Notes under the pieces: generated by a model
What the model was told of the DNA's origin: nothing
What the model saw: only the letters and a program-made list of their open reading frames with translations
The model's database searches: none
NCBI RefSeq assembly: GCF_056712565.1
Contig: NZ_CM160072.1
Direction: 5' to 3' (one strand)
Length of the DNA: 64,000 nucleotides
Part shown: one piece after another, positions 1 to 64,000 of the stretch
Numbering within the stretch: position 1 is the stretch's first letter
Layout: every line of letters begins with the position of its first letter
Made by a program: the position numbers and the translations under genes

Positions 1-278
1 TCTTTGCCTTTTAACTTGCAACTGGCTCGCTCGTGATTTGCATTTGCAAGCTCTCCATTTACAAGCCAATTGATATCAGCTCCCGTGTCAAGACAACACC
101 TAACTATGACATTGCCAGGTATTGCATCACGCTGAACCCAGCCGCTAACGCTGTGTTTAGCGATACCTAGCAGGTCAGCCAAATCCTTTTGCATCTTGAC
201 CCCATAGGCTGACATTAAGCGTTCCAATACGCCGTTCGTTGCACTAACACGCCACTGTACATCAAGCTCAGAACTCAT
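1..278 (-). CDS. cI: phage immunity repressor, 186 CI-like; N-terminal part only (gene runs off the window start)
   Basis: Reverse-strand ORF from ATG at 278 (MSSELDVQWRVSATNGVLERLMSAYGVKMQKDLADLLGIAK...CLDTGADINWLVNGE); resembles 186-type CI N-terminal domain from memory; divergent from early operon. Confidence 0.5.
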   Translation of the reverse strand, partial: MSSELDVQWRVSATNGVLERLMSAYGVKMQKDLADLLGIAKHSVSGWVQRDAIPGNVIVRCCLDTGADINWLVNGELANANHERASCKLKGK

Positions 279-399
279 AAAAACCCCTACAGATAATTTT
301 ATGGGTGTTTACAGAAAACTTTTTACGATCTATAGTGGCATTCATCGACCAAGATGCACACCACTGCACTACATTTCAAACAACAGGAGATAATGCGAT
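279..399. promoter_or_regulatory. divergent early promoter/operator region between repressor and early operon
   Basis: 121-bp gap between divergent cI-like and early ORFs; AGGAGA RBS 385-390 precedes ATG 400; operators not resolved. Confidence 0.3.
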
Positions 400-771
400 A
401 TGTCAGATGCAAAATCAATCTCGACGCACGACTCGCAAAACTCACAAAATCAAACTGTGCTGCTAGATCCAACACAGTTTGATGCCATCGTTACCGCCAT
501 GCTGCCAGCTCTACAGACAATGATTCGCTCCGCTATGTCAGACACGATGACTGTGAAAGACTTCGCCGCTACTCGCGGTGTTAGCGAGCGTCTGGTCTGG
601 CAATGGCTCGATGAGGGAGTTCTTCTCAAAGCTCCGACCAAAGACTTTTCCAACAAAGAGGAAGCTGCTAAACGAAGCCGAACCCTCGTAAACGTAAAAG
701 CATGGCGCGATAAGCTGACTCAACAAGCGATTGATTGTCGCTACATCGACCAGCGCACCGCTCTTAACTGA
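400..771 (+). CDS. early regulator, Apl/Cox/Cro-like (putative)
   Basis: First gene of rightward early operon, strong RBS; possible HTH TVKDFAATRGVSERLVWQWLDEG; assignment by position. Confidence 0.35.
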   Translation: MSDAKSISTHDSQNSQNQTVLLDPTQFDAIVTAMLPALQTMIRSAMSDTMTVKDFAATRGVSERLVWQWLDEGVLLKAPTKDFSNKEEAAKRSRTLVNVKAWRDKLTQQAIDCRYIDQRTALN

Positions 772-803
772 ATTTGATTATGCAAGTTAGAGGGAATTTA
801 ACC

Positions 804-1313
804 ATGTTTGATTTTCAGGTTTCCAAACATCCCCACTATGACGAAGCATGCCGCATTTTCGCACAGCGTCACAACATGGCGAAGCTGGCCGAGCGTGCAG
901 GTATGAACGTTCAAACGTTACGTAACAAGCTCAACCCGGAACAGCCTCACCAGTTCACGCCGTCTGAATTGTGGCTGCTGACTGACCTGACCGAAGACTC
1001 AACCCTCATTGATGGTTTTTTAGCGCAGATTCACTGCCTACCATGCGTGCCGGTTAATGAGTTGGCTAAAGACAAATTGCAGTCTTATGTCATGCGCGCA
1101 ATGCGTGAACTCGGCGAACTGGCGAGCGGCGCGGTATCTGATGAACGTCTGACCATTGCCCGTAAGCACAACATGATTGAAAGCGTTAACTCCGGCATTC
1201 GCATGTTGTCATTGTCGGCTCTGGCGCTGCATGCACGTCTGCAGACTAATCCAGCTATGTCGAGCGTGGTCGATACCATGAGCGGTATTGGCGCATCGTT
1301 TGGTCTGATTTGA
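804..1313 (+). CDS. cII: CII-like regulatory protein (186 CII family)
   Basis: 169 aa from ATG 804 with RBS AGAGGG 789-794; resembles 186 CII family from memory; ORF track start at 774 is a TTG extension. Confidence 0.55.
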   Translation: MFDFQVSKHPHYDEACRIFAQRHNMAKLAERAGMNVQTLRNKLNPEQPHQFTPSELWLLTDLTEDSTLIDGFLAQIHCLPCVPVNELAKDKLQSYVMRAMRELGELASGAVSDERLTIARKHNMIESVNSGIRMLSLSALALHARLQTNPAMSSVVDTMSGIGASFGLI

Positions 1314-1314
1314 G

Positions 1315-1521
1315 GTGCGTATGCTGAAAAGTGAACCGTCATTCGCATCTCTGCTCGTTAAGCAAAGCCCCGGCATGCACTACGGCCACGGCTGGATCGC
1401 AGGTAAGGACGGCAAGCGCTGGCACCCGAGCCACTCGCAGGCTGATTTACTGGCTGGCCTCTCTACTCAAAAGCGGGGGGGATCATGGCTATCGAAGCTG
1501 TTTCCGCGACTGTTCCGCTAA
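1315..1521 (+). CDS. hypothetical phage early protein
   Basis: 68-aa ORF in early operon, GC-rich codon usage like neighbours. Confidence 0.3.
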   Translation: MRMLKSEPSFASLLVKQSPGMHYGHGWIAGKDGKRWHPSHSQADLLAGLSTQKRGGSWLSKLFPRLFR

Positions 1522-1823
1522 AAGCGGGTGAACGTCTGGCCGGTCTCAATCATGTTGCCGAATTGCGCGCGAGATATTGGGGCGATAGCTGGAAAGAGGT
1601 TGAACGTTTTGTCGATGATATGCGCGATAAACGTGACCCACAATTTGAAGAAAATAATCGGGCGCTGGCCGCTATTTTCTTTCTGGCAAAAATACCGGCG
1701 GCTCGTCATGAACTCGAATTAAGTGAGCTGACTACTGACGAGAAAAAGGCGCTTATTACAGCGATGAATCATTTTCGTGCAGTAGTGAGCTTATTTCCCA
1801 AACGGCTAACCATGCCGAATTAA
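1485..1823 (+). CDS. hypothetical phage early protein
   Basis: 112-aa ORF in early operon. Confidence 0.4.
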   Translation: MAIEAVSATVPLKAGERLAGLNHVAELRARYWGDSWKEVERFVDDMRDKRDPQFEENNRALAAIFFLAKIPAARHELELSELTTDEKKALITAMNHFRAVVSLFPKRLTMPN

Positions 1824-1890
1824 TCCAAACAGAAATTTAATGGCGTAAACCCGCCGGGCATCTTATTGCCCGAAATCAGGAGAGTTAATT

Positions 1891-2118
1891 ATGCGTAATA
1901 CCGAAATCCGTAGTTTTAACACTGATAGCGATGCGCTGGCCGTATTGCTGACCGATGCAAAAAAAGAAGAGCGTAAAGACCGCGCGCTCGCTGTTTCCAT
2001 CCGCCTTGAGGCGCTGGCTATCCATATTACCAGAGAGGGAATGAGCGGCACCGAAGCTGCCGAACTGCTGCGCCGTGAAGCAACCCGCTTTGAGAATGAA
2101 TCACAGGAGCTGCACTAA
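1891..2118 (+). CDS. hypothetical phage early protein
   Basis: 75-aa ORF, stop overlaps start of next gene (ATGA 2115-2120 region). Confidence 0.4.
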   Translation: MRNTEIRSFNTDSDALAVLLTDAKKEERKDRALAVSIRLEALAIHITREGMSGTEAAELLRREATRFENESQELH

Positions 2119-2339
2119 TGGCCGACGCAATGGATTTAGCACAACTGCGCGAGCAGGAAGACCGCGAACGCCACATCAGCAACGCACGCACCCGTATCGC
2201 TGCACCTTCCCGTTTTCTTTGCGAGGAATGTGACGCACCAATCCCGGAAGCTCGCCGCATTGCGATTCCGGGCGTGGCTTTTTGCGTAACCTGCCAGCAA
2301 ATCGCAGAGCTAAAAAACAAACACTATCGGGGGGTATAA
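2118..2339 (+). CDS. TraR/DksA-family C4 zinc-finger protein
   Basis: 73 aa with CEECDAPIPEARR...FCVTCQ (CxxC-N17-CxxC) typical of phage TraR-like proteins. Confidence 0.55.
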   Translation: MADAMDLAQLREQEDRERHISNARTRIAAPSRFLCEECDAPIPEARRIAIPGVAFCVTCQQIAELKNKHYRGV

Positions 2340-2340
2340 A

Positions 2341-4563
2341 TTGGCTGTTCAATTCGCTTATCCGTGGAACGTCCCACGGTCGGCAATCTCCAGCCCATAC
2401 CTTACTTATGAGCAACAGCATCGCCGCGACCGTATGTTCGCGGCTTTGCTGCATGCAAAAAAGGTGCTTTCTCTCCAGCCCGACTGCGTGCGGTTAGATG
2501 TTTATCGCACTGCTGCGGTGCTGGAGCAAAATCAGGGTAGTCAACGAGCCAATGCATTTTTAATCAGCTTCTGCAAAAAGGCATTGCCGCGTCTTGAACT
2601 GGTCGCAAAAAAATACGAATGCGCTGGTATCAACAGCAAGGTATCAACCGCTGTTTTTGGAAGTCATTTTGATACTCAGCAAATGCAATATCTGTCGTCA
2701 CGCATGGTTAATATGGTCGCCCGATATAACCGTCTCCCGGACATGTCGCGCGCTGATGTTGACCTGTTGGCCGCTGATATTGCTAATTTCATTCGTGGTG
2801 AACTTGCCAACATTAATGACCACGGATTCGGCGAGCTTAAAACGCTGTACACCTGGTATATTCGTGCTGGCTTTATTTCCCTCCAATTCAACGTTATCCC
2901 ACCACATTGGGAGCGGGTTGAAAAAAAATATGTCGGTGCGGATGAAATCGCACCGGCTATCGCCAAAATGTTTAACGATGGGTGGTGGCGCGGTCGTTTG
3001 CGCCGTGTAGCAGCTACGTGGCGCGAACACCTGCAAATTGCAGTCGGCAACGTCAGTAAGAAAAAAAACACTTACGCGAGTAAAAACTGCGTGACTGACT
3101 GGCGTGAACAAAAGCGCCGCACTCGTGAATTTCTCAAAGGTCTGGATCTCGAAGACGAAGACGGCAACCGTATCAGCCTAATTGAAAAATATGATGGCTC
3201 AGTTGCTAACCCTGCGATTCGCCGCTGTGAGCTCATGACCCGCATTCGTGGGTTTGAAAACATCTGTAATGAGCTCGGTTATGTCGGTGAGTTTTACACT
3301 CTAACCGCGCCGTCAAAATATCACGCCACGACTAAAGCCGGTTACCGTAACAGCAAATGGAGCGGTGCCAGCCCGGCTGACACGCAAAACTATCTAACCG
3401 GTATCTGGGCGCGTATCCGTGCCAAACTACATCGGGAAGATGTCCGTATTTTCGGTATTCGTGTCGCCGAGCCCCATCACGACGGCACTCCACACTGGCA
3501 CATGCTGATGTTCATGCTGCCGGAAGATGTTGAATATGTTCGCTCCATCGTCCGTAAATACGCATGGAAAGAAGACCGCCACGAACTGAAAAGCGATAAA
3601 TCCAAAAAAGCACGTTTCCACGCGGAGTCCATTGACCCGGAGAAAGGCAGCGCAACCGGCTATGTTGCTAAATACATTTCAAAAAATATCGACGGTTATG
3701 CTCTCGATGGTGAAACCGATGATGAAAGCGGTGAGCTGCTGAAAGAGACAGCCCCCGCCGTTTCAGCATGGGCTGCGCGCTGGCACATCCGTCAGTTTCA
3801 GTTTATTGGTGGTGCGCCGGTGACGGTTTACCGTGAGTTGCGTCGCCTCGCTGATACCGAAACCGCGCACGGTCTGAGCGTTGAGTTTGCCGCCGTCCAT
3901 GATGCCGCCGACGCTGGTGACTGGGCTGGTTATGTTAATGCTCAGGGTGGGCCGTTTGTCCGTCGCGATGATTTACAGGTGCGCACACTGTATGAACCGC
4001 GTACCGAGCTTAATCAGTACGGTGAGGAAACGGTATGTATTAAGGGGGTCTACGATTCCTCCATAGGTGCAGGAAGCCCGATTTTAACCCGGCTCACTCA
4101 GTGGAAGATTGTTCCGAAGCGTGCTGTTGATTTGCCCGTTGACCTTCAGGACGGCAAAGCCGTCCCTCGGAGTTCTGTCAATAACTGTACGGGAAGCGAA
4201 AGCGATCCACCGATACTGGATTTAACAAAACCACTGAGTCGGCGTGAAAGACGAGAATTGACCAACCGACTCAGGAAGCAAAAGCCAGCAGCACGGCGAA
4301 AATTCATCCACGGAACGGATGAGCAAAACGCAGCTATAGCTAAAACTATCGATGAGATACATCTGACAACCGGCATTAATATCAGCCGGGGCGAAGCCCT
4401 GCACCTGATGGCCGGTGGTAAAAGTTGTTTTGATGGTAAATGGCTACGCGGAACGGCCAAAGGAGAAATATTTTCCGCAGCACCATCGCATGAGGCTAAA
4501 GCTCGGAAAATCCTTAATCGTGTTGCGGCGATGGCTGAAGCATTAAAACCAATACATGAGTAA
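2341..4563 (+). CDS. A: replication initiation endonuclease (P2 gpA family, rolling-circle initiator)
   Basis: 740-aa ORF (TTG start in track; true start may be downstream ATG); motifs PHWHMLMF and YVAKYISKN (active-site Tyr region) as in gpA. Confidence 0.8.
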   Translation: MAVQFAYPWNVPRSAISSPYLTYEQQHRRDRMFAALLHAKKVLSLQPDCVRLDVYRTAAVLEQNQGSQRANAFLISFCKKALPRLELVAKKYECAGINSKVSTAVFGSHFDTQQMQYLSSRMVNMVARYNRLPDMSRADVDLLAADIANFIRGELANINDHGFGELKTLYTWYIRAGFISLQFNVIPPHWERVEKKYVGADEIAPAIAKMFNDGWWRGRLRRVAATWREHLQIAVGNVSKKKNTYASKNCVTDWREQKRRTREFLKGLDLEDEDGNRISLIEKYDGSVANPAIRRCELMTRIRGFENICNELGYVGEFYTLTAPSKYHATTKAGYRNSKWSGASPADTQNYLTGIWARIRAKLHREDVRIFGIRVAEPHHDGTPHWHMLMFMLPEDVEYVRSIVRKYAWKEDRHELKSDKSKKARFHAESIDPEKGSATGYVAKYISKNIDGYALDGETDDESGELLKETAPAVSAWAARWHIRQFQFIGGAPVTVYRELRRLADTETAHGLSVEFAAVHDAADAGDWAGYVNAQGGPFVRRDDLQVRTLYEPRTELNQYGEETVCIKGVYDSSIGAGSPILTRLTQWKIVPKRAVDLPVDLQDGKAVPRSSVNNCTGSESDPPILDLTKPLSRRERRELTNRLRKQKPAARRKFIHGTDEQNAAIAKTIDEIHLTTGINISRGEALHLMAGGKSCFDGKWLRGTAKGEIFSAAPSHEAKARKILNRVAAMAEALKPIHE

Positions 4564-4637
4564 TTCATATCCATATCATGCACATACAGCAATCGCTCTA
4601 TTCGTTTTTTTTCTTCCCATCTTTTGCCAATACGTGC

Positions 4638-4657
4638 TACTGTATAAATATACAGTA
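4638..4657. promoter_or_regulatory. LexA (SOS) box overlapping sigma70 promoter for tum/dinI-like operon
   Basis: TACTGTATAAATATACAGTA = CTGT-N8-ACAG palindrome; -35 TTGCCA (4625-4630) and -10 TATAAAT inside the box; RBS GGGAGGGAT then ATG 4677. Confidence 0.6.
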
Positions 4658-4676
4658 ACCCTATGGGAGGGATTTC

Positions 4677-4859
4677 ATGGTTGGCGAACATTTCAGCCGA
4701 ACGCAGCAAAAGTGGGCTTGTGTGCAATTTATTGCCGAGGTATCTCTGATTGCAAACTGCAAGCCATCAGACTTAAAGCTCGCGCTCACTCTCATTGCAG
4801 ACCTAGCAAACAGCGAAAATAACGAAACCGAAGATGATAATTTTTATAAGGCTGATTAG
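4677..4859 (+). CDS. Tum-like N-terminal segment (putative antirepressor part), ends at in-frame TAG
   Basis: 60-aa ORF directly downstream of LexA box; TAG 4857-4859 then ATT then ATG 4863 in the same frame. Confidence 0.4.
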   Translation: MVGEHFSRTQQKWACVQFIAEVSLIANCKPSDLKLALTLIADLANSENNETEDDNFYKAD

Positions 4860-4862
4860 ATT

Positions 4863-5093
4863 ATGAGAATCAATATCACGTTGGATAAAGAGCAAAAATT
4901 AGGGCAACAGATCATTGATGCTTTTCAGAATGAAATAACACATCGAGTACAATGCGTTTTTCCTGCAACAAAAGTTAACGTTAAGAAAGGGTCAATGACT
5001 GGTGTAGAGGCTATCGGATTCGATAAAGAGGCGGACAGAGAAACATTAGGCAGCATATTACAAGAGATTTGGGAAGACGATAGCTGGCGTTAA
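4863..5093 (+). CDS. DinI-family protein (Tum C-terminal domain-like)
   Basis: 76 aa MRINITLDKEQKLGQQIIDAFQNEITHRVQCVFP...LGSILQEIWEDDSWR matches DinI pattern (MRIEVTIAK...ISEILQETWESADDW) from memory. Confidence 0.6.
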   Translation: MRINITLDKEQKLGQQIIDAFQNEITHRVQCVFPATKVNVKKGSMTGVEAIGFDKEADRETLGSILQEIWEDDSWR

Positions 5094-5126
5094 ACATAAT
5101 AACCGTGCTGGCGCAAAAACTAGCTT

Positions 5127-5163
5127 TTTGCGTCGGCGGGGTTGAGTAACGAGCCCACGAGGC
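5127..5163. repeat. copy 1 of ~32-bp imperfect direct repeat (GGCGGGGTTGAnnAACGAGCnCnCGAGGC)
   Basis: cggcggggttgagtaacgagcccacgaggc here vs tggcgggggttgaacaacgagcaccgcgaggc at 5539-5570. Confidence 0.5.
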
Positions 5164-5292
5164 TTAAGTCCTGCCTTTCAAAATTTCTCAATGTGCTATT
5201 GATGACACGCCCATGATTAATGAGGCATGACCTGAGATGGTTTTATAGTGGCGTTTTGACGGCACTGATTAAAATTCATTGAGGGTGATAAT

Positions 5293-5502
5293 ATGCATCG
5301 ACTACCAGGTGAAATACCGCAGCACAAAACTAAAAGCATCAAACTGATGGCCATCGTTCATCGTTTGCAGCAGATAATGGTCAATGAGAATTTGACACCC
5401 GCAGAGCTGGTCGGGTGTGCCGAAATAGTCAGGGATAATTACGGCAAGCTGGATAGCATCAGCAGGTCGAAACAATACGCACCACCACCACGTCGACGAT
5501 AG
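5293..5502 (+). CDS. hypothetical small protein (69 aa)
   Basis: ORF with RBS GAGGGTGATAAT before ATG; flanked by the two direct repeats. Confidence 0.4.
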   Translation: MHRLPGEIPQHKTKSIKLMAIVHRLQQIMVNENLTPAELVGCAEIVRDNYGKLDSISRSKQYAPPPRRR

Positions 5503-5530
5503 CAAACGCCGCCGGTTCTGAAACTCGCTT

Positions 5531-5573
5531 TCAGTACTGGCGGGGGTTGAACAACGAGCACCGCGAGGCGTTA
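5531..5573. repeat. copy 2 of ~32-bp imperfect direct repeat
   Basis: See copy 1; both copies preceded by a short hairpin (CGCAAAAA..TTTTTGCG at 5117-5137; CTGAAA..TTTCAG at 5519-5534). Confidence 0.5.
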
Positions 5574-5576
5574 GCA

Positions 5577-6518
5577 TTAATTTATTTTTAATGAATGGTA
5601 ATCTCGTGAGTTGACCGAAGATTTGAGATAACTGCAATCATTAACCGACAGTATTGCCGCTAATAGGCGACATACCAGTGCCTGCATTTGCAGCAATATA
5701 TCGTTACCATATTGACTGTTGTTAACACTTGAGAAACCAAGCGGTTGACCAAAAAAAATAGCCTCATGAAAATTATCATTGCGGATGCCAGAAATGTTTT
5801 TTTTACCTGACACCCATGTGGGGATTGATAACCCATAAATTTTGCACATCCACTTTAATCGCTTGTAATGATTTGGCGGTTTTTTATCAGGAGCCTTGTC
5901 ATGCTCAGCCCACGACAAAGCAAAGCACCCATCAAGTGCCATGTAAAGATACTGGAATTTTTCAAAAGAAAGGTATTGTGGGTTTTGAGATAAGAATAGT
6001 GCATGCACCACTGCCGCAATTCTTTTGGGGGAGTGCGCATCCTTATGTTTGCCATTTATATAATTAAGAGCCAGTTCTATGACTTCTTTTTCAGAGCATC
6101 CAACGAGAATAAAGTCGGTTAACTTAGTGGGCTTGATAGTGGTTGCATCTAAAAAACCAGCGTCAGTGGTTGTCAATCTTATTCCCTTGAAAAAAGAAAG
6201 GCACCACACAATAAAGTTGAGAGTTTCTAACGAGGATGTATTTTTTAATTTTAGTGTGTGCGTTTTGGGCATACTGAATACTCGGTGACTATAAGGCATT
6301 GTGGATATGCCACCATTAAGGTTATATACATCTTGGTTTCCAGGGTATATCCAACCTTTCACAACGTTTTTATCATTATTAACACGCTCCACTTTCTCAT
6401 TGAGACCAGGTAAAGTAAGCAAAGAAAATTGTTCAGTCTCAATGTTAACTTCTACTGGATAGTATCCAAACTCCGACATAATCTCATTGGGTTGCTGTTC
6501 GTCAACTTCACCTTGCAT
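5577..6518 (-). CDS. hypothetical cargo protein, 313 aa, with RNxxxH motif (possible HEPN-like)
   Basis: AT-rich ORF unlike flanking phage DNA; motif GIRNDNFHEAIFF (R-x4-H) near C-terminus; no other recognisable domain. Confidence 0.6.
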   Translation of the reverse strand: MQGEVDEQQPNEIMSEFGYYPVEVNIETEQFSLLTLPGLNEKVERVNNDKNVVKGWIYPGNQDVYNLNGGISTMPYSHRVFSMPKTHTLKLKNTSSLETLNFIVWCLSFFKGIRLTTTDAGFLDATTIKPTKLTDFILVGCSEKEVIELALNYINGKHKDAHSPKRIAAVVHALFLSQNPQYLSFEKFQYLYMALDGCFALSWAEHDKAPDKKPPNHYKRLKWMCKIYGLSIPTWVSGKKNISGIRNDNFHEAIFFGQPLGFSSVNNSQYGNDILLQMQALVCRLLAAILSVNDCSYLKSSVNSRDYHSLKIN

Positions 6519-6541
6519 ATCTTTCTCCGTTCAAAAATAGG

Positions 6542-6557
6542 CTCGATAATTATCGAG
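6542..6557. promoter_or_regulatory. perfect 16-bp palindrome upstream of the 313-aa gene (candidate operator)
   Basis: CTCGATAATTATCGAG, 24-39 bp upstream of start codon at 6518 on reverse strand. Confidence 0.35.
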
Positions 6558-6755
6558 AGGCTATCATGTTTGGAAAGAACCAATGTCCGTAATTTTTGTA
6601 AATTTAAGGTGATTTATCAATAAATAAGCTGTGCATGCAACAGGTGCATGGTTCTGCATGCGCCGGGGTTACCCGTTTTGTACGTGCGCCGCAAGAGCTG
6701 GCGGGGATCCAGAGTGGTCATGCAACTGCATTAAAACCGCCCCATAAAGCGGGCA

Positions 6756-6774
6756 GGCGTGGCGGGGAAAGCAT
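6756..6774. other. cos: cos cohesive-end sequence, 186 type
   Basis: GGCGTGGCGGGGAAAGCAT equals the 19-nt 186 cohesive end as recalled (P2 GGCGAGGCGGGGAAAGCAC); in GC-rich non-coding stretch between A-side cargo and portal gene. Confidence 0.6.
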
Positions 6775-6993
6775 TGCGCGTCAGCAGTGATGCGTAATAA
6801 TAAAAATTATCCTCTGAGCGCGTCGTGATGGCGCTGTCGTGGTCGCTGCTGGTTCGTTGGTGGTCGGGTGTGTTCGTGCGCGTGAGACGCATCTGATGCG
6901 TGATGGTGGTGTGCATGGAAAAGCCACCAGGAGCAGCGGCTTTACAGGAGTGGCAGGATTCAAACTGCTAATTATGTTTCTACTATGATTAAA

Positions 6994-7998
6994 CTAATTT
7001 ACATGTATGTAGAGTTCACCGTCGCCAGACCAATCGGGACACTCTAAAACAAGCCCAAACTGCTTGAATATTTCATCAATGATTATTGTTATCTCCCGAA
7101 AATCACCAAAACCTGTAATGTGCTGGTCATTAAACTTCCCATAAAGATTCTGAAAAGCAATGCCTAATTCTGATAATTGATATCTTATCTTTGAGTTGGA
7201 TAGTGTAAGGGATAGCTTTGGATCGTATTCTTTAATATTGATGTTTAGAGAATGGACATAACCCATCGCATAAGCATAAGAGTTGATGATTAGCCTGATA
7301 CGTTTTTTTACTTCGAGATACATGTCATTCAGAGAAATATTACCGTACTTATAACCCCAGATGAGTTTTTCAATCTCGTCAGATACTTCATTTACAACAG
7401 TGTCAAGATTCTCTAAAAATAAATCGATAGTTTCTTGAGGGGCAGACCCCGAAGACATGTAATTAGCGAGATATTCAGACCATGCACGCGTGGCTGAGAT
7501 AAGAAGCGCGCTACCATACTCGTTGACTGTAAAGTTTTGGGCTAAGCATGTTAGTAAGTTTTTTTCATGTACGTGCACTAATTCATGGTGAATGCGATGG
7601 ATGACTGCGAGGTATCCTTCTTCTTTCAGTTTTAAGAAGCTACCATCATTGAAAAGCTCAACAAAAAAATCAATCGATAGCACAAGGGTATATTCTTCAC
7701 ATAGCCCATCATTGCCAATTTTTGTTACTAACTGCCCGACGGCTGCGCCCTGTTTACTATTGGTAAATGAACTAGGGGATTTGTGTTGGTAAGAGGATGT
7801 TACCTTTTGAAGAGCTTCACTGAAGTTATAGGAAACAATCACGCATTTTAATTTGGAGATATCAAGATTGAGATTTTTTGTTAAAGCTCGGATAGCTTCT
7901 AGTGTGAAATTACCGATATTATTTGCTTCTTGCTCAGTAGCGAAACCTTCGAGGGTTATTTTAAAATCAGTTTCCAAAATATTAATCTCCGCGCCCAT
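6994..7998 (-). CDS. hypothetical cargo protein, 334 aa, HExxH...E zinc-metallopeptidase-like motif
   Basis: AT-rich ORF between cos and portal gene; HELVH with Glu 22 residues after first His (gluzincin-like spacing). Confidence 0.6.
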   Translation of the reverse strand: MGAEINILETDFKITLEGFATEQEANNIGNFTLEAIRALTKNLNLDISKLKCVIVSYNFSEALQKVTSSYQHKSPSSFTNSKQGAAVGQLVTKIGNDGLCEEYTLVLSIDFFVELFNDGSFLKLKEEGYLAVIHRIHHELVHVHEKNLLTCLAQNFTVNEYGSALLISATRAWSEYLANYMSSGSAPQETIDLFLENLDTVVNEVSDEIEKLIWGYKYGNISLNDMYLEVKKRIRLIINSYAYAMGYVHSLNINIKEYDPKLSLTLSNSKIRYQLSELGIAFQNLYGKFNDQHITGFGDFREITIIIDEIFKQFGLVLECPDWSGDGELYIHVN

Positions 7999-8016
7999 TG
8001 TTTTGATATTCGATGC

Positions 8017-8045
8017 ACTATAGCTTTCGCAGATTGCATCTTCAA
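8017..8045 (-). promoter_or_regulatory. putative sigma70 promoter for the HExxH gene
   Basis: Reverse strand TTGAAG -17 bp- TATAGT about 20 nt upstream of ATG at 7998. Confidence 0.3.
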
Positions 8046-8075
8046 TAATGAGCGCAGAGATTGTGGCGGCCTAAG

Positions 8076-9122
8076 TTATTCTGGGTTGTCGAGGGTGTAC
8101 TCTTTGAATCTGATGACCTCCATGCCGAGCCAGTCATTTACCTCCCTGAACCTGTCCTGTAGCGGCGACAGCTCGTTGCGCACAAATACCTTTGCCACCT
8201 TCTCAACATCACCGAGTGAACCGATATTCTCGGGCTTGCCGCCCATGAGCTGGAACGGTACGCGGTGCGCGTCCATCAGATCGGCGGCACTGGCCTTCTT
8301 GATGTTGAAAAAGTCATCCTTTGTGGCGACCTCGCTCAGTGGCACGATTTTGATGCCGTCCGGTTTTCCGCCGGGAGCGTAGAAAAACAGGTTCTTAAAG
8401 TTGCCGAGCCCTTTTGAGTTGCGCATCGCCTCGCGCAGCGATTCGACGTCGGTCGCGCTCTGCGCCGGGTCAGTCACATACATGATGTAACCCGCGTGCG
8501 CGCCGTTCTGATAATACTTGCGGCGGAACAGCGTCGCGGATTCATTCAGCCAGGCGGAATTTAGCGCGCTGAGATATTCGGGCAGGCCGTAAATCTCCTG
8601 ATTAATGTCGGGCTCCAGCAGGTGAAACACGGTATCAGGCGCGAACTCGTGCGGCTGGGTGAAGTTTTCCACAAACCAGAAAATCGAATCGTCGACTCCG
8701 CGTCGGGTGTATTTGGCTGGCGAGGCCAGCAGTTTGATTAACTGGCCGGTGACGCTGTGGCGCTGCTCAAGAAAGGCGTTACCGAACACCAGATAATCGA
8801 GCGCAAAGCGGCTGAAATCCTGACGGGATAACAACGGGTGCGGAATGTAGGTGCTCGCGAGCACGTTACGCTTAACATAAATTGGCGAGCTGTGATGCAC
8901 GGCAGAGCGCAGGCTCTTTGCCAGCCCTGAGAAGCTGACCGGCGGCTCGTACCATTTGCCGTTACTGATGCACTCGACGTAATCCAGAATGTCGCGCTTA
9001 TCGAGTACCGGCACCGGCTCGCCGAAGGTGAACGCTGTCGTTTTTGGCGGTGCGCTGGCGGTCAGTTGTTGTGGTTTGCTGGCCTTTTGTGCGTTGGCTT
9101 TACGGGATTTTTGTTTACCCAT
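8076..9122 (-). CDS. Q: capsid portal protein (P2 gpQ family)
   Basis: 348 aa, size/position as P2 Q, immediately downstream of terminase on reverse strand. Confidence 0.8.
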   Translation of the reverse strand: MGKQKSRKANAQKASKPQQLTASAPPKTTAFTFGEPVPVLDKRDILDYVECISNGKWYEPPVSFSGLAKSLRSAVHHSSPIYVKRNVLASTYIPHPLLSRQDFSRFALDYLVFGNAFLEQRHSVTGQLIKLLASPAKYTRRGVDDSIFWFVENFTQPHEFAPDTVFHLLEPDINQEIYGLPEYLSALNSAWLNESATLFRRKYYQNGAHAGYIMYVTDPAQSATDVESLREAMRNSKGLGNFKNLFFYAPGGKPDGIKIVPLSEVATKDDFFNIKKASAADLMDAHRVPFQLMGGKPENIGSLGDVEKVAKVFVRNELSPLQDRFREVNDWLGMEVIRFKEYTLDNPE

Positions 9123-9123
9123 T

Positions 9124-10893
9124 TTAGTTGAACTCCAGAATAGATTTAGGCTGCATGCCGCTACCGGCAGAAAGCGGTTCGTTTAACAGGGCGTGCATGG
9201 TCGCCCATGCGATATCGGCGTGGCTGGCTTCCTCGGTGCGGCTGGCCTCATAGGTGGCGCTGCGCCCGCTGCTGGTCATGGTTTTGCGGATGGACATAAA
9301 CGACTGCGTGACGTCGGTTGCTCCGGCGTCGTACTCCAGACAGCCACGGCGAATGGTGTCTTTCGCCTTGAGTACCATTGCGGTTTTCATTTCAGGTGTG
9401 TAACGGATGCCGCGTGCCGCCGGGTAAAATGAGCGCACCAGCTGGAACACGCCGAGACCGAGGCCGGTTGCGTCAATGCCGATGTATTCGACGTTGTATT
9501 TCTCGGTCAGCTTGCGGATGCCCTCTGCCTGTGCTGCAAAATCCATGCCCTTCCACTGGTGGCGCTCCAGCATGCGGAACTTGCCACCAGAGACCACCGG
9601 CGGCGCGAGCACGACGCACCCGGCACTGTCGCCGGTGTGTGACGGGTCGTAGCCAATCCAGACAGGACGAGAGCCGAACGGATGGTCGGCGAACGGGGCA
9701 AAGTCCTCCCATTCCTCCATCACATCGACCATGCAGCGCTGCAGCTCCTCGAACGGGAATACCGACGCTTTATCGTCGACAAACTCGCACATAAACAGGT
9801 TCTTAAAGTCCTCATCACTGTTTTCGCGTTTGAGCTGGTCGAGGTCGAACAGGGTGCAGCCACCCGCAAGGGCGTCCTCAATGGTGACAATCTGCCGCCA
9901 CTGGCCATCGTCGCAGAGCTGGCCACCGGCGAGCGCGCTGTGACTGATGTCGATTTCGATGCGGTCGGCAATCCGGCTGCGCCCCTTGTTGAACAGCTCG
10001 CCAGACCAGAAGGGGTAAGCGCCGTGCGCCAGCGTGGAAGGTGTCGAAAAATAGGTCGAGCGCAGGTGCTTTTGCGAGGCCATGCCCGAGGCGACTTTGC
10101 GCAGTTTCTGAAAATTCGGGATCCAGAATATTTCATCGACATACAGATCGCCGTTATGGCTCTGCGCGGTGTTGGAATTGGTACCGAGAAAAATCAGTTT
10201 TGCGCCGTTGTTACCGATGACAATCGGGTCGCCAGTCAGGTCAACGTCGACCAGTCGCGCAAACTGGATGATGTATTCGCGGAACACGTAAGCCTGCGTT
10301 TTACTGGCTGATAAAAATATCTGGTTATGGCCGGTTTTGAGTACGCGCAGCAGTGCCTCGCGGGAGAAATAGAATGTCGCGCCAATCTGGCGGGATTTGA
10401 GAATGTCACGAATACGGTGCTCCAGTCCTGCGCGGTACCACTGCAACTGGTACTCGAAAGACTGGTCGAAAAATAATTCCTCTAGTTTATCGATAGCCTC
10501 GTCGCTGAAAAAATTCTTTTTCGGCTTTTTGCGCTCCCCTTTGTTGCGGTTGGCGACGTTGGGGTTAAGGTCGGCTTCGTTGCCGGTCTGGCTGTAGCGG
10601 TTGACTCGCGCCAACCGTTCAATCTGCCGTCCGAGCAGGTCAATCTCTTTGAAATCACCCCCTGTCTTTTGCGGCTTGGCGATGAGCTGAATCAGCCTAG
10701 CCTCAAGGCTGCTTTCAACGCGGGAAATCGGCGCGATGCCGTCCCAGCCGTCGCGCTGCTTCCAGCTCTGCACGGTCGGGCGCTTGACCTGCAGCATTTC
10801 GGCAATCTGTGGCACGGAAAAACCCTGCCAGTAAAGCAGCGATGCCTGCCGTCGCGGGTCATGCAACAAGGTTGTATCGGTGGAAATGGTCAT
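9124..10893 (-). CDS. P: terminase large (ATPase) subunit (P2 gpP family)
   Basis: 589 aa, size/order as P2 P. Confidence 0.8.
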   Translation of the reverse strand: MTISTDTTLLHDPRRQASLLYWQGFSVPQIAEMLQVKRPTVQSWKQRDGWDGIAPISRVESSLEARLIQLIAKPQKTGGDFKEIDLLGRQIERLARVNRYSQTGNEADLNPNVANRNKGERKKPKKNFFSDEAIDKLEELFFDQSFEYQLQWYRAGLEHRIRDILKSRQIGATFYFSREALLRVLKTGHNQIFLSASKTQAYVFREYIIQFARLVDVDLTGDPIVIGNNGAKLIFLGTNSNTAQSHNGDLYVDEIFWIPNFQKLRKVASGMASQKHLRSTYFSTPSTLAHGAYPFWSGELFNKGRSRIADRIEIDISHSALAGGQLCDDGQWRQIVTIEDALAGGCTLFDLDQLKRENSDEDFKNLFMCEFVDDKASVFPFEELQRCMVDVMEEWEDFAPFADHPFGSRPVWIGYDPSHTGDSAGCVVLAPPVVSGGKFRMLERHQWKGMDFAAQAEGIRKLTEKYNVEYIGIDATGLGLGVFQLVRSFYPAARGIRYTPEMKTAMVLKAKDTIRRGCLEYDAGATDVTQSFMSIRKTMTSSGRSATYEASRTEEASHADIAWATMHALLNEPLSAGSGMQPKSILEFN

Positions 10894-11058
10894 TGATGCC
10901 TCGCCGTAGTGGATTCAGGGCAAGGCTACTTAATGGCCGTCAGTGATTCGCTAAGGTGCTGTTGTGTGGGCGGTTGTCCAGTCGTCATTGGTGGTCTGGC
11001 GTGTCCTGAGTCTGGAAACTGGCGGTGACCAGTAACCTCAACCTCAGGACTCCTGACA
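10894..11058. promoter_or_regulatory. divergent late promoter region (P-Q leftward, O-N-M-L rightward)
   Basis: Intergenic region between divergent late operons as in P2; individual activator sites not resolved. Confidence 0.4.
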
Positions 11059-11913
11059 ATGGCAAAAAAAGTCTCAAAATTCTTTCGCATCGGCGTCGAG
11101 GGTGACACCTGCGACGGCCGCATTATCAGCGGCAACGATATTCAGGAAATGGCCGAATCGTTTGACCCTCGCGTCTACGGTTGCCGCATTAACCTTGAGC
11201 ATATTCGCGGTCTCTTTCCTGATGGCGACTTCAAACGCTTAGGCGATGTGGTTGAACTGAAAGCTGAAATAATTGACGACGATTCTGCGCTTAACGGCAA
11301 ATGGGCGTTGTTCGCCAGAATCACCCCAACCGACGACCTGATTGCGATGAATAAAAAATTGCAGAAGGTCTACACCTCAATGGAAATTCAGCCGAATTTT
11401 GCCAATACCGGCAAATGCTACCTCGTCGGCCTTGCTGTCACCGATGACCCGGCGAGCCTCGGCACTGAATACCTCGAATTCTGCCGCAACGCGAAGCACA
11501 ACCCTCTGCAGCGCTTTAAGGCCAACCCTGAAAACGTCTTTTCCGCTGCCACGCTGGCCGAACTGGAATTTGAAGACGTTCCCGATACGGTGCTAAACAG
11601 CCTGGCAGATAAGGTTAAAGCCATTTTCAGCCGTAAGCAGGTCAGCGACGATGCGCGCCTGAATGATGTGCATGAAGCGGTGACCACCGTCAGCGAGCAT
11701 GTGCAGACCAACCTCACTGCGCAGGATAAGCGTCTTTCCGCTATGGAAGCCGCGCTTACCACCTTTAAACAGGAACTGACCGGCAAGATTGAAGAAACCA
11801 GCCAGGCATTTTCCGCCCTGAAAGCCACCCTCGACAAAACCGAAAGTTTCAGCCAGCCGCGACGCACGAAAGCCAGCGGCGGTGGTGGCGATGAGCTGCT
11901 GACCGACTGCTGA
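11059..11913 (+). CDS. O: capsid scaffolding protein (P2 gpO family)
   Basis: 284 aa, same length as P2 O; first gene of rightward capsid operon. Confidence 0.8.
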   Translation: MAKKVSKFFRIGVEGDTCDGRIISGNDIQEMAESFDPRVYGCRINLEHIRGLFPDGDFKRLGDVVELKAEIIDDDSALNGKWALFARITPTDDLIAMNKKLQKVYTSMEIQPNFANTGKCYLVGLAVTDDPASLGTEYLEFCRNAKHNPLQRFKANPENVFSAATLAELEFEDVPDTVLNSLADKVKAIFSRKQVSDDARLNDVHEAVTTVSEHVQTNLTAQDKRLSAMEAALTTFKQELTGKIEETSQAFSALKATLDKTESFSQPRRTKASGGGGDELLTDC

Positions 11914-11989
11914 TAAACCGCAGACCAGAAACCGGGCGGTAACTCCGCCCGATGCAGTGACTAACCGATAAATTCAAACAGGAAATACT

Positions 11990-13057
11990 ATGCGCCCGGA
12001 AACCCGTTTTAAGTTCAATGCCTATCTGACCCGCGTCGCTGAGCTGAACGGCATCAGCACTGATGACGTCAGTAAAAAATTCACCGTCGAGCCGTCCGTC
12101 ACGCAAACGCTGATGAACAAAGTGCAGGAGTCATCCGCGTTTCTGCAGACGATTAACATTCTGCCGGTCGCAGAAATGAAGGGTGAGAAAATCGGCGTCG
12201 CTGTGACCGGTACTATCGCCAGCACGACCGACACCTCGGGCGATGATGAGCGTAAGACCGCAGACTTCACCGCGCTTGAGTCCAACAAGTACGAGTGCGA
12301 CCAGATTAACTTTGACTTCCATCTGAAATATAAAACCCTCGACCTGTGGGCGCGTTTTCAGGACTTTCAGCGCCGCATCCGTGACGCCATTGTTAAGCGT
12401 CAGGCGCTCGATTTCATCATGGCCGGTTTTAACGGTACCACCCGCGCCGCCACCTCTGACCGCACCAAAAATCCGATGCTGCAGGATGTAGCCGTCGGCT
12501 GGCTGCAGAAATACCGCAACGAAGCCCCGACGCGTGTGATGAGCAATATCACCGATGCTGACGGTAAGGTCGTTTCGGCAGTGATTCGCGTCGGTAAAAA
12601 CGGCGACTATGAGAACCTCGACGCGCTGGTGATGGATGCTACCAACAACCTGATTGACGAGGTTTATCAGGATGACCCGAAACTCGTTGCCATCGTTGGC
12701 CGTAAGCTGCTGGCCGACAAATATTTCCCGCTGGTGAACAAGCCGCAAGAAAACAGCGAAGCGCTCGCGGCAGATATCATCATCAGCCAGAAGCGAATCG
12801 GCAACCTGCCTGCTGTGCGTGTGCCGTACTTCCCGGCGAATGCCGTGTTAGTGACAACGCTGGAAAACCTCTCTATCTATTTCATGGATGAGAGCCACCG
12901 CCGCAGCATTGATGAAAACCCGAAAAAAGACCGCGTGGAAAACTACGAGTCAATGAATATCGACTATGTGGTCGAGGCGTATGCCGCCGGGTGTCTGCTG
13001 GAAAACATCACCCTAGGCGATTTCACCGCACCTGCAGCACCGGAAAGCGGAGAGTAA
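11990..13057 (+). CDS. N: major capsid protein (P2 gpN family)
   Basis: 355 aa, order O-N-M-L. Confidence 0.8.
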   Translation: MRPETRFKFNAYLTRVAELNGISTDDVSKKFTVEPSVTQTLMNKVQESSAFLQTINILPVAEMKGEKIGVAVTGTIASTTDTSGDDERKTADFTALESNKYECDQINFDFHLKYKTLDLWARFQDFQRRIRDAIVKRQALDFIMAGFNGTTRAATSDRTKNPMLQDVAVGWLQKYRNEAPTRVMSNITDADGKVVSAVIRVGKNGDYENLDALVMDATNNLIDEVYQDDPKLVAIVGRKLLADKYFPLVNKPQENSEALAADIIISQKRIGNLPAVRVPYFPANAVLVTTLENLSIYFMDESHRRSIDENPKKDRVENYESMNIDYVVEAYAAGCLLENITLGDFTAPAAPESGE

Positions 13058-13061
13058 GCCC

Positions 13062-13811
13062 ATGACGAGCCCCGCACAGCGTCACATGATGCGGGTCTCG
13101 GCCTCTCAAGCCGCGCAGCGGGAACAAGCCCCGCTGCGCCATGCAACCGCCTACGAGCAGATGCTGGTAAAGCTGGCCGATGACCGCCGCACGTTGAAAA
13201 CCATCCGTTCAAACGAACTGAAAGCCGCGAAAAAGCGTGAGCTGCTGCCGTTCTATGCGCCGTGGGTCGCCGGTGTGCTGGCTGATGGCCGTGGTGCGCA
13301 GGATGACATTCTGATGACAGTCATGCTGTGGCGTCTCGATGCCGGTGATATCGCTGGCGCGCTGGAAATTGCGCCATACGCGCTGAAGTACGGCCTCACC
13401 TCTGACTATCGCCGCACGACACCTTACATGCTGGTTGAGGAGGTGGCGCTTGCCGCGCTGCGCCTGCGCGATGCCGGTGAGCCTGTCGACCTCGCATTAC
13501 TGCTGACCACCCTTAGCCTGACCGACGGCGCAGACGTTCCCGATATGGTGCGCGCTCGACTGCATAAGGTGACCGGTCTAACCCTGCGCGATGCCGGTCA
13601 GAGCGCCGAAGCACTGGCACAGTTTCAGCGCGCGATGCAGCTCGACCGCAATGCCGGTGTGCGCAAAGAGATTGAGCGACTGGAGCGGGCATTGAAGCCT
13701 AAGCCCGATGCCGCGCCCCGTAAAACGACTAAACCGCGCACGCGCAAACCTGCCACCAAACCGGCGGCAAAGCGCGGGCGTCCACCAAAGGCGGTAAAAA
13801 CCGCCGGTTAA
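13062..13811 (+). CDS. M: terminase small/endonuclease subunit (P2 gpM family)
   Basis: 249 aa, basic Pro/Lys-rich C-terminus. Confidence 0.75.
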   Translation: MTSPAQRHMMRVSASQAAQREQAPLRHATAYEQMLVKLADDRRTLKTIRSNELKAAKKRELLPFYAPWVAGVLADGRGAQDDILMTVMLWRLDAGDIAGALEIAPYALKYGLTSDYRRTTPYMLVEEVALAALRLRDAGEPVDLALLLTTLSLTDGADVPDMVRARLHKVTGLTLRDAGQSAEALAQFQRAMQLDRNAGVRKEIERLERALKPKPDAAPRKTTKPRTRKPATKPAAKRGRPPKAVKTAG

Positions 13812-13904
13812 CTGAACGCTCCCCGAGCCGGGCGGCACGCCGGTCAAAGCGGGTTTTGACCCTGACGGCGACCGGCGTCCACCGCCCAACCTAATGAGGT
13901 TGTC

Positions 13905-14414
13905 ATGACGACAGTAATACTGAATCAGCCCGACGAACCGCAGGACGTACCGGGCGTGGTGATTCCCGCACCGGAGACGGGCGACGCAGTGATTAAAAAC
14001 ACGTTCTTTTTCCCTGATGTGGATCCGAAGCGGGTGCGCGAGCTGATGCGCCTTGAGCAGACGGTTTCCGATGCGCGCCTGCGCAACGCCATCAAGACCG
14101 GCATGGCGGAAACCAATGCGGAGCTTTACGACTACCGGCTGCGCCAGATTGCCGCAGGGTTTAAGACACTGGCCGACGTGCCTGACGCCGAGGAAATCGA
14201 CGGCGAGAATGTGCGCATTTTCCACTACCTCAGCGCCGTGACGGCGATGGCGACCGCCACCCTGTATGAGCGTTATCGCGGGGTTGAGGCCACCGGCAAG
14301 GGTGACAAAAAAGCCGACAGCGTCGAAACCACCATTGATGACCTGTGGCGGGATATGCGCTGGTCGGTCTCGCGCCTGCAGGATAAGCCGCGCTGCATCG
14401 TGGGTCAGCTCTGA
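13905..14414 (+). CDS. L: head completion/stabilisation protein (P2 gpL family)
   Basis: 169 aa as P2 L. Confidence 0.75.
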   Translation: MTTVILNQPDEPQDVPGVVIPAPETGDAVIKNTFFFPDVDPKRVRELMRLEQTVSDARLRNAIKTGMAETNAELYDYRLRQIAAGFKTLADVPDAEEIDGENVRIFHYLSAVTAMATATLYERYRGVEATGKGDKKADSVETTIDDLWRDMRWSVSRLQDKPRCIVGQL

Positions 14415-14617
14415 TGAAAGTCTACGCGATGCAGGGCGACACCATCGACGCGCTTTGCGCCCGGTATTACGGGCGCACTGAGGGCGTGGTCGAGGCGGTG
14501 CTGCAGGCTAATCCCGGTCTGTCTGAGCTGGGCGTCATTCTGCCGCATGGCACGGCAATTGACCTGCCCGACATGGCATCGTCACCCGTAACAGAAACTA
14601 TCAACCTTTGGGAGTAA
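14414..14617 (+). CDS. X: tail protein X (P2 gpX family)
   Basis: 67 aa, overlapping stop/start with L. Confidence 0.7.
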   Translation: MKVYAMQGDTIDALCARYYGRTEGVVEAVLQANPGLSELGVILPHGTAIDLPDMASSPVTETINLWE

Positions 14618-14620
14618 ACC

Positions 14621-14917
14621 ATGACAGAAGGGGAAAAAGGCGTCCTGTCACTGTTTGTGATTGGCGTGATGATTGTTGTCGGAAAAGTGCTGGCGGGTGG
14701 TGAGCCCATTACCCCGCGCCTGTTTATCGGCCGCATGCTGCTCGGCGGTTTTGTTTCAATGGTCGCCGGTGTTGTTCTGGTGCAGTTTCCAGATATGTCA
14801 CTGCCTGCCGTTTGTGGGATTGGATCCATGCTCGGCATTGCAGGTTATCAGGTGGTGGAAATCGCCATTCAGCGCCGCTTTAAGTCACAACAGGGGGATA
14901 GCGATGCCGGTCATTAA
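14621..14917 (+). CDS. Y: holin (P2 gpY-like)
   Basis: 98 aa with hydrophobic segments, first gene of lysis cassette. Confidence 0.7.
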   Translation: MTEGEKGVLSLFVIGVMIVVGKVLAGGEPITPRLFIGRMLLGGFVSMVAGVVLVQFPDMSLPAVCGIGSMLGIAGYQVVEIAIQRRFKSQQGDSDAGH

Positions 14918-15401
14918 TACTCACCAGAATATCGCCGCGTTTCTGGACATGCTGGCCTATTCCGAAGGGACGGCGATGCATCCGCTGACGAAAAATCGTG
15001 GTTACGACGTCATTGTCACTGGCATTGATGGCAAGCCGGAAATTTTCACCGACTACACCGACCACCCTTTCGCACATGGCAGACCAGCGAAAGTGTTTAA
15101 TCAACGCGGCGAAAAATCCACGGCATCAGGGCGTTACCAGCAGCTTTATCTCTACTGGCCGCACTATCAGAAACAGCTCGCATTGCCTGATTTCAGCCCG
15201 TTGTCGCAGGACAAACTTGCGATTCAGTTAATCCGGGAGCGCGGTGCCATTGAGGATATTAAAGCGGGGCGTATTGAGCGAGCAATTTCACGTTGCCGCA
15301 ATATATGGGCGTCGCTGCCGGGTGCAGGTTACGGCCAGCGTGAGCACAGCCTCGACAAACTGGTCACTGTGTGGCGCACGGCTGGCGGGGTGATGGCATG
15401 A
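14904..15401 (+). CDS. K: endolysin (phage lysozyme, P2 gpK-like)
   Basis: ATG 14904 overlapping holin end; track ORF 14673-15401 is an upstream extension. Confidence 0.75.
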   Translation: MPVINTHQNIAAFLDMLAYSEGTAMHPLTKNRGYDVIVTGIDGKPEIFTDYTDHPFAHGRPAKVFNQRGEKSTASGRYQQLYLYWPHYQKQLALPDFSPLSQDKLAIQLIRERGAIEDIKAGRIERAISRCRNIWASLPGAGYGQREHSLDKLVTVWRTAGGVMA

Positions 15402-15811
15402 AAATCCTGATAACGCTGCTGGTGCTGGCCGTGCTCGGGCTGCTGTGGTTGCGCCATGAGAACGGCAATTTATCCCGCTCCTTTGAGACGGCAAACCGCG
15501 TCGCAAGCGAACAAAAGACGACGATTGGCATGCTGAAAAATCAGCTCAGTGTTGCCGGTCAGCTTGCCCGACGTAATGAATCCGCGCAGGTGGAACTGCG
15601 CGAACAGCTCGCAAAGGCCAGCGCAGAGGCCAGCCGCCGTGAGCAGACGATAACGAGGTTACTTAATGAAAATGAAGCCTTTCGCCGCTGGTATAACGCT
15701 GCTTTGCCTGATGTTGTGCGTCGGCTGCACACCCGCACCGCCTGCGCCAGTGCCGGTGATTGTGGTCAGCGGATGCCCGAGGGTGAGCCTTTGTCCGATG
15801 CCGGGAAGTGA
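15398..15811 (+). CDS. lysB: i-spanin (Rz-like, P2 LysB-like)
   Basis: N-terminal TM helix ILITLLVLAVLGLLWL then coiled-coil region. Confidence 0.65.
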   Translation: MKILITLLVLAVLGLLWLRHENGNLSRSFETANRVASEQKTTIGMLKNQLSVAGQLARRNESAQVELREQLAKASAEASRREQTITRLLNENEAFRRWYNAALPDVVRRLHTRTACASAGDCGQRMPEGEPLSDAGK

Positions 15812-15956
15812 CCCGAAAACCAATGGTGACCTGAGCGCAGATATCCGCCGTCTTGAGGGCGCGCTGACCGCCTGCGCGCTGCAGGTTAAAACCGTCAAAC
15901 ACTGTCAGGATGAACTCGATGCAGAAGCACAAAAGCCTGCGCAAAGCGCTGATTAA
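15666..15956 (+). CDS. lysC: o-spanin lipoprotein (Rz1-like, P2 LysC-like), overlapping lysB out of frame
   Basis: Lipobox LMLCVGC, Pro-rich; overlaps the 3' part of lysB in a different frame. Confidence 0.6.
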   Translation: MKMKPFAAGITLLCLMLCVGCTPAPPAPVPVIVVSGCPRVSLCPMPGSDPKTNGDLSADIRRLEGALTACALQVKTVKHCQDELDAEAQKPAQSAD

Positions 15957-16386
15957 CGCCGTGCCGCAGCTCCGAAATAATCCCGATATGCTGCGCCTTT
16001 TTGCCGACAACGGCCATACCGATTCCCGACTGGCGAGCTCGCTGTCGTTTGAAAAGGTGTACGTGCTTAACGTGGTGGTGACTGACTTCACCGGTGACCT
16101 TGATTTGATATTCGTGCCGGTGCAGGCGTGGCTGCGTGAACATCAGCCGGACATTATGACCACCGACGACGGGCGGGAAAAAGGATTCACCTGGATTATT
16201 GATATCAATAACGACGATTCGCTCGATATCAGTATCAGCCTGAGGCTCACCGAGCGCACACTCGTCAAAGAGGTCGACGGCGCGCTGCACGTCAGCTATG
16301 CCCCTGAGCCGCCACTGCCTGAGCCGGTGACGCGCCCGGTCGAGCTGTACGTTAACGGCGAACTGGTGAGTAAGTGGGATGAGTGA
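15910..16386 (+). CDS. R: tail completion protein (P2 gpR family)
   Basis: 158 aa, order R-S. Confidence 0.7.
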   Translation: MNSMQKHKSLRKALINAVPQLRNNPDMLRLFADNGHTDSRLASSLSFEKVYVLNVVVTDFTGDLDLIFVPVQAWLREHQPDIMTTDDGREKGFTWIIDINNDDSLDISISLRLTERTLVKEVDGALHVSYAPEPPLPEPVTRPVELYVNGELVSKWDE

Positions 16387-16825
16387 ATTAACCGCGCTGC
16401 AGGAACGCCTTGCCGGTCTGATTGCCAGCCTGTCACCGGCGGCACGTCGGCAAATGGCGGCTGAGATTGCGAAAAAGCTGCGTACCAGTCAGCAACAGCG
16501 TATCAAGCGCCAGCAGGCACCCGACGGCACCCCGTATGCGGCACGAAAGCGCCAGCCGGTGCGGAGCAAGAAAGGTCGGATTAAACGTGAAATGTTCGCC
16601 AAACTGCGCACCAGTCGCTTTATGAAAGCCAAAGGCAGCGACAGTGCGGCGGTGGTGGAGTTTACCGGCAAGGTGCAGCGCATGGCGCGGGTTCATCAGT
16701 ACGGCCTCAAAGACCGGCCAAACCGTAACAGCCGGGATGTGCAGTACGAGGCGCGCCCGTTGCTCGGTTTCAATAGTATAGATATGAGAATTATTGAGCG
16801 GTTAATAATTGGGGCTTTGGATTAA
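16379..16825 (+). CDS. S: tail completion / virion morphogenesis protein (P2 gpS family); last ~18 codons AT-rich
   Basis: 148 aa; composition switches to AT-rich at about 16770. Confidence 0.7.
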   Translation: MSELTALQERLAGLIASLSPAARRQMAAEIAKKLRTSQQQRIKRQQAPDGTPYAARKRQPVRSKKGRIKREMFAKLRTSRFMKAKGSDSAAVVEFTGKVQRMARVHQYGLKDRPNRNSRDVQYEARPLLGFNSIDMRIIERLIIGALD

Positions 16826-16853
16826 TTATGATCTAATATATTATTTTGTGATG

Positions 16854-16880
16854 AGGCTGGATAAACACCAGCCTTGATTT
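16854..16880. terminator. hairpin between convergent S and HIT-family gene (bidirectional terminator candidate)
   Basis: GGCTGG-ataaacac-CAGCC followed by T-rich run. Confidence 0.4.
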
Positions 16881-17524
16881 TATAGTTTGAAATCTGCGTA
16901 ATTATCAATAACCTCTAGAACACCGCTGATGTTGTTATCTCTGCGCCAATTCCAATTGCCATGTATCAAATTTGCATTAGAATAAAGATATCTAAGGAAC
17001 TGAGATGGTAAGAGTGGTTTGTTGCATAAAAATTCATCATAACTATTACTCATATACCACACATATCCATTTTTAATGTCAAAACTTAAATTCTCACCTT
17101 CAATTTTCTTAAAGTTAATTTCTTTATTTAGAGCATTTTCAAACTCTTGTGTATAATAAACACAGTGTATATGAGCGTGAGAAATGCACCCTCCTGAACG
17201 ATCTATATTTTCACCTGCTCCGCTTTCAAAGAAAATTAGAGATCTACCAGATTGGTGGATTATAAATTCATTAAGTTCTCGCAGAATCTCCTTGCCATTA
17301 CTCCGGGTATCTCGATCAAGAGCAGCAAAGGAGTTGATATGCCGCTTAGGAATCAGCATCACATGCGAATTATTTAGCGGGCCAATACTAGGTACAATTA
17401 GAAAATCATTTGTTTCTGCAATGATATTTTTCTTGTCATTTACGATTTCATCGTATCCTTTGATAAGGCTAATGCCATTTATTTCATCGCATATTCCACA
17501 GAACGAATTACAAGAATTATTCAC
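16880..17524 (-). CDS. HIT-family (histidine triad) protein with ~80-aa C-terminal extension; cargo gene
   Basis: CNSFCGICDE, NSHVMLIPKRHI and histidine triad HAHIHCV; AT-rich. Confidence 0.7.
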   Translation of the reverse strand: MNNSCNSFCGICDEINGISLIKGYDEIVNDKKNIIAETNDFLIVPSIGPLNNSHVMLIPKRHINSFAALDRDTRSNGKEILRELNEFIIHQSGRSLIFFESGAGENIDRSGGCISHAHIHCVYYTQEFENALNKEINFKKIEGENLSFDIKNGYVWYMSNSYDEFLCNKPLLPSQFLRYLYSNANLIHGNWNWRRDNNISGVLEVIDNYADFKL

Positions 17525-18089
17525 GTTTATTGTCTCCTGGTTTTTTAGGGAGCAATTTTTCAGCCCAAGATGCGAGTCGGCTTAGAACTAAGTCTGAAAA
17601 ATATCCTAATATAAAACAAATCGAGAATGCAATTTTGGTCTTACCATGCCCTTTAATGGAGGATACAAACGTATCCGGAGATAATATCGTATAAGAACAA
17701 AAAGCCACTAAAGCAGCTAAGAACGGAATAAAAATCCTCCAGTAGAACTTATGGGATTCCCAAGGGAAATTATACTGATTGTTTTTCCCTCTAGCAGTTA
17801 CTCTATAAAACCATTTTGCATTATACACCCACCCTCCAAAAAAACCACCAAGAATAGAAAACAAAGATATTTTATTATTATATGACAGCTCAAAAACAAA
17901 TTGAAAAAGAAAGGCGAGAATGCAACCTATTACAAAAAGAACTATTAAATAAGCAAATTCGAATTTTATTTGTTCACAATCGTTATTAAAATAAGGCACA
18001 ACCTCATCATCGCCTAAGGTTTTTTTTCTTTCAGTCATTTGCCAAACACCTTCATTTTTTACTGTGAGCCAGGGTAATTGCATATTCAA
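17517..18089 (-). CDS. small integral membrane protein (about 4 TM helices); cargo gene, overlaps HIT gene by 8 nt
   Basis: Hydrophobic stretches YLIVLFVIGCILAFLFQFVF, ISLFSILGGFFGGWVY, IFIPFLAALVAFCSYTIL, IAFSICFILGYFSDLVL; AT-rich. Confidence 0.65.
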   Translation of the reverse strand: MNMQLPWLTVKNEGVWQMTERKKTLGDDEVVPYFNNDCEQIKFEFAYLIVLFVIGCILAFLFQFVFELSYNNKISLFSILGGFFGGWVYNAKWFYRVTARGKNNQYNFPWESHKFYWRIFIPFLAALVAFCSYTILSPDTFVSSIKGHGKTKIAFSICFILGYFSDLVLSRLASWAEKLLPKKPGDNKRE

Positions 18090-18214
18090 CTTGGCTATTC
18101 TAATTAATTCTCACAAGATTTCATAGATGTTGAGTAGACCTCTCAGAAGTTGTTTCATTCCTCACAGAATCCATCTCGATTGCCACTAATCTTGCCGGGC
18201 GTCATCCTTCCCAT

Positions 18215-18850
18215 ATGAAAAATCTAAATTCTTTGCAAGAAATCGCACGCGCGATCCGAAATCTCATCCGTACCGGCATCGTTAGCGACGTAGACCTCAA
18301 GGAGGGGCTATGTCGTATCCAGACCGGGGGGATGCAAACCACTTGGCTGAACTGGCTGACCACCCGAGCCGGTCGTTCGCGGACGTGGTGGGCTCCCTCG
18401 GTCGGTGAGCAGGTTCTGCTGCTGGCAATCGGTGGCGAGCTTGATACCGCTTTCGTGCTGCCGGGTATTTTCTCCGACGATAACCCCGCCCCGTCTGCCT
18501 CGGCGGATGCGTGGCATGTGGCTTTCCCTGATGGTGCGGTCATTGAGTACGAGCCCGAAACCGGCGCGCTGACGGTCAGCGGCATAAAAACGGCCGACGT
18601 GACGGCATCGGAGTCCATCACCGCAACCGTACCGCTGGTACTGGTGAAAGCCTCGACCAGTATCACCCTCGACACCCCGGAGGTGATTTGCACCAATAAG
18701 CTAACGACGGCGACGCTTGAGGTGCAGAAAGGCGGCAAGATGAGCGGCAATCTCGAACATACCGGCGGGTCACTGTCGTCTAATGGCAAGGTACTCCACA
18801 CCCATAAACACCCGGGCGACAGCGGCGGGCAAACGGGGGCACCGTTATGA
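18215..18850 (+). CDS. V: baseplate spike/assembly protein (P2 gpV family)
   Basis: 211 aa as P2 V, first of V-W-J-I-H-G run. Confidence 0.8.
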   Translation: MKNLNSLQEIARAIRNLIRTGIVSDVDLKEGLCRIQTGGMQTTWLNWLTTRAGRSRTWWAPSVGEQVLLLAIGGELDTAFVLPGIFSDDNPAPSASADAWHVAFPDGAVIEYEPETGALTVSGIKTADVTASESITATVPLVLVKASTSITLDTPEVICTNKLTTATLEVQKGGKMSGNLEHTGGSLSSNGKVLHTHKHPGDSGGQTGAPL

Positions 18851-19194
18851 CGGCGCGCTATCAGGGGATGAACCGAAATACCGGCCTTGGCATCAGCGAT
18901 ACCGAGCATATCAGCCAGAGCATGCGCGATATTCTGCTGACGCCGGTCGGCTCGCGGGTGATGCGTCGTGAATATGGCTCGCTTCTGTCGGCGCTGATTG
19001 ATATGCCGCAAAACCCGGCGCTCAGGCTGCAAATTATGGTGGCGTGCTATTCGGCTATCCAGAAGTGGGAGCCGCGCATCAGGCTTACATCCATCAGCTT
19101 TGAGGCCGGCGACGCTGGCGAGATGTATGTCGATATTACCGGGATGCGTACCGATACCGGTGCGTCAGTTTCAACCACTGTTTCACTGAGTTAA
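18847..19194 (+). CDS. W: baseplate wedge protein (P2 gpW family)
   Basis: 115 aa as P2 W. Confidence 0.75.
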   Translation: MTARYQGMNRNTGLGISDTEHISQSMRDILLTPVGSRVMRREYGSLLSALIDMPQNPALRLQIMVACYSAIQKWEPRIRLTSISFEAGDAGEMYVDITGMRTDTGASVSTTVSLS

Positions 19195-19200
19195 ATAACT

Positions 19201-20109
19201 ATGGCAACCGTTGACCTGAGTCAGTTACCCGTTCCCGATGTGGTTGAGGAACTGGACTATGAAACCATCCTTGCGGAACGCAAAGCGACGCTGATATCGC
19301 TCTATCCAGAAGACCAGCAGGAGGCCATTGCCCGGACGCTCACACTTGAGTCAGAGCCGGTTGTTAAGCTGCTGCAGGAAAACGCCTACCGTGAAGTTAT
19401 CTGGCGTCAGCGGGTGAACGAAGCCGCGCAGGCGGTGACGCTGGCCTACTCCGCCGGTAACGACCTCGACGTCGTAGCCGGGAACAATAATACCGAACGC
19501 CTGACCATCACCCCGGCGGATGATACCACCATCCCGCCGACACCTGCCGTTATGGAATCTGATACCGACCTGCGACTGCGCACGCAACAGGCGTTTGAGG
19601 GATTGAGCGTGGCGGGTCCGGTCGGTGCATATGAGTATCACGGTCGCAGCGCCGACGGGCGGGTCGCTGACGTTTCGGTCGCCAGCCCGTCGCCAGCCTG
19701 CGTGACGATTACCGTGCTATCGCGTGAGGGTGACGGCACTGCCAGCCCTGAGCTACTGGCGATTGTTGATAAAGCGCTGAACGCCGAAGATGTGCGCCCG
19801 GTGGCTGACCGGGTGACCGTCCAGTCAGCCGAGATTGTACCGTACCAGATTGACGCGACGATCTACGTTTACCCCGGCCCCGAATCTGAACCCATCAGGC
19901 AGGCGTCAGAGCAGAAGCTGCAGAGCTACATCAGCGCGCAGCACCGCCTCGGGCGTGATATCCGTCTGTCAGCCATTTATGCGGCGCTGCATGTTGAGGG
20001 GGTGCAGCGTGTCGAGCTGACATCACCGCAGGCCGACATAGTGCTGAGTAAGTCGCAGGCGTCGAACTGTACCGAGTACCAGATAACTATCGGGGGCTCG
20101 GATGAATGA
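19201..20109 (+). CDS. J: baseplate protein J (P2 gpJ family)
   Basis: 302 aa as P2 J. Confidence 0.8.
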   Translation: MATVDLSQLPVPDVVEELDYETILAERKATLISLYPEDQQEAIARTLTLESEPVVKLLQENAYREVIWRQRVNEAAQAVTLAYSAGNDLDVVAGNNNTERLTITPADDTTIPPTPAVMESDTDLRLRTQQAFEGLSVAGPVGAYEYHGRSADGRVADVSVASPSPACVTITVLSREGDGTASPELLAIVDKALNAEDVRPVADRVTVQSAEIVPYQIDATIYVYPGPESEPIRQASEQKLQSYISAQHRLGRDIRLSAIYAALHVEGVQRVELTSPQADIVLSKSQASNCTEYQITIGGSDE

Positions 20110-20710
20110 CCGGCTATTACCCGTTGGCTCGTCGCCGCTGGAGGTCGCCGCCGCCGCTGCGTTCTCTGAGATTCAGCGCGTGCCGGTACCGCTGCGCACC
20201 CTGTGGAACTGGCGCACCTGCCCGGTAAAGCTGCTGCCGTATCTGGCGTGGGCGCTGTCGGTCGACAGGTGGGATGAGAAATGGCCGGAGGCGACAAAGC
20301 GCAGCGTCTGCGCGTCCTCGTTTTTCGTCCATCAGCACAAAGGCACCATCAGCGCATTGCGTCGGGTCGTCGAGCCGCTCGGCTTTCTGATTGAGGTGCG
20401 CGAGTGGTGGCAACTCGACGAGGAGCCAGGCACATTCCGCCTCGTTGTTGGCGTCCTCGACAGCGGCATCACTGACGAAATGTATCAGGAGCTTGAGCGC
20501 CTGATTGAAGACGCCAAACCGGCAAGTCGCCACCTGACGGGGCTGGCTATCAGCCTGAGTGCAACCGGCGAGCTGTATGTCGGCGCGGGATGCTACGCCG
20601 GCGACGCGCTGACCGTTTACCCCTACACCCCCGAGGAAATTGTCGTCGGCGGTGAATATTACCCGGCCTCGGCCATCCATTTGATTGATAACCTGAGAGT
20701 GAACGCATGA
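20102..20710 (+). CDS. I: tail/baseplate protein I (P2 gpI family)
   Basis: 202 aa, position after J. Confidence 0.7.
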   Translation: MNDRLLPVGSSPLEVAAAAAFSEIQRVPVPLRTLWNWRTCPVKLLPYLAWALSVDRWDEKWPEATKRSVCASSFFVHQHKGTISALRRVVEPLGFLIEVREWWQLDEEPGTFRLVVGVLDSGITDEMYQELERLIEDAKPASRHLTGLAISLSATGELYVGAGCYAGDALTVYPYTPEEIVVGGEYYPASAIHLIDNLRVNA

Positions 20711-21732
20711 CCGCAAAATATTTTGCCATTCTGACCAATCAGGGCGCGGCGCGGCTGGCGAACGCGGCGACACTCGGTACCAAGCTCAACCTGACGCAGA
20801 TGGCGGTCGGTGATGCGAATGGTACGCTGCCGACCCCTGACCCGACGCAGACGAAGCTCATTAACCAGAAGCGCATCGCGCCGCTGAACCTGCTGACCGT
20901 TGACCCGGCCAATACCAGCCAGATTATCGCGGAACAGATTATTCCCGAGAATGAGGGCGGTTTCTGGATCCGTGAGATTGGTCTCTATGATGATGCCGGT
21001 GTGCTTATTGCCGTGGCGAACTGCCCGGAAACCTACAAACCACAACTGCAGGAGGGAAGCGGCCGCACGCAGACCATTCGCATGATTCTGATTGTGTCGA
21101 GCACGTCGGCTATTACTCTGAAAATCGACCCGTCGGTCGTGCTGGCAACGCGCCAGTATGTCGACGATAAGGTTATTGAGGTGAAAGCCTATGCCGATAA
21201 TCTGCTGGCCGCACACCTCGCCGCCGCGAATCCTCATCCGCAGTACCTGCAAGTCGCCGACATAGCGAAATATACGCCAGTAGGTGTGCCACTTCCTTTC
21301 CCGTCAGCAACGCCGCCGACAGGCTGGCTGAAATGCAACGGCGCGGCATTTGATAAGGCGAAATATCCGGGGCTGGCTGCAGTTTTTCCGTCTGGTTATT
21401 TGCCTGATTTACGCGGTGAGTTTATTCGCTGCTGGGATGATGGGCGCGGTATTGATTCAGGCCGCATGTTACTGAGCGCGCAGACGGGAATGCTGGAAAG
21501 GCACCGACACTTCATCGTCGCGAATACTGCATATGAGGAAACCGATGAATGGGATATTGGTGTCATTTATCGTTCTACATACGTGCAGGGACGCGGGCTT
21601 GATGCATCTTCGACTGGAGGTAGCTTGATTCCTACCCCGACCCTTCACTCTAAAGGTCGTGTAGGTAATACCGGCGGAGCTGAAACACGACCGCGTAACA
21701 TCGCATTTAATTACATCGTGAGGGCGGCATAA
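20707..21732 (+). CDS. H: tail fibre protein (P2 gpH-like, short form)
   Basis: 341 aa; C-terminal receptor-binding part shares long identical stretches with the silent fibre segment at 48185-48679. Confidence 0.75.
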   Translation: MTAKYFAILTNQGAARLANAATLGTKLNLTQMAVGDANGTLPTPDPTQTKLINQKRIAPLNLLTVDPANTSQIIAEQIIPENEGGFWIREIGLYDDAGVLIAVANCPETYKPQLQEGSGRTQTIRMILIVSSTSAITLKIDPSVVLATRQYVDDKVIEVKAYADNLLAAHLAAANPHPQYLQVADIAKYTPVGVPLPFPSATPPTGWLKCNGAAFDKAKYPGLAAVFPSGYLPDLRGEFIRCWDDGRGIDSGRMLLSAQTGMLERHRHFIVANTAYEETDEWDIGVIYRSTYVQGRGLDASSTGGSLIPTPTLHSKGRVGNTGGAETRPRNIAFNYIVRAA

Positions 21733-22328
21733 TGGCGAAAGCAACATTGAATAAAATCGGTATTGCCACAAAAGCCGGTGATATGACTGTTTATAACTAC
21801 GACGGGGAAACGCGCGAGTTTCTGTCGACTTCCACCGAGTTTCTAGCGGTGGGCGTGGGGATTCCAGCCAACTCGTGTACTGATGCGCCGGTCGATGAGA
21901 AAGAAGGTTTTGCCATTTGCCGCACGGCCAGCCTTGATGGGTGGGATTATGTTGTCGACCACCGGGGCGAGACCGTGTATGACACCGAAACCGGTCAGCC
22001 TGTCGAGATTACCGGGCTTGGTGATTATCCTGATAATGTGACCACCATCGAACCGATGACGCCTTACGACCGCTGGAACGGTAGCGAATGGATTATGGAT
22101 GCGGATGCACAGAAAGGCGGTCAGGTTGCGACAGCAGAACAGAATAAAGCCTCATTGCTGGCCGAAGCGCAAAGCACAATCAGCCTGTGGCAGACTGAGC
22201 TGCAGCTCGACATCATCAGCGACGATGACAAAGCCAACCTGATTGCATGGATGAAATACATTCAGGCACTGAACGCGGTCGACACCTCAACAGCACCGGA
22301 TATCGAGTGGCCGGTAAAACCGGAATAA
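21732..22328 (+). CDS. G: tail fibre assembly protein (P2 gpG family)
   Basis: 198 aa; N-terminus ATKAGDMTVYNYDGETRE shared with the ORF at 48679-49281. Confidence 0.75.
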   Translation: MAKATLNKIGIATKAGDMTVYNYDGETREFLSTSTEFLAVGVGIPANSCTDAPVDEKEGFAICRTASLDGWDYVVDHRGETVYDTETGQPVEITGLGDYPDNVTTIEPMTPYDRWNGSEWIMDADAQKGGQVATAEQNKASLLAEAQSTISLWQTELQLDIISDDDKANLIAWMKYIQALNAVDTSTAPDIEWPVKPE

Positions 22329-22334
22329 CGCAAG

Positions 22335-22357
22335 GCGGGCTGATGCCCGTCTTTTTT
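22335..22357 (+). terminator. intrinsic terminator after G
   Basis: GCGGGC-tgat-GCCCGT followed by TTTTTT. Confidence 0.55.
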
Positions 22358-22459
22358 ATGATTTGTTTATGTGCCATCCCCTACCCATCGCCGATAAATA
22401 GCCCCTCAACAGACCAGCCAGGACAATAACACTTGCCCACTAACCACGGAGTTAACCGG

Positions 22460-23638
22460 ATGAGTGATTTTCACCACGGCGTGCAGGTGCTTGAGATTAA
22501 CGACGGCACCCGCGTCATTTCCACTGTTGCAACCGCAATCGTCGGCATGGTCTGTACAGCCAGCGATGCGGATGCGGCAACCTTTCCCCTCAACGAGCCG
22601 GTACTGATTACCAATGTGCAAAGCGCCATTGCGAAAGCCGGTAAAAAAGGCACTCTGGCCGCGTCCCTGCAGGCCATCGCCGACCAGTCAAAACCTGTCA
22701 CAGTTGTCGTGCGTGTTGCCGAAGGTACCGGAGAAGACGCCGAAGCGCAGACCATTTCCAATATCATCGGCGGCACGGATGAGAACGGTAAATATACCGG
22801 CATCAAGGCGCTATTGACTGCCGAAGCAGTCACCGGCGTTAAGCCGCGCATTCTCGGCGTGCCGGGTCTCGATACCAAAGAGGTCGCAGTCGCACTTGCT
22901 TCGGTCTGTATCAGCCTGCGCGCGTTTGGTTATGTCAGCGCATGGGGTTGTAAAACCATTTCCGAGTCGATGGCCTATCGCGAGAATTTCAGCCAGCGCG
23001 AGCTGATGGTCATCTGGCCTGATTTCCTTGCATGGGATACCACCACAAACGCCACCGCACCGGCATACGCAACTGCGCGCGCACTCGGCCTGCGTGCCTA
23101 TATCGACCAGACCGTCGGCTGGCACAAAACCCTGTCTAACGTCGGCGTGCAGGGTGTTACCGGCATCAGTGCGTCAGTGTTTTGGGATTTGCAGGCATCC
23201 GGCACCGATGCTGATCTGCTCAACGAGGCCGGGGTCACGACACTGGTGCGTAAGGATGGCTTCCGCTTTTGGGGTAACCGCACCTGCTCTGATGACCCGC
23301 TTTTCCTGTTTGAGAACTACACCCGCACCGCGCAGGTGCTGGCCGACACGATGGCCGAGGCGCACATGTGGGCGGTCGATAAGCCCATCACCGCATCACT
23401 TATCCGTGACATTGTCGACGGCATTAACGCCAAATTCCGCGAGCTGAAATCAAACGGCTACATCGTGGACGGTGAATGCTGGTTCGACGAGGAATCGAAC
23501 GATAAGGAAACCCTCAAGGCCGGGAAACTGTATATCGACTACGACTATACACCGGTTCCACCACTGGAAAGCCTAACCCTGCGCCAGCGTATCACCGATA
23601 AATATCTGGTGGATCTGGCCGAATCGGTCAACAGCTAA
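22460..23638 (+). CDS. FI: tail sheath protein (P2 gpFI family)
   Basis: ATG 22460 (MSDFHHGVQVLEI...); about 392 aa. Confidence 0.85.
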   Translation: MSDFHHGVQVLEINDGTRVISTVATAIVGMVCTASDADAATFPLNEPVLITNVQSAIAKAGKKGTLAASLQAIADQSKPVTVVVRVAEGTGEDAEAQTISNIIGGTDENGKYTGIKALLTAEAVTGVKPRILGVPGLDTKEVAVALASVCISLRAFGYVSAWGCKTISESMAYRENFSQRELMVIWPDFLAWDTTTNATAPAYATARALGLRAYIDQTVGWHKTLSNVGVQGVTGISASVFWDLQASGTDADLLNEAGVTTLVRKDGFRFWGNRTCSDDPLFLFENYTRTAQVLADTMAEAHMWAVDKPITASLIRDIVDGINAKFRELKSNGYIVDGECWFDEESNDKETLKAGKLYIDYDYTPVPPLESLTLRQRITDKYLVDLAESVNS

Positions 23639-23653
23639 GGAGCCTGAAACAAC

Positions 23654-24172
23654 ATGGCACTACCCCGCAAACTTAAATATCTGAACATGTTCAATGACGG
23701 CCTTAGCTACATGGGCGTTGTGGAATCCGTGACGCTGCCGAAGCTGACCCGCAAGCTCGAAAACTATCGCGGCGGCGGCATGAATGGCGCGGCGGCGATT
23801 GACCTTGGTCTCGACGATGATGCGCTCACCGTCGAATGGTCTGTCGGTGGCCTGCCTGATGTGGCGCTGTGGGCGCAGTACGCCGCGCCGGGTGCTGACG
23901 CTGTGCCGTTGCGTTTTGCTGGCTCTTACCAACGTGACGACACTGGCGAAATCGTGGCGGTCGAGGTGGTCATGCGTGGCCGTCATAAAGAAATCGACGG
24001 CGGCGAGAATAAGCAGGGTGAAAACACCTCGACCAAACTGTCGACCGTATGCACCTATTACCGCCTCACGATTGATGGTAGCGACGTCATCGAAATCGAC
24101 ACCGTCAACATGGTTGAGAAGGTGAACGGCGTCGACCGTCTGGAACAGCACCGCCGCGCAATCGGGCTGTAA
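23654..24172 (+). CDS. FII: tail tube protein (P2 gpFII family)
   Basis: 172 aa as P2 FII. Confidence 0.85.
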   Translation: MALPRKLKYLNMFNDGLSYMGVVESVTLPKLTRKLENYRGGGMNGAAAIDLGLDDDALTVEWSVGGLPDVALWAQYAAPGADAVPLRFAGSYQRDDTGEIVAVEVVMRGRHKEIDGGENKQGENTSTKLSTVCTYYRLTIDGSDVIEIDTVNMVEKVNGVDRLEQHRRAIGL

Positions 24173-24235
24173 TTCCCTGACCGGTCAGCACTGCTGGCCG
24201 GTTATTAATCCCCATTCAGAGCAGAGAAAAACATC

Positions 24236-24571
24236 ATGGCAAAAGCACCACGTAAAACCGCTGAATTTGTTGATATGGCTGGCAATGAAATTGACACCGT
24301 AAACCCGAACGTCGTGACCCTCGACAAGCCGATTAAGCGCGCCGGTCAGACGATTGATAAAGTCACACTGATTGAGCCGAACGCCGGTACCCTGCGCGGT
24401 GTCAGTCTGGCAGCGGTGGCGCAGTCCGAAGTCGATGCGCTGATTAAGGTATTGCCACGCATGACCTACCCCGCGCTTACGGCGCAGGAGCTTACCGCAA
24501 TGAACCTGCCCGATATGCTGTCGCTGGCCGCTAAGGTGATTGGTTTTTTGTCACCGGCTTCGGCGGAGTAG
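24236..24571 (+). CDS. E: tail assembly chaperone E
   Basis: ORF preceding tape measure; contains slippery site TTTTTTG 24544-24550. Confidence 0.7.
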   Translation: MAKAPRKTAEFVDMAGNEIDTVNPNVVTLDKPIKRAGQTIDKVTLIEPNAGTLRGVSLAAVAQSEVDALIKVLPRMTYPALTAQELTAMNLPDMLSLAAKVIGFLSPASAE

Positions 24572-24722
24572 ATTTCCCGCCCGACCTGTCGACCGATGAC
24601 CTGATGGCGGATATCGCGGTGATATTCCACTGGCCGCTATCAGATCTCTATTCCCTGAGCCTGACCGAGCTCATCACATGGCGCGAAAAGGCGCTGCAGC
24701 GTAGCGGACACCACAATGAGTA
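24236..24722 (+). CDS. E': E+E' -1 frameshift product (tail assembly chaperone extension)
   Basis: -1 frame after TTTTTTG is open to TAA 24720-24722 (FFVTGFGGVDFPPDL...ITWREKALQRSGHHNE), arrangement as in P2 E/E'. Confidence 0.6.
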
Positions 24723-27160
24723 ATAACCTGAGACTTGAGGTTTTGCTGAAAGCGGTCGACCAGGCGACCCGACCGCTTAAATCCATCCAGACCGCGAGTA
24801 AAACCCTGTCGGGCGATATTCGCGACACACAAAAAGGGCTGCGTGACCTGAACGGGCAGGCCGCGAAAATCGACGGCTTTCGCAAAACCAGCGCTCAACT
24901 GGCCGTAACCGGCCAGTCGCTGGAGAAGGCAAAGCGCGAGGCTGAAGCGCTTGCCACGCAATTCAAAAATACTGAGCGCCCGACGCGAGCGCAGGCACAG
25001 GTGCTCGAATCCGCAAAACGTGCCGCCGAGGGGCTGCAGGTTAAATACAACAGCCTCACCGAGTCGGTTAAACGCCAGCAACGCGAGCTGGGTGCCGCCG
25101 GTATCAATACCCGCAATCTGGCAAACGATGAGCGGGGGCTTAAAACACGTATCAGCGAGACGACGGCGCAGCTCAACCGGCAGCGTGAAGCATTGGCGAA
25201 GGTCAGCGCACAGCAGGCGCACCTAAACCGAGTGAAAGAGCGATATAAATCGGGTAAGGAGCTTGCCGGTAACATGGCCGCTGCAGGTGCTGCCGGGGTC
25301 GGTATTGCGACAGCGGGAACGATGGCCGGGGTTAAATTGCTGATGCCCGGTTATGACTTTGCGCAAAAAAACTCCGAGCTGCAGGCTGTGCTCGGGGTCG
25401 ATAAGCAGTCGCCAGAAATGCAGGCGTTACGCAAACAGGCGCGCCAGCTCGGTGACAATACAGCCGCTTCTGCTGATGATGCAGCCAGTGCGCAGATTAT
25501 CATTGCAAAAGGTGGTGGTGATGCGGCGGCTATAGCGGCCATGACACCTGTGACTCTCAACCTGTCGCTTGCAAACAAAAAAACAATGGAGGAAAACGCG
25601 CAACTGTTGATGGGGACAAAAGCCGCCTTTCAACTTTCTAATGACGCGGCTGCGCATATCGGTGATGTTCTTTCAACCACGATGAACAAAACCACCGCTG
25701 ATTTTCAGGGACTAAGTGACTCATTAAGTTACCTTGCCCCTGTTGCGAAAAATGCTGGGGTGAGTCTTGAACAGGCGGCGGCGATTACCGGCACACTTCA
25801 TGATAATAACATCAGGGGGTCAATGGCTGGGACTGGCGGCGCTGCTGTTATAACGAGACTACAGGCACCCACAGGCAAAGCATACGATGCTCTCAAAGAG
25901 CTGGGAGTTAAAACCTCAGACAGCAAAGGCAATACGCGCCCGCTATTTACCATCCTGAAAGAAATGCAGGCCAGTTTTAAGCGCAACAATCTTGGTACCT
26001 CACAAAAGGCCGAGTACGTGAAAACGATATTCGGCGAGGAGGCTATGAAGTCTGCAAGTGTCCTTATGGCGGCAGCGGCAAGCGGAAAACTCGATAAGCT
26101 AACTGCCACGATAAAGGATTCAGACGGTAAAACAGAGGAGCTGGTCAAGGTTATGCAGGATAACCTCGGCGGCGACTTCAAGGAGTTCCAGTCAGCATAT
26201 GAGGCGGTCGGCACTGACCTCTATGACCAGCAAGATAGCTCATTGCGTCAGCTAACTCAGACAGCAACACGGTATGTGCTAAAGCTTGATGACTGGATCA
26301 AAGACAACAAGGAGTTAGCGGAAACTATCGGCATCATCGCCGGTGGTGCGCTGGCGCTGATTGGTATCATCGGCGGCATTGGTCTCGTTGCGTGGCCGGT
26401 TGTCATGGGGATTAATGCAATTATCGCCGCTGCTGGCGTGCTGGGTACGGTCTTTACTGTCGTCGGTAGTGCCATTGCGACAGCGCTCGGTGCGATTACC
26501 TGGCCGATAGTGGCCGTCGGTGCGGCGATTGTGGCGGGGGCGCTACTCATCCGTAAATATTGGGAGCCCATCAGCGCATTTTTCTCGGGAGTGATTGAAG
26601 GCATCATGAGTGCCTTTGCCCCAGTCGGGGAAATGTTAGCTCCACTGGCTCCCATTTTTGATGGTCTCGGCGAGAAACTGCGCGGCGTCTGGCAGTGGTT
26701 TAAAGACCTGATAGCACCGGTTAAGGCCACGCAGGAAACGCTTGATAGCTGCAAAAATGTCGGCGTCATATTTGGTCAGGCACTGGCCTCTGCCTTGATG
26801 GCTCCGCTCAATGTTTTTAACAAGCTGCGCAGCGGTGTCGACTGGCTTCTCGAAAAGCTCGGCATCATCAACAAAGAGTCGGACAGCCTCGACCAGACCG
26901 CCGCCAAAACCAATGCCGCCACACAGGGTAATTCCTACATCCCGGCAACCAGCACATATGGCGGCTATCAGGCTTATCAGCCAGTTACCGCACCGGCGGG
27001 GCGCTCTTACATTGACCAGAGCAAAAGCGAATACAACATCAATCTGCCGGGAGGTGTTGCGCCGGGGCATCAGCTTGACAGACAACTACGCGACACGCTC
27101 GAACAGATTGAGCGCGATAAACGCGCCCGCCAGCGTGCCAACATGACCCACGACTATTGA
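24716..27160 (+). CDS. T: tail tape measure protein (P2 gpT family)
   Basis: 814 aa, coiled-coil N-terminal half, Gly/Ala-rich hydrophobic segment. Confidence 0.85.
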   Translation: MSNNLRLEVLLKAVDQATRPLKSIQTASKTLSGDIRDTQKGLRDLNGQAAKIDGFRKTSAQLAVTGQSLEKAKREAEALATQFKNTERPTRAQAQVLESAKRAAEGLQVKYNSLTESVKRQQRELGAAGINTRNLANDERGLKTRISETTAQLNRQREALAKVSAQQAHLNRVKERYKSGKELAGNMAAAGAAGVGIATAGTMAGVKLLMPGYDFAQKNSELQAVLGVDKQSPEMQALRKQARQLGDNTAASADDAASAQIIIAKGGGDAAAIAAMTPVTLNLSLANKKTMEENAQLLMGTKAAFQLSNDAAAHIGDVLSTTMNKTTADFQGLSDSLSYLAPVAKNAGVSLEQAAAITGTLHDNNIRGSMAGTGGAAVITRLQAPTGKAYDALKELGVKTSDSKGNTRPLFTILKEMQASFKRNNLGTSQKAEYVKTIFGEEAMKSASVLMAAAASGKLDKLTATIKDSDGKTEELVKVMQDNLGGDFKEFQSAYEAVGTDLYDQQDSSLRQLTQTATRYVLKLDDWIKDNKELAETIGIIAGGALALIGIIGGIGLVAWPVVMGINAIIAAAGVLGTVFTVVGSAIATALGAITWPIVAVGAAIVAGALLIRKYWEPISAFFSGVIEGIMSAFAPVGEMLAPLAPIFDGLGEKLRGVWQWFKDLIAPVKATQETLDSCKNVGVIFGQALASALMAPLNVFNKLRSGVDWLLEKLGIINKESDSLDQTAAKTNAATQGNSYIPATSTYGGYQAYQPVTAPAGRSYIDQSKSEYNINLPGGVAPGHQLDRQLRDTLEQIERDKRARQRANMTHDY

Positions 27161-27173
27161 GGGGGATTAAACG

Positions 27174-27659
27174 ATGATGCTTGCTCTCGGAATGTTTGTG
27201 TTTGAACTTCGCACCCTGCCTTACCAGTCGATGCAGCATTCGAAAGATTATCGCTGGGTGTCCAATGACCGGGTGGGTAAACCACCTGCCTATCAGTTTC
27301 TTGGCGAGGGGGAAACCTCTATACAGCTTGCTGGTACGCTATACCCCGCTATCACTGGCGGTTGGATCTCACTAAAGGCTGTAGAGGTGATGGCCAATGA
27401 AGGCAGAGCGTGGCCGTTGATAGAGGGAACCGGAAATATCCTCGGGATGTATATCGTCGATAAAGTATCGACTACACGCACCGAGTTTTTCAGTGATGGT
27501 GCGGCCAGAAAGATTGATTTCACGCTTTCGCTAAAACGGGTTGATGAATCGCTGACAGAGATGTTTGGTGACCTGAATAAACAGGCCAGTGAGCTTCTCG
27601 GCTCTGCCGGTAATTTGACAGATAAACTGCAGGGTATGCCCGGAGGTTTCACTGCATGA
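27174..27659 (+). CDS. U: tail protein U (P2 gpU family)
   Basis: 161 aa, order T-U-D. Confidence 0.75.
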   Translation: MMLALGMFVFELRTLPYQSMQHSKDYRWVSNDRVGKPPAYQFLGEGETSIQLAGTLYPAITGGWISLKAVEVMANEGRAWPLIEGTGNILGMYIVDKVSTTRTEFFSDGAARKIDFTLSLKRVDESLTEMFGDLNKQASELLGSAGNLTDKLQGMPGGFTA

Positions 27660-28825
27660 TAACGGGGATGGCAATTGACGCCGGTGCCAGCCTTGCACCG
27701 GCATTTATGTTGACGCTGAACAGCCAGGACATTACCAGCAATTTTAGTGACCGATTGATTTCTCTCACCATGACCGATAACCGGGGTTTTGAGGCTGACC
27801 AGCTCGATATTGAGCTTGATGATACCGACGGGAAAGTTGAGTTACCCCTGCGCGGGGCAGTGCTGACGCTGTGGCTTGGCTGGCAGGGCTCGGCGTTGCT
27901 GAATAAGGGGGATTTTACGGTCGATGAGATTGAGCACCGGGGAGCGCCTGACACCCTGACCATCCGGGCGCGCAGCGCGGACTTTCGCGGCACGCTAAAT
28001 TCCAGGCGTGAAGAGTCATGGCATGACACCACCATCGGAGAACTGGTCAGCACCATCGCAAAACGCAATAAACTGACGGCCAGTGTCGCTGATTCACTGA
28101 AAAAAATCCCGGTACCGCATATCGACCAGTCGCAGGAGTCCGACGCGGTGTTTCTGACCCGGCTAGCTGACCGAAACGGAGCTGCGGTGTCAGTGAAAGC
28201 GGGGAAATTGCTGTTTCTGAAAGCCGGTAGTGCGATGACGGCCAGCGGCAGACCCATCCCGCAAATGACGCTGACCCGTAGCAATGGTGACCGTCATCAA
28301 TTTGCTATTGCCGACCGTGGGGCTTATACCGGCGTAACGGCAAAATGGTTGCACACCAAAGACCCGAAGCCGCAAAAGCAAAAAGTGACGCTGAAACGCC
28401 AGCCAAAAGAGAAACACCTACGCGCACTGGAGCACCCGAAAGCAAAGCCTGTCAGCAAAAAGACAAAGGCCAAAAAAGAGCAGGAGGCTCGCGAGGGTGA
28501 GTATATGGCCGGTGAAGCCGATAACGTGCTGGCGCTGACAACGGTCTACGCATCAAAGGCGCAGGCGATGCGTGCCGCTCAGGCTAAGTGGGATAAACTG
28601 CAGCGAGGCGTTGCGGAGTTTTCAATCACACTGGCGCTAGGGCGAGCGGATTTATTTCCTGAGACGCCTGTACGTGTGTCGGGCTTTAAGCGCGTAATAG
28701 ACGAACAGGTATGGTTAATCAGTAAAGTAACTCACATTCTGAATAATAGTGGCTTCACGACGGGGTTAGAGCTTGAGGTTAAGCTATCTGATATAGAGTA
28801 CAGCTCAGAGGAAAGCGAAATATAA
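27656..28825 (+). CDS. D: tail protein D / late control D (P2 gpD family)
   Basis: 389 aa as P2 D. Confidence 0.8.
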   Translation: MITGMAIDAGASLAPAFMLTLNSQDITSNFSDRLISLTMTDNRGFEADQLDIELDDTDGKVELPLRGAVLTLWLGWQGSALLNKGDFTVDEIEHRGAPDTLTIRARSADFRGTLNSRREESWHDTTIGELVSTIAKRNKLTASVADSLKKIPVPHIDQSQESDAVFLTRLADRNGAAVSVKAGKLLFLKAGSAMTASGRPIPQMTLTRSNGDRHQFAIADRGAYTGVTAKWLHTKDPKPQKQKVTLKRQPKEKHLRALEHPKAKPVSKKTKAKKEQEAREGEYMAGEADNVLALTTVYASKAQAMRAAQAKWDKLQRGVAEFSITLALGRADLFPETPVRVSGFKRVIDEQVWLISKVTHILNNSGFTTGLELEVKLSDIEYSSEESEI

Positions 28826-28900
28826 AAAAGCAAATCATAACTTGCAAATGCAATTTTAGAGTTTATTATTCCCTCAAACGCGCCAGCAGGGGGAAAAATT

Positions 28901-29119
28901 ATGATGCACTGCCCGTTATGCCAAAACGCCGCACATGCTCGTACTAGCCGGTACCTTAGCACCGAAACGAAAGAACGTTATCACCAATGCCAGAACATAA
29001 ATTGCGGATGTACATTTATCACTTTTGAGACGCTATCAAGATTCATTGTGAAACCGGGCACTGTTGATCCTGCTCCGCCACATCCCATCAGAAACCAACA
29101 ACAGCAACTTTGGCTTTGA
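28901..29119 (+). CDS. ogr: late transcription activator, zinc finger (Ogr / 186 B family)
   Basis: 72 aa with CPLCQ...CQNINCGC zinc finger, last phage gene before host DNA. Confidence 0.8.
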   Translation: MMHCPLCQNAAHARTSRYLSTETKERYHQCQNINCGCTFITFETLSRFIVKPGTVDPAPPHPIRNQQQQLWL

Positions 29120-29141
29120 ACCTGCTTCGGCAGGTTTTTTT
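29119..29141 (+). terminator. intrinsic terminator after ogr
   Basis: AACCTGC-ttcg-GCAGGTT followed by TTTTT. Confidence 0.65.
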
Positions 29142-29195
29142 ATATCTGTCGCCATCGCGCCAATCTCTGCCGCCAATTTGCCGCCACCACCAATG

Positions 29196-29223
29196 AAAAA
29201 GGGGTTAGCAATTCGCTAACCCC
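29196..29223 (-). terminator. intrinsic terminator of rplS operon
   Basis: 9-bp stem GGGGTTAGC/GCTAACCCC followed by TTTTT on reverse strand. Confidence 0.65.
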
Positions 29224-29263
29224 TTGTTTCATAACACGCTTTGGATGTAGCGCGAAGACGTTA

Positions 29264-29614
<351 letters not shown>

Positions 29615-29652
29615 TTAATCTCTTATCCTGGGTAAACTGATATCTCGGGGGC

Positions 29653-30420
29653 TTACGCCATCCCATCATGTTTATGTTGCTGTTGTGCGTGTTCCGTTTT
29701 GAACTCCGCCAGCAACCTTGCTTGCTCTTCAGTCAGAGCCAGGTTTTCCAGAAGTTCAGGTCTTCTAAGCCAGGTACGGCCCAGCGACTGTTTCAAACGC
29801 CAGCGACGTATCTCGGCATGGTTACCCGACAGTAACACTGGCGGAACTTCCATCCCTTCTAACACCTCAGGCCGCGTATAGTGCGGGCAATCCAGCAATC
29901 CTTCAGCAAAGGAATCTTCCGTTGCCGAGGCTTCATGTCCCAGTACTCCCGGAATAAACCGGGAAACGGAGTCAATCAGCGTCATTGCTGGTAACTCACC
30001 ACCACTGAGAACGTAATCGCCGATTGACCATTCTTCGTCAATTTCGGTTTGGATCACGCGCTCATCTATACCTTCGTAGCGACCACACACCAGAATCAAT
30101 TTTTGATTCGTTGCCAGTTCGCTGACGCCCGCTTGATCAAGCTTGCGTCCCTGTGGTGACAGATAAATCACCTTTGCGCCTTCACCCGCCGCGGCTTTTG
30201 CTGCATGAATGGCGTCCCGCAAGGGTTGCACCATCATTAACATCCCCGGTCCGCCGCCGTAAGGACGATCGTCCACGGTACGGTGCCGGTCATGCGTGAA
30301 GTCGCGAGGACTCCAGCTCTGGATGCTCAGCAGGCCATTTTTAACTGCCCGGCCAGTTACCCCGTAATCGGTAATTGCGCGGAACATTTCAGGAAACAGG
30401 CTAATTATGCCAATCCACAT
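29653..30420 (-). CDS. trmD: tRNA (guanine37-N1)-methyltransferase
   Basis: 255 aa; conserved rimM-trmD-rplS order. Confidence 0.9.
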
Positions 30421-30450
30421 AGCGCCGTCTTTTACCGTTTATCCGGTGGT

Positions 30451-30999
30451 TTAAAAACCAGGATCCCAATCTACTTCGATTGAACGTGTAGTGAGATCGA
30501 CTTTCTTGATAACCTGCCCATCGAGGAACGGTACGAGACGTTCCTTGATACCAAACGCATCTTTCAGGTTTGCCTTAATGACGAGAACGTCATTAGATCC
30601 GGTTTCCATCATATCTACGACTTTACCGAGATCGTAGCCTTCAGTGGTTACTACCTGGCAGCCCATCAGGTCTTTCCAGTAGTAGTCCCCCTCTTCAAGC
30701 TGAGGCAACTGCGATGAATCCACGACAATTTCACAATTCGTCAGCAGGTTCGCCGCATCACGATCGTCAACGCCTTTCAGCTTGATGATCATGTCCTGAT
30801 TGTGGTGCTTCCAGCTTTCCAGCTGGACTTGCTGCCACTGACCCGCCTTCTGGATAAACCAGGGCTGATAGTCAAAAATGCTTTCGGCGTCTTCGGTGGA
30901 AGAAAACACTCTGAGCCACCCACGAATACCGTAAGACGACCCCATTTTTCCCAAAACGATGGGATCAACAGGTGCTTGCGCGGTGAGTTGTTTGCTCAT
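30451..30999 (-). CDS. rimM: ribosome maturation factor RimM
   Basis: Start taken at [11 protein letters not shown]...; track ORF extends 3 codons upstream. Confidence 0.85.
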
Positions 31000-31017
31000 C
31001 ATGACCACCGTGACAGA

Positions 31018-31344
<327 letters not shown>

Positions 31345-31402
31345 TTACTGATTTCTGGAGAAAATGCAATCAGCAGTTAATAACTCTATCGCATAAGGTC
31401 AT

Positions 31403-32764
31403 TTAGCGACCAGGAAATCCCGGCGGCATCATCCCTTTCATGCTTCTCATCATCTTCGCCATCCCGCCCTTTTTCATTTTCTTCATCATGCGCTGCATGT
31501 CGTCGAACTGTTTCAGAAGACGGTTAACGTCCTGCACCTGCATACCGCAACCGGCAGCGATACGACGCTTACGCGAACCTTTGATGATTTCTGGCTTAGC
31601 GCGCTCTTTCATCGTCATCGAGTTGATGATGGCTTCCATACGCACCAGCACTTTATCGTCCATCTGTGACTTGACGTTATCCGGGATCTGCCCCATGCCC
31701 GGCAGCTTGCCCATCAGGCTAGCCATGCCGCCCATATTTTTCATCTGGCGCAGCTGCTCAAGAAAGTCGTTGAGATCGAAGCCGTCGCCTTTTTTCAGCT
31801 TGCTGGCTAATTTCTCTGCCTGCGCGCGGTCAACCTTGCTTTCGATATCTTCGATCAGTGACAGTACGTCGCCCATGCCGAGAATACGGGAGGCAATACG
31901 GTCCGGATGGAATGGCTCCAGCGCCTCGGTTTTCTCGCCAACACCGAGGAACTTGATCGGTTTGCCAGTGATGTGACGAATAGAGAGCGCCGCACCGCCG
32001 CGGGCATCGCCGTCCACTTTGGTCAACACTACACCGGTAAGCGGTAACGCTTCATTGAATGCTTTTGCCGTATTGGCCGCATCCTGACCGGTCATGGCAT
32101 CGACCACAAACAGGGTTTCAACCGGATTAATCGACGCATGGACTTGTTTGATCTCGTCCATCATCGCTTCGTCAACGTGCAGACGACCGGCAGTATCCAC
32201 CAGCAGCACGTCGTAGAATTTCAGTTTGGCTTCTTTCAGCGCCGCGTTAACGATATCTACCGGCTTCTGACCAACATCAGAAGGGAAGAAATCAACGCCC
32301 ACCTGCTCTGCCAGCGTCTCAAGCTGTTTGATTGCCGCCGGGCGATAGACGTCGGCAGAAACCACCAGCACTTTCTTCTTGTGCTTCTCGCGCAGGAACT
32401 TACCGAGTTTACCAACGCTGGTTGTTTTACCGGCACCTTGCAGGCCCGCCATCAGCACGACCGCAGGCGGTTGCGCAGCCAGGTTCAGGGTCTGGTTCTC
32501 TTCGCCCATCGCCGCAACCAGTTCGTTACGGACAATTTTGACGAACTCCTGCCCCGGCGTCAGGCTCTTATTAACTTCATGACCAACCGCTTTCTCTTTT
32601 ACGCGATTGATAAACTCACGCACTACCGGCAGAGCGACGTCCGCCTCCAGCAGCGCCATGCGCACTTCGCGCAGCGTATCTTTTACGTTGTCTTCAGTGA
32701 GGCGTCCACGGCCACTGATATTGCGCAGCGTGCGCGACAAACGATCGGTTAAATTATCAAACAT
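31403..32764 (-). CDS. ffh: signal recognition particle protein Ffh
   Basis: 453 aa, GTPase motifs GLQGAGKTT and DTAGR, Met-rich C-terminal M-domain. Confidence 0.9.
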   Translation of the reverse strand: MFDNLTDRLSRTLRNISGRGRLTEDNVKDTLREVRMALLEADVALPVVREFINRVKEKAVGHEVNKSLTPGQEFVKIVRNELVAAMGEENQTLNLAAQPPAVVLMAGLQGAGKTTSVGKLGKFLREKHKKKVLVVSADVYRPAAIKQLETLAEQVGVDFFPSDVGQKPVDIVNAALKEAKLKFYDVLLVDTAGRLHVDEAMMDEIKQVHASINPVETLFVVDAMTGQDAANTAKAFNEALPLTGVVLTKVDGDARGGAALSIRHITGKPIKFLGVGEKTEALEPFHPDRIASRILGMGDVLSLIEDIESKVDRAQAEKLASKLKKGDGFDLNDFLEQLRQMKNMGGMASLMGKLPGMGQIPDNVKSQMDDKVLVRMEAIINSMTMKERAKPEIIKGSRKRRIAAGCGMQVQDVNRLLKQFDDMQRMMKKMKKGGMAKMMRSMKGMMPPGFPGR

Positions 32765-32930
32765 TGTCTCTCGCCTGGGGTGGAAACGGTTGGCCGCAAT
32801 CGCGACACATCATCAGTATTTTGCCGCAGTATAACATGAAGGCGTCTTTGTTGTTATGCAACGGTTGGAGCAGCGTTCACCTGACGCTATACTGCTTCTC
32901 TTTCTTATTGCTCAAACTGTCGACATTACT

Positions 32931-33722
32931 ATGCCCGTTTTTGCTCTGCTCGCGCTTGTCGCCTACTCCGTCAGTCTTGCGCTGATTGTTCCCGGTCTGC
33001 TGCAAAAAAACGGCGGCTGGCGGCGCATGGCTATTATTTCTGCGGTCATCGCGCTGGTCTGCCACGCAATCGCTCTGGAAGCCCGCATCCTGCCCGACGG
33101 TGATAGCGGACAAAACCTCAGCCTGCTGAACGTTGGTTCATTGGTCAGTTTGATGATCTGTACGGTAATGACCATTGTGGCTTCTCGCAATCGTGGCTGG
33201 TTGTTGCTACCCATTGTCTATGCCTTTGCGCTTATCAACCTGGCGCTGGCGACCTTCATGCCCAATGAATACATCACCCATCTGGAAGCAACGCCGGGGA
33301 TGCTGGTGCACATTGGCTTATCGCTTTTTTCCTATGCCACGCTAATTATCGCTGCCCTGTACGCGCTGCAACTGGCGTGGATTGATTACCAACTGAAGAA
33401 CAAGAAGCTGGCGTTTAACCAGGAAATGCCTCCATTGATGAGTATCGAGCGTAAAATGTTCCATATCACGCAGATTGGCGTGGTGCTGCTAACGCTCACT
33501 CTTTGCACTGGCCTGTTCTACATGCACAACTTATTTAGCATGGAAAATATCGACAAGGCCGTGCTCTCTATCGTGGCGTGGTTTGTCTATATTGTGCTGC
33601 TGTGGGGACATTATCATGAAGGATGGCGTGGACGCCGCGTCGTCTGGTTTAACGTTGCGGGTGCAGTCATTCTGACACTGGCCTACTTCGGCAGCCGAAT
33701 TGTCCAGCAGTTAATCAGCTAA
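32931..33722 (+). CDS. ypjD: inner membrane protein YpjD (cytochrome c assembly family)
   Basis: Multi-TM protein divergent from ffh; start taken at MPVFALLAL... Confidence 0.75.
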   Translation: MPVFALLALVAYSVSLALIVPGLLQKNGGWRRMAIISAVIALVCHAIALEARILPDGDSGQNLSLLNVGSLVSLMICTVMTIVASRNRGWLLLPIVYAFALINLALATFMPNEYITHLEATPGMLVHIGLSLFSYATLIIAALYALQLAWIDYQLKNKKLAFNQEMPPLMSIERKMFHITQIGVVLLTLTLCTGLFYMHNLFSMENIDKAVLSIVAWFVYIVLLWGHYHEGWRGRRVVWFNVAGAVILTLAYFGSRIVQQLIS

Positions 33723-33766
33723 CCCCAGAAAAGGAGTTTCCCCTGGAACACATTTCTACTACTACG

Positions 33767-35029
33767 TTGATCATTATTCTGATCATCATGGTGGTCATTT
33801 CAGCCTATTTTTCCGGTTCAGAAACTGGAATGATGACACTCAACCGCTATCGCCTGAGACACATGGCGAAGCAAGGTAATCGCTCGGCAAAACGCGTCGA
33901 AAAATTACTGCGCAAGCCAGACCGCCTGATAAGCCTGGTGTTAATCGGCAATAATCTGGTCAATATCCTTGCTTCCGCACTCGGCACTATTGTCGGGATG
34001 CGCTTGTATGGCGATGCTGGCGTGGCAATTGCGACTGGCGTGCTGACCTTCGTAGTGCTGGTTTTTGCTGAAGTATTGCCGAAAACCATTGCCGCGCTGT
34101 ACCCGGAAAAAGTCGCTTATCCGAGTAGTTTTCTACTGGCTCCGCTGCAAATTTTGATGATGCCGCTGGTCTGGTTGCTGAATGCTATTACCCGCATGTT
34201 AATGCGCATGATGGGCATCAAAACCGATATCGTGGTTAGCGGCTCTTTAAGCAAAGAAGAGTTGCGTACCATCGTGCACGAATCACGCTCACAAATTTCC
34301 CGTCGCAATCAGGATATGCTGCTGTCGGTGCTCGATCTGGAAAAGATGACCGTCGATGACATCATGGTGCCGCGCAGTGAAATTATCGGTATTGATATCA
34401 ACGATGACTGGAAATCGATTCTGCGCCAACTCTCCCACTCACCTCACGGGCGCATCGTGCTCTACCGTGATTCGCTGGACGACGCCATCAGTATGCTGCG
34501 TGTGCGTGAAGCCTGGCGACTCATGTCGGAGAAAAAAGAGTTCACCAAAGAAACCATGCTACGCGCCGCGGACGAGATCTATTTTGTCCCGGAGGGTACG
34601 CCGCTCAGCACACAGTTGGTGAAGTTTCAGCGCAACAAAAAGAAAGTCGGCCTGGTCGTCAACGAGTATGGAGACATTCAGGGACTGGTGACGGTCGAAG
34701 ATATTCTCGAAGAGATTGTCGGCGATTTCACCACGTCGATGTCGCCAACACTTGCCGAAGAGGTCACGCCGCAAAACGACGGGTCGGTGATTATCGATGG
34801 CACCGCCAACGTGCGAGAAATTAACAAAGCCTTTAACTGGCATCTACCGGAAGATGATGCTCGTACTGTTAACGGCGTCATTCTGGAAGCGCTGGAGGAG
34901 ATCCCGGTAGCAGGCACCCGCGTGCGTATAGGCGAGTACGATATCGATATTCTCGACGTACAGGACAATATGATTAAGCAGGTAAAAGTTTTTCCTGTAA
35001 AACCGCTGCGCGAGAGTGTGGCGGAGTAA
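33767..35029 (+). CDS. yfjD: CNNM/CorC-family membrane protein with CBS domains
   Basis: 420 aa, N-terminal TM domain, CBS and C-terminal transporter-associated region. Confidence 0.75.
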   Translation: MIIILIIMVVISAYFSGSETGMMTLNRYRLRHMAKQGNRSAKRVEKLLRKPDRLISLVLIGNNLVNILASALGTIVGMRLYGDAGVAIATGVLTFVVLVFAEVLPKTIAALYPEKVAYPSSFLLAPLQILMMPLVWLLNAITRMLMRMMGIKTDIVVSGSLSKEELRTIVHESRSQISRRNQDMLLSVLDLEKMTVDDIMVPRSEIIGIDINDDWKSILRQLSHSPHGRIVLYRDSLDDAISMLRVREAWRLMSEKKEFTKETMLRAADEIYFVPEGTPLSTQLVKFQRNKKKVGLVVNEYGDIQGLVTVEDILEEIVGDFTTSMSPTLAEEVTPQNDGSVIIDGTANVREINKAFNWHLPEDDARTVNGVILEALEEIPVAGTRVRIGEYDIDILDVQDNMIKQVKVFPVKPLRESVAE

Positions 35030-35083
35030 CGAAAACGGCCCGGCATTCGCATGCTGGGCCGTGATTTATTACGAAAGCAGAAA

Positions 35084-35710
<627 letters not shown>

Positions 35711-35799
35711 CTAACTTCGCTTATTATGGGGATCAGTTTCAGGGTTTCAAGGGAAGCACTCACATTGTCATCAATCTTCGCAACAAGGACCTCGGAAAA

Positions 35800-36678
35800 A
35801 TGAATAATCATTTCAAGTGTATTGGCATTGTGGGACACCCACGGCACCCCACTGCACTGACAACACATGAAATGCTCTACCGCTGGCTGTGCACAAAAGG
35901 TTACGAGGTCATCGTTGAGCAACAAATCGCTCACGAACTGCAACTGAAGAATGTGAAAACTGGCACGCTCGCGGAGATTGGGCAACAGGCTGATCTCGCG
36001 GTTGTCGTTGGCGGCGACGGTAATATGCTGGGCGCGGCGCGCACGCTCGCGCGCTATGATATTAAAGTTATTGGAATCAACCGTGGCAACCTGGGTTTCC
36101 TGACTGACCTTGATCCCGATAACGCCCAGCAACAATTAGCCGATGTGCTGGAAGGCCACTACATCAGCGAGAAACGTTTTTTGCTGGAAGCGCAAGTCTG
36201 TCAGCAAGATTGCCAGAAACGCATCAGCACGGCGATTAACGAAGTGGTACTTCACCCTGGCAAAGTGGCGCATATGATTGAGTTCGAAGTGTATATCGAC
36301 GAGATCTTTGCGTTTTCGCAGCGTTCCGATGGACTGATTATTTCGACGCCAACAGGCTCCACCGCATATTCCCTCTCTGCGGGCGGTCCTATTCTGACAC
36401 CCTCTCTGGATGCGATTACCCTGGTGCCCATGTTCCCGCATACGTTGTCAGCACGACCACTGGTCATAAACAGCAGCAGCACGATCCGTCTACGTTTTTC
36501 GCATCGCCGTAACGACCTGGAAATCAGTTGCGACAGCCAGATAGCACTGCCGATTCAGGAAGGTGAAGATGTCCTGATTCGTCGCTGTGATTACCATCTG
36601 AATCTGATTCATCCGAAAGATTACAGTTATTTCAATACATTAAGCACCAAGCTCGGCTGGTCAAAAAAATTATTCTAA
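35800..36678 (+). CDS. nadK: NAD kinase
   Basis: 292 aa with [11 protein letters not shown] motif. Confidence 0.9.
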
Positions 36679-36697
36679 TTTTACGCCAGCCTCTTTA

Positions 36698-36713
36698 CTG
36701 TATATAAAACCAG
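36698..36713. promoter_or_regulatory. LexA box 1 upstream of recN
   Basis: CTGTATATAAAACCAG (CTGT-N8-CCAG). Confidence 0.7.
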
Positions 36714-36719
36714 TTTATA

Positions 36720-36735
36720 CTGTACACAATAACAG
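36720..36735. promoter_or_regulatory. LexA box 2 upstream of recN
   Basis: CTGTACACAATAACAG (CTGT-N8-ACAG). Confidence 0.7.
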
Positions 36736-36763
36736 TAATGGTTTTTCATACAGGAAAACAACT

Positions 36764-38425
36764 ATGTTGGCACAACTGACCATCAGCAACTTTGCTATCG
36801 TTCGTGAGCTTGAGATTGATTTTCATAGCGGCATGACCGTAATAACTGGCGAGACCGGCGCGGGTAAATCTATTGCAATAGATGCCCTCGGCCTTTGTCT
36901 CGGTGGTCGCGCTGAAGCCGACATGGTGCGTACCGGCGCTGCTCGTGCCGACCTGTGCGCCCGTTTTTCTCTGAAAGATACGCCAGCGGCCCTGCGTTGG
37001 CTGGAAGAAAACCAGCTTGAAGACGGGCATGAATGTTTGCTTCGTCGCGTAATCAGCAGCGATGGTCGCTCCCGTGGTTTCATCAACGGTACAGCTGTTC
37101 CTCTGTCACAACTGCGCGAACTGGGTCAGTTGCTGATTCAGATCCATGGTCAGCACGCTCATCAGTTACTCACCAAACCCGAGCACCAAAAATTCCTGCT
37201 TGATGGCTATGCCAATGAAACCTCTCAGCTCCAGGAAATGACCGCACGTTATCAGTTGTGGCATCAAAGCTGCCGTGACCTCGCGCATCATCAGCAGTTA
37301 AGTCAGGAACGCGCCGCCCGTGCGGAGCTGCTGCAATACCAATTAAAAGAACTTAACGAATTTAATCCGCAGCCTGGAGAGTTTGAGCAAATCGACGAAG
37401 AGTACAAACGTCTGGCGAACAGCGGTCAATTGCTGACCACCAGCCAGAATGCATTGGCATTAATGGCTGACGGTGAAGACGCAAATCTGCAAAGTCAACT
37501 TTACACGGCTAAACAACTGGTGAGCGAATTGATTGGCATGGACAGCAAACTGTCCGGCGTACTTGATATGCTGGAAGAGGCTACCATCCAGATTGCTGAA
37601 GCCAGTGATGAACTACGCCACTACTGCGATCGTCTGGATCTCGATCCCAACCGACTGTTTGAACTTGAACAGCGCATCTCAAAACAGATTTCGCTGGCAC
37701 GTAAACATCACGTCAGCCCTGAGGCATTGCCACAGTATTACCAGTCGCTACTGGAAGAACAGCAGCAACTGGACGATCAGGCCGACTCACAAGAAACGCT
37801 CGCGCTGGCGGTAACGAAACATCATCAGCAGGCACTGGAAACGGCGCGCGCGTTACACCAGCAACGCCAGCATTATGCAAATGAGTTGGCACAGCTGATC
37901 ACCGATAGTATGCATGCACTCTCTATGCCACATGGGCAGTTTACGATCGATGTTAAATTTGACGAGCATCACCTGGGCGCTGACGGCGCTGATCGTATTG
38001 AGTTTCGGGTAACCACCAACCCAGGTCAGCCAATGCAGCCTATTGCCAAAGTCGCATCCGGTGGTGAGTTGTCCCGCATCGCATTGGCAATCCAGGTCAT
38101 TACCGCGCGTAAAATGGAAACCCCGGCACTGATTTTTGATGAAGTGGATGTAGGGATTAGCGGCCCAACAGCGGCAGTTGTCGGCAAACTGCTACGTCAA
38201 CTTGGCGAATCAACTCAGGTGATGTGTGTTACCCACCTGCCACAAGTCGCGGGATGTGGTCATCAACACTATTTTGTCAGCAAAGAAACCGATGGTGCGA
38301 TGACAGAAACGCATATGCAATCCCTGGATAAAAAAGCGCGGTTACAAGAGTTGGCGCGCCTGCTTGGTGGCAGTGAAGTCACACGTAACACACTGGCGAA
38401 TGCGAAAGAACTGCTTGCGGCGTAA
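36764..38425 (+). CDS. recN: DNA repair protein RecN (SMC-like ATPase)
   Basis: 553 aa, Walker A GETGAGKS, coiled-coil middle, C-terminal signature region. Confidence 0.9.
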
Positions 38426-38573
38426 ACTTTTTTCCTGCTTCACGGTCAGAGTAAACAGCAAAACGCCGTAAGACCGGAAAGCAAAAGGTTTTAAAGTGAT
38501 GAAAGGTCTATTATCATCGGCATATTACAGATGAGCCACGTACTGCTCGGGCCCGAAAAGGAATCAAATCACT

Positions 38574-38915
38574 ATGCGCTGTAAAACGCTGACTGCTGCA
38601 GCAGCAGTACTATTGATGTTGACCGCAGGCTGTTCCACTCTGGAGCGAGTGGTTTACCGTCCTGACATCAACCAGGGGAACTATCTGACCGCTAACGACG
38701 TATCCAAAATACGTGTTGGCATGACGCAACAACAAGTTGCGTACGCATTGGGTACACCGCTGATGTCCGATCCATTTGGTACAAATACCTGGTTCTATGT
38801 CTTCCGCCAGCAACCTGGTCATGAAGGTGTAACGCAGCAAACGCTGACGCTGACCTTTAACAGTAGCGGTGTGTTGACCAACATTGATAACAAACCTGCG
38901 CTGAGTGGTAACTAA
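38574..38915 (+). CDS. bamE: outer membrane protein assembly factor BamE (SmpA)
   Basis: 113 aa lipoprotein, lipobox LTAGCS. Confidence 0.85.
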
Positions 38916-38940
38916 TAATAAAGTTGCTCTCAAAGACGTT

Positions 38941-38969
38941 AAAAAAGGTGCTCAATGAGCACCTTTTTT
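38941..38969. terminator. bidirectional intrinsic terminator between bamE and ratB
   Basis: AAAAAAGGTGCTC-aat-GAGCACCTTTTTT. Confidence 0.75.
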
Positions 38970-38976
38970 CTGTCTG

Positions 38977-39267
38977 TTATTTATTCGCTGATTTTTCTGC
39001 TCGTTGCCTGCGAAGCTCTTTCGGATCGGCAATGAGAGGACGATAAATCTCCACCCGATCGCCATCATGCACAATATCGCTGAGTTTTGCCGGACGGCTG
39101 TAAATGCCGACTTTGTTTTTAGTTAAATCGATATCGGTACGCAATTCCAGCAAACCACTGGCGCGAATAGCTTCTTCAACCGTCGCGCCCTCCTGCAACG
39201 TCACGCGCTGCAGGTACTGCTTCTCAGGTAGCGCATAAGCCACCTCAACGGCAATTTTACCTGGCAC
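38977..39267 (-). CDS. ratB: RatB / YfjF (UPF0125) protein
   Basis: About 96 aa from GTG ([23 protein letters not shown]...); track ORF is an upstream extension. Confidence 0.75.
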
Positions 39268-39733
39268 TGTAGACCTCTTTTGCACGAACAGTAAAAGCCT
39301 GCACCATATTAGCTGCCAGCTCTTTAAACACACGACCAAAGGCGAGTTCAATCAACTTATTGGTAAACTCAAAGTCGAGATGAAACTCAATACGGCACGC
39401 GTCCTGGCTCAACGGCGTAAACTTCCAACCGCCGATCAATTTCTTAAACGGTCCATCAACCAGACTCATGAGAATACTTTGATTACTGGTCAACTGGTTG
39501 CGGGTTGTAAACGTTTTGCTGATCCCAGCCTTAGACACATCTACCGCAGCAGTCATCTGCCCAGGAGTGGACTCCAGAATCCGACTTCCGGTACAACCCG
39601 GCAAAAACTGAGGATAAGACTGAACGTCATTCACTAACTGATACATTTGCTCCGCGCTGTAGGGCACCAGTGCGGTCCGGCTAATCTGAGGCATAACAAT
39701 TTCCATCAACAAAAATCCAACAAATAATATCAT
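39257..39733 (-). CDS. ratA: ribosome association toxin RatA (SRPBCC/polyketide cyclase fold)
   Basis: 158 aa; conserved position between bamE and smpB. Confidence 0.8.
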
Positions 39734-39864
39734 TTATCCTGCTGTAAAAAAAACGCTATCCCGGCGCTGGGTAACATCGGGTTCATGCTAAGATAGAGCC
39801 TTGTCCCCCGCAGGATTGATATGGGGTGTTTTCGATTTCAGATTACCGATGATTCACGACGCTT

Positions 39865-40347
39865 ATGACGAAGAAAAAAGCACATAAACCTGGTTCAGCG
39901 ACCATCGCGCTTAACAAGCGCGCCCGTCACGAATACTTTATCGAAGAAGAGTTCGAAGCGGGACTTGCCCTGCAAGGCTGGGAGGTTAAATCCCTGCGCG
40001 CAGGAAAAGCCAATATCAGCGACAGCTATGTCCTTCTGCGCGACGGAGAGGCATTTCTGTTTGGCGCTAACATCACGCCAATGGCTGTGGCCTCCACGCA
40101 TGTGGTGTGCGATCCTACCCGTACCCGCAAGTTACTTCTCAACCAGCGCGAACTGGACTCATTGTACGGTCGCGTCAATCGAGAAGGCTATACCGTAGTG
40201 GCGCTCTCCCTGTACTGGAAAAATGCCTGGTGCAAAGTGAAAATCGGCGTCGCCAAAGGTAAGAAACAGCACGATAAACGTTCAGATATCAAAGAACGCG
40301 AATGGCAGGTGGATAAAGCGCGTATCATGAAAAATGCCCACCGTTAA
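39865..40347 (+). CDS. smpB: SsrA-binding protein SmpB
   Basis: 160 aa [34 protein letters not shown]... recognised as SmpB. Confidence 0.9.
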
Positions 40348-40561
40348 ACCTATATAAGCGATACTAATCAAATCCTCACCGCGCCTCCCTATCCGGTGGC
40401 GCGAATGAACATCTTATCGACTGTCAAATCTGACACAGATGTAGCCATCCCATTGCTTAATCGAAAAAAAATCATACTATGCAGGCGCTAATTCCAGGAT
40501 GATAACGCCTTTTGGGCTAGTCATGCTGCTCATAAATCTGGTATACTTACCGTTACACATT

Positions 40562-40924
40562 GGGGCTGATTCTGGATTCGACGGGATTTGCGAAACCCAA
40601 GGTGCATGCCGAGGGGCGGTTGGCCTCGTAAAAAGCCGCAAAAAATAGTCGCAAACGACGAAAACTACGCTTTAGCAGCTTAATAACCTGCTTAGAGCCC
40701 TCTCTCCCTAGCCTCCGCTCTTAGGACGGGGATCAAGAGAGGTCAAACCCAAAAGAGATCGCGTGGAAGCCCTGCCTGGGGTTGAAGCGTTAAAACTTAA
40801 TCAGGCTAGTTTGTTAGTGGCGTGTCCGTCCGCAGCTGGCAAGCGAATGTAAAGACTGACTAAGCATGTAGTACCGAGGATGTAGGAATTTCGGACGCGG
40901 GTTCAACTCCCGCCAGCTCCACCA
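40562..40924 (+). ncRNA. ssrA: tmRNA (transfer-messenger RNA)
   Basis: Starts GGGGCTGATTCTGGATTCGACGGG, contains tag ORF region (GCAAACGACGAAAACTACGCTTTAGCAGCTTAA), ends GGGTTCAACTCCCGCCAGCTCCACCA; 363 nt. Confidence 0.9.
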
Positions 40925-41052
40925 ATCATGATTGGACGGTGTAAGGACAACACCAACAAAAACAGGAAGTTAGAAGTCTCAGCAGGACACCGACCAGACG
41001 GTGAGGAGACATAAAAGGATACGCAAAGGAGCCGCGGCTCCGAAGTGAAATG

Positions 41053-41077
41053 AAAGCCCGCTGATGCGGGCTTTTTT
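41053..41077 (+). terminator. intrinsic terminator downstream of ssrA
   Basis: AGCCCGC-tgat-GCGGGCT followed by TTTTTT. Confidence 0.55.
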
Positions 41078-41356
41078 GCTTCTTCTCTTTAGCCTGATTC
41101 GACACTCTCAATGCGGCCATAAACAACAACCCACTTTTCTTATACCGTAGCCTGTCCCCCTCTTCCTGCTTTCTAACCATAACAGATGTGAGCGTTTGCT
41201 ATGAGCGATATATAGTCATTCGTACCCTCCGATACTAATCATCACAGAAATTAATATATTCATTCCTTACTGAAAAGCTATGAAGTAGATATATAGGATT
41301 GGGGCGCGTATGGCACTGGACAGTTATGCATCTCCGAATATTATTCCGGAGCTAAG

Positions 41357-41361
41357 ACAAC
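41357..41361. repeat. IS2 target-site duplication, left copy (ACAAC)
   Basis: 5 bp ACAAC immediately left of IS2 terminus; identical copy at 42693-42697. Confidence 0.7.
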
Positions 41362-41452
41362 TAGACTGGCCCCCTGAATCTCCAGACAACCAATATCACT
41401 TATTTAAGTGATAGTCTTAATACTAGTTTTTAGACTAGTCATTGGAGAGCAG

Positions 41453-41818
41453 ATGATTGATGTCTTAGGACCGGAGAAACGCAGACGGCGTACCACACAG
41501 GAAAAGATCGCAATTGTTCAGCAGAGCTTTGAACCAGGGATGACGGTCTCCCTCGTTGCCCGGCAACATGGTGTAGCAGCCAGCCAGTTATTTCTCTGGC
41601 GTAAGCAATACCAGGAAGGAAGTCTTACTGCTGTCGCCGCCGGAGAACAGGTTGTTCCTGCCTCTGAACTTGCTGCCGCCATGAAGCAGATTAAAGAACT
41701 CCAGCGCCTGCTCGGCAAGAAAACGATGGAAAATGAACTCCTCAAAGAAGCCGTTGAATATGGACGGGCAAAAAAGTGGATAGCGCACGCGCCCTTATTG
41801 CCCGGGGATGGGGAGTAA
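41453..41818 (+). CDS. insC: IS2 OrfA (InsC, HTH transposase part)
   Basis: [56 protein letters not shown]... Confidence 0.85.
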
Positions 41819-42681
41819 GCTTAGTCAGCCGTTGTCTCCGGGTGTCGCGTGCGCAGTTGCACGTCATTCTCAGACGAACCGATGACTGGATGGATGGCCG
41901 CCGCAGTCGTCACACTGATGATACGGATGTGCTTCTCCGTATACACCATGTTATCGGAGAGCTGCCCACGTATGGTTATCGTCGGGTATGGGCGCTGCTT
42001 CGCAGACAGGCAGAACTTGATGGTATGCCTGCGATCAATGCCAAACGTGTTTACCGGATCATGCGCCAGAATGCGCTGTTGCTTGAGCGAAAACCTGCTG
42101 TACCGCCATCGAAACGGGCACATACAGGCAGAGTGGCTGTGAAAGAAAGTAATCAGCGATGGTGCTCTGACGGGTTCGAGTTCCGCTGTGATAACGGAGA
42201 AAAACTGCGAGTCACGTTCGCGCTGGACTGCTGTGACCGTGAGGCACTGCACTGGGCGGTCACTACGGGCGGCTTCAACAGTGAAACAGTACAGGACGTC
42301 ATGCTGGGAGCGGTGGAACGCCGCTTCGGCAACGAGCTTCCGGCGTCTCCAGTAGAGTGGCTGACGGATAATGGTTCATGCTACCGGGCTAATGAAACAC
42401 GGCAGTTTGCCCGGATGTTGGGGCTTGAACCGAAGAGCACGGCGGTGCGGAGTCCGGAGAGTAACGGCATAGCAGAGAGCTTCGTGAAAACGATAAAGCG
42501 TGACTACATCAGTGTCATGCCCAAACCAGACGGGTTAACGGCAGCAAAGAACCTTGCAGAGGCGTTCGAGCATTATAACGAATGGCATCCGCATAGTGCA
42601 CTGGGTTATCGCTCGCCACGGGAATATCTACGGCAGCAAGCCAGTAATGGGTTAAGTGATAACAGGTGTCTGGAAATATAG
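41776..42681 (+). CDS. insD: IS2 OrfB (InsD, DDE transposase catalytic part)
   Basis: 301 aa overlapping orfA in -1 frame, typical IS3-family arrangement. Confidence 0.85.
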
Positions 42682-42692
42682 GGGCAAATCCA

Positions 42693-42697
42693 ACAAC
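42693..42697. repeat. IS2 target-site duplication, right copy (ACAAC)
   Basis: See left copy. Confidence 0.7.
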
Positions 42698-42839
42698 CGA
42701 ATGCCGCAGCAGGTAAGATCACGCTAGGGGGGCTGGACAGAATGGCTGTTACGCCCAGTGTGAAGAAAAGAAGGCTAAGTATGGTAGAATTTCCATACGC
42801 ACAGACCTTGTTATCCGACTATACAGCCTGGAAGGCACT

Positions 42840-43628
42840 ATGACAAATCTACAACTGGAAGAAAGATTTAGGGCGCTTGAGAAAGATTACGATGCGCTCA
42901 TTTCCACAAAATATACTGCGCAGAACGTTCTCACTCACACTATGGAAACCTATGTTGATTCTGGTAAATATAAAAACTGGATCGCCAGAGTGAAAAAGTT
43001 AATAGAGGACAGCTACGGAAAAGAGTCTGATTATTACAATGACTTCAATACTGTAAACAGCAGGTGGTCTTCTAATTACAATACACTGATCAAAAGTTAT
43101 AAACCGTTGTTTGATGCGGCGAGAGATGATCTTGCGCACTCTGCTGTCAGTACTAATACTCCTCAAGAAGGTTCGCCGCTGAGCCTCGTACTTAATATTC
43201 TTAACAGGTTTCCGACCTTTGTTCGCCAGTTAAAGAGGCGGTACAACGGCCGTGCGCCGCTTGAAGTTAATGATGAGTATGACGTACAGGATTTGATTTA
43301 TGCACTGCTGACGCTTCATTTTAATGATATTAGGGCGGAAGAGTATACCCCCAGCTTTGCGGGCGCGGCCTCAAGACAGGACTTTCTTTTGAAAAAAGAG
43401 AAAATTGTGATAGAGGTGAAGAAAACCCGTGAATCTCTGGGAGCGGGTAAAGTTGGTGGAGAGTTGCTTATTGATATGGCGCGCTACCGCGCTCACCAAG
43501 ACTGCGATACGTTGATCTTGTTTGTATATGACCCGGATTGCTACATAAATAATCCTTTGGGCGTGAAAACCGATCTGGAATCTAAAGACGCGGAAGGAAA
43601 AGTGAAGGTTGTTATTGCGCAGTTCTGA
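42840..43628 (+). CDS. hypothetical protein with putative PD-(D/E)xK nuclease core in C-terminal half
   Basis: 262 aa; candidate motifs E-YDVQDLIYALL, RQDFLL and IVIEVKK (D...ExK); helical N-terminal half; motif-level call only. Confidence 0.55.
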   Translation: MTNLQLEERFRALEKDYDALISTKYTAQNVLTHTMETYVDSGKYKNWIARVKKLIEDSYGKESDYYNDFNTVNSRWSSNYNTLIKSYKPLFDAARDDLAHSAVSTNTPQEGSPLSLVLNILNRFPTFVRQLKRRYNGRAPLEVNDEYDVQDLIYALLTLHFNDIRAEEYTPSFAGAASRQDFLLKKEKIVIEVKKTRESLGAGKVGGELLIDMARYRAHQDCDTLILFVYDPDCYINNPLGVKTDLESKDAEGKVKVVIAQF

Positions 43629-43715
43629 CACGCTTAAGTGTCACCTTACAGGATTAGGTTTGCGGCCGTGCCAGCAGGACGAGCATGAAAAAGGCCGCTG
43701 GCACGGCCGGATTTG

Positions 43716-44009
43716 TCATCTTTGCCAGGTCAAATCAAAATCTACGTGAAAATCCGCAGGCTTAAGCTCGCAACTGCCACCACGCCCAATTAACGACGTT
43801 ATGTTTACAACGTTTGAACCTGTTGAGATGGCAAGTTGAGTGTCATCTGTAAACGTGATGATTAGCATTTCAGTCTGATGAACCTGTACTCCAGTTTTCT
43901 GAAAACCAATCTGGACAGATTTCACCGTTTTCCCAACCATTTCACGGGCTTGATTGATAGAGTAATTAGCTTCAACTTGTAGGTCATTCCTGAACTTGGG
44001 TAGTGTCAT
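43716..44009 (-). CDS. hypothetical small protein (97 aa), downstream of GIY-YIG gene on same strand
   Basis: ORF convergent with 42840-43628; 12-bp inverted repeat GGCCGTGCCAGC/GCTGGCACGGCC at 43664-43708 between them. Confidence 0.45.
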   Translation of the reverse strand: MTLPKFRNDLQVEANYSINQAREMVGKTVKSVQIGFQKTGVQVHQTEMLIITFTDDTQLAISTGSNVVNITSLIGRGGSCELKPADFHVDFDLTWQR

Positions 44010-44219
44010 TTTACATCCTCTTTAGTGAAGTTTTCGCTATTTAAATCAGCAGCATTCCTTTTAAATCACTGGCATGTCAGCAGTGGATAGTCTGAGTGTA
44101 ACGTCCAGTGAGGGGAATAAATATTGGTCAGACTTTGCACAAAAGAGCCAACTATCGCGGGCTCTCTCTCATCATGTGCGAAAATTGACCACAATATGAA
44201 ATCCAGTTCCATTCCGAAA

Positions 44220-45044
<825 letters not shown>

Positions 45045-45140
45045 TCAATTGACAACTTATAATCCCTACTAGTTAGCATTATGATTTCCAGAGTGAGGAA
45101 TATAAAAATCTCTGTTTCTGGCACATAACAGCCCTTAAGA

Positions 45141-45200
45141 TCGTAGCTCGCCATCATGGGGTGTCGGGGGGCGGAGGTTCAAATCCTCTCGTGCCGACCA
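45141..45200 (+). other. tRNA-Pro 3' fragment (about 60 nt, anticodon-stem to CCA end), att-like remnant, not a complete tRNA
   Basis: catggggtgtcggggggcggaggttcaaatcctctcgtgccgacca matches recalled proL 3' 46 nt with one mismatch; 5' acceptor/D-arm region diverged. Confidence 0.6.
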
Positions 45201-45213
45201 AAAATCCCTTAAG

Positions 45214-45241
45214 AACCAGCCTATTATGGCTGGTTTTTTTA
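45214..45241 (+). terminator. intrinsic terminator following the tRNA-Pro fragment
   Basis: AACCAGCC-tattat-GGCTGGTT followed by TTTTTTT. Confidence 0.6.
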
Positions 45242-45441
45242 TGATTGTTTTTTATGCGGAGAAATACCGGGGAATAATTGGGGTAAAACACCTTTAGGCT
45301 ATTCACTTAGCCTACCACCATCAAAATCTTTCCGAATGTATCCATCTCTTTTTTCTTATGCAGCTAAAACGAAGTCTTGATACTGTTTATTTACACAGAT
45401 AAGAATAATACTGTCTACAAACGCAGTACAAAAGAAGTGTT

Positions 45442-45620
45442 ATGCGTATTGAGATCTCCATAGCCAAAGACAAAATGACCAAATGCCAAACGGCGCTGTG
45501 GACGCGTTAAAGGAAGAATTAACCCAACACATTGGCAAGCGTTATGACGATGTGGAGATGATCGTAAAAGCCACCAGCAACGATAGTTTTTCAGTTAGAC
45601 ATACTGCAGATAAAGATTGA
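45442..45620 (+). pseudogene. DinI-like small gene with apparent frameshift (two overlapping short frames)
   Basis: [14 protein letters not shown] (frame 1, stop 45508-45510) continues in another frame as [37 protein letters not shown]; resembles DinI N-terminus from memory. Confidence 0.35.
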
Positions 45621-46044
45621 GCTAAAACTTTCGTTCAGGAAACTCTGAATGATACCTGAGAGTCTACTGAAGAGTTGTTTGTTCACTAGTTAGCACGTAG
45701 GAAATCATTCAATACTCGCACTATCGGAAGTTCACCAGCCAGTCGTAGCACGTCCTTGCAAACGACGTGCCTACGGTTTCAATCACCTCTCACCATCAAT
45801 TCTATCAATAATAATTAAACAGCGCCTAGACAAAATAAATAACAACAAGTCAACAACCTCGACAGGATGCCGATGGGATGATGAAGAGATAAGAAAGAAT
45901 AACCAGTAAAGCCCTAAAACGTCAGCGTTCAGACGCGTTTTTTACTTAATCGGTAACAAATACGTTGTATCATAGCAAAATAAAATGATTGTTCTAAATC
46001 AGATTAACTCCTCACTTTTGTACAATGTCGCTTACAGGTATACC

Positions 46045-47934
46045 ATGAAATCCGAGACGCTAACTGTCCAACAACTTTTTCAAGACCGCCGACAATACTG
46101 TGTTCCATTCTATCAACGTGCCTATGTATGGACTCAGCAAGACCAGTGGTCAGCTCTACTGGAGGATATCCTAGAGAAAGTACAATCCCGGCTCTCGGGT
46201 ACAAAACCAACTCCCCATTTCCTTGGTGCGGTTGTACTGGAACCTCAATCAAAAAAAGGATTATTAGGTGTAGATTCCATACATATTATTGATGGTCAGC
46301 AACGATTGACCACTCTTCAATATGTTCTGGCATCCATCCGATTAGCATTACGTGCTACGGATCTTTCCAGCTTAGAGGCTCTCATTTCGCCTTGCCTGAA
46401 AAACTCAAACGAAGACACAATGCGAAATAAAGAAGTAGAACGCTTCAAACTGTGGCCAACTTTTCGGGATCAAACTCATTTTATTCAAAGTTTTAATGTT
46501 GAAAATATTGACGATCTCCGGGACGTATTCTCTGATAGTTTCACGCAGCATGGTACGTTGCGTAAGCATTTTAATCACCCGCCATCACTAGAAGCATTAT
46601 GTTTTTTTACTGAAGCCTTTATAAAATGGATTAAAATAGAAAACCACTCACCACAAGAAAATGCTGTAGCTCTAATTGAGGCTGTCTTAACAGATCTGAA
46701 ACTGGTAAGCATATTTCTCGAAGCTGAAGATGATGCCCAAATAATTTTTGAAACATTAAATGGGCGAGGGGCGGAACTTCATGCTACGGATCTTATTCGC
46801 AACTATATCTTTATGTGCGCTGAGCATGAAAATATTAATGCTATTGAATTATATGAAAATGAGTGGAAGAGCTTTGAAGATAAATACTGGTCGGAAAAAC
46901 AACGCCGTGGACGTATTAATAAACCACGCATGGAGTGGCTAGTACATGCGACATTGCAATCAGAAAGGCAACGTGAAATTGATCTGTCTCGCCTTTACAA
47001 TGAGTATCGTGATTATGTAAGTAAGGACTTGTCTTCACAACGAGCAGATCTGCAAGTAAAGCGCCTCAAACAATATGCATCACAATATAAAGAATTGGTT
47101 GATGGTTTTGGCACAACCCCCATCTCACACTTTGGATATCGCATCGCAGACTATGATGTGACGACACTTTATCCGCTTGCTTTGTTCATTTCGATAGCTA
47201 ACATCGCTGATGATGAGAAAGCAGCCATGTATAATGATCTTGTCTCCTACGTAGTACGAAGAGCCGTATGTGGCCTGACGCCAAAGAATTACAACAATGT
47301 ATTTATGAATGTATTGCGGCACTTGGCTAAAACGGAAATTTCCAGTGTTGAGTTACGTAATATCCTCAATAACTTAAATGGCGAAGCCTCACGTTGGCCT
47401 GGTGACTCAGAATTTCTCAACGCTTGCATCAATGCTCCACTTTATCCTGGCAGGCTCGACGCACCGAAAATGCGCTCAATGTTAACGGAACTTGAAAGAG
47501 AACTTTGTCGCCAAGTAAAGACAGAAAAGCCTGATGTTCCAAATCTTTCTAATCTCGATATCGATCATCTTATGCCTCAAAGTTGGTATTCCTGTTGGCC
47601 TCTCGAAAATGGTCGTATGGTGACAAATTCAGATGCTACGGTATTGAACCAAATTGTTCTGTCTGGAACCGATCTTACCCCTGAACAGCTACTGGTAAGG
47701 AAACGGCAACAAGCGATATCTACTTTGGGAAATCTAACTTTGCTTAACCTTAGCGTAAACCGTTCTGTTCAGAATGCTGTATTTCTGAAAAAACGTGATG
47801 CTCTCATCGTCCACACCAATCTACGACTGAACATTCCACTTATAGTTAAGGATAAATGGGATGAGGATGAAATCCTGGAGCGGGGTAAAAAGTTGGGGGA
47901 AATTGCATTGAAAGTATGGCCAAAACACGATTAA
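46045..47934 (+). CDS. GmrSD-family type IV (modification-dependent) restriction endonuclease-like protein (DUF262 + DUF1524/HNH)
   Basis: N-terminal YCVPFYQRAYVW and DGQQR (DUF262/ParB-like); C-terminal DIDHLMPQSW (His-Me/HNH-like); start taken at ATG 46045. Confidence 0.7.
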   Translation: MKSETLTVQQLFQDRRQYCVPFYQRAYVWTQQDQWSALLEDILEKVQSRLSGTKPTPHFLGAVVLEPQSKKGLLGVDSIHIIDGQQRLTTLQYVLASIRLALRATDLSSLEALISPCLKNSNEDTMRNKEVERFKLWPTFRDQTHFIQSFNVENIDDLRDVFSDSFTQHGTLRKHFNHPPSLEALCFFTEAFIKWIKIENHSPQENAVALIEAVLTDLKLVSIFLEAEDDAQIIFETLNGRGAELHATDLIRNYIFMCAEHENINAIELYENEWKSFEDKYWSEKQRRGRINKPRMEWLVHATLQSERQREIDLSRLYNEYRDYVSKDLSSQRADLQVKRLKQYASQYKELVDGFGTTPISHFGYRIADYDVTTLYPLALFISIANIADDEKAAMYNDLVSYVVRRAVCGLTPKNYNNVFMNVLRHLAKTEISSVELRNILNNLNGEASRWPGDSEFLNACINAPLYPGRLDAPKMRSMLTELERELCRQVKTEKPDVPNLSNLDIDHLMPQSWYSCWPLENGRMVTNSDATVLNQIVLSGTDLTPEQLLVRKRQQAISTLGNLTLLNLSVNRSVQNAVFLKKRDALIVHTNLRLNIPLIVKDKWDEDEILERGKKLGEIALKVWPKHD

Positions 47935-48029
47935 TGCAATTAATAAAATGATTATAGTGGCCTTACATTAGTAAGGCCGCTACTCACTATTAAATACTTT
48001 AATTTGCATCAAGAACAGCAGTGTCAGCC

Positions 48030-48158
48030 CTAGGTCTCGGACTTTGTACCGCTTATCTTGTCTTCAAAAATCAGCTCGCATCCTGCACAGTTCAGCGCAT
48101 TACGTTGTAGATCTGTGTTCTGGTCATTTGTTGACACACGTACATAGCCAATAAGCAT
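48030..48158 (-). pseudogene. pin: truncated serine DNA invertase gene (Pin/Gin family), N-terminal 42 codons only
   Basis: MLIGYVRVSTNDQNTDLQRNALNCAGCELIFEDKISGTKSET then TAG; matches recalled Pin/Gin N-terminus incl. catalytic Ser region; RBS GGGAGA upstream. Confidence 0.7.
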
Positions 48159-48184
48159 GGTAGATCTCCCTGACAAAAGCAGGA

Positions 48185-48679
48185 ATGATGCCATTTGCTC
48201 GTTATTTCTGCATTTTCATAAACGTTGGTTTGGGAGAAGGCTCTGCATTACCTGTTGGTGTGCCTGTTCCATGGCCTTCAGCCACACCGCCAACAGGCTG
48301 GCTGAAATGCAACGGTGCGGCTTTTTCTGCTGAAGAATACCCGGAACTGGCAAAGGCTTATCCGACAAATAAATTGCCTGATTTACGTGGTGAGTTTATT
48401 CGTGGCTGGGATGATGGGCGCGGCGTTGATTCAAGGCGTGCGGTGCTGTCAACACAAGAGCCAACTGTAGGTACTTTTTATGTGGAGCTAGCTATCATCT
48501 CGGGAACTTTGAGCGGCTCAGGTGCTAAATTTACCGATTCAGTAGGGATTGGATCAACCAGTAGTAACATTACCGTTAGCAACGGTAATGACCAGTCCGT
48601 GTCGGGTACAGTGGCCGTTAACCCCGTCGATACCCGTCCACGCAACATTGCATTTAACTATATCGTGAGAGCAGCATAA
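48185..48679 (+). CDS. silent alternative tail-fibre C-terminal (variable) segment inside invertible region
   Basis: PSATPPTGWLKCNGAAF...TRPRNIAFNYIVRAA shared with P2-family H C-terminus (21280-21730); no own N-terminal domain. Confidence 0.6.
   Translation: MMPFARYFCIFINVGLGEGSALPVGVPVPWPSATPPTGWLKCNGAAFSAEEYPELAKAYPTNKLPDLRGEFIRGWDDGRGVDSRRAVLSTQEPTVGTFYVELAIISGTLSGSGAKFTDSVGIGSTSSNITVSNGNDQSVSGTVAVNPVDTRPRNIAFNYIVRAA
48213..48238. repeat. gix-like inversion crossover site (left boundary of invertible tail-fibre segment)
   Basis: TTTTCATAAACG-TT-GGTTTGGGAGAA; 15-bp core TTGGTTTGGGAGAAG is exact inverted repeat of 50139-50153; half-site resembles Gin/Pin site TTATCCAAAACC. Confidence 0.55.
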
Positions 48680-49281
48680 TGGATAAAGCAATATTAAATA
48701 GTGGACTTGTTGCTACAAAGGCAGGGGATATTACCGTTTATAACTATGATGGTGAAACTCGGGAATATATTTCCACTTCAAGTGAATATCTTGCCGTTGG
48801 TGTTGGTATCCCGGCATATTCCTGTCTGGATGCACCAGGTATACATAAGGCGGGTTATGCTATCTGTCGTTCTGTGAATTTAAATTCATGGGAATATGTG
48901 CCAGACCATCGCGGTGAAATCGTCTATAACACCGAAACGGGAGAATCAAAACAAATCACAGCACCGGGTGATTACCCCGAAAATACAACCACTATTGCCC
49001 CATTAACGCCATACGATAAATGGGATGGTGAGAAATGGGTGACCGATACTGAGGCACAGCATAGCGCCGCAGTAGACGCGGCAGAAGCACAGCGTCAGTC
49101 ACTGATTGATGCTGCAATGGCTTCCATCGGTCTGATTCAGCTGAAATTACAGGCCGGACGGAAGCTGATGCAGGCAGAAACAACCCGGCTTAACGCTGTG
49201 CTGGATTACATTGACGCGGTGACGGCAACAAATACCAGCACAGCGCCGGATGTCATCTGGCCTGAACTGCCGGAGGCGTAG
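48679..49281 (+). CDS. tail fibre assembly protein (alternative copy, inside invertible segment)
   Basis: N-terminus ATKAGDITVYNYDGETRE near-identical to gpG-like protein at 21732. Confidence 0.65.
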   Translation: MDKAILNSGLVATKAGDITVYNYDGETREYISTSSEYLAVGVGIPAYSCLDAPGIHKAGYAICRSVNLNSWEYVPDHRGEIVYNTETGESKQITAPGDYPENTTTIAPLTPYDKWDGEKWVTDTEAQHSAAVDAAEAQRQSLIDAAMASIGLIQLKLQAGRKLMQAETTRLNAVLDYIDAVTATNTSTAPDVIWPELPEA

Positions 49282-49696
49282 GCCATTCAATATCTGGCGC
49301 ACAGGAAGTATCGACCAGTTCCAGTGCGTCCAGATAATCCAGCCACGAATTATATTGCGCCAGTTCCTCGCCTTTCAGACGACCAATAGCAGCTTTGCCA
49401 GGCCACTGATGGGTATTGATGTAGGTATTGACTTCTGAAACCAAAGATATTTTTTTCATTTCAGCCGTCAACACCTCATCCTCTTTTGAAGGGGGTGGGG
49501 AATTAATCCATACTGGCCGTCCTGAACTGTCAGCGCCAATTTCTTTCCCTTCTGGATGCAGACCAAGAAATTGCTCATATGTTTCTCTGGTAATTTCAAT
49601 AACATCATCAGGAAGCGTTCCCGCATCCTCATATTCTGGAAACAATTCTTGCAGATAAAAACTTTTACTTCCGGGTGAAAAGAATACTGAGTTCAT
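49253..49696 (-). CDS. tail fibre assembly protein (expressed orientation)
   Basis: 147 aa with C-terminal ...LDALELVDTSCAPDIEWPTPP typical Tfa ending. Confidence 0.65.
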   Translation of the reverse strand: MNSVFFSPGSKSFYLQELFPEYEDAGTLPDDVIEITRETYEQFLGLHPEGKEIGADSSGRPVWINSPPPSKEDEVLTAEMKKISLVSEVNTYINTHQWPGKAAIGRLKGEELAQYNSWLDYLDALELVDTSCAPDIEWPTPPAVQAR

Positions 49697-49698
49697 TA

Positions 49699-50442
49699 TT
49701 ACCGTCCAATGATTAACGCTGAGACGCTGGTATCTGAAGGAAAGGCTGCATTCAGTGGTTTGTCGACTTTGAACACAATCGTATTATTCCCCCTGACAGC
49801 GGCAAAAGAACAAACCGCCGTCGCGTATGAACCTGTAATATTACTGGATACACCACCATAAGCTGTTGTTGATACCAGAGGGATAACGCCCAGCACCTTA
49901 TTAGGAAATACAAAGGGCAATGTGGCTGTGGCAATATAAGACTTATTAGAACCTGTGATGGCATAAGCATTATCAGTCATTCCATTCATCGCCACTGGGC
50001 CGCTTATACTTACAGTAACCATCTGAATGATTAGCCCGTCAGGTTGACGAATCACAAAATTTCCATTGCCACCAGTAACCGTCCAGAAAGACATATCAGG
50101 GATTTGGTTTTCCCCGTTGCCCACATTCCGTTTTGCCGCTTCTCCCAAACCAAGGTTTTCGAGAGCCGTTTTCACCGTGCCGTCCGATTTGATATCGCTA
50201 AACGGATTCTTGCGGCTTAACAGCAGCGCACGAAGCGCGGTAAGCAGCTGGTCGTGCCGCGCCTTCTCCAGACTGGCACCGGATGCCTCCACCACGCTGC
50301 AGAGTTCTTCCTGCAACATGTCAAAGTAGTCATCATCCAGATCGGTGGCAGGCGTGCCTGTCTGGGGGTTACCACGGGTAAAACCGTTCTTACCCGCGCC
50401 GAACTTATCCTTCTGCGCGGTTTTCGTGTCTATACGATGCAT
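49699..50442 (-). CDS. tail fibre protein (constant N-terminal part + current variable C-terminal part)
   Basis: 247 aa; gix-like site lies inside the gene at codons around [10 protein letters not shown]. Confidence 0.65.
50140..50165. repeat. gix-like inversion crossover site (right boundary, inside tail-fibre gene)
   Basis: TTCTCCCAAACC-AA-GGTTTTCGAGAG. Confidence 0.55.
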
Positions 50443-50445
50443 GGA

Positions 50446-51030
50446 TTACTCCGGATATTTAAAAATTACGTAGGTATGCGAAGGGCAGAGTTTGTTAAGC
50501 ACACATTCGACGACGGTGTCGCCCCAGATACGCAGCGCGGAATCACAGGGATCGCCACATGTCATCCAGGTGCTGTTGGTGGCGGCTGGCATGTTGACCT
50601 GCCAGTAATACCGCCATTCCGGCGCATTCACCGCGTCAGTACAGGCCGATGAGCAGGTGAACGTGCTTTTGTCGTATCGCGTGATGGTGGCGTCTGGTCT
50701 GCCCAGGGCAGCAAGCTGTGCAAGGTAAAAATCCTCATTGATGCCGCCCGCCAGGTTAACCTTCGCATCCAGTCGTTGCTGACGCTGGCGAAGGGTCTGT
50801 GTTCCTGCGGGAATACATTCATCCGGCAGGCCGCACAGACGCTCCCAGCGATTTATCAGTTCGGTGGTGGTGCGCGGATCCAGCTCCCGCATCAGGGCAT
50901 CCGCACGCTGATGAACGCGGGTTAATGACTGTGCCGCACCGGCAATCGCCGGATCGCTGGCTGACCACGCCGGACCGGGCGGCAGCAGTGCCGACAACAG
51001 ACGGATGTAATCATCGTTTGTCACGCCCAT
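50446..51030 (-). CDS. Mu gp48-like tail protein (DUF2313-like)
   Basis: 194 aa between baseplate J and tail fibre genes. Confidence 0.55.
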
Positions 51031-61784: not shown

Positions 61785-62990
61785 TTACGCCGCTGCAATC
61801 TTCAGCAGTTTGATGGCCTGCGAATCGACCAGCATCCCGCCGGTGCGCTTGGTGGTATAAAAACCGACAAACGGTTTATTGGTGTACGGGTCACGCAGAA
61901 TGCGGGTGCCGATACGGTCAACGATGGTGTAACCCCGTTTGAAGTTACCAAATGCAATGGCTTTCGCATCAGCGGCGATATCCGGCATCTGTTCGTTTTC
62001 AGCGATACCGTAACCCGCCAGAGAGGACGGCTGCCCCAGTTCCAGCCCCGGACGCCACAGATAGTTACCCTCGCTGTCTTTAAGCAGACGGATGGCAAAC
62101 AGGCTGTTGTTGTTCATCATGAACTTCGCGCCAGTGCGGTGTGCCTTACGCAGCGTGTAAATCAGTTTGATAATGGCGTCTGCGGTCACCGCCGTCGCTT
62201 CGCCGGATACAATATGCTGAAGTTTGCCGAACGCCCGGACCTTATCGGTTTCATCAGTGGATTCATACGCCAGGAACCCTTTCGGCTTCTTGGTACCATC
62301 GCCGGTGGTAAAGGCAATTTCTTCCTGTTCGGCAAATTCGGTTGCCAGCTCGCTGTTGATCCATGCTTCCACGTTGAAAAAGGCATCATCCAGCATTTTC
62401 TGGGTGGCCTGCGGGTTACCGTAGATTTCCCCCATGAAAGGTTCAATCAGGCCCAGTTTTGAGGTGGCAGTCTGGGAGCGCGCGTCAGTCTCGCCAACCC
62501 ATCCGGAAGCCGTGCCGCCCAGATTCACCAGTTTTTTGTAGTCGGAACCACCAACGGTGATCACCGTGGCTTCCTGGCGCATCACCACTTCATCTTTCAG
62601 CAGGGTGAGAATGTTGCGATCCAGTGCTTCCGGCACGGCATAGCCGCCGTCTTCATCGGTGCCCACCTGCAATGCCTTGCGCTCCAGATCGCGCAGACCA
62701 TCTTCACGGCCTTTACGCAGGAAGCCCACAAACGCTTCTTTATGCTCGGTGGCCAGTTTATTTTGCGCACCACCTGCCGGACGTTTCAGCTCAAGCAGCT
62801 CTTTTTCAAGATCGCTTTTGAGGTTTTCCAGCTCGCTGAGTTTCCCGTTCAGGGTTTCCACCTGCCCGGCAAGTTTGCCTTTTTCCTGCTCAATCGCATC
62901 CACGCGCTTGTCGTTCTTTGCTTTGAAGTCGTCAAACTTCTGCTGCAGCTCCTGCGCGACCTGTTCGACATCTTTAATATCAACCGCCAT
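61785..62990 (-). CDS. major capsid protein (HK97 fold family)
   Basis: 401 aa, N-terminal coiled-coil delta-domain-like region; follows prohead protease. Confidence 0.8.
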   Translation of the reverse strand: MAVDIKDVEQVAQELQQKFDDFKAKNDKRVDAIEQEKGKLAGQVETLNGKLSELENLKSDLEKELLELKRPAGGAQNKLATEHKEAFVGFLRKGREDGLRDLERKALQVGTDEDGGYAVPEALDRNILTLLKDEVVMRQEATVITVGGSDYKKLVNLGGTASGWVGETDARSQTATSKLGLIEPFMGEIYGNPQATQKMLDDAFFNVEAWINSELATEFAEQEEIAFTTGDGTKKPKGFLAYESTDETDKVRAFGKLQHIVSGEATAVTADAIIKLIYTLRKAHRTGAKFMMNNNSLFAIRLLKDSEGNYLWRPGLELGQPSSLAGYGIAENEQMPDIAADAKAIAFGNFKRGYTIVDRIGTRILRDPYTNKPFVGFYTTKRTGGMLVDSQAIKLLKIAAA

Positions 62991-63004
62991 CGTATTTCTC
63001 CTGA

Positions 63005-63691
63005 TTAGAAGTTCAGATTTTTCAGTGCATTCAGTGCAGAGCCCACATCCTCAGCGTCGCGCAGGGACAGTGCGCCATAGCCCCCGGCCATGAATGCTTT
63101 GGCCTGGGTACGGGAGAGTCCGACATCACGCAGGACTCTTTCGATTTTTTTCTGTTCGGGGATTTCCCCGCGGGCCAGTGCGTTCTTGACGTCGCTGATC
63201 CGCGCCTCGTCGTTAGACGGGAACGTCACCAGGCTGACTTCCCAGAGGTCGATTTCTTTCAGCAGAAAGGCTTCTTTGCTCCGGTCGTATTCCCAGTCTT
63301 TCAGGACGTACCCAATAGAAAGGCCGGTTAACGAACCGGCCTTCATGTGTGCATGTGCGCGTTTTGCGAGGGGATCATCATCAATAAGCAACCGTCCCCT
63401 GACGTAAAGCCCGACATCGTCTTCCTTCATTTCGGTGTAAACACCGATGGGTTCATCCATGCGGTGCTGCCAGAGCAGCGCAGGTAACGCTTTTCTGTCA
63501 CTCCACGCCCGCAGGGAAGCAGCAAATGCCCCGGACATCACCACATCATCGTGGCTGTCCTTTACACCAAAGACGGAGCCATACCCTTCAAACTCACCGG
63601 AGTCACTGACAGATTTCAGACTCAGCGGTACATCAAGACGTTGTTTCGTCTGCATTGGCGTTATCCTTCTGCTTACCGGCTTTACTGCCAT
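63005..63691 (-). CDS. prohead maturation protease (HK97 family)
   Basis: 228 aa with GYGSVFGVKDSHDDVVMSGAF region typical of HK97-type prohead proteases. Confidence 0.75.
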   Translation of the reverse strand: MAVKPVSRRITPMQTKQRLDVPLSLKSVSDSGEFEGYGSVFGVKDSHDDVVMSGAFAASLRAWSDRKALPALLWQHRMDEPIGVYTEMKEDDVGLYVRGRLLIDDDPLAKRAHAHMKAGSLTGLSIGYVLKDWEYDRSKEAFLLKEIDLWEVSLVTFPSNDEARISDVKNALARGEIPEQKKIERVLRDVGLSRTQAKAFMAGGYGALSLRDAEDVGSALNALKNLNF

Positions 63692-64000
63692 CGGAGGGTT
63701 TCGTGGTCATGTTCATCGGTGTGAGATAGACATCCCCACCGGGACGGGGATTCATATCTTCCAGGTCGCGGCAGTCATTGGGAGAGTAAATTCCCCAGTT
63801 AATCCCGGTGGCGTAGGCTTCAAAACGGGACTTCATATCCCCGCGCAGTAACGCCCCGGCGTTAAATTTGGCGTAATAAACGCCCTGCTTACTTTTTCGA
63901 ACCAGTCCGGTGTTGATCCGCTGCTCGATGCGGGTCAGATACGGCACCAGTGAATAGTTGATAAATCCCAGCCCCAGCTCTTCAATATTGTTGAAGGTGG
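63633..64000 (-). CDS. portal protein, C-terminal part (gene continues beyond window end)
   Basis: Reverse-strand frame open to window edge; overlaps protease start as in HK97-type head modules. Confidence 0.6.
   Translation of the reverse strand, partial: TFNNIEELGLGFINYSLVPYLTRIEQRINTGLVRKSKQGVYYAKFNAGALLRGDMKSRFEAYATGINWGIYSPNDCRDLEDMNPRPGGDVYLTPMNMTTKPSDGSKAGKQKDNANADETTS

Follow-up and report, generated by a model that had tools for sequence, protein, structure and literature searches.

The window analysed here is the whole stretch of 64,000 nt taken from contig NZ_CM160072.1 of the E. coli assembly GCF_056712565.1 (NCBI RefSeq), and its start lies within a P2-like prophage of the PSP3/186 type. 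Just downstream of the replication gene A, this prophage carries a LexA-controlled gene pair consisting of tumA, encoding a putative antirepressor, and tumB, encoding a DinI-like protein. The features that bear on the locus are as follows, in order of position.

1-278, minus strand: 5' part (first 92 codons) of cI, the PSP3-type immunity repressor gene; 97% identical to PSP3 CI residues 1-92
400-771, plus strand: 123-aa ORF, counterpart of PSP3 gp30, at the apl/cox position beside cI
2341-4563, plus strand: replication gene A, 740 aa; replication protein GpA in ON470592 and P2 A-like in PSP3
4614-4643, plus strand: putative p95-like promoter placed by homology (-35 TTCCCA at 4614-4619, 18-nt spacer, -10 TACTGT at 4638-4643)
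4638-4657: LexA box TACTGTATAAATATACAGTA, overlapping the -10 element and homologous to the annotated LexA site of 186
4665-4671, plus strand: Shine-Dalgarno motif GGGAGGG, read from the sequence, 5 nt 5' of the tumA ATG
4677-4859, plus strand: tumA, putative antirepressor of 60 aa, ATG start, TAG stop at 4857-4859; 98% identical to PSP3 TumA
4863-5093, plus strand: tumB, DinI-family protein of 76 aa, ATG 3 nt after the tumA stop and in the same frame as tumA
5100-5144, plus strand: stem-loop after tumB (RNA fold of -26.9 kcal/mol, z -5.4), at the position of the partial terminator t95a of 186 (U32222)
5293-5502, plus strand: 69-aa ORF homologous to PSP3 gp37 (phrog_11386 at 1.5e-47), found at the same position in PSP3 and in phage 613R3
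5577-6518 and 6994-7998, minus strand: two cargo ORFs of 313 and 334 aa, hypothetical in 613R3
40562-40924, plus strand: ssrA (tmRNA) with the tag ANDENYALAA, the only tRNA-like gene in the window

The LexA box differs by one mismatch from the perfect palindrome TACTGTATATATATACAGTA and is the sole match within the 64-kb window when up to three mismatches are allowed, while none of 100 shuffled sequences contained any match (0/100). It starts at 4638, shortly after the end of gene A at 4563, and is located 19 nt upstream of the 60-aa tumA ORF. Across 80 related viral loci retrieved from IMG/VR, the box is kept 38-42 nt 5' of the tumA ATG in all but two (78/80). The initial annotation, which was made from the letters of this DNA only, had described a near-consensus LexA box just 3' of gene A, and both the quality of the box and its placement were confirmed. 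The same annotation let the box overlap a sigma-70 promoter, a claim that held in part: a consensus promoter scan found no sigma-70 site at the LexA box, and the two hexamers are poor matches to the consensus, but the putative promoter aligns column for column with the -35 (TTCACA) and -10 (TACTGT) elements of the 186 promoter p95, the -10 hexamer TACTGT being the first six bases of the box. A TTGCCA/TATAAA pair was also considered as the promoter and was rejected because its spacer is just 13 nt long. By analogy with the work on 186, PSP3 and DuoHS, and in view of the conservation of the box, LexA would be expected to bind and repress at 4638-4657, with transcription depending on the SOS response.

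As an internal control for canonical host SOS boxes, the window was also scanned with the looser motif CTGT-N8-ACAG. A LexA-box-like site (CTGTACACAATAACAG, 36720-36735) was found directly upstream of a 553-aa ORF (36764-38425) that has the size of recN, so that the window holds a candidate chromosomal SOS gene besides the prophage operon. A third match to the looser motif (CTGTTTATTTACACAG, 45383-45398) lies downstream of ssrA and could be due to chance, since 6 of 100 shuffled sequences gave three matches.

The description of a 60-aa ORF, an in-frame TAG and then a DinI-family ORF was correct in its coordinates, and the second ORF matches the DinI family of Pfam (PF06183, E 2.1e-17, residues 15-75) as well as phrog_189 (6e-30). 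The first ORF is identical to PSP3 TumA in 59 of 60 residues and has no match in Pfam, NCBIfam or, by sequence, the PDB. TumA matches phrog_1993 at 1e-31, and residues 1-61 of 186 Tum match the same profile at 1e-22. When an alignment of 28 TumA members was compared to 186 Tum with hhalign, residues 16-47 were aligned to residues 14-45 with 34% identity over 32 residues (E 1.3e-4, probability 54%), while pairwise BLASTP of TumA against 186 Tum returned no alignment. The expected kinship of the upstream ORF with Tum was therefore recovered by profiles and missed by pairwise search, and we regard the relationship of TumA to the N-terminus of 186 Tum as weak but real, and as visible at profile level only. 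An AlphaFold model of moderate confidence (pLDDT 71) predicts a two-helix hairpin with an acidic tail. The tumA gene is under purifying selection, with a dN/dS of approximately 0.1 (range of roughly 0.05-0.3, mostly 0.05-0.2) at synonymous divergences reaching saturation.

The product of tumB is 70% identical to residues 71-146 of 186 Tum, which correspond exactly to Tum95.5, and 47% identical to PSP3 TumB; in the DNA alignment, the tumB ATG falls exactly on the internal GTG start of 186 Tum95.5. The homologous domain of 186 matches the DinI entry 1ghh of the PDB. Against the equivalog model for host DinI (NCBIfam NF007893), TumB scored 51.4 bits where the cut-off is 111 bits, which marks it as a phage paralogue and not a host dinI gene. 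The gene is constrained as well (dN/dS 0.05-0.16). For two viral loci (L035 and L036, tumB at 1687-1914), comparison with the window tumB gave a dN/dS of about 0.96 at low divergence, which sets them apart from all other comparisons, and these copies may be recombinant or relaxed. Translation of tumB probably occurs by termination-reinitiation coupled to tumA, given that its ATG lies 3 nt past the tumA stop and is preceded only by a weak and distant AAGG, 11 nt away.

Downstream of tumB, the hairpin at 5100-5144 was not equalled in stability by any of 200 shuffled sequences (0/200) and has no T tract on its 3' side. The gp37-like ORF that follows, which takes the place of orf97 of 186, is possibly the distal gene of the same transcript. 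Both cargo ORFs are located between the SOS operon and the portal gene Q, a variable region of P2-like phages, and PADLOC reported no defence-system match for either of the two. On the other side of gene A, the 123-aa ORF at 400-771 gave a marginal PADLOC match to mad1 (E 8.5e-4). According to a published comparison (PMC3448106), the PSP3 protein at this apl/cox position stands alone and is not related to other Cox/Apl proteins. The integrase gene and the greater part of cI are located outside the window, and the integrity of that end was checked in a near-identical record; on the ssrA side, no tRNA flanking the prophage was found within the window. Isolated 186-type phages align collinearly with the late region at approximately 90-92% identity, which is consistent with an intact, inducible prophage.

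Between 4500 and 5300, identity amounts to 99.6% with Escherichia phage vB_EcoM-613R3 and to 80% with Salmonella phage PSP3, and the arrangement of the two genes is already known from the latter. The E. coli strains D3 and MS15052 match the window at 100% from 4560 to 5140. In the PSP3 GenBank record (AY135486, 2002), tumA is labelled "similar to 5' end 186 tum; UV induction of prophage" and tumB "similar to dinI and 3' end of 186 tum". The record of phage 186 (U32222) shows p95, a LexA site and a 146-aa tum at the matching position, with internal tum starts annotated, the last of which is the GTG start of Tum95.5, said there to "modulate SOS induction". Lemire et al. (2011; PMC3121763) describe the tum gene of PSP3 and Fels-2 as divided by a stop codon, liken 186 Tum to an antirepressor fused to DinI, and assign antirepressor activity to the upstream PSP3 gene, the last of these second-hand through a personal communication of E. 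Christie. A literature search for the names tumA and tumB found no paper using either. Taken together, the locus is the PSP3 tumA/tumB pair with a different, 186-like tumB allele. The initial annotation had proposed a 186-type LexA-controlled operon combining a Tum-like function with a DinI-like protein, and this proposal was borne out by the p95, LexA site and tum at the same position of 186 and by the match of the DinI ORF to the C-terminal half of 186 Tum. An operon of this type implies that the P2-like prophage would be SOS-inducible, as had been suggested.

The two genes differ in how they are inherited. Compared to PSP3, DNA identity falls from 98.9% in tumA to 87% over the initial 45 nt of tumB and to 50% over its remainder, while the values for the same three segments compared to 186 are 42%, 80% and 71%, which places a mosaic breakpoint approximately 30-45 nt into tumB. 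In some E. coli genomes, the match to the locus breaks off at query position 343, approximately 40 nt past the tumB start and hence at the same breakpoint. The conserved junction segment ATGAGAATCAATATCACGTTGGATAAAGA is common even to 186 and would be the point at which tumB is exchanged. On the repressor side, the full-length CI of 613R3 (286 aa) is 98% identical to PSP3 CI. Since tumA and CI are both about 98% PSP3-like and TumB is divergent, tumA appears to have been inherited together with the immunity repressor, as expected of a specific antirepressor, and PSP3-type CI is its presumed target. The comparisons thus indicate that tumA travels with the PSP3-type cI and that tumB is an exchangeable module. 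The full cI gene was examined in two related loci (L004:2083-2943 and L005:1719-2579), where the N-terminal HTH-like domain of PSP3-type CI is tandemly duplicated (residues 14-76 versus 100-165, 52% identity). The CI of 186 has 192 aa, and the duplication may explain the greater length of the PSP3-type protein.

We then come to the TAG at 4857-4859. The two genes share a frame, so that reading through the stop would yield 138 aa, and the initial annotation left open whether the TAG splits a tum-like gene or separates two genes. Relatives of TumA were collected from 5.8 billion proteins and fell into 208 clusters, from E. coli, Salmonella, Klebsiella, Citrobacter, Cronobacter, Enterobacter, Kosakonia and other genera. 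Among the 120 clusters listed, nearly all have 60-61 aa, some are named TumA by UniRef, and none is a TumA-DinI fusion of about 140 aa. All homologues inspected for length or sequence have their C-terminal end in common, and the few entries of greater length are gene calls extended upstream through the LexA box.

The viral loci gave the same picture at the DNA level, the stop being found at the identical codon in 80 of 80. They comprise 45 loci with tumB 3 nt after the stop and in frame, all of them with TAG (45/45); a single locus (L058) with tumB 94 nt downstream and in another frame; and 34 without a DinI gene after tumA, where the stop is TAG (16 loci), TAA (13 loci) or TGA (5 loci). E. 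coli genomes fall into the same three classes of adjacent tumB, distant out-of-frame tumB and tumA only, and at one E. coli locus of the last class tumA is followed by unrelated genes. A wider pattern scan, which overlaps the IMG/VR loci and for the most part recovered their contigs again, found TAG, 3 nt and ATG in 53 of 53 cases among the matches listed. At the tumA-tumB junctions of the viral loci (L006-L085, at approximately 1681-1689 of each), the TAG is followed by ATT, GTT, TTT or ATC and then by ATG, so that the spacer codon, and with it the base next to the stop, is variable. On the tumA tree, the loci with an adjacent tumB form about three lineages with a dS of 0.66-0.84 from the window copy, and the constancy of the TAG at the junction, the sole feature that hints at read-through, probably reflects shared ancestry from these few lineages. 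In the DNA alignment, GAT TAG ATT ATG of the window stands opposite GAG GGC AAA GTG of 186, with the TAG opposite the GGC codon, and the simplest reading of the shared frame is as a remnant of the common ancestry of split and fused forms. Of the two options, the separation into two genes stood, through the conserved stop, the lack of fused relatives and the tumB-less loci, in preference to a damaged tum-like gene. In short, tumA is a free-standing gene, with the TAG as its normal and conserved stop.

The most attractive alternative is that the TAG is read through, in a programmed or leaky manner, to produce a 138-aa TumA-TumB fusion like full-length 186 Tum, in which case three products would be made and the in-frame layout would be functional. 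It would account for the common frame with a single sense codon between the stop and the ATG, and for the fact that the PSP3-type junctions found all read TAG, 3 nt and ATG while tumA-only loci use TAG, TAA and TGA, and phage 186 does make a fused protein. However, because there are only about three adjacent-tumB lineages at this synonymous divergence, a TAG kept three times is unremarkable, and the family lacks the marks of programmed read-through: tumB has its own ATG, exactly where 186 starts independently, the stop codon varies within the family, the nucleotide after the stop and the spacer codon are variable, and no fused homologue was found among the relatives inspected. Other layouts also work, as seen in the out-of-frame locus L058 and in DuoHS-type loci of roughly 1,000 E. 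coli genomes, where TGA is the stop and tumB follows out of frame after a 10-nt spacer. The host genome had been suggested as a place to look for an amber suppressor tRNA; none is present within the 64-kb window, where the tmRNA is the only tRNA-like gene. We consider read-through of this kind very unlikely. A milder version, in which the invariant TAG-NNN-ATG is kept because low-level read-through makes a little 138-aa fusion that tunes the induction threshold, seems to us just as improbable; if true, the locus would represent a natural link between the split and the fused forms, a gene pair with three products.

A 186-type fused tum that was hit by a nonsense mutation and is now decaying, with SOS inducibility lost or weakened, would likewise resemble a fused gene broken by one in-frame stop, and decayed copies of such prophages do exist, an internal stop having been found in gene A at one related E. 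coli locus. This explanation is scarcely credible in view of the same stop position in all 80 viral loci and in every inspected TumA homologue from many enterobacterial genera, of the purifying selection on both tumA and tumB, and of the isolated phage PSP3, whose identical layout is annotated as functional. Moreover, the locus also shows a 36-nt difference from 186 and has ATG in place of GTG, and thus differs by more than a single point lesion. Conservation of the stop, purifying selection and the tumB-less loci together rule out a recent nonsense lesion. It could also be argued that TumB drives induction, for example via RecA or LexA, with the 60-aa ORF serving as a leader or regulatory peptide, as TumB is the better conserved protein with a recognisable domain and TumA is without a relative in Pfam, NCBIfam or the PDB. 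Yet a DinI gene is absent from many prophages that retain the LexA box and tumA, TumA co-varies with the type of CI whereas TumB is freely exchanged, and the literature gives the antirepressor activity to the upstream PSP3 gene (PMC3121763, second-hand). In addition, deletion of the dinI homologue of Gifsy had no significant effect on induction (PMC3121763), while deletion of the small tum of DuoHS is by itself sufficient to abolish it (PMC12055606). A driving role of TumB is thus extremely improbable in our judgement.

The explanation we prefer, and hold to be very likely, is that the locus serves SOS induction in a PSP3/186-type (Eganvirus, P2-like) prophage, as a module of two genes that are translated separately. 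Following the work on 186, PSP3 and DuoHS, host LexA in the undamaged cell would sit on the box, which covers the -10 hexamer of the p95-like promoter, and keep the operon off. DNA damage would lead to LexA cleavage and to transcription of tumA-tumB, probably with some read-through past the hairpin into the gp37-like ORF. TumA, with its predicted helical hairpin and acidic tail, would bind the PSP3-type CI and remove it from its operators, allowing lytic growth, and tumB would probably be translated by reinitiation at the tumA stop. TumB, the equivalent of Tum95.5, probably modulates RecA filament activity and how strongly or when induction takes place. These results leave the current view of SOS-controlled antirepressors unchanged. 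Their value lies in part in annotation, as the 60-aa gene is named "hypothetical protein" in RefSeq E. coli genomes and is probably the switch that makes the prophage inducible by DNA-damaging agents, some antibiotics included. The survey also shows modular evolution, in which the antirepressor is inherited with its cognate repressor and the DinI-like partner is swapped, lost or, in 186, fused.

Among known systems, PSP3 (AY135486; Eganvirus PsP3) is the closest. It has the same order of gene A, LexA box, 60-aa tumA with TAG, 3 nt, tumB and gp37, and an identical junction, with 98% identity in TumA, 97-98% in CI and 98.9% in tumA DNA, whereas the tumB allele of the window (47% protein identity) is nearer to 186 (70%) and the host is E. 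coli. The locus has what distinguishes the split tum of PSP3 and Fels-2, namely a tumA of about 60 aa with its own stop, an adjacent tumB with its own start, and a PSP3-type CI. The likeness to Fels-2 of Salmonella LT2 is by description, through the split tum reported by Bunny, Liu and Roth (2002) as cited in PMC3121763. In phage 186 (U32222), the operon likewise follows gene A, a LexA box covers the -10 hexamer of a homologous promoter, the DinI module has a separate start at the identical position (Tum95.5), and a hairpin/terminator lies behind it. In contrast to the gene pair split at 4857-4859, the Tum of 186 is a single 146-aa fusion with a linker longer by 12 codons; the N-terminal part of Tum is about 30% identical to TumA, a homology found at profile level only and in line with the different CI proteins (192 versus 286 aa), and orf97 lies downstream where this element has the gp37-like ORF.

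DuoHS, a P2-like prophage of E. coli HS, offers a functional parallel, as either deletion of its tum or a non-cleavable LexA abolishes induction by mitomycin C (PMC12055606, the Phollow study and its preprint). We located the DuoHS-type locus from the deletion-primer sequences of that study (chimeric-primer BLAST) and found it in approximately 1,034-1,099 of 5,426 complete E. coli genomes. Similar to the window, it combines a LexA box, a small standalone Tum (62 aa) and a downstream dinI-like gene; unlike the window, its Tum belongs to the phrog_698 subfamily and is 14% identical to TumA in the alignment, and a TGA stop is followed by a 10-nt spacer that includes a GAGG ribosome-binding site for the dinI-like gene, which is out of frame. 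The N-terminus of 186 Tum also matches phrog_698, the profile of DuoHS Tum. One such locus in E. coli 504211 (L087:661-1153) shows the LexA box TACTGTAAATATAAACAGTG, the 62-aa Tum, the TGA, the 10-nt spacer and a PSP3-like dinI gene; there, a SEFIR-domain gene follows the module and gene A is truncated by IS100. More distantly, the Gifsy prophages (gfoA/gftA; PMC3121763) also pair a small LexA-repressed antirepressor with a DinI homologue and inactivate their repressor by binding and not by cleavage, but they are lambdoid phages with dinI placed first, in reversed order, and with unrelated antirepressors and repressors.

Follow-up and report, generated by a model that had tools for sequence, protein, structure and literature searches.

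Two in-frame amber codons in two prophages are very probably unrelated: the native stop of tumA and a strain-specific nonsense mutation in a tape measure gene

Coliphage 186's Tum protein is a 146-amino acid, LexA-controlled antirepressor (Shearwin et al. 1998, as cited in PMC3121763), and its DinI-like part is also made separately, as Tum95.5, from an internal GTG at the place equivalent to the start of tumB (186 sequence record). In the Salmonella phage PSP3 and in Fels-2 the corresponding gene is split by a stop codon. What Lemire et al. (PMC3121763) have to say of these genes, in the passages that concern tum, is that the antirepressor activity of PSP3 belongs to the upstream gene (a personal communication is cited) and that tumA and tumB are viewed as two separate functional genes. 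The PSP3 record (AY135486) describes them in the same spirit: tumA is "similar to 5' end 186 tum; UV induction of prophage", and tumB is "similar to dinI and 3' end of 186 tum". The stop-split tum and the tumA/tumB arrangement are, in short, already published for PSP3 and Fels-2. The second system that matters here is the Mu-type tail of the Shigella/E. coli phages SfV, SfII and SfI, with its Mu gp42-like tape measure protein (PF10145).

Both systems have close counterparts in the window, by which is meant the whole stretch of 64,000 nucleotides that was analysed. A PSP3/186-type P2-like prophage occupies its left end and adjoins rplS; chromosomal genes from rplS to smpB, and then ssrA, fill the middle; an SfV/SfII-like prophage with a Mu-type tail lies at the right end. 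The whole is nearly identical to a segment of E. coli SF-468, a human blood isolate from San Francisco (NZ_CP012625.1, about 1257216-1319878, in reverse orientation). A preliminary description of this DNA drew attention to one in-frame TAG in each prophage, at 4857-4859 and, on the minus strand, at 57009-57011; both codons are there, in each case in the frame of the next ORF. It took each TAG to split a gene, and offered coincidental decay or an amber-suppressing host as the explanation. The two codons are very probably unrelated, ordinary events: one is the native stop of tumA, the other a strain-specific nonsense mutation in the tape measure gene of a decaying prophage. A known, conserved gene arrangement and an ordinary nonsense mutation share the window by coincidence. 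The coincidence thus stands, and so does decay in the tape measure gene; at the tum site there is neither a split gene nor decay, the TAG there being the conserved stop of a two-cistron tumA/tumB SOS operon.

The first site comprises the following features.

2341-4563, directly upstream of tumA: gpA-like ORF (rolling-circle replication gene A)
4638..4657, plus strand: LexA box TACTGTATAAATATACAGTA, read in the sequence, 20 nt upstream of the tumA start codon
4677..4859, plus strand: tumA, 60 amino acids, homologue of an SOS-induced antirepressor; TAG at 4857-4859, to judge from its relatives, is the native stop
4863..5093, plus strand: tumB, 76 amino acids, DinI family; a single codon (ATT) separates the tumA stop from the ATG of tumB itself, and the two genes share a frame

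The junction reads ...GCT GAT TAG ATT ATG AGA... and is not peculiar to this strain. The identical sequence, GATTAGATTATG, occurs in PSP3, vB_EcoM-613R3 and Midge; the tumA/tumB junction is shared by PSP3, by five further phages and by 63 complete E. coli genomes, where the 12 annotations shown have two CDS and no pseudogene. Resemblance to PSP3 extends to the position of tumA downstream of gene A (an order also found in 613R3, in Midge and at 10 of 11 metagenomic or genomic loci), to the LexA box, to the DinI-family gene following in the same frame, and to TumA itself, which is 98% identical to its PSP3 counterpart. The LexA box contains a perfect CTGT-N8-ACAG core (CTGTATAAATATACAG, 4640-4655) and can be aligned with the LexA site annotated in the p95 promoter of phage 186; a CTGT-N8-ACAG box stands upstream of tumA in all 14 sampled loci. 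TumB matches the Pfam DinI family (PF06183) with E = 1.7e-17, and PGAP calls it a separate "DinI-like family protein"; its ribosome-binding site, AAGG, is weak (from the sequence and the Midge annotation).

The relationship to 186 is more distant. A conceptual TumA-TumB fusion aligns with both halves of 186 Tum at 50% identity (E = 2e-46), tumB with the C-terminal half, and the LexA-controlled promoter region is common to the two. The difference is that 186 has one continuous ORF with 36 extra nucleotides before the DinI-like part, while the window has two cistrons parted by TAG ATT; a single fused Tum ORF of the 186 type is not found here, TAG 4857-4859 separating its halves. That tumA and tumB lie in one frame is most simply seen as a relic of ancestry common with 186, and not as evidence of a mutation.

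Can TumA stand alone? A search of a 5.8-billion-protein collection yielded 208 homologous clusters. Nearly all of the 120 that were listed are 60-61 amino acids long, with identity down to about 71%, and they span more than 10 genera across the Enterobacteriaceae, including Klebsiella, Citrobacter, Cronobacter, Yokenella, Kluyvera, Enterobacter, Pluralibacter, Atlantibacter, Kosakonia, Buttiauxella and Salmonella. A fused TumA-DinI form of about 138 amino acids is absent from these 120 listed clusters; the few longer entries among them (74-93 amino acids) are below the length of such a fusion. Six of the proteins were looked up in their genomic surroundings, giving 11 loci and a set of eight distinct relatives. 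In all eight the ORF ends at the same residue (...FYKAE/D) and a LexA box lies upstream, but the stop codon itself varies: TAG in three (Kosakonia and E. coli among them), TGA in three (Pluralibacter, Enterobacter, Buttiauxella) and TAA in one (Salmonella), with a second TAG-ending locus variant besides. Downstream of tumA, dinI is absent for all six proteins looked up (six of the eight distinct relatives), the stop being followed by unrelated non-coding DNA or by other genes: tail X/holin, HEPN/GmrSD-type genes, a DNA methylase, other cargo. Different stops at the same residue, together with the missing dinI, argue that TumA is a free-standing gene and its stop ancestral. Comparison with orthologues, which the preliminary description had proposed as a check on both sites, thus goes against an interruption at this one: the same junction is found in PSP3 and its kin, and the more distant relatives stop at the same residue. 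TAG 4857-4859 accordingly reads, on comparative grounds, as the native stop of tumA; no gene appears to be interrupted. The proper annotation is two genes, tumA and tumB, and not a broken tum.

What the operon may do follows from homology and the literature. As the first cistron of a LexA-repressed SOS operon in a PSP3/186-type (Eganvirus, P2-like) prophage, tumA would be transcribed together with tumB once DNA damage leads to cleavage of LexA. By homology, and by the PSP3 result reported in PMC3121763, TumA is the likely antirepressor that would inactivate the CI repressor of the P2-like prophage; TumB, translated separately as a DinI homologue, would modulate RecA filaments. The same two modules are carried in fused form by 186.

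Within this operon the likeness to PSP3 is uneven. The tumA DNA is 94-98% identical to that of PSP3-group phages. From about 40 nt into tumB the window departs from PSP3 and Midge; its tumB allele is unlike that of PSP3 and, at the DNA level, seems nearer to the C-terminal half of 186 tum. The pattern suggests a mosaic operon, with a boundary left by recombination just past the tumA/tumB junction. The slot 3' of tumA/tumB is also variable. Here (region 5293-7998) it holds a 69-amino acid ORF and two larger uncharacterised ones:

5577-6518, minus strand: uncharacterised ORF, 313 amino acids, in the cargo slot
6994-7998, minus strand: uncharacterised ORF, 334 amino acids, in the cargo slot

In relatives the slot is occupied by HEPN_RiboL-PSP and GmrSD_N genes, a DNA methylase or an HD-CE protein, which suggests a hotspot for anti-phage defence genes.

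The second site is of another kind.

55503..57338, minus strand: tail tape measure gene, 1836 nt, 612 codons including the stop; a pseudogene by virtue of one amber codon
57009..57011, minus strand: the amber codon, in place of CAG (Gln110); it is base 57011 that has changed (plus strand A, coding strand T)

On the minus strand the site reads ...AAC ATG ATG TAG ATG CTG GTG..., a 109-amino acid ORF (57009-57338) being followed directly, in the same frame, by one of 501 amino acids (55503-57008). The region is about 98% identical to SfV orf14, SfII_16 and SfI_0016 over a 2,101-nt query. These three and the 689R6 gene are uninterrupted and 1836 nt long, and the SKA5 gene is intact at 1833 nt; the window's copy lacks that uninterrupted frame. 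The neighbours agree too: sheath, tube, tail assembly chaperone, DNA circulation protein and baseplate genes, with the tape measure gene between the chaperone and the DNA circulation/baseplate genes. A match to PF10145 (PhageMin_Tail) has E = 8.6e-23, and the downstream fragment matches from position 25 of the 201-position profile, which places the amber stop inside the domain. The one difference that counts is at codon 110, TAG in the window and CAG in SfV, SfII and SfI. Here the orthologue comparison bears out the preliminary description: all five phage orthologues (SfV, SfII, SfI, 689R6 and SKA5) have CAG, and the TAG splits a gene.

The TAG allele has so far been met with only here. A 41-mer centred on the variant, so that any megablast seed must cover the variant base, was compared with 5,426 complete E. 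coli genomes: the TAG version has no match in them, and the CAG version, which serves as positive control, is found at 970 places in 897 of the 5,426. The TAG allele is likewise absent from IMG/VR (exact 38-mer). By these comparisons TAG at codon 110 is a nonsense mutation that appears private to this strain.

(A technical note: exact-protein look-ups with the 109- and 501-amino acid fragments return contigs that break 0-2 nt from codon 110, all with the wild-type C. A mutation hot spot at this codon was considered and rejected, since an arbitrary truncation at 100 amino acids gives 10 such contigs, as compared with 9 for the codon-110 fragments; the breaks are contig ends that fall there by chance and that the query selects.)

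A single C-to-T transition would have turned CAG for Gln110 into amber, so that the tape measure protein would end at residue 109; ribosomes restarting at the ATG beside the stop could yield a 501-amino acid fragment. It is unlikely that a tape measure protein so divided sets tail length, and the prophage, with the amber codon in this gene and a frameshift in baseplate J, is predicted to make no normal tails. It had, indeed, already suffered, as the other lesions in and next to it attest (ssrA is given for position):

40562-40924: ssrA (tmRNA gene), found by ARAGORN
41362..42692, plus strand: IS2, 1331 bp, with a 5-bp target duplication (ACAAC); absent from SF-468
45442..45659, plus strand: dinI-like pseudogene, with a frameshift and internal TGA stops (three-frame translation)
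48036..48158, minus strand: remnant of a Pin/Gin-type invertase gene, of which about the first 41 codons are left
51021..52078, minus strand: baseplate J/gp47 gene, with a 1-nt deletion near 51269 (GGTGGCG to GGTGCG)

Frameshift, TGA stops, truncation and insertion element are thus all found in or next to the prophage that carries the tape measure gene, and clear decay lesions of this sort, taken with the absence of a suppressor tRNA, are what the preliminary description had named as counting against its own proposal. In alignment with SfII_21, the frame of baseplate J is lost after about residue 270 of 352; PGAP marks the SF-468 gene "frameshifted", and the same allele is present, at 100% over 141 nt, in at least 10 complete genomes (SF-468, ZJ3920, MS15052 and several APEC O1/O2:K1:H7 strains are carriers). 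Since SF-468 and others have the frameshift, it is older than the amber mutation, and the allele could mark the lineage of this defective prophage. The dinI-like gene, with a LexA-box-like sequence upstream at about 45383-45398, is noted as "frameshifted; internal stop" in SF-468, where the invertase gene is "incomplete; missing C-terminus". The translation of the invertase remnant begins MLIGYVRVSTNDQNTDLQRNAL..., which we take to be the N-terminus of Pin/Gin/Cin invertases, and similarity then ends. IS2 has ssrA on one side and the first cargo gene of the prophage on the other; NCBIfam identifies "IS2 repressor TnpA" and "IS2 transposase TnpB", both over their cut-offs. With baseplate J frameshifted and other lesions already in place, the tape measure amber is best regarded as neutral decay. 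The gene should be flagged as a pseudogene of a defective SfV-like prophage.

A minor point concerns dinI: the window has one intact prophage copy (tumB) and one dead one, the latter in the cargo region of the SfV-like prophage.

Might the two TAGs nonetheless be translated? One could imagine that the tumA stop is leaky or programmed, and that some TumA-X-Ile-TumB of about 138 amino acids is made beside TumA and TumB and acts like the 146-amino acid Tum of 186. The two genes are in frame and parted by TAG ATT alone, the hypothetical fusion aligns with both halves of 186 Tum, as already described, and the junction is nearly invariant among relatives that carry tumB. That invariance, however, reflects the near-identity of the entire tumA segment and not independent conservation. 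All three stop codons serve at the end of TumA; in six of the eight distinct relatives no dinI follows, and read-through would yield unrelated sequence; none of the listed clusters contains a fused homologue; tumB has its own ATG and a ribosome-binding site, if a weak one; and the passages of PMC3121763 on tum take the genes to be functionally separate. Programmed read-through is recognised by the same leaky stop and an in-frame extension recurring across diverged homologues, and that is not the pattern among these relatives. Read-through at tumA is therefore considered very unlikely, and it is highly improbable that PSP3-type phages at large make TumA, TumB and a minor fusion from one SOS operon, in suppressor-free hosts included. 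A suppressor tRNA of the host (supE/supF-like, with anticodon CUA) reading both codons, and so providing fused Tum as well as full-length tape measure protein, would explain the two sites at one stroke. Both TAGs are followed by A (TAG ATT, TAG ATG), and an A in that position favours amber suppression. Yet the 64-kb window has no tRNA gene, ARAGORN finding tmRNA only; site 1 calls for no suppressor, for relatives end tumA with TGA or TAA, often with no gene downstream; the baseplate J frameshift, the TGA stops of the dinI-like gene and the truncated invertase are beyond rescue by one; and the nearly identical SF-468 has CAG, so that the tape measure mutation must be very recent. This explanation is very improbable. 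The amber-suppressing host of the preliminary description accordingly finds no support, what with a window that offers tmRNA only and a second prophage that has several lesions of non-amber kinds.

With site 1 reclassified, one genuine amber lesion is left, and there is no excess of such lesions to explain. The arrangement that attracted notice is itself commonplace: a six-frame scan of the window gives 64 cases in which one in-frame stop is flanked on either side by 60 or more open codons, and TAG terminates about 7 of 71 long non-overlapping ORFs. A more prosaic alternative for the second site is an error of sequencing or assembly, the true genome having CAG and an intact gene. The TAG is a singleton base difference, seen in no other genome searched, and the window also differs from SF-468 by an indel in a T7/T8 homopolymer at 18027, which is a typical class of error. 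The change at 57011, on the other hand, substitutes one base amid non-repetitive sequence (ATGATG[C/T]AGATG) and is no homopolymer indel, and C-to-T transitions are the commonest of spontaneous mutations. IS2 with its target duplication and an inversion relative to SF-468 are clearly real, marking an independent strain in which a few private SNPs are to be expected. We therefore think an error at 57011 unlikely, and retain a real, strain-specific nonsense mutation as the preferred reading. Its importance, like that of the tumA stop, is small beyond correct annotation, with one practical corollary: adjacent genes often show a stop with an in-frame ORF immediately behind it, and orthologues need to be compared before a nonsense mutation is called.

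Structural differences aside, the roughly 62.7 kb common to SF-468 and the window show three substitutions and a single homopolymer indel (window positions 14573, 18027, 18810 and 57011); the indel, T8/T7 at 18027, is intergenic, and 57011 is the sole difference within 50139-64000. All three substitutions alter prophage structural proteins: besides the tape measure codon, tail protein X has Met54 in the window and Val in SF-468, and baseplate V has His199 in place of Pro. The numbers are too small to show selection.

The inversion just mentioned involves a 1.9-kb tail-fibre segment (48220-50158), which lies in opposite orientations in the window and SF-468. It is flanked by inverted cix/gix-like sites (TTCTCCCAAACCAA..TTT) with mismatches only at the crossover dinucleotides, 48224 and 50154. 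Since the adjacent invertase gene is cut down to about 41 codons, the inversion was probably catalysed by an invertase encoded elsewhere in the genome.

Follow-up and report, generated by a model that had tools for sequence, protein, structure and literature searches.

The gene A to cos region of the window

The window, a stretch of 64,000 nucleotides from contig NZ_CM160072.1 (RefSeq assembly GCF_056712565.1), holds a 186/PSP3-type phage of the P2 family, and the two repeats described here are located in its 'tin-old' variable region, between gene A and cos. The replication gene A (2341-4563, + strand) contains the rolling-circle origin nick motif at 4166-4181 (+), which matches the phage 186 ori, CTCGGAGTTCTGTCAA, exactly and is the sole match in the window; the 186 record has a rep_origin annotated at the corresponding position. 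Gene A is followed by a tumA-like ORF (4677-4859) and by a dinI/tumB-like gene on the + strand (4863-5093; Pfam DinI, PF06183, E=1.7e-17; TumB of PSP3), the TAA stop codon of which occupies 5091-5093. Then come, all on the + strand, the first repeat (E1, 5101-5168), a 124-nt spacer (5169-5292), a 69-aa ORF of the PSP3 gp37 family (5293-5502) and the second repeat (E2, 5505-5574), which places the repeats 0.9-1.4 kb downstream of the nick motif on the same strand. To the right, on the - strand, are the 313-aa cargo gene ORF313 (5577-6518; P2-EC67 ORF313, phrog_5937), which is convergent to the early genes and has its stop codon 3 nt from the end of E2, a further variable gene (6994-7998) and the portal gene (8076-9122). 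The 19-nt cos cohesive-end sequence annotated in the 186 record, GGCGTGGCGGGGAAAGCAT, is found at 6756-6774 (+), outside the repeats.

The pair had been noticed in a preliminary description as ~32-bp direct repeats, ~85% identical, each with a hairpin before it. Two related copies on the + strand are present, but the true unit is about 70 nt long, and identity is about 80% over the segment originally named and 48/70 (69%) over the whole unit. Nor is the preceding hairpin a separate feature, as GGCGGGG is the 3' arm of the same stem. The pattern GGCGGGGTTGARYAACGAGC has two matches, both on the + strand, compared to 0.01 expected, and a repeat finder returned families D1 and D6 at a spacing of 404-405 nt. 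A covariance model built solely from copies in other genomes (R1) found exactly two copies in the 64-kb window, at 5499-5579 (91.6 bits) and 5095-5173 (66.7 bits), and the corresponding R2 scores are 78.8 bits for E2 and 59.9 bits for E1. Both repeats do sit just after a stop codon, the dinI-like TAA lying 7 nt before E1 and the TAG of the 69-aa ORF (5500-5502) preceding E2. The ORF between them is real: it matches PSP3 gp37 and phrog_11386 (E=1.5e-47) and has the C-terminus ...PPPRRR, with no match in Pfam or NCBIfam. An ORF of this family is followed by the element without a gap in at least 70 fetched loci, a set preselected for carrying the element, and one locus (L139) is an exception.

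A conserved noncoding element folded on the sense strand

The two repeats are copies of a discrete, strongly conserved and folded noncoding element of about 70 nt, which we call E. On the + strand, E consists of a 43-nt hairpin that runs from AAC to GTT and is followed by a tail, GAACAA-CGAG-(4-6 nt)-CGAG-GCGTTAG. Scanning viral contigs with the core pattern gave more than 120 loci, and 83 distinct copies align over about 70 nt, with identity stopping sharply at a left-hand AAAC and a right-hand GTTAG. Phage 186 has exactly the consensus at positions 30343-30412. E2 differs from the 186 copy by two substitutions and one inserted base and is made up of the long hairpin (P1, 5505-5548), the linker GAACAA (5549-5554), a mini-hairpin (P2, CGAGCACCGCGAG, 5555-5567) that includes GAGG, and the 3' end GCGTTAG (5568-5574). 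E1, with its P1 hairpin at 5101-5143 and its tail at 5144-5168 (mini-hairpin CGAG-CCCA-CGAG, 5150-5161), is a diverged variant, GAGTAAC...GGCTTAAG, that is also found behind the same dinI allele in six other loci.

RNAalifold and direct counting agree on the long hairpin from AAC to GTT, which has 17-19 bp, usually a 5-nt loop, and always AAC...GTT at its base; the stem-loop is 43 nt long in 101 of 136 distinct stems. In alignment A1, 96% of the cells are paired and 34 carry double changes, compared to 6 in shuffles. The broader alignments were built from scans that took the tail, not the stem, as their anchor, and such scans recovered wholly different stems that still pair (e.g., AACGTTGCGGACG.../...CGTCCGCAACGTT). 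Double changes occur in 14 of 15 pairs of alignment A3, with 161 double-change cells and 41 pair types compared to 48 and 27 in shuffles, and none of 500 shuffles reached either value. The fraction of paired cells in these broader alignments is 95-96%, falling to 23-48% when the partner columns are slid, and alignment A4 gave the same covariation picture. The GGCGGGG arm itself is replaced by GGTGGTG, GGCAGGG, CGCGAGG or CATGGGG in other lineages.

The fold differs between the strands. The same columns are paired in 95.8% of cells on the + strand and in 86.8% on the - strand, with 126 G.U cells versus 16 A.C cells. Folding energies are significant on the + strand only: the E1 RNA folds at -32.6 kcal/mol with a z of -4.7 (-1.3 on the - strand), the other window copy has a z of -2.4 (-0.9 on the - strand), and the consensus has a + strand z of -4.3. 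The constraint is hence on a single-stranded form of the sense strand, which could be RNA or displaced + strand DNA.

The tail is essentially unchanged even where gene A protein identity drops to 66%, and its variable middle of 4-6 nt is a loop. The small hairpin formed by CGAG/CGAG can pair as C-G, G.A, A.G and G-C, giving tandem mismatches flanked by C-G and G-C. Among the few independent lineages of these pattern-selected samples, C16→T accompanies G10→A in 3 of 5 distinct variants (background about 10%), C7 changes to T only, which keeps a U.G pair, and positions 11/15 are C-G, U-A or U.G in 74 of 93 sequences. This support for the small hairpin is real and comes from few lineages.

Other folds and motifs were considered and rejected. 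An outer pairing, AACGCC/GGCGTT, would close the whole element, but the covariation partner of its 5' bases is the 3' arm of the hairpin itself, and GGCGTT is invariant. The CCC of a GGGG/CCCC stem in the 186 copy is variable loop sequence, and a kink-turn does not fit a small hairpin in which C7-G19 directly adjoins G8.A18 with no 3-nt bulge. A Chi-like octamer in the stem, GCTGGCGG, faces cos and is lost once stems diverge; a LexA box in the stem (CTG-N11-CAG) has the wrong spacing and is variable; and a promoter within E (TTGAAC, 18-19 nt spacer, TAGnnn) would have a poor -10, was not flagged by the scan and has unconserved downstream bases. Resemblances to boxA, Hfq AAYAAY, RNase E, CRISPR-repeat and U4 K-turn sequences were judged by eye to be weak.

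Position at the cargo border and distribution

All full-length strong copies (145/145) are co-oriented with gene A and start 0-36 nt after a stop codon. The gene upstream of E can be any of at least five unrelated ones, including dinI/tumB, the gp37 family and the orf97-like family. The last base of E is the left edge of the variable cargo, which starts at the base after GTTAG, and the sequence beyond that GTTAG in one phage bears no relation to that in another (the first set had 78 distinct right flanks, and 199 were counted in all). The ORF313 cargo follows E behind four different upstream genes, namely dinI, both gp37 types and the orf97-like gene, which shows that the left and right neighbours of E reassort freely. 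The distance from E to cos ranges from 209 to 3153 nt. The check proposed with the preliminary description, of whether copies track cos or the cargo boundary, was run, and they track the left cargo boundary. The repeats had been suggested to be junction scars of cargo cassettes; they do lie at a cargo junction, but they are not scars, as the covariation places the fold under purifying selection.

Phage 186 carries an unannotated E between orf97 and t95b, the annotated terminator of p95, which is 23 nt downstream of E; this E lies 212 nt before cos. Because it is upstream of t95b, it lies within the p95 transcript. A gene may also begin directly behind the element: of the 199 distinct right contexts, 38 have an ORF whose start is 1-3 nt beyond E. 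A single 85-aa family (phrog_2100) accounts for 33 of these ORFs, and in genes starting at this distance the GAGG of the tail is 7-9 nt upstream of the ATG. A promoter would not fit into the gap in these 38 contexts, which means that E must be traversed by both polymerase and ribosomes. E2 of the window fills the entire 74-nt gap between the convergent stop codons at 5502 and 5577, an arrangement seen in 14 of 78 right-flank classes.

The order dinI-E1-(124 nt)-gp37-E2, with a spacing of ~405 nt, is shared by 20 sequences including the window, and outside the window the 124-nt spacer is confined to the 19 other two-copy loci fetched, at 79-100% identity. The window therefore has two copies because a ~405-nt unit (spacer, 69-aa gene and its own E) stands behind the E that follows dinI. 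A second stacking, gp37-E-orf97-like-E with a spacing of ~970 nt, was found in four loci. L139 has homologous flanks on both sides, a gp37-like stop codon and a t95b-like region, but lacks precisely the E between them.

The tail alone occurs at 1134 places in 1025 of 5426 complete E. coli genomes (~19%) and matches nothing else in these 5426 genomes, which speaks against mimicry of a host RNA. E is present at 1-3 places per E. coli genome, and all contexts inspected were P2/186-like prophages, which excludes a REP/BIME identity; one inspected plasmid copy was in the same context, in a P2-like prophage inside an IncC plasmid. Among phages, 67 records carry E, from Escherichia, Salmonella and Klebsiella phages and phages isolated on Yersinia and Erwinia. 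In a set of 67 gene A loci, each from the representative genome of a different species, E is found in 14 and absent from 53. Thirteen of the 14 are labelled Escherichia, Citrobacter, Enterobacter, Kluyvera or unnamed Enterobacteriaceae/Enterobacterales, and gpA loci of Erwinia, Pantoea, Xenorhabdus and Serratia had no E by R1 or R2. Canonical phage P2 is without E; its absence from P2 and from 53/67 gpA-bearing loci shows that any function of E is dispensable.

The fourteenth locus, L175, is labelled Chryseobacterium, which is probably contamination. Its copy has Watson-Crick pairs in place of the tandem G.A/A.G mismatches of the small hairpin, which also counts in favour of that hairpin.

GenBank records of 186, PSP3, Wphi and P2-EC67 have no annotation on E. 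Rfam 15 gave no match at an E-value of 1 or less over positions 1-12000, and none on the element at 10 or less over 5085-5590. The tail sequence was absent from the literature searched, in which no prior description of E was found. Nilsson et al. 2004 (Mol Biol Evol 21:1) reportedly deals with the same gene A-cos hotspot of P2-like phages under a title that is said to invoke site-specific recombination in this region, and it may already have noted conserved flanking sequence. The gene A-cos region is described as a hotspot for anti-phage defence genes of P2-like phages in Rousset 2022 (PMC9122126) and in a more recent preprint (bioRxiv 10.64898/2026.02.27.708500), and keyword searches of both returned no mention of a conserved noncoding element at the hotspot border.

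Possible functions of the element

With the anatomy, conservation, strand bias and genomic position of E established, we infer roles in stabilising or processing, in translation and in recombination for an element that is most likely transcribed as part of an mRNA in this phage. The explanation we favour, with a confidence that falls a little short of even, is that E works in cis as part of the mRNA and doubles as a homology anchor when cargo is exchanged. E stands at the end of the gene A/SOS (tum-dinI) transcription unit, with which it would be transcribed. Through its long stem, the upstream message may acquire a defined end, nuclease-resistant or open to processing, regardless of the cargo that follows; at 17-19 bp and 43 nt, the stem compares with an RNase III criterion of about 20 bp of dsRNA. 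The Shine-Dalgarno-like GAGG of the small hairpin could present or hide a ribosome binding site for the next gene. At the DNA level, E and the conserved block next to cos would be the homology arms by which recombination swaps cargo, E being the left arm since no conserved block lies between it and the variable region.

An mRNA role is favoured because E follows stop codons in the sense orientation, because the E of 186 precedes a terminator, and because genes start 1-3 nt after GTTAG. Against it, the covariation and the G.T/G.U bias are equally expected of RNA and of + strand ssDNA, and a model of stabiliser plus ribosome binding site leaves the near-invariant GAACAA and GCGTTAG unexplained. 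E is also retained without change at sites with no gene start behind it and at sites with a convergent neighbour. The invariant single-stranded GAACAA and GCGUUAG suggest a putative sequence-specific partner. Should E prove to be an mRNA element, it would be a candidate for a new RNA family.

The same strand bias could arise if E folded in displaced + strand ssDNA as a site of lagging-strand priming or primosome assembly, like sso, ssi or pas, which we consider unlikely, though less so than the readings that follow. In this reading, gpA nicks the ori at 4166-4181 and one-directional synthesis would displace the + strand, with E 0.9-1.4 kb downstream. The strand-specific structure that tolerates G.T, the position downstream of the nick motif on the same strand, and length-conserved hairpins with conserved single-stranded stretches, which are typical of such sites, all agree with this, as does the presence in some E variants of GCGAAGC, which is reported from phage origins as a DNA mini-hairpin of very high stability. 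However, P2 has the same replication mode and lacks E, as do most relatives; on a reading of the sequence, the invariant part has neither a CTG primase start nor a DnaA box; and neither the fixed position relative to stop codons nor the GAGG-to-ATG spacing is explained. E is also not a second gpA (HUH) nick site or secondary ori, as CTCGGAGTYCTGTCAA matches only 4166-4181 in the window and is not found in E at up to 3 mismatches. Slightly less credence is given to serial capture of ORF+E units by a strand-specific, site-specific recombinase, integron attC-like or HUH-type, acting on folded E, and the specific version in which E is the attC-like site of a phage-borne cassette system, with a predicted recombinase that stacks ORF+E and defence cargo at the tin-old hotspot, is a little more doubtful again. 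Capture of this kind would account for units stacked in two orders (dinI-E-gp37-E in 20 loci and gp37-E-orf97-like-E in 4), for the precise absence of E between homologous flanks in L139 and for the sharp edges on both sides. The 3' stem end and linker read GTTGAAC, which fits the integron core GTTRRRY, and the reported title of Nilsson et al. 2004 points the same way. Yet no dedicated recombinase travels with E and none adjoins it in any locus inspected; E lacks the gpA nick motif, and the same E is found in P2-type and 186-type phages despite their differing ori. The comparison with attC fails in its particulars: attC works through the bottom strand, whereas the better fold here is on the sense strand (95.8% paired on the coding strand, 86.8% on the other; 126 G.U, 16 A.C), and of the R''(RYYYAAC)/R'(GTTRRRY) boxes only AAC/GTT pair, the outer four bases (e.g., GACA versus GAAC) being non-complementary in every alignment. 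Only two stacking types were observed, each apparently of single origin, and the reassortment is accounted for just as well by homologous recombination in an identical block of 70 bp.

It is improbable that E insulates transcription or terminates it in both directions where the early operon meets convergent cargo genes. Such a role would suit E2, which fills the whole 74-nt gap between convergent stops (as do the copies in 14/78 right-flank classes), and an ordinary terminator can replace an E that is missing after dinI (e.g., L139 and t95a of 186). The + strand stem, however, is followed by GAACAACGAG and not by a U-tract, which bears out the earlier remark that the repeats are not terminator-like; a terminator scan had mis-parsed an inner A/T run. 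The - strand stem is weakened by A.C mismatches and runs into variable, partly U-rich sequence, 186 has a separate terminator after E, and the 38 contexts with a co-directional gene 1-3 nt after E imply read-through. Release of E from the operon transcript as a trans-acting RNA, either an sRNA or a protein decoy, is still harder to credit. Two stable hairpins flanking invariant single-stranded stretches and a conservation independent of both neighbouring genes would fit such an RNA, but E has no promoter or terminator of its own and no Rfam family match, the tail has no second kind of match in the 5426 E. coli genomes, and the best tail target in the 186 genome (-36.5 kcal/mol) falls within the range of shuffles (-28 to -38). 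Very remote is the idea that E is a double-stranded, cos-related DNA site for a packaging protein such as the terminase small subunit, a possibility raised in the preliminary description from a GGCGGGG core common to the repeats and cos. GGCGGGG and GCGAGGCG are both in the P2/186 cohesive-end sequence (that of P2 we take to be GGCGAGGCGGGGAAAGCAC), and TGGCGGGG occurs three times within 1.3 kb of the window. But the GGCGGGG arm is freely covarying, becoming GGTGGTG, CGCGAGG, CATGGGG and others while the tail is unchanged, so the resemblance to cos is coincidental. The two further copies proposed at 6660-6706 share only a 7-9-mer, are matched by neither R1 nor R2, and are not conserved in 186, which has GCGTCAGGCTTGCCCG and GCTGGCGCGGCTCC at the homologous positions. 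The distance to cos (209-3153 nt) is not fixed, P2 packages normally and is without E, and the G.U versus A.C asymmetry is against a duplex-DNA target. A terminase site is therefore largely refuted.

Several known systems resemble E in part. Stabiliser and processing hairpins (REP/BIME in operons, T7 RNase III sites, lambda sib) are likewise sense-strand stem-loops of about two helical turns, located immediately behind a stop codon, within a polycistronic message or at its end, with structure conserved over sequence and a downstream ribosome binding region adjoining. E differs from them in its invariant 26-nt tail with a second, G.A-containing hairpin, and its own cleavage or stabilisation is a prediction. 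It has no sequence similarity to REP and is present in 1-2 copies per prophage rather than hundreds per genome. Integron attC sites (59-base elements) also stand behind the ORF of each stackable unit, form a strand-specific imperfect hairpin of similar size with AAC...GTT stem ends (GTTGAAC of E fitting GTTRRRY), and can supply translation signals to the next gene. In contrast to attC, E folds on the coding strand, leaves the outer R''/R' bases unpaired, has a sequence-invariant tail, is accompanied by no IntI-type integrase in the loci inspected, and is confined to one locus in one phage group. The boundary or linker sequences of lambdoid modules, reportedly treated in the Susskind-Botstein model and by Clark et al. 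2001, are, like E, short conserved noncoding blocks at a conserved/variable module junction with reassorting neighbours; E additionally shows compensatory evolution of its fold and a strand bias, which means that it is selected for more than homology. Single-strand origins and primosome sites (phiX174 pas, G4 oric, plasmid sso) are orientation-specific noncoding hairpins downstream of an HUH-initiator origin as well, but E has no recognised motif, is dispensable in P2, and has a link to translation signals that such sites do not explain.

If E is an mRNA element as favoured above, it would show a phage insulating the expression of an essential operon from adjacent cargo while providing the cargo with signals for translation. 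As a recombination or replication signal, E would bear directly on the exchange of defence cargo, and an attC-like site would mean that defence genes are shuffled by a mechanism distinct from homologous recombination. E gives the defence hotspot a precise, searchable left boundary, and it occurs in the model phage 186 as well as in roughly a fifth of complete E. coli genomes.

Presence, absence and neighbours of the element

We refer to the conserved two-hairpin unit of about 70 nt as E. In locus L139 (12300-12420), a region resembling t95b, the annotated terminator of phage 186, directly follows a gene like gp37 (the PSP3 family to which the 69-aa ORF of the window belongs), and E is precisely missing; E thus behaves as a separate unit of insertion or deletion. 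Two copies spaced about 970 nt apart recur as a second arrangement in four loci (L011, 1706-2752; L215, 1091-2143; L251, 6722-7774; and L292, 7442-8493); a check of the ORFs, confined to L011, gave the order gp37-E-(orf97-like gene)-E there.

In many copies, drawn from tail-anchored scans, a conserved gene of 85-88 aa (phrog_2100, function unknown; MAKSADKFKIVHRGE...GGGYWLG...) begins exactly 2-3 nt past E. Examples are L208 (5179-5259 and downstream, minus strand), L213, L226, L228, L231, L232, L235, L237, L241-L243 and many of L270-L360. The GAGG of E is apparently the Shine-Dalgarno sequence of this gene, which may be the ancestral neighbour of E. On the other side of E, in the lineage comprising L208, L213, L231, L232 and L242 (left flank ...gctggctgatcgaggtaac...), a dinI-like frame apparently extends into the long hairpin's 5' arm and stops in the loop, so that E would overlap coding sequence there.

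Chi-like stem sequence and surroundings of cos

The 3' arm of the long stem contains GCTGGCGG, both in the second window copy (5531-5543) and in consensus copies, and this sequence differs from Chi (GCTGGTGG) by one mismatch. It is oriented so that RecBCD, on entry at the right cos end, would reach its 3' side first, which is the active direction. Enterobacter-type copies carry GCCGGTGG at this site, and the Chi-like sequence is not conserved in more distant copies of E.

The window and 186 share a conserved sequence block in which TGCATGC recurs (GTGCATGCAACAGGTGCAT...TGCATGCG), located approximately 100-130 nt upstream of cos (window 6628-6665; 186 locus L125, about 2203-2245), and this block marks the right edge of the variable cargo region. 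As a packaging-related site, it is a better candidate than E. The interval between cos and the portal gene holds an ORF of 334 aa (phrog_11743, function unknown; window 6994-7998, minus strand), whose position looks like a second variable slot, across cos. A 29-nt inverted repeat (repeat-finder family I1; 79% complementary; window 5749-5777 and 6545-6573) has one arm upstream of the start codon of the cargo gene ORF313 and the other within its 3' end; this pairing may be due to chance.

Plasmid-borne copies and a doubtful assembly

A P2-like prophage with a reverse-transcriptase cargo gene after E lies inside a conjugative IncC plasmid of Klebsiella of about 200 kb (L196; NZ_CP025141.1, 26244-38312). 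Fourteen more plasmid records (120-216 kb), from Klebsiella, E. coli, Enterobacter, Citrobacter and Providencia, give sequence matches at the same identity. An enterobacterial-type P2-like prophage including E was also found in an assembly labelled Chryseobacterium sp. 18061 (L175; CACSKA010000005.1), and its gene A is 81% identical to that of the window; this assembly is likely contaminated or mislabelled.

Follow-up and report, generated by a model that had tools for sequence, protein, structure and literature searches.

Two accessory genes flanking cos between genes A and Q of a 186/P2-type Escherichia coli prophage: independent cassettes encoding a predicted HEPN-like protein and a predicted gluzincin-type metallopeptidase

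Results

Gene content and composition of the cos-proximal region

All coordinates refer to a window of 64,000 nucleotides (contig NZ_CM160072.1 of assembly GCF_056712565.1). Between replication gene A (2341-4563, plus strand) and portal gene Q (8076-9122, minus strand), the latter adjoined by terminase gene P (9124-10893, minus strand), the ORF list contained two minus-strand reading frames with coding sequences at 5577-6518 (313 aa) and 6994-7998 (334 aa; hereafter HExxH-334). Positions, lengths and setting, with cargo and cos enclosed by gene A and the portal gene, were as given in a preliminary description made from the sequence alone. The 313-aa protein is a homologue of ORF313 of phage P2-EC67, and this name is used below. 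A 19-nt cohesive-end site, GGCGTGGCGGGGAAAGCAT (6756-6774, plus strand), differed from the cos of P2 by two mismatches (chance expectation 0.04). It is a 186-type cos flanked by the two genes, with ORF313 on the A side and the HExxH-334 cassette on the Q side.

The reported AT-richness of the cargo genes was borne out, with GC contents of 0.385 and 0.375 as against 0.507 for A, 0.557 for Q and 0.569 for P. The cos region between them had been called GC-rich, which holds merely in relation to both cargo genes and not in absolute terms, since GC in the 475-bp spacer was 0.49 overall with a peak near 0.54. Rfam families and tRNAs were not found in the locus, and repeats in the region were confined to short, chance-like ones.

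Both ORFs are real genes rather than chance reading frames, because homologues were numerous (398 and 78 at E <= 0.001, top E-values near 1e-200) and dN/dS between alleles was 0.19-0.32, indicative of purifying selection. Searches against Pfam, NCBIfam and PADLOC, whose models cover HEPN, ApeA, Lit and M78, returned no match for either protein or for 10-38 relatives, in keeping with the earlier remark that neither could be assigned to tin, old or any nameable family. Matches in PHROGs were restricted to families of unknown function (PHROG 5937 for ORF313, PHROG 11743 for HExxH-334).

Distribution and boundaries of the two cassettes

Both genes proved to be accessory, as had been supposed, and were missing from most related prophages at this locus. 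They had also been put forward as a candidate two-gene module, a proposal which did not survive comparison across genomes: the genes segregate independently in E. coli, in Salmonella and outside P2 phages. Among 5,426 complete E. coli genomes, 16 carried both genes, 9 carried HExxH-334 only and 76 carried ORF313 only. The 16 genomes with both genes represent one near-identical prophage lineage (99.5-100% identity) and therefore count as a single event. A Salmonella allele of ORF313 (96% identity) had no HExxH neighbour, and Salmonella alleles of the HExxH gene (93% and 90% identity) had no ORF313 neighbour. Outside P2 phages, each gene occurred alone in the loci sampled, with varying neighbours and never with the other cargo gene.

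Comparison with prophages lacking one or other gene defined the limits of each cassette. The JKHS016 and PKF8 prophages aligned in blastn only to window positions 4001-5575 and 6627/6631-9500, and the ORF313 cassette accordingly spans 5576-6630, a block replaced in prophages that retain both flanks without ORF313; the breakpoint near 6631 recurred in the E. coli genome comparison. L033, an otherwise collinear Salmonella prophage without the HExxH cassette, aligned in blastn to 4004-6942 and 8076-9064, and the two aligned segments were 10 bp apart in L033. The HExxH cassette (6943-8075) is thus a clean 1,133-bp block reaching from the cos region to the portal stop codon. The intervening conserved cos region (6631-6942, delimited by blastn match boundaries) is shared by prophages whether they carry one, both or none of the cargo genes, and is the recombination hinge between the two cassettes. 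The 2,422-bp query was matched by 398 E. coli genomes, compared with 92 and 25 for either gene alone, an excess presumably due to the cos spacer.

A sigma-70-like promoter match (TTGATA-17-AAAAAT; 6592-6620, minus strand) was located upstream of ORF313, and another (TTGAAG-17-TATAGT; 8017-8045, minus strand) within the 77 bp that separate Q from the HExxH gene, both being consensus matches only. Consensus scans also placed terminator-like sites between the two cargo genes, and found none in those 77 bp.

Were the genes to work as a true two-gene system in this lineage, the metalloprotease might, for example, activate or control a HEPN toxin by cleavage, or one protein might serve as sensor and the other as effector. 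Such a reading could account for the adjacency, common orientation and shared AT-richness of the genes, and for the presence of the pair in phage vB_EcoM-613R3 and in 16 E. coli genomes whose hosts vary. ST131 prophages, in which ORF313 lies near another zincin (a CapP-like M78 peptidase), also speak for it. We nevertheless consider such a system very improbable. The co-occurrences trace to the single lineage described above, and either gene is much more often met alone than as part of the pair. Within the 475 bp separating the co-oriented genes, a separate promoter-like site and terminator-like sites lie in addition to cos. Recurrent pairing of ORF313 with zincins was rejected as well: it is not a general feature, and neither of the other neighbours seen elsewhere, ORF226 in P2-EC67 or a 199-aa membrane protein, is a peptidase. 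The two genes are independent single-gene cassettes, brought side by side through recombination in the shared cos region.

The P2 cos-proximal gpA-gpQ interval is an established defence hotspot (Rousset et al. 2022, PMC9122126; Vassallo et al. 2022, PMC9519451). The locus studied here shows the same position beside cos between A and Q, patchy presence of cargo in collinear prophages and a composition unlike that of the backbone. On balance it is probably this known cargo hotspot in a 186/P2-type E. coli prophage, holding two independent single-gene cassettes. In P2 itself the hotspot is said, in work by Odegrip from 2006, to be occupied by tin and old. The cargo described here has in common with them the site and the form of AT-rich, variable single-gene cassettes, but in PADLOC, Pfam and NCBIfam searches showed no sequence relation to tin, old or the validated systems of the hotspot.

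Rousset et al. 2022 (PMC9122126) had listed the two genes separately, as systems #11 and #76, each a single protein without annotation, with 218 and 51 occurrences respectively. Neither sequence is present in Table S2 of that paper, which gives the tested systems, and no record of either gene having been tested was found. Accession numbers gave no match in the main texts of papers.

ORF313 combines a predicted HEPN-like domain with a predicted alpha/beta half

The RNDNFH motif pointed out in the preliminary description was located at residues 246-251 of ORF313. Its codons (R246-N-D-N-F-H251; 5766-5783, minus strand) specify an Rx4H HEPN-type motif and are followed in the homologue alignment by an invariant E252. 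R246, N247, H251 and E252 were invariant in 38 diverse homologues of 45-88% identity, and RNDNFH is probably the catalytic motif. The predicted architecture consists of an N-terminal alpha/beta domain and a C-terminal HEPN-like helical domain, the latter having in the model the helical fold expected of HEPN proteins. The best structural matches of the C-terminal half were the HEPN RNases AbiV, the AbiA HEPN domain, HepT and the Csm6 HEPN, which have a conserved Rx4-6H motif in common with ORF313. No described HEPN-family profile matched: there was none in Pfam at E <= 10 for ORF313 itself, none at E <= 0.1 for 38 members of the family, and none in NCBIfam or PADLOC. A profile match among PDB sequences to the N-terminus of RNR R2 (E about 0.01) was at chance level and was set aside, as was the 'Apea-like HEPN' label given in UniRef to one relative (P0115), which Pfam did not reproduce.

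As in ApeA (Gao et al. 2020), a single gene encodes a non-catalytic N-terminal part followed by a C-terminal HEPN part with an RNxxxH motif, which reads RNKITH in Ec1ApeA (10.64898/2026.01.26.701840; 10.64898/2026.03.20.713152) and RNDNFH in ORF313. By analogy, this suggests that ORF313 may share the logic of ApeA, whereby ligand sensing in one domain governs a dimeric HEPN RNase. ApeA is, however, a decamer-forming protein of about 600 aa with N, Mid and split-HEPN domains (10.64898/2026.01.26.701840; 10.64898/2026.03.20.713152), whereas ORF313 has 313 aa and an N-terminal domain that is alpha/beta rather than all-helical. Membership of ORF313 in the ApeA family was rejected on the grounds of size, architecture and the lack of a PADLOC ApeA or Pfam HEPN_Apea match; it is probably a stand-alone, ApeA-like sensor-RNase.

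Relatives of ORF313 were found as a lone gene adjoining Gabija in a P. aeruginosa island and next to a DUF4238 gene in Acinetobacter. DefensePredictor assigned the ORF313 allele WP_001161722.1 a log-odds score of 9.68 (cut-off 4) with the label 'Predicted novel defense gene'.

A role of the cargo as addiction or selfish modules, or as lysogenic-conversion factors, with ORF313 as a toxin paired with an unrecognised antitoxin and the protease acting on host physiology or virulence, appears unlikely. No conserved small gene accompanies ORF313 across its contexts. The adjacent 69-aa ORF (5293-5502) was dropped as its antitoxin because it persists in loci without ORF313. In addition, no obvious signal peptide or membrane segment was seen in either cargo protein when the sequences were read by eye.

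HExxH-334 is a predicted gluzincin-type metallopeptidase

The HELVH motif of the 334-aa protein was likewise confirmed, at residues 138-142 (codons H138-E-L-V-H142; 7573-7587, minus strand). It lies within the invariant block H137, H138, E139, H142, E145 and N147, which together with the block W173-S-E-Y176 was unchanged in 33 homologues down to 41% identity, and HELVH is probably the catalytic motif. In a confident structure model the HExxH occupies helix 126-148 and E175 (codon 7474-7476, minus strand), within W173-S-E-Y176, the next long helix (160-185), which makes E175 a candidate third zinc ligand. The model has a zincin fold of gluzincin type with an additional C-terminal helical domain, and HExxH-334 is predicted to be a cytoplasmic gluzincin-type metallopeptidase. 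No peptidase-family profile matched in Pfam, NCBIfam or PADLOC and none among PDB sequences, where profile matches to FliD and galactokinase were discarded as being at chance level.

The zincin fold, the HExxH-bearing helix and the glutamate on the next helix are shared with gluzincins (the M1 catalytic domain, thermolysin M4, collagenase M9, M30 and M48 BepA) and with the M78 proteins ImmA/IrrE/CapP, and some AlphaFold DB relatives of HExxH-334 are labelled 'Peptidase M48' or 'ImmA/IrrE'. In contrast to these families, HExxH-334 has no profile match, possesses a distinct C-terminal helical domain and has fusions to DUF4238 or DUF2971 in other bacteria; unlike ImmA and CapP it also has no HTH repressor neighbour. 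Proteins of ~320 aa from across the bacteria share the fold over its whole length, and it also makes up one half of ~700-aa DUF4238 proteins. Relatives by sequence carry a fusion to DUF2971, itself a match to PADLOC candidate PDC-S31. Distant homologues adjoin Wadjet JetABCD, a NERD gene and, in an integrase island, a type IIG restriction enzyme; about ten loci were sampled for the defence-island neighbourhoods of both families.

Lit of prophage e14 (Peptidase U49) offers a parallel in kind, being, like HExxH-334 as predicted, a prophage-encoded cytoplasmic HExxH zinc protease of ~300 aa specified by a single gene, with a local motif HHEISHV as compared with HHELVHV. Lit cleaves EF-Tu when triggered by a phage peptide. 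Homology between the two was rejected: hhalign against E. coli K-12 Lit aligned the 19 motif residues only (probability 5%), and there was no Pfam U49 match.

Position leaves some room for a different role, in which one or both genes would serve the lytic cycle of the phage or counter-defence, for instance as a protease directed against host defence or stress proteins, rather than protect the lysogen. The HExxH gene lies on the strand of portal Q, 77 bp downstream of it, and as no terminator-like site was found in the gap, read-through from the late P-Q operon is possible in addition to the promoter-like match, and with it expression during lytic growth and service to the phage. Phage hotspots are also known to carry anti-defence genes. 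We regard this role as unlikely. Both families occur in non-phage chromosomal islands beside defence genes, an ORF313 allele is scored as defensive by DefensePredictor, and HEPN toxins are typical of host-side immunity. Fusions of the HExxH module, furthermore, join it to PDC-S31 and to DUF4238, a domain whose defence function Rousset et al. 2022 (PMC9122126) validated.

Discussion

That both cargo genes are anti-phage genes is plausible, and we infer on this reading an enzymatic activity, a trigger and a target for each of them. In ORF313, a small protein of the cytoplasm, the N-terminal alpha/beta half, conserved to the same degree as the HEPN-type half, would probably act as a sensor or autoinhibitory domain, and the protein would form a homodimer with a composite HEPN site that stays silent until an infection cue is sensed. 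Once activated, it would cut RNA (tRNA, mRNA or phage RNA) and thereby block replication of the superinfecting phage, which would make it a half-size functional analogue of ApeA. In HExxH-334, the HExxH of the active-site helix and, from the next helix, E175 would form the zinc site, with the C-terminal helical domain probably gating or targeting the protease. The gene would most likely be a stand-alone, protease-based exclusion gene whose product cleaves a host or phage protein upon infection, as Lit of prophage e14 does. Taken at its broadest, the proposal is that HExxH-334 belongs to a widespread unnamed family of Lit-like cytoplasmic zinc proteases in anti-phage immunity, acting alone or as a domain joined to DUF4238 or DUF2971 proteins, and that ORF313 belongs to a minimal, ~310-aa family of ApeA-like HEPN sensor-RNases across Gammaproteobacteria; in this combined form we offer it tentatively, as a possibility with less than even chances.

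The gpA-gpQ hotspot is proven to supply P2-like prophages with anti-phage genes, and many of the entries there are uncharacterised. Systems #11 and #76 of the Rousset listing now gain testable identities, candidate catalytic residues that can be mutated and exact cassette boundaries. The adjacency of the genes across cos reflects modular recombination and not functional coupling, which corrects a tempting misreading. If confirmed, ORF313 would be among the smallest sensor-plus-HEPN immune proteins and would help in the study of compact infection sensing, while the HExxH protein would extend a class of defence, for which Lit is now the main representative, by a broad protease family. Fusions of the HExxH family to DUF4238 could help to explain a validated system of unexplained mechanism and, if the proposal is true, the family would provide the first mechanistic handle on it; a single prophage would then bear two new single-gene immune proteins, one on either side of its packaging site.

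Organisation of the cos-proximal cargo locus

The window carries a 186/P2-type prophage (~1 to 29 kb) that is all but identical to phage vB_EcoM-613R3, as well as to the prophages found in E. coli SF-468, MS15052 and APEC E18055. Replication gene A (2341-4563, +) is separated from the cargo by a tum-like ORF (4677-4859, +), which the ON470592 record labels 'UV induction of prophage', and by a DinI-like gene (4863-5093, +; PHROG 189); the two together constitute a 186-type SOS-induction module (4677-5093). These are followed by a 69-aa ORF (5293-5502, +; PHROG 11386, function not assigned by PHROG), which is convergent with ORF313 and is retained in prophages without ORF313, and hence is not tied to it. 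The 313-aa ORF313 (5577-6518, -), the 19-nt cos site GGCGTGGCGGGGAAAGCAT (6756-6774), the 334-aa HExxH-334 (6994-7998, -), portal gene Q (8076-9122, -) and terminase gene P (9124-10893, -) complete the locus. Two small ORFs of 51 aa (6635-6790, +) and 61 aa (6731-6916, -), listed as hypothetical proteins in RefSeq/GenBank records, are probably annotation artefacts, as their reading frames extend over the conserved cos region, including cos itself.

The preliminary description of two reverse-strand, AT-rich ORFs flanking cos between A and Q was confirmed in every particular, including coordinates, GC content (0.385 for ORF313 and 0.375 for HExxH-334, against 0.51-0.57 for A, Q and P) and motifs (RNDNFH, residues 246-251 of ORF313; HELVH, residues 138-142 of HExxH-334). 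With homologues in the hundreds for each and dN/dS values between alleles of 0.19-0.32, both are real genes under purifying selection.

Elsewhere in the prophage, two overlapping ORFs (16880-17999, -), encoding a HIT-family protein of 214 aa and a 160-aa protein that seems to contain membrane segments, lie between baseplate gene V and a virion morphogenesis gene, opposite in strand to the surrounding tail/baseplate genes; they had no PADLOC match and look like another cargo insertion. Host genes rplS to smpB separate the prophage from the tmRNA gene ssrA (40562-40924, +), past which the DNA appears different from that of strain SF-468, suggesting a separate ssrA-linked island.

Co-occurrence of the two cargo genes

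The two genes had been proposed to form a single module straddling cos, a proposal which did not survive comparison of the same locus in related P2-family prophages, where either gene occurs without the other. Of the 5,426 complete E. coli genomes compared, 92 carry an ORF313 allele and 25 carry HExxH-334, and a query spanning both genes was covered in full in only 16, all 99.5-100% identical and thus representing one prophage lineage and one evolutionary event. Nine genomes matched from window position 6631 onward only (cos and HExxH-334), and the remaining 76 ORF313-bearing genomes lacked HExxH-334. Annotated examples include JKHS016 and PKF8, with HExxH-334 and no ORF313. Conversely, ORF313 is followed directly by cos and Q in strains 602354 and 4/0, which are of the P2-EC67 type and also carry DUF2158 and ORF226, and in ST131 S65EC, which has a CapP-like peptidase plus a membrane protein. 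The alleles are likewise uncoupled in Salmonella: ORF313 at 96% identity lies next to Q with no HExxH-334, and HExxH-334 alleles at 93% and 90% identity have different cargo on the other side of cos.

Pairwise blastn delimited an ORF313 cassette (5576-6630), replaced in HExxH-only prophages, and a 1,133-bp block (6943-8075) carrying HExxH-334, absent from an otherwise collinear Salmonella prophage, with the cos region (6631-6942) as a hinge common to both. Consensus scans, a weak form of evidence, gave either gene its own upstream promoter-like site and put terminator-like sites in the interval separating the two. Rousset et al. 2022 (PMC9122126) arrived independently at the same partition: in their Table S5B the ORF313 family is single-protein system #11, with 218 occurrences, and an identical 334-aa sequence makes up system #76, likewise single-protein, with 51. 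The Pfam column is empty for both, and Table S5A contains the exact two-gene arrangement; the systems they tabulate as tested include neither sequence. It is therefore highly probable that ORF313 and HExxH-334 are independent cassettes on opposite sides of cos.

ORF313 as a putative HEPN protein

ORF313 corresponds to 'ORF313' of P2-EC67 (AM157369; PHROG 5937), with homologues of 305-330 aa in Enterobacterales, Aeromonas, Pseudomonas, Acinetobacter and Stenotrophomonas. Conservation extends over the whole length, and the invariant residues R246, N247, H251 and E252 match in sequence the Rx4-6H signature of HEPN RNases. The modelled fold also appears HEPN-like, with modest structural-match scores and with residues 251-261, from the motif histidine on, poorly modelled. 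No Pfam, NCBIfam or PADLOC sequence profile, including that of ApeA, detected the family.

As a functional analogue, ApeA comes closest: it is one protein whose RNxxxH HEPN domain is under control of a ligand pocket, and it cuts phage RNA or the anticodon loops of tRNA (ApeA literature including 10.64898/2026.01.26.701840 and 10.64898/2026.03.20.713152). Membership of ApeA was rejected, as ApeA is twice as large and has another architecture; by analogy, ORF313 may nevertheless work like it.

Outside phages, members of the family stand alone, no partner being conserved; their locations vary in Aeromonas and Stenotrophomonas, and in an island of P. aeruginosa the gene adjoins Gabija. Allele WP_001161722.1 is classed by DefensePredictor (Science 2026) as a 'Predicted novel defense gene' (log-odds 9.68, cut-off 4); the allele was not found among the tested constructs in the portions of the supplement covered. 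ST131 prophages (S65EC; L008, 3161-4312) carry, together with ORF313, a CapP-like M78 peptidase of 161 aa (PADLOC capP, E 1e-30) and a membrane protein of 199 aa, but no obvious HTH partner of the CapH type; this arrangement recurs in Table S5A as 'Peptidase_M78 + hypothetical + hypothetical' (Rousset et al. 2022, PMC9122126).

HExxH-334 as a putative zincin

For HExxH-334 (PHROG 11743), 78 close homologues were retrieved, the majority from P2-like prophages of Enterobacterales, with Salmonella carrying them very commonly; chromosomal copies are present in Shewanella, Psychromonas and Kosakonia. A profile search retrieved 355 representative clusters, mostly of 300-340 aa. Residues H137, H138, E139, H142, E145 and N147, together with W173, S174, E175 and Y176, are invariant. 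The confident AlphaFold2 model (pLDDT 90.7, pTM 0.90) combines a mixed sheet with the helix that holds HExxH (126-148), another long helix bearing E175 and, last, a helical C-terminal domain, a predicted fold that, with the motifs, points to a zincin. We consider this assignment, and the HEPN-like one for ORF313, likely to be correct. Foldseek against AlphaFold DB recovered the whole-length fold (TM ~0.8) in many uncharacterised ~320-aa proteins of Proteobacteria and Firmicutes, a few of the matches being labelled 'Peptidase M48' or 'ImmA/IrrE'. In function, the comparison that suggests itself is with Lit of e14, an HExxH protease which a prophage encodes and which aborts infection; only the motif aligns (probability 5%).

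The same search found the fold as one half of ~700-aa DUF4238 proteins, DUF4238 being a single-gene defence already validated in this hotspot (Rousset et al. 2022, PMC9122126). A DUF4238 gene also lies directly upstream of an ORF313 homologue, on the same strand, in Acinetobacter seifertii (L025, 3907-5957); this link to both families may be coincidence or a common island niche. Other sequence relatives (P0262 and P0324; ~600 aa) are fused to DUF2971, which matches PADLOC candidate PDC-S31. One such fusion keeps HHELAH, while in P0262 the first HExxH histidine is arginine, so that this copy may be catalytically dead. Distant homologues have as neighbours Wadjet, a NERD gene and, in an integrase island, a type IIG restriction enzyme.

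HExxH-334 lies 77 bp after portal Q, and a consensus scan detected no terminator in the gap, which makes late lytic expression, and with it a role serving the phage, conceivable.

Predicted roles

Both families are found in the company of defence genes. Under an anti-phage reading, ORF313 would be a dimeric RNase whose N-terminal domain keeps it inactive before infection, HExxH-334 would be a zinc protease cutting a host or phage protein upon infection, and both would shield the lysogen from other phages. For each protein we put the chances of such a role at about even; the combined statement of independence, folds and anti-phage roles we favour by a modest degree.

The hotspot, its logic and both catalogue entries were already known, as was the computational prediction of ORF313 as defensive; new are the assignment of both proteins at domain level, the partners to which the protease module is fused and the precise limits of each cassette. 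Both genes are single-gene prophage cargo with putative enzymatic domains of the toxin type, which a specialist would regard as sensible candidates and not as surprising.

Follow-up and report, generated by a model that had tools for sequence, protein, structure and literature searches.

The ORF313 locus

The first ~11 kb of the stretch of DNA analysed here (64,000 nucleotides, hereafter the window) are filled by a P2-like prophage. [quoted passage not shown] The reading frame is present on the minus strand as the first-pass annotation of this DNA had described it, and the peptide GIRNDNFHEAIFF, which was singled out there, is found at residues 244-256. The product is WP_001622299.1, a 'hypothetical protein' that is assigned to phrog_5937. 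Escherichia coli SF-468 matches the window with 100% identity, and WP_001622299.1 is the protein that it carries at this place. A literature search by ORF name and accessions found no experiment on the ORF313 family.

Table 1. Features of the ORF313 locus and its surroundings (positions in the window)
Feature	Position	Strand	Remarks
Replication endonuclease gpA	2341-4563	+	phrog_91
DinI-like gene	4863-5093	+	phrog_189, E 6e-30
69-aa ORF	5293-5502	+	phrog_11386, no assigned function
Imperfect inverted repeat	5503-5549	.	21 nt, 81% complementary; between convergent 3' ends of ORF313 and 69-aa ORF
ORF313 CDS	5577-6518	-	ATG at 6518, stop at 5577; 313 aa plus stop
C-terminal helical HEPN-like domain (predicted)	5619-6041	-	residues ~160-300; E186, H251, G261, R284 invariant
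R246-N-D-N-F-H251	5766-5783	-	Rx4H catalytic-type motif, followed by E252
N-terminal α/β domain (predicted)	6054-6485	-	residues ~12-155
Shine-Dalgarno GGAG	6525-6528	-	6 nt before the ATG; conserved in compared loci
Perfect 16-bp palindrome CTCGATAATTATCGAG	6542-6557	.	then CCTATTTTTG on the minus strand; 24-39 nt upstream of the ATG; contains -10-like GATAAT
Promoter-like TTTCCA-16-GATAAT	6549-6576	-	consensus scan only; -10 inside the palindrome
Promoter-like TTGATA-17-AAAAAT	6592-6620	-	consensus scan; aligns with mapped P2 old-tin promoter/transcript start
Generic P2 cos region	6737-6774	-	boundary of the cargo slot
Terminator-like conserved hairpin GCCCGCTTTATGGGGCGGTTTT	6756-6737	-	in cos region
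19-nt match to P2 cohesive end	6774-6756	-	in cos region
334-aa ORF	6994-7998	-	phrog_11743, no assigned function
Portal Q	8076-9122	-
Terminase P	9124-10893	-

The label 'cargo' that ORF313 had been given is correct, as judged by the low GC content of the gene (0.37-0.40, compared to 0.50-0.60 for the phage backbone) and by its place between gpA and cos/portal Q. Seven phage records and 43 viral contigs have the gene in this slot and orientation. The protein is 90% identical to its counterpart in phage P2-EC67, and 74-100% identical to those in six other P2-like phage records. P2-like viral contigs with a copy that is only 50-52% identical also have the gene after terminase, portal and cos, converging on gpA. 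In the record of phage P2 itself, the slot is occupied by old/tin, which have their promoter beside cos and share the direction of transcription; ORF313 is thus in the position and orientation of the P2 old gene. The cos-adjacent locus between gpA and gpQ of P2-like phages is a validated hotspot of anti-phage systems (Rousset et al. 2022, PMC9122126), and ORF313 fits the description of its cargo, namely a variable gene that lies beside cos in the interval from gpA to gpQ of a P2-like phage. Its accessory status is seen from its presence in 88 of 5426 complete E. coli genomes; ~310 others match only positions 6627-6800 of the window, next to cos, where the old-bearing P2 also aligns.

The DinI-like gene and the 69-aa ORF, which point towards ORF313, also lie in the variable region, and the occupants of these positions vary among ORF313 loci. 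The inverted repeat between the convergent 3' ends, which has no T run on either strand, is possibly a bidirectional transcription stop. On the other side of cos, the 334-aa ORF is also low in GC, and its place between cos and portal Q represents a second cargo slot. The 334-aa protein has no significant match in Pfam, NCBIfam or PADLOC, is found in identical copy on more than 800 contigs, and is a candidate accessory or defence gene. It was considered as a partner of ORF313 and rejected: it is missing from other ORF313-bearing phages, and is therefore independent of ORF313.

The upstream region

The perfect 16-bp palindrome that had been reported upstream of the gene is present (CTCGATAATTATCGAG) and occurs once in the window. 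It is not exceptional by itself, because about one perfect palindrome of this length is expected per window by chance. Block shuffles contain 1.0 on average, and at least one in 61% of cases, compared to three in the actual sequence. The two others are TTATTGATATCAATAA and ATCTATTGCAATAGAT, at 16196-16211 and 36868-36883.

In 41 P2-type loci, the palindrome region exists in seven haplotypes, and the perfect form is found in 10 loci. The commonest haplotype, TACGAGAATTATCGTG (15/41 loci), retains six of the eight symmetric pairs, and the other imperfect forms retain four to seven. The remaining 31 of the 41 loci have thus lost between one and four pairs, mostly by changes in the left arm. The conserved parts are the right arm and the T run that follows it. 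All variants retain a -10-like pattern (GATAAT, GAGAAT, AATAAT, CAAAAT or CATAAC), which suggests a constraint on the promoter, and not on the dyad. Homologues outside P2 phages lack the palindrome altogether. Their upstream sequences are unrelated, and the palindrome therefore belongs to the P2 expression context rather than to the gene family. The symmetry that a dyad operator would be expected to keep across homologous loci is therefore not preserved, either in most P2-type loci or outside P2 phages.

A consensus scan identified two promoter-like sequences on the strand of the gene, one with its -10 element inside the palindrome, and one further upstream. From the alignment of the latter with the mapped promoter of P2 old-tin, it is likely that the transcript starts near 6585, which would place the palindrome at about +28 to +43 of the mRNA. 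Most simply, the palindrome is part of a -10 region and/or of a hairpin in the 5' UTR that sets the level of expression.

An action in the RNA has an appreciable, if minor, probability. A transcript that starts at the old-type promoter TTGATA-17-AAAAAT would contain a hairpin and then U5, 12 nt before the Shine-Dalgarno sequence, which could serve as a leaky terminator, an attenuator or a stabiliser. This is consistent with the alignment to the mapped P2 transcript starts, and with a scan that calls the palindrome terminator-like on the strand of the gene. Moreover, both haplotypes of the upstream region fold to a hairpin with a U run, with different pairing details, and a C-G to U-G change between them preserves pairing in RNA only. 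However, the folding energies are no better than those of shuffled sequences (z from +0.2 to -1.7), and the stem is short, AT-rich, and weakened in several haplotypes.

The palindrome is probably not a dedicated operator; among the roles of -10 element, 5' UTR hairpin and operator, the last has the weakest support. According to the first-pass annotation, the palindrome suggested tight regulation of a possibly toxic gene. A dimeric repressor, of either phage or host origin, would then bind CTCGATAATTATCGAG over the -10 element and keep the gene off until induction. We consider this quite unlikely, despite some features that would fit. The dyad is perfect and overlaps the -10-like hexamer, an Enterobacter prophage with a protein that is only 73% identical also has the perfect form, and the two main haplotypes are set apart by one pair of symmetric substitutions (T:A to A:T, positions 2/15). 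The chance expectation, the loss of symmetric pairs in most P2-type loci with retention of the -10-like pattern, and the absence of the palindrome outside P2 phages all argue against an operator, and the gene has no linked candidate for a regulator. In addition, HepS, a known solo HEPN defence protein, is constitutive and controlled at the protein level (PMC13043305).

By eye, no convincing P2 late-promoter (TGT-N12-ACA) or Cox/C-type sites were found upstream of ORF313. Several TGCATGCA-like repeats, spaced by ~10-13 nt, are present at 6627-6720, between the cos hairpin and the ORF313 promoter, and similar repeats are found upstream of old in P2. We considered them as part of the ORF313 cassette, but this is contradicted by E. 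coli genomes without ORF313 that match the same stretch, so that the repeats lie outside the cassette. Possibly, they serve in packaging or in the binding of terminase.

The 108 nt upstream of ORF313 (6519-6626, compared with loci L021, L001 and L033) exist in two haplotypes with a mutual identity of ~80%. These are shuffled relative to the coding variants: an Enterobacter prophage has 95% identity upstream and 76% in the coding region, whereas P2-EC67 has 80% upstream and 93% in the coding region. This shows directly that recombination has taken place within the hotspot. The locus is an example of cassette swapping at the P2 old/tin slot, with independent reassortment of promoter haplotypes and coding variants.

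Protein family and predicted fold

A word-indexed search returned 398 relatives of ORF313, and an exhaustive profile search placed at least 644 clusters (at 50% identity) in the family. Nearly all relatives have ~290-325 amino acids and align over the full length. Their named hosts include Enterobacteriaceae, Aeromonas, Pseudomonas, Acinetobacter and Stenotrophomonas, and relatives in the AlphaFold database add genera such as Magnetococcus, Marinomonas and Halanaerobium. The family is invisible to Pfam, NCBIfam and PADLOC. Neither ORF313 alone nor two family alignments (72 sequences) matched Pfam, NCBIfam returned nothing, and PADLOC, including its ApeA, PD-T7-3 and PD-T4-2 models, found nothing relevant, either for ORF313 at E≤1 or for 10 distant members at E≤10.

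The HEPN superfamily is marked by an Rx4-6H motif, often in the form R-N/H/Q-xxx-H, on the catalytic helix. ORF313 has a motif of this kind in R246-N-D-N-F-H251. The mere presence of such a string is uninformative, with ~0.7 expected from the composition of ORF313 and two observed, and the motif is significant because it is conserved. In an alignment of 37 homologous sequences, which extends down to 25% identity, R246 is present in 36, N247 in 34, and H251 in all. The other string, R166-x5-H172, is not conserved (R in 9/37 homologues). Invariant residues in this alignment are H87, G112, E186, H251, G261 and R284; T86, R114, D135, Y192, D196, H217, R220, R246 and N247 are nearly invariant. Conservation is also strong in the N-terminal domain, where 36-37 of the 37 homologues have T86/H87, all have G112, and at least 90% have W56, R114 and D135.

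The AlphaFold2 model of ORF313, built with 35 homologues, has a pLDDT of 82 and a pTM of 0.83, and consists of two domains. The N-terminal domain is predicted to contain seven β-strands and three helices. The C-terminal domain is modelled as the four-helix up-and-down bundle that is typical of the HEPN superfamily. The model is weakest around the motif, with pLDDT below 50 at residues 247-262. HEPN proteins have metal-independent endoribonuclease activity, and dimerisation unites two of the motifs in a composite active site. In a linker-fused two-copy model of ORF313 (pTM 0.77), the R246-H251 segment turns helical and its pLDDT increases from 57 to 71; these scores would fit a putative homodimer with a defined arrangement.

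A Foldseek search of the PDB with the ORF313 model gave no significant match, with HepT chains only at E ~4. For the N-terminal domain, there was no convincing match among solved structures, and residues 4-60 gave only a weak profile match to bacterial RyR domains. By analogy, the N-terminal domain is presumed to be a sensor or regulatory domain. In the AlphaFold database, Foldseek retrieved family members with the UniProt names 'Apea-like HEPN domain-containing protein' and 'ApeA N-terminal domain-containing protein', and full-length matches to so named proteins of 416-485 amino acids (E 2e-5 to 3e-4, TM 0.45-0.48). These names and the near-invariant motif support the HEPN assignment of the first-pass annotation, whose regulatory part is not supported in its original form.

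Proposed function

As a stand-alone accessory ('moron') gene, inserted into the defence hotspot beside cos, ORF313 fairly probably encodes a HEPN abortive-infection RNase with an R246-N-x3-H251 active site. A role as a single-gene phage-defence toxin is plausible. The protein would consist of the ~150-residue α/β N-terminal domain packed against the C-terminal HEPN-type domain, with R246-N-x3-H251 forming the RNase active site. It would be synthesized continuously in the lysogen, from its own promoter(s) between cos and ORF313, and remain inactive in a dimeric or higher oligomeric state until a second phage infects the cell and provides a cue, which would act at the N-terminal domain or in an interdomain pocket. 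Once activated, ORF313 would cut host RNA, most probably in tRNA anticodon loops, as do ApeA, HepS, DARNA and PrrC, and translation would stop, so that the infection is aborted. What the analysis shows directly is the location of the gene, the resemblance in fold, the conservation of the motif and the lack of a partner gene. We infer the RNase activity, its target and trigger, the oligomeric state and the defence phenotype, and, by analogy with known systems, the role of the conserved N-terminal domain (T86-H87, R114, D135) as sensor and regulator. The failure of all profile libraries to recognise the protein and the low model confidence around the motif speak against the proposal.

A more far-reaching version of this proposal is a serious possibility, but we put it forward only tentatively. 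ORF313 may be the founding member of a new compact (~300 aa) defence system, which is widespread in Proteobacteria, has AlphaFold-database relatives in genera such as Halanaerobium, and has been missed by current defence-finding tools. The small α/β N-terminal domain, with its conserved cluster of T86-H87, R114 and D135, would then be a new infection sensor, which binds a small molecule or nucleic acid derived from the phage or from damage, and allosterically opens a HEPN anticodon nuclease.

It is improbable that ORF313 is not a defence protein, and acts instead as the toxin of an addiction module, or as a factor that benefits the phage through RNA processing or host shut-off in the lytic cycle. 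The examined P2-type loci and contexts of distant homologues have no neighbour gene in common. In particular, an adjacent antitoxin gene is not conserved, an MNT partner and a repeat array are lacking, and the search for an upstream RNA antitoxin or riboswitch-like RNA yielded no tandem repeats and no Rfam match. In the P2-type loci, the genes downstream of ORF313 vary from locus to locus and converge on it. The accessory character of the gene, which most E. coli genomes with a match to the cos-adjacent stretch do not have, also speaks against an addiction module or a benefit to the phage, and so does the occurrence of homologues outside phages, on chromosomes and genomic islands. One distant homologue is located in a P. 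aeruginosa island with DUF932/ParB genes, adjoining a Gabija-like pair (OLD-type TOPRIM ATPase and UvrD helicase). Others have a transposon-type TniB gene, or HEPN_AbiU2 and TumE genes, as neighbours, or stand alone in the chromosome. Homologues of ORF313 often sit in mobile or defence islands.

A different arrangement was seen for two homologues (loci L022 and L061) that are 61-63% identical to ORF313. In both, the gene is preceded by one for a ~892-aa protein in the same direction. The protein at L022 (1-2307) has matches to PHP and AAA_21 (ATPase) domains, and its counterpart at L061 is encoded at 1087-3765. L061 appears to be a P2-like contig, with a gpA-sized ORF that converges downstream. 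The ~892-aa protein and the ORF313 homologue may form a two-gene arrangement in some lineages.

It is very improbable that the C-terminal domain is only HEPN-like and not a nuclease, for example a ligand-binding helical bundle with residues conserved for structure or binding, which would agree with the modest structural scores and non-significant PDB matches, the lack of a HEPN profile match and the low model confidence at the motif, but not with the near-invariance of the exact catalytic signature R-N-x3-H-E at 25% identity, nor with the InterPro-derived HEPN names of the relatives.

If ORF313 is indeed an abortive-infection RNase, then a widespread and very compact HEPN effector joins the prophage-borne defence systems. 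With its small and strongly conserved N-terminal domain, it would lend itself to studies of infection sensing by solo HEPN nucleases. For annotation, the 'hypothetical protein' of 88 complete E. coli genomes could become a 'HEPN domain protein, putative abortive-infection RNase'.

Comparison with known systems

ApeA is a defence system of Gao et al. 2020, and is represented in Pfam by HEPN_Apea and ApeA_NTD1. Like ApeA, ORF313 is a single gene without a partner, with a predicted C-terminal HEPN domain and a non-catalytic N-terminal region packed on it, and an infection-activated RNase action is expected by analogy. The ApeA protein has ~580 amino acids in three α-helical domains (N, Mid and split HEPN), forms a doughnut-shaped decamer, and is a tRNA anticodon nuclease that is activated upon infection, by 5'-phosphorylated deoxydinucleotides that occupy a pocket where the N-terminal and HEPN domains meet (10.64898/2026.01.26.701840). 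In contrast, ORF313 has only 313 amino acids, and a small α/β domain in place of the α-helical N and Mid domains. It does not match the PADLOC model of ApeA or Pfam, and the sole link to ApeA consists of the UniProt names of its AlphaFold-database relatives and the Foldseek matches to proteins so named.

HepS, from the Salmonella prophage Gifsy-1, is a constitutive, partner-less HEPN abortive-infection anticodon nuclease in an accessory-gene slot, which is activated by a phage tail-tip peptide (PMC13043305). ORF313 is likewise a prophage-encoded, partner-less protein in an accessory slot. However, HepS is a bare HEPN protein (homologues limited to ≤250 aa) with the motif R100-H105, and comes from a lambdoid prophage, whereas ORF313 has the extra N-terminal domain, its motif at 246-251, and comes from a P2-like phage. 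No sequence relationship between HepS and ORF313 was detected. DARNA (PD-T7-3) resembles ORF313 in being a single HEPN protein; it cleaves tRNA and is activated by ssDNA that is presented by the phage SSB (10.64898/2026.02.22.705581). In contrast to ORF313, which has no PADLOC match, it has 456 amino acids, with the HEPN domain (R117-H122) at the N-terminus and a helical domain of ~300 amino acids at the C-terminus. On the basis of architecture, both DARNA/PD-T7-3 and HepS were rejected as the family of ORF313. Control of ApeA, DARNA and HepS is allosteric and not transcriptional (10.64898/2026.01.26.701840; 10.64898/2026.02.22.705581; PMC13043305).

P2 Old, the canonical occupant of the slot, is an abortive tRNase (10.64898/2026.07.10.737580). 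The old gene shares with ORF313 the slot, the orientation and a promoter of its own next to cos, and the promoter regions align in part, but the proteins are unrelated, since Old is a 586-aa protein with ABC ATPase and TOPRIM nuclease parts. The minimal HEPN fold of HepT, of the HepT-MntA pair, is among the best structural matches of ORF313. ORF313 differs from this and other HEPN toxin-antitoxin pairs by its extra N-terminal domain and the absence of an adjacent MNT or antitoxin gene, and the conserved neighbour, tandem repeats or Rfam match by which a HepT-MntA or type III system would be recognized were not found.

Taken together, ORF313 would act in the manner of ApeA, HepS or DARNA, but differs from them in profile matches, size and domain architecture. 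It does not represent a new principle, because its relatives already bear 'Apea-like HEPN' names and the hotspot is published. By its motif and predicted fold, ORF313 is a probable member of the HEPN superfamily, and by its location it belongs to the cargo of the P2 hotspot.

What the first reader, a model, noticed from the sequence alone, without database searches (positions are those of the whole stretch)
6519..6993. 186-type cos site inside a GC-rich non-coding island between the two cargo genes
The 475-bp spacer is GC-rich and ORF-poor, unlike its AT-rich neighbours, and contains GGCGTGGCGGGGAAAGCAT (6756-6774), which I recall as the 186 cohesive end. With the complete head, tail and lysis modules this suggests a packaging-competent prophage, and places the two cargo genes at opposite ends of virion DNA. 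It also explains the structured-looking spacer without invoking an ncRNA.
Basis: partly seen in the sequence, partly recalled or inferred. Interest (0 to 1): 0.4.

Follow-up and report, generated by a model that had tools for sequence, protein, structure and literature searches.

The report
Phage 186-type cos site in prophage

Summary
Window 6756-6774 reads GGCGTGGCGGGGAAAGCAT. It occurs once in the window and is identical to nt 1-19 of the phage 186 and PSP3 records, which are annotated as the cohesive end.

About 130 bp to its left and 170 bp to its right (6627-6945) align with the circularised 186/PSP3 ends at 80-87% identity. This block includes the core shared by P2, P4 and 186, a conserved TGCAT cluster and the portal-operon terminator.

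The "GC-rich island" is only this block (57.7% GC, like the phage backbone). It lies between two low-GC single-gene inserts (37-38% GC); the outer parts of the spacer are AT-rich.

Nothing supports an ncRNA: Rfam gives no hit and folding is unremarkable. Nothing supports a small protein either: the two annotated ORFs over cos are intact in only 2 of 17 relatives.

The prophage is about 31.4 kb, collinear with PSP3, with every packaging, head, tail, lysis and SOS-induction gene full length. Packaging competence is therefore plausible but unproven.

Rousset et al. 2022 described this cos-adjacent hotspot and list this exact gene set. Verdict: interpretation supported, already known, low interest.

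Side note: the two cargo proteins are uncharacterised. One is predicted to be a gluzincin-like metallopeptidase; the other carries an invariant HEPN-like motif.

The parts
6756..6774 (+). 19-nt cohesive-end sequence (the nicking-site interval, analogous to cosN). The top strand is expected to be nicked 5' of 6756 and the bottom strand opposite 6774/6775, giving 5' overhangs.
   Evidence: Identical to nt 1-19 of 186 (U32222.1) and PSP3 (AY135486.1), annotated 'cos; cohesive end; top strand cut at 5' end, bottom strand cut at 3' end'. Unique in the window.
6719..6781 (+). Near-invariant cos core shared by P2-, 186- and P4-type elements: TGCAACTGCATTAAAACCGCCCC..AAGCGGGC, then the 19-mer, then TGCGCG.
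   Evidence: Five-way alignment with 186, PSP3, P2 and P4. Column conservation across 112 unique IMG/VR flanks. The literature gives a ~55-bp core shared by P2 and P4 (PMC9594776, citing Ziermann & Calendar 1990).
6627..6755 (+). Left cos flank, equivalent to the right end of virion DNA. It holds a cluster of TGCAT motifs at 6632, 6635(-), 6645, 6655, 6720(-) and 6727. Inferred to be a terminase recognition region.
   Evidence: 87% identity to the 186 right end and 80% to PSP3. Six TGCAT in 134 nt is the highest density in the 64-kb window. The motifs are conserved in 186, PSP3, P2 and P4. Protein binding is inferred, not tested.
6775..6917 (+). Right cos flank, equivalent to the left end of virion DNA.
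   Evidence: 82% identity to the 186 left end and 86% to PSP3 over 6775-6930.
6918..6944 (-). Rho-independent terminator homologous to 186 tW / P2 tQ (portal-terminase operon terminator). Here it lies downstream of cargo gene 2.
   Evidence: Aligns with 186 nt 164-187, annotated 'terminator tW'. Terminator-like hit at 6937-6923 on the minus strand.
6519..6626 (-). AT-rich leader and promoter region belonging to the cargo-1 cassette, not to cos. It contains sigma-70-like hits and a perfect 16-bp palindrome at 6542-6557.
   Evidence: No homology to 186 or PSP3 (32-42% aligned identity). It travels with cargo 1 in E. coli GD33. Promoter-like sites at 6620-6592 and 6576-6549. Palindrome I3.
6946..6993 (-). 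AT-rich 3' tail of the cargo-2 cassette.
   Evidence: 33.3% GC. Homology to 186 and PSP3 ends at about 6945.
5577..6518 (-). Cargo gene 1 (313 aa, WP_001622299), function unknown. It has an invariant R246-N-x3-H251-E motif (HEPN-like).
   Evidence: PHROG 5937, unknown function. No Pfam, NCBIfam, PADLOC or PDB match. Invariant columns. AF2 pLDDT 82 with no fold match.
6994..7998 (-). Cargo gene 2 (334 aa, WP_001622301), a predicted gluzincin-like zinc metallopeptidase. It is inserted between the portal stop codon and the portal-operon terminator.
8076..9122 (-). Portal gene (P2 Q / 186 W homologue).
   Evidence: 94% identity and 100% coverage to PSP3 gp1. PGAP 'phage portal protein'.
9124..10893 (-). 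Terminase large (ATPase) subunit, P2 P homologue. The enzyme expected to act at cos.
   Evidence: 97% identity and 100% coverage to PSP3 gp3.
13062..13811 (+). Terminase small / endonuclease subunit, P2 M homologue.
   Evidence: 91% identity and 100% coverage to PSP3 gp6. PGAP 'terminase endonuclease subunit'.

Best explanation
Window 6627-6945 is the cos (cohesive-end) packaging site of an Eganvirus (186/PSP3-like, family Peduoviridae) prophage of about 31.4 kb.

Expected mechanism, from established P2/186 biology. After induction and replication, the phage terminase recognises the conserved cos block on replicated phage DNA. The terminase consists of the P-like ATPase subunit (9124-10893) and the M-like subunit (13062-13811). 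It nicks the top strand 5' of 6756 and the bottom strand opposite 6774/6775. This produces linear virion DNA with 19-nt 5' overhangs (GGCGTGGCGGGGAAAGCAT), which is threaded through the portal encoded next door.

The block looks like a GC-rich island because it is a piece of phage backbone. It is preserved between two independently acquired low-GC single-gene cassettes that occupy the known cos-adjacent variable hotspot of P2-like phages.

What is shown: sequence identity, flank homology, position, and intact cognate genes.

What is inferred: that cleavage actually occurs in this prophage, and that the TGCAT cluster left of the nick sites is the terminase recognition element.
For: The 19-mer is identical to the annotated cohesive ends of 186 and PSP3 and is unique in the window.

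Both flanks are 80-87% identical to the joined 186/PSP3 termini, with sharp homology limits at about 6627 and 6945.

The genome records of 186, PSP3, SEN1 and EtG all begin exactly at the base aligned with 6756.

The core 6719-6781 is near-invariant across 112 unique IMG/VR contigs and in P2 and P4.

The gene order is A - tumA - dinI-like - cargo - cos - cargo - portal - terminase, collinear with PSP3. All 26 morphogenesis and lysis genes other than the tail-fibre cassette are covered at 94% or more, and the prophage is 31,374 bp.

A perfect LexA box lies upstream of tumA.

GC of the block matches the backbone.

Rousset et al. 2022 (PMC9122126) describe this cos-adjacent hotspot between gpA and gpQ. 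Their supplementary table lists exactly WP_001622301 + WP_001622299 + WP_001622297 + DinI....
Against: There is no direct evidence that this prophage is induced or packaged. The one matching 'phage' record is a prophage region with host flanks.

The tail-fibre H/G cassette is divergent and short: only 24% of PSP3 H aligns. The gene that PSP3 and 186 carry between portal and terminase (PSP3 gp2, 'similar to 186 W') is absent. P2 also lacks that gene, and fibre cassettes are commonly swapped.

The flanks differ from 186 by 13-18%, so terminase-cos matching is assumed rather than tested.
Confidence: 0.9

Rival explanations
1. Relic cos. The sequence descends from a cos site, but the prophage is defective (not inducible or not assembling infectious particles), so the site is never cut.
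For: There are no virion-derived data. ON470592 is a prophage region with about 11 kb of host DNA. The tail-fibre genes are divergent and short, and the PSP3 gp2-type gene is missing.
Against: Every other PSP3 gene for packaging, head, tail, lysis, regulation and replication has a full-length counterpart at 67-100% identity, and no gene carries a pseudogene flag in PGAP. The LexA box and tumA are intact. The near-identical prophage occurs in 16 complete E. coli genomes from different hosts and countries.
Confidence: 0.08
2. The conserved GC-rich block encodes a structured non-coding RNA.
For: It is conserved, intergenic and GC-rich. The plus-strand MFE is -130.8 kcal/mol.
Against: No Rfam match at E up to 1. 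Folding energy is not better than dinucleotide shuffles, with z = -1.28 (+) and -0.08 (-). Conservation peaks on the nick-site core rather than on paired arms. The block is split in two in virion DNA.
Confidence: 0.01
3. The block encodes a small protein, as public annotations suggest (6635-6790 +, PGAP WP_164966458; 6731-6916 -, URE76625).
For: The ORFs exist and are annotated in RefSeq and GenBank records.
Against: Each ORF is intact in only 2 of 17 homologues with at least 70% identity (the window and a 98% copy). Variable sites show no third-codon-position excess: 27/23/19 and 25/30/31. There is no Pfam hit. The curated 186, PSP3 and P2 records have no CDS here.
Confidence: 0.01

Closest known systems
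cos site of coliphage 186 (U32222.1 / NC_001317, Eganvirus ev186)
   Same: The 19-nt cohesive end is identical. The left flank is 87% and the right flank 82% identical. The tW terminator is homologous, and the orientation relative to the portal-terminase operon is the same.
   Different: In 186 the portal stop codon lies 196 nt from the cos start. Here it lies 1320 nt away, because a 1.1-kb cassette (cargo 2) sits between the portal stop and the terminator. On the other side 186 carries tum-orf97, while here there are tumA, a dinI-like gene, a small ORF and cargo 1.
cos site of Salmonella phage PSP3 (AY135486.1)
   Same: The 19-mer is identical (annotated 'identical to 186 cos'). The flanks are 80-86% identical. 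The genome is collinear, including the split tumA/tumB module.
   Different: PSP3 has gp37/gp38 next to cos and no gene between cos and the portal. It has the extra gp2 gene between portal and terminase, which is absent here.
cos sites of P2 (AF063097) and satellite P4 (NC_001609)
   Same: They share the same about 60-bp core and the TGCAT motifs. The 19-mer differs at 2 positions (A for T, C for T). The position between gene A/old-tin and Q is the same in P2.
   Different: Outside the core the flanks are only about 50% identical. P4 has no structural genes of its own.
P2-like cos-proximal defence hotspot (Rousset et al. 2022, PMC9122126)
   Same: The locus lies between gpA and gpQ next to cos, with variable low-GC cargo. 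This exact gene set is listed in their supplementary table.
   Different: The two cargo genes here were listed as 'hypothetical', and no defence activity for them turned up in the passages and tables searched. Cargo on the portal side of cos is the minority layout: 16 of 100 IMG/VR contigs.
Lambda cos (cosN/cosB/cosQ)
   Same: It works in the same general way. Terminase makes staggered nicks at a specific site, giving 5' cohesive ends next to the terminase and portal genes.
   Different: There is no sequence similarity. The overhang is 12 nt rather than 19 nt. From background knowledge, P2-type phages package from monomeric circles rather than concatemers. The sub-site architecture is not defined for this family.

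Membership tests
P2/186-type (Peduoviridae) cos site | 19-nt cohesive-end sequence GGCG(A/T)GGCGGGGAAAGCA(C/T) | tested here: met
   Exact 186/PSP3 variant at 6756-6774.
P2/186-type (Peduoviridae) cos site | Conserved core of about 55-60 bp around the 19-mer, shared with P2, P4 and 186 | tested here: met
   6719-6781 is near-invariant in the five-way alignment and across 112 IMG/VR flanks.
P2/186-type (Peduoviridae) cos site | Location between the replication gene A region and the 3' end of the portal-terminase operon, in the same orientation | tested here: met
   Collinear with PSP3 and 186, with the tW-like terminator retained.
P2/186-type (Peduoviridae) cos site | Cognate terminase subunits (P-like and M-like) and portal encoded intact in the same element | tested here: met
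   100% coverage at 91-97% identity to PSP3 gp1, gp3 and gp6.
P2/186-type (Peduoviridae) cos site | Terminase cleavage at the site, giving virion DNA with 19-nt 5' overhangs | not testable with these tools
   Needs induced virion DNA. The only matching 'phage' record is a prophage region.
cos-adjacent variable/defence hotspot of P2-like phages (Rousset 2022) | Variable gene content between gpA and gpQ next to cos in otherwise related prophages | tested here: met
   Cargo 1 and cargo 2 occur independently in E. coli GD33 and 1008S13. A-to-cos distances are 468-3597 nt and cos-to-portal distances 181-3730 nt. The locus is listed in their table.
cos-adjacent variable/defence hotspot of P2-like phages (Rousset 2022) | Cargo confers anti-phage defence | not testable with these tools
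   No PADLOC match for either protein. Only motif and fold predictions are available.
Structured ncRNA | Match to a known family or significantly stable, covarying structure | tested here: not met
   Rfam gives 0 hits. Folding z-scores are -1.28 and -0.08.
Small protein-coding gene | ORF conserved in relatives with a coding substitution pattern | tested here: not met
   Intact in 2 of 17 relatives, with no third-position bias.

The most novel reading that the evidence does not exclude
The cos site itself offers nothing new. The most novel reading left open concerns its neighbours. The two orphan genes flanking cos could be uncharacterised single-gene anti-phage (abortive-infection-type) systems carried at the two virion DNA ends. 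Cargo 2 is a predicted gluzincin-like metallopeptidase, which recalls the logic of the Lit protease of prophage e14. Cargo 1 is a 313-aa protein with an invariant HEPN-like RNxxxH motif. A lesser possibility is that the conserved TGCAT cluster is the still undefined terminase recognition element of the P2 family.
Probability: 0.35. Interest if true: 0.4.

Novelty: already known. Interest (0 to 1): 0.1.

Why it matters
It matters little beyond annotation. It fixes the virion ends and map orientation of this prophage. It explains the compositional island without any new element.

It also shows that two database 'hypothetical proteins' drawn across cos are artefacts, and that a GenBank 'phage' record is really a prophage region with host DNA.

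The practical value lies next door. The site marks a well-known defence-gene hotspot, so the two orphan cargo genes are reasonable candidates for defence screening.

Tried and rejected
ncRNA: the Rfam scan of 5000-8500 at E up to 1 gave nothing. RNA folding of both strands of 6627-6945 was no better than shuffles.

Small ORFs over cos: rejected on conservation and codon-position pattern.

P4-like satellite origin: rejected, because the whole region is collinear with PSP3 and has its own structural genes.

Cos splitting a two-gene system: rejected, because cargo 1 and cargo 2 occur separately in other E. coli prophages.

Evidence of virions: the ON470592 'phage' record turned out to contain smpB-recN-grpE-ffh-rplS host genes. 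A literature search for its name returned only unrelated papers.

Literature: I could not retrieve Ziermann & Calendar 1990 or Christie & Calendar 2016. Statements on the minimal cos region therefore rest on secondary citations (PMC9594776, PMC9122126). Two paper searches failed on term length.

Full report
OBSERVATION

The sequence GGCGTGGCGGGGAAAGCAT is at window 6756-6774 on the + strand. It is the only hit in the 64-kb window even when three mismatches are allowed.

The composition claim needs refining. The spacer as a whole is 49.1% GC. Only its central block 6627-6945 is GC-rich (57.7%). The two outer pieces are AT-rich: 6519-6626 is 30.6% and 6946-6993 is 33.3%. The neighbouring genes are 38.5% and 37.5% GC, and the portal and terminase genes are 55.7% and 56.9%. 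The 'island' therefore has backbone composition and lies between low-GC inserts.

IS IT THE 186 COS?

Yes. The first 19 nt of the phage 186 record U32222.1, annotated 'cos; cohesive end; top strand cut at 5' end and bottom strand cut at 3' end', are the same 19 letters. PSP3 carries the same sequence, annotated 'identical to 186 cos'. P2 and P4 differ at two positions.

I joined the right and left ends of 186, PSP3 and P2 and aligned them with the window.
- Window 6627-6755 is 87% identical to the 186 right end and 80% to PSP3.
- Window 6775-6930 is 82% identical to the 186 left end and 86% to PSP3.
- Homology collapses to 29-42% outside about 6627 and 6945.

In the blastn search of the phage collection, the records of 186, PSP3, SEN1 and EtG all begin at the base aligned with window 6756. 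The block also contains the homologue of the 186 tW / P2 tQ terminator at about 6918-6944 on the minus strand.

ANATOMY AND CONSERVATION

A scan of IMG/VR for GGCGWGGCGGGGAAAGCAY returned at least 120 contigs: 87 of P2 type, 29 of 186 type and 4 hybrids. Across 112 unique flanks the near-invariant stretch is window 6719-6781. It reads TGCAACTGCATTAAAACCGCCCC..AAGCGGGC, then the 19-mer, then TGCGCG. This matches the conserved core shared by P2 and P4 that the literature gives as about 55 bp (PMC9594776, citing Ziermann & Calendar 1990; PMC9122126).

Left of it lies a cluster of TGCAT motifs, six in 134 nt. This is the densest such cluster in the whole window, and it is conserved in 186, PSP3, P2 and P4. 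I infer that this is where terminase recognises the site. That inference is not tested.

RIVALS

- ncRNA: Rfam gave no hit at E up to 1. Folding energies are not better than shuffles, with z = -1.28 and -0.08.
- Small proteins: PGAP annotates a 51-aa ORF at 6635-6790 (+), and the ON470592 record annotates a 61-aa ORF at 6731-6916 (-), both across cos. Each is intact in only 2 of 17 homologues with at least 70% identity. Variable sites show no third-position excess. I take both to be annotation artefacts.
- Satellite: a P4-type origin is excluded by collinearity with PSP3.

CONTEXT AND COMPETENCE

The window is 99.99% identical to E. coli MS15052 over 28.1 kb. There PGAP annotates, in order: int, CI, cII, fil, replication endonuclease, a tumA-like gene, a DinI-like gene, cargo 1, cargo 2, portal, terminase ATPase, scaffold, capsid, terminase endonuclease subunit, head completion, lysis genes, and tail genes as far as D, where the fetched stretch ends. 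None carries a pseudogene flag.

The late activator is not in that table. It was found downstream in the window by tblastn (Pag/Ogr, 28901-29116).

tblastn of all 41 PSP3 proteins shows full-length counterparts (at least 94% coverage, 67-100% identity) for every packaging, head, lysis, tail, regulatory and replication gene. The exceptions are:
- the tail-fibre H/G cassette, which is swapped and shorter;
- PSP3 gp2, the extra gene between portal and terminase, which P2 also lacks;
- the accessory genes gp35 and gp38.

A 13-nt direct repeat, AGTTAAGACGCTC, lies beside int and again at window 29266-29278, overlapping the rplS stop. It bounds a 31,374-bp element, a size close to 186 (30.6 kb) and P2 (33.6 kb). 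A perfect LexA box, CTGTATAAATATACAG (4640-4655), precedes tumA.

Packaging competence is therefore plausible but not shown. The only matching 'phage' record, ON470592, is 44,992 bp and carries smpB-recN-grpE-ffh-rplS. It is a prophage region, not virion DNA.

WHY THE CARGO SITS THERE

Rousset et al. 2022 (PMC9122126) described the cos-proximal region between gpA and gpQ of P2-like phages as a hotspot of accessory and defence genes. They counted 1,650 arrangements in E. coli. Their supplementary table lists exactly WP_001622301 + WP_001622299 + WP_001622297 + DinI + ....

In my sample of 100 IMG/VR contigs with this cos and a portal gene, 84 have the canonical 181-210 nt from cos to the portal stop. 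The other 16 have 396-3730 nt. The window has 1320 nt, so cargo on the portal side is a minority layout but not a rare one.

Cargo 2 is inserted between the portal stop codon and the operon terminator. The two cargo genes are independent cassettes. E. coli 1008S13 has cargo 2 without cargo 1, with homology starting at 6631. E. coli GD33 has cargo 1 without cargo 2, with homology ending at 6880. The conserved cos block thus acts as the fixed anchor between exchangeable modules.

THE CARGO PROTEINS (SIDE OBSERVATION)

Neither protein matches Pfam, NCBIfam, PADLOC or PDB sequences. Both belong to PHROGs of unknown function.

Cargo 1 has about 400 homologues across Gammaproteobacteria and an invariant R246-N-x3-H251-E motif that resembles the HEPN Rx4-6H signature. 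One homologue is named 'Apea-like HEPN' by UniRef. However, the model is poor exactly at the motif and no fold match was found. This remains a lead only.

VERDICT

The feature is the standard cos site of a 186/PSP3-like prophage in a published hotspot. Novelty: already known. Interest: low.

Noticed in passing
[not shown]
   Followed up: partly
window 5577-6518 (-): Cargo gene 1 (313 aa, WP_001622299) belongs to a family of about 400 proteins across Gammaproteobacteria. It has an invariant RNxxxHE (HEPN-like) motif and no Pfam, PADLOC or PDB match. The AF2 model is weak at the motif.
   Followed up: partly
window 6542-6557: A perfect 16-bp palindrome, CTCGATAATTATCGAG, lies in the 5' leader of cargo gene 1, between the promoter-like sites and the start codon. 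It could be an operator or an RNA hairpin.
   Followed up: no
window 4640-4655: A perfect LexA box, CTGTATAAATATACAG, lies about 20 nt upstream of the tumA-like gene (4677-4859), followed by a DinI-like gene (4863-5093). This is the PSP3-type split Tum SOS-induction module.
   Followed up: partly
window ~16880-17999 (-): A second cargo spot lies inside the tail-gene cluster. A HIT-family protein and a hypothetical protein sit on the opposite strand between the S-like and V-like genes, the position of orf30 in P2.
   Followed up: no
window 29266-29278 and L008 12506-12518: A 13-nt direct repeat, AGTTAAGACGCTC, is the likely att core. It overlaps the 3' end of rplS. The prophage sits between yfiB and rplS and is 31,374 bp long.
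   Followed up: partly
window 6635-6790 (+) and 6731-6916 (-): Public records annotate 'hypothetical proteins' across the cos site (PGAP WP_164966458, URE76625, WP_000557532). They are intact in only 2 of 17 relatives and look spurious.
   Followed up: yes
L134 (ON470592.1 1-11400): The GenBank 'Escherichia phage vB_EcoM-613R3, partial genome' record contains about 11 kb of host chromosome (smpB, recN, grpE, ffh, rpsP, rimM, trmD, rplS). It is a prophage region, not a virion genome.
   Followed up: yes
window 9122-9124 and 20707-22325: Unlike 186 and PSP3, there is no extra gene between portal and terminase, which is the P2-like layout. The tail-fibre H/G cassette is replaced by a shorter, divergent one: only the first 159 aa of PSP3 H align.
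   Followed up: partly
IMG/VR loci L011-L130: Of 120 contigs with a P2-family cohesive end, 4 carry a hybrid 19-mer, GGCGTGGCGGGGAAAGCAC (186-type at position 5, P2-type at position 19). Cargo between cos and the portal is present in 16 of 100 contigs.
   Followed up: partly

Follow-up and report, generated by a model that had tools for sequence, protein, structure and literature searches.

A gluzincin-fold protein from a P2-like prophage cassette as a candidate Lit-like immune protease

A P2/186-like prophage of E. coli carries, between its cos site and its portal gene, a gene for a 334-amino acid protein that very probably has a gluzincin fold with a conserved HExxH...E site. Judged by analogy to known systems, this protein is most likely a latent immune protease that resembles Lit of prophage e14. 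For the role of the protein, we lean to a modest degree towards anti-phage defence, and we see an even chance that our reading holds in all its parts, i. e. that a moron cassette encodes a soluble cytoplasmic zinc metallopeptidase of an undescribed gluzincin-fold family, which is expressed from its own promoter and acts against phages in a Lit-like manner. It is the family that is undescribed; its kind, a zincin of clan MA, and its setting as cargo of the P2 hotspot are already known.

Position and anatomy of the cassette

The gene belongs to a P2/186-like prophage (Peduoviridae) in the window, i. e. in the whole analysed stretch of 64,000 nucleotides. RefSeq lists its product as WP_001622301, a 'hypothetical protein', in E. 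coli SF-468 (100% match to the window). From the gene A side, the local order is gene A, a DinI-like gene, an ORF of 313 amino acids, cos, the 334-aa ORF, the portal gene and the terminase gene. The features of this region are:

2341-4563, plus strand: replication gene A, first in the local gene order
5577-6518, minus strand: AT-rich 313-aa ORF on the gpA side of cos, the classical old/tin position
6756-6774, plus strand: cos cohesive-end sequence GGCGTGGCGGGGAAAGCAT, identical to the cos of phage 186 (0 expected by chance)
6923-6937, minus strand: terminator-like hairpin followed by a T-run, at the position homologous to tW of phage 186 and about 57 nt downstream of the stop of the 334-aa ORF
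6930-8075: AT-rich insert of 1,146 bp that separates the portal stop codon from the terminator tW, in place of nucleotides 176-195 (20 bp) of phage 186
6994-7998, minus strand: 334-aa ORF (ATG start, longest ORF) for the predicted gluzincin-fold protein
7987-7990, minus strand: Shine-Dalgarno-like GGAG, followed after 9 nt by an in-frame TTG (7977-7975, codon 8)
8017-8045, minus strand: sigma-70 promoter-like sequence TTGAAG-17-TATAGT; it lies within the 77 nt that separate the 334-aa ORF from the stop codon of the portal gene
8076-9122, minus strand: portal gene (homolog of P2 Q and 186 W), directly upstream of the 334-aa ORF on the same strand
9124-10893, minus strand: terminase gene, upstream of the portal gene

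A preliminary description made from the sequence had placed the ORF between cos and the portal gene and had called it AT-rich against GC-rich phage DNA. Both statements are correct: the ORF lies between these two features, and its GC content is 0.375 (0.38 for the insert) as compared to 0.565 for the portal and terminase genes. Window positions 6756-6929 align to positions 1-175 of phage 186, from cos to tW, and window positions 8076-8399 align to positions 196-519 of phage 186, from the portal stop codon on. No flanking direct or inverted repeats were found around the insert, and a transposon-type insertion of the cassette was rejected since there are no repeats at its edges.

The sigma-70 promoter had initially been described as near-consensus. 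A promoter-like element on the gene's own strand is indeed present (8045..8017), but it matches the consensus at only nine of the twelve positions, and the original wording was too strong. Moreover, 11 comparable promoter-like sites are found in the 3.8-kb region as compared to 7.0 +/- 2.8 in shuffled sequences, and the match is thus not significant by itself. Among E. coli, Salmonella and Klebsiella, the -35 and -10 hexamers do not differ in sequence or in their distance from each other, in contrast to the spacer and the flanks; this comparison comprises three closely related intergenic sequences, and its statistics are correspondingly weak. Similar promoter-like elements, read by eye, are located upstream of homologs in unrelated contexts (loci L006 and L007). 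This picture fits a cassette that brings its own promoter-like element. The foreign GC content, the conserved promoter-like element, the tW-like terminator downstream and the lack of the gene in phages 186, PSP3 and others mark it as a self-contained accessory ('moron') cassette with a putative promoter of its own.

In a lysogen, the gene would be transcribed from this sigma-70 promoter. The late terminase-portal operon is its immediate upstream neighbour, there is no terminator-like site between the portal gene and the ORF, and since the gene is located upstream of the operon's terminator, late transcription by read-through would be probable as well. This arrangement would suit a counter-defence or otherwise phage-serving protease that is made late together with portal and terminase and that cleaves a host factor such as an immune protein, thus helping this phage or other mobile elements to establish themselves or to replicate. 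We consider such a function unlikely. The presence of an own conserved promoter-like element with equivalents in non-phage contexts argues against it, as do several properties of the relatives that are discussed below.

Of 5,426 complete E. coli genomes, 25 carry the gene, always as a single copy of full length, and comparison with the Salmonella and Klebsiella orthologs yields dN/dS values of 0.19-0.23. These data indicate that the gene is real and under purifying selection. One might argue that there is no functional gene here and that the ORF or its motif has arisen by chance in AT-rich DNA, and the facts that the annotated ATG at 7998 is not preceded by a Shine-Dalgarno sequence and that the protein has no database family match could be taken in this way. 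The probability of this explanation is negligible: it is refuted by the conservation data, i. e. the dN/dS of about 0.2, the 25 full-length copies among 25 E. coli carriers and the 355 homolog clusters with invariant motif residues, to which the confident fold is added, and the GGAG with the in-frame TTG provides a plausible start. In the Klebsiella ortholog, an ATG at codon 7 is located 6 nt past the same GGAG. The position equivalent to the TTG is the start in 19 of 32 homologs, and residues 1-7 of the 334-aa protein are disordered in the AF2 model (pLDDT < 50). Given the homolog starts, the disordered residues and the two candidate initiation sites, one without and one with a Shine-Dalgarno-like sequence, the true product may be a protein of 327 amino acids that starts at the TTG 7977-7975.

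Close to the cassette, RefSeq contains a 51-aa 'hypothetical protein' (WP_164966458; 6635-6790, plus strand). Its ORF spans the cos cohesive-end sequence at 6756-6774, and it is probably a spurious gene call.

Fold and active site of the protein family

The AF2 model of the 334-aa protein is confident (pLDDT 90.8, pTM 0.90) and has the architecture of a zincin catalytic domain: an N-terminal beta-sheet with helices, an active-site helix and a helical C-lobe. The structural matches of the model are peptidases of the families M1, M30, M9, M36, M4 and M34, with an identity of about 10% over a length of about 160-180 residues in each case. The structure matches have the following values:

M1 aminopeptidases: 9.1-8.2
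M30 lugdulysin: 8.2
3cmn, a putative hydrolase: 8.1
M9 collagenase: 7.5
M36: 6.9
thermolysin: 6.5
anthrax lethal factor: 6.4

The designation as a gluzincin-like protein in the preliminary description is borne out by this confident model, in which the fold is of the gluzincin type and the HExxH motif is part of a zincin-like fold. Sequence-based searches, in contrast, assign the protein to no described peptidase family. It has no match in Pfam or NCBIfam, and PHROGs places it only in a family of unknown function. Pfam recognized no family in 70 relatives at E <= 0.001, and searches of the PDB by sequence and profile with two alignments, A1 and A2, yielded no hits apart from spurious ones to coiled coils. 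In the BFVD viral structure library, there is no close match to the 334-aa protein. The relationship to ImmA/IrrE, M48 or M78 that had been proposed for a profile check was not found: there is no Pfam match for the 334-aa protein or for any of the 70 relatives. Membership in M48 (HtpX/Ste24-like) was rejected because of the missing Pfam match and the lack of a transmembrane segment, and membership in M78 because there is no Pfam match and the neighbours are the portal gene and cos, without an HTH repressor. The protein is acidic and has neither a signal peptide nor a transmembrane segment (maximum 19-residue Kyte-Doolittle mean of 1.19).

Three sites of the protein are relevant for the active centre:

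Codons 7573-7587, minus strand: HExxH motif H138-E139-L-V-H142, in helix 126-148 of the AF2 model
Codon 7519-7521, minus strand: E160, 22 residues past H138, the '+22' Glu of the preliminary description; not conserved
Codons 7471-7482, minus strand: W173-S174-E175-Y176, in helix 160-185; E175 is the proposed third zinc ligand

The HELVH motif is present at residues 138-142, as had been described. In a protein of the same size and composition, the chance expectation of one HExxH is about 0.01-0.02, so that the motif alone is only mildly unusual, and the weight rests on its conservation. E139 is conserved in all of the 219 homologs, H142 and E175 are each found in 218/219, H138 in 217/219, W173 in 210/219 and Y176 in 201/219, and the complete set of HExxH and E175 is kept in 216/219. 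In an alignment of 70 sequences that share about 20% identity, no columns other than H138, E139, H142, E175, A178 and G246 are invariant, and E175 is invariant in both A1 and A2. The sole loss of E175, in the protein P0141, coincides with the loss of H138; P0141 is one of only three homologs with a broken HExxH.

The preliminary description had also noted a Glu 22 residues after the first His and, based on this, a spacing as in thermolysin. E160 does sit at this position; however, position 160 is a Glu in only 19/219 homologs (D in 35, G in 34, A in 32, and others), and it varies within close relatives (E/D/A/V/S). We have thus rejected E160 as a zinc ligand. Since no Glu is conserved at a distance of about 20-24 residues past the first His, the thermolysin-like spacing turned out to be a coincidence of this ortholog group, and the conserved residue is instead E175 at +37, on the helix next after the HExxH helix. 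The comparison of the homologs points to HExxH-x32-WSEY as the signature of the family, with E175 (+37) as the likely third zinc ligand. In such an active site, H138, H142 and E175 would hold the zinc, and E139 would act as the general base.

A spacing of 37 between His and Glu is within the range of gluzincins, as it is about 39 in botulinum toxin and about 49 in lethal factor. In M1, M30 lugdulysin, M9 and M4, in contrast, the spacing is about 23-24, and the Glu of thermolysin is located less deep in the helix than E175. An hhalign comparison with the catalytic domain of E. coli PepN gave no meaningful alignment, and the same holds true for Lit (see below), so that these alignments offer no solved gluzincin from which the position of the third ligand could be read. 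The 334-aa protein also differs in other ways from the gluzincin peptidases with which it was compared: the identity is about 10% with no sequence or profile match, and it is a cytoplasmic protein with neither a signal peptide nor a propeptide, encoded on mobile elements.

Relatives, fusions and the P2 hotspot

A profile search of 1.84 billion representative proteins identified homologs in 355 clusters at 50% identity, which come from several phyla and are mostly of full length (310-370 aa). Similarly, Foldseek against AFDB50 found full-length matches (TM about 0.8) in uncharacterized proteins of Proteobacteria, Firmicutes and Campylobacterota. A few of the AFDB relatives are labelled as M48, ImmA/IrrE or DUF4932 in UniProt, but these labels were not reproduced by Pfam. 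The hosts include marine Shewanella and Psychromonas and also enteric bacteria, which argues against a host-specific virulence role.

The relatives are solitary cargo of very different elements: they were found in the P2 hotspot, a CTX-like filamentous prophage, a Tn7-like transposon, an ICE, a mobilizable element and integrase islands, and across these loci there is no conserved neighbour or partner gene. Among the neighbours related to defence are a complete Septu pair PtuA/PtuB (5e-110 and 3e-84), a pAgo-associated nuclease (4e-52) and PDC-S14 with a type I R-M system, and in chromosomal islands, relatives are also neighbours of R-M, Septu and NERD genes. This association with defence is qualitative and covers about 11 non-P2 contexts.

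In the case of the filamentous prophage (L007 8001-8972, Logan contig SRR11247485_29), a solitary homolog with 42% identity ends a CTX-like prophage with Rep_trans, RstB and Zot and adjoins an integrase; such a carrier is unusual for a gene that may serve in defence.

These contexts bear on two of the alternatives. First, the counter-defence protease introduced above would agree with the presence of relatives on ICEs, mobilizable elements and a filamentous prophage, all of which are carriers of anti-defence genes, too. The location of other relatives in the chromosomal islands mentioned above, next to defence-related genes, is at odds with this idea, as is the fusion of the module to two domains that have been validated as defence rather than counter-defence domains. 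In addition, the gene is dispensable for the phage, since it is present in only 25 of the 5,426 E. coli genomes and most P2-like phages lack it. Second, the protein might be an accessory protease that acts outside of phage conflict, in lysogenic conversion, stress proteolysis, addiction or an ImmA/IrrE-like regulation of the element. The genes of the P2 hotspot are not all defensive, and partition systems and toxins are found there as well (PMC9122126), which leaves room for this idea, and the M48 or ImmA/IrrE labels of some structural relatives could be cited in its favour. We nevertheless regard it as quite improbable: neither a conserved HTH/repressor partner nor any other conserved neighbour was detected, the 70 members have no Pfam match to M78, M48 or other families, the signal peptide and transmembrane segment are missing, and marine Shewanella and Psychromonas are hosts next to enteric bacteria.

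The module has been joined to other domains. In two proteins of about 590 aa, it is fused to DUF2971 / PDC-S31. One of them, P0202 (591 aa), keeps the motif as HHELAH...WDEY, and the other one, P0141 (597 aa), reads HRELGH...WDAY and has lost both the first His and the conserved Glu. Moreover, six AFDB proteins of about 700 aa that are named DUF4238, such as UniProt A6X728, contain the module, as judged from the UniProt names and the TM-scores. Both partner domains are known from defence: DUF2971 is similar to ADP-ribosyltransferases (ART-like) (PMC12522546), and Aristaios, a stand-alone DUF2971 from the lactococcal plasmidome, was validated as an abortive-infection system in 2024 (PMC11381338). 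Stand-alone DUF4238 is a validated anti-T7 protein from the gpA-gpQ hotspot (PMC9122126).

As P0141 lacks H138 and E175, the zincin module may persist and act in such fusions without catalysis. This leads to another alternative, in which the family comprises pseudo-enzymes, i. e. zincin-fold proteins that have lost the protease function and serve as binding or sensor modules. The retention of the module in P0141 in spite of the replaced residues would be in line with this possibility, and the fusion to effector domains that look toxic, such as the ART-like DUF2971, suits a sensor role. Yet the stand-alone proteins keep HExxH and E175, in 216/219 homologs at about 20% overall identity, a pattern that is expected if the active site is under selection. 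For the 334-aa protein, we therefore judge the loss of the enzymatic function to be very improbable, and an active immune protease remains our preferred reading.

Orthologs of the gene occupy the same slot in Salmonella, where they are very common, in Klebsiella and in 12 P2-like contigs of IMG/VR, as determined in a scan of viral contigs with alignment A1. In two of these contigs, from distant P2-like phages (L030 and L032), the portal is only 33-35% identical to that of the window, yet the zincin-like gene, just downstream of the portal gene, is 51-56% identical; this suggests an exchange of the cassette among divergent phages at one conserved slot. The genes across cos from the 334-aa gene vary among these phages. 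Thus, the portal side of cos, from the portal stop codon to the terminator, is a cargo slot that has been reused in divergent P2-like phages.

The gpA-gpQ interval has been described as a defence hotspot of P2 that also holds non-defence cargo, namely partition systems and toxins (PMC9122126), and the 334-aa gene is located in its cos-proximal part. In the hotspot table of that study, the 334-aa protein is listed only as 'hypothetical', with varying neighbours (Rousset et al. 2022; PMC9122126). The classical genes old and tin of phage P2 are comparable to the 334-aa gene in that they reside in the same hotspot, are borne by a prophage and are dispensable for the phage. They differ from it in their position: in P2, they are found on the gpA side of cos, whereas the 334-aa gene is on the portal side, where it separates the portal stop codon from the terminator. 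The proteins are unrelated.

The 313-aa ORF on the gpA side of cos was considered as a partner gene and rejected: it accompanies the 334-aa gene in only 2 of 12 viral loci, so that the two genes are independent of each other, and Salmonella and Klebsiella carry other genes at this position. It has no match in Pfam, NCBIfam or PADLOC and belongs only to phrog_5937, of unknown function. The 313-aa ORF is another uncharacterized cargo gene of the hotspot.

Comparison with known systems and proposed mode of action

The closest functional model is Lit, the cell-death peptidase of the cryptic prophage e14 and the established example of a metalloprotease that stays latent until it stops a phage infection: in the presence of the Gol peptide of phage T4, Lit cleaves EF-Tu, and the infection is aborted. 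Lit (Peptidase_U49) resembles the 334-aa protein in several ways: each is a cytoplasmic protein of about 300 aa with an HExxH motif, each is encoded by a single gene of a prophage, and the two are similar locally around the motif (ILHHEISHV in Lit and RIHHELVHV in the 334-aa protein). By sequence, however, the 334-aa protein is not a member of the Lit family: hhalign against Lit of E. coli K-12 aligned 19 residues around HExxH at a probability of 5%, and there is no match in Pfam or PADLOC.

Other systems resemble the 334-aa protein in different respects. DUF4238 and Aristaios/DUF2971 are, like the 334-aa gene, solitary genes for proteins of about 300 aa in hotspots of mobile elements or defence; their folds are unrelated to that of the 334-aa protein, which contains neither of the two domains. 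The regulatory metallopeptidases ImmA/IrrE (M78) and CapP are, like the putative protease described here, HExxH proteins of the zincin type encoded on prophages, ICEs or defence operons, but they are paired with an adjacent HTH repressor (ImmR, DdrO, CapH), which has no conserved counterpart for the 334-aa gene. One distant relative matches capP at E 0.005, in the HExxH helix only. With PADLOC 2.0.0, the 334-aa protein matched 0 families at E <= 1, and it is absent from the supplements of DefensePredictor. In the literature, including DefensePredictor and domain-centric screens, nothing was found on the 334-aa protein, nor any experiment on one of its relatives.

Based on the analogy to Lit, we suggest that the 334-aa protein would work as a single-protein anti-phage system, which is the least certain step of the proposed mechanism. 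The protease would remain latent until a competing phage infects the lysogen. Upon activation, it would cleave either an essential host factor, resulting in abortive infection, or a phage protein. A simple prediction follows for the putative active site: an E175A mutation should abolish the function, whereas E160A should not. If the protein is indeed an active protease that is triggered by phages, then a widespread family would join the very short list of metalloprotease-based anti-phage systems, and this would account for the fusion of the module to two otherwise mysterious defence domains.

It is tempting to go one step further and to speculate that the family is a new class of single-protein immune proteases, in which the zincin module recognizes a phage protein as its substrate or activator, and that this module has been reused as a sensor on unrelated effectors (DUF2971, DUF4238), sometimes without the catalytic residues. 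We regard this extended idea as rather unlikely; if it is true, the module would be a protease-derived pattern-recognition domain that is present across several bacterial phyla.

The prophage contains a second AT-rich island, at 16880-18089 on the minus strand (GC about 0.33-0.37), with ORFs of 214 and 190 aa. Their products correspond to phrog_23000 and phrog_22917, both of unknown function, and have no PADLOC hit. The island is flanked by a tail-completion gene (16379-16825) and a baseplate gene (18215-18850), and it looks like another slot for accessory (moron) genes of this prophage.
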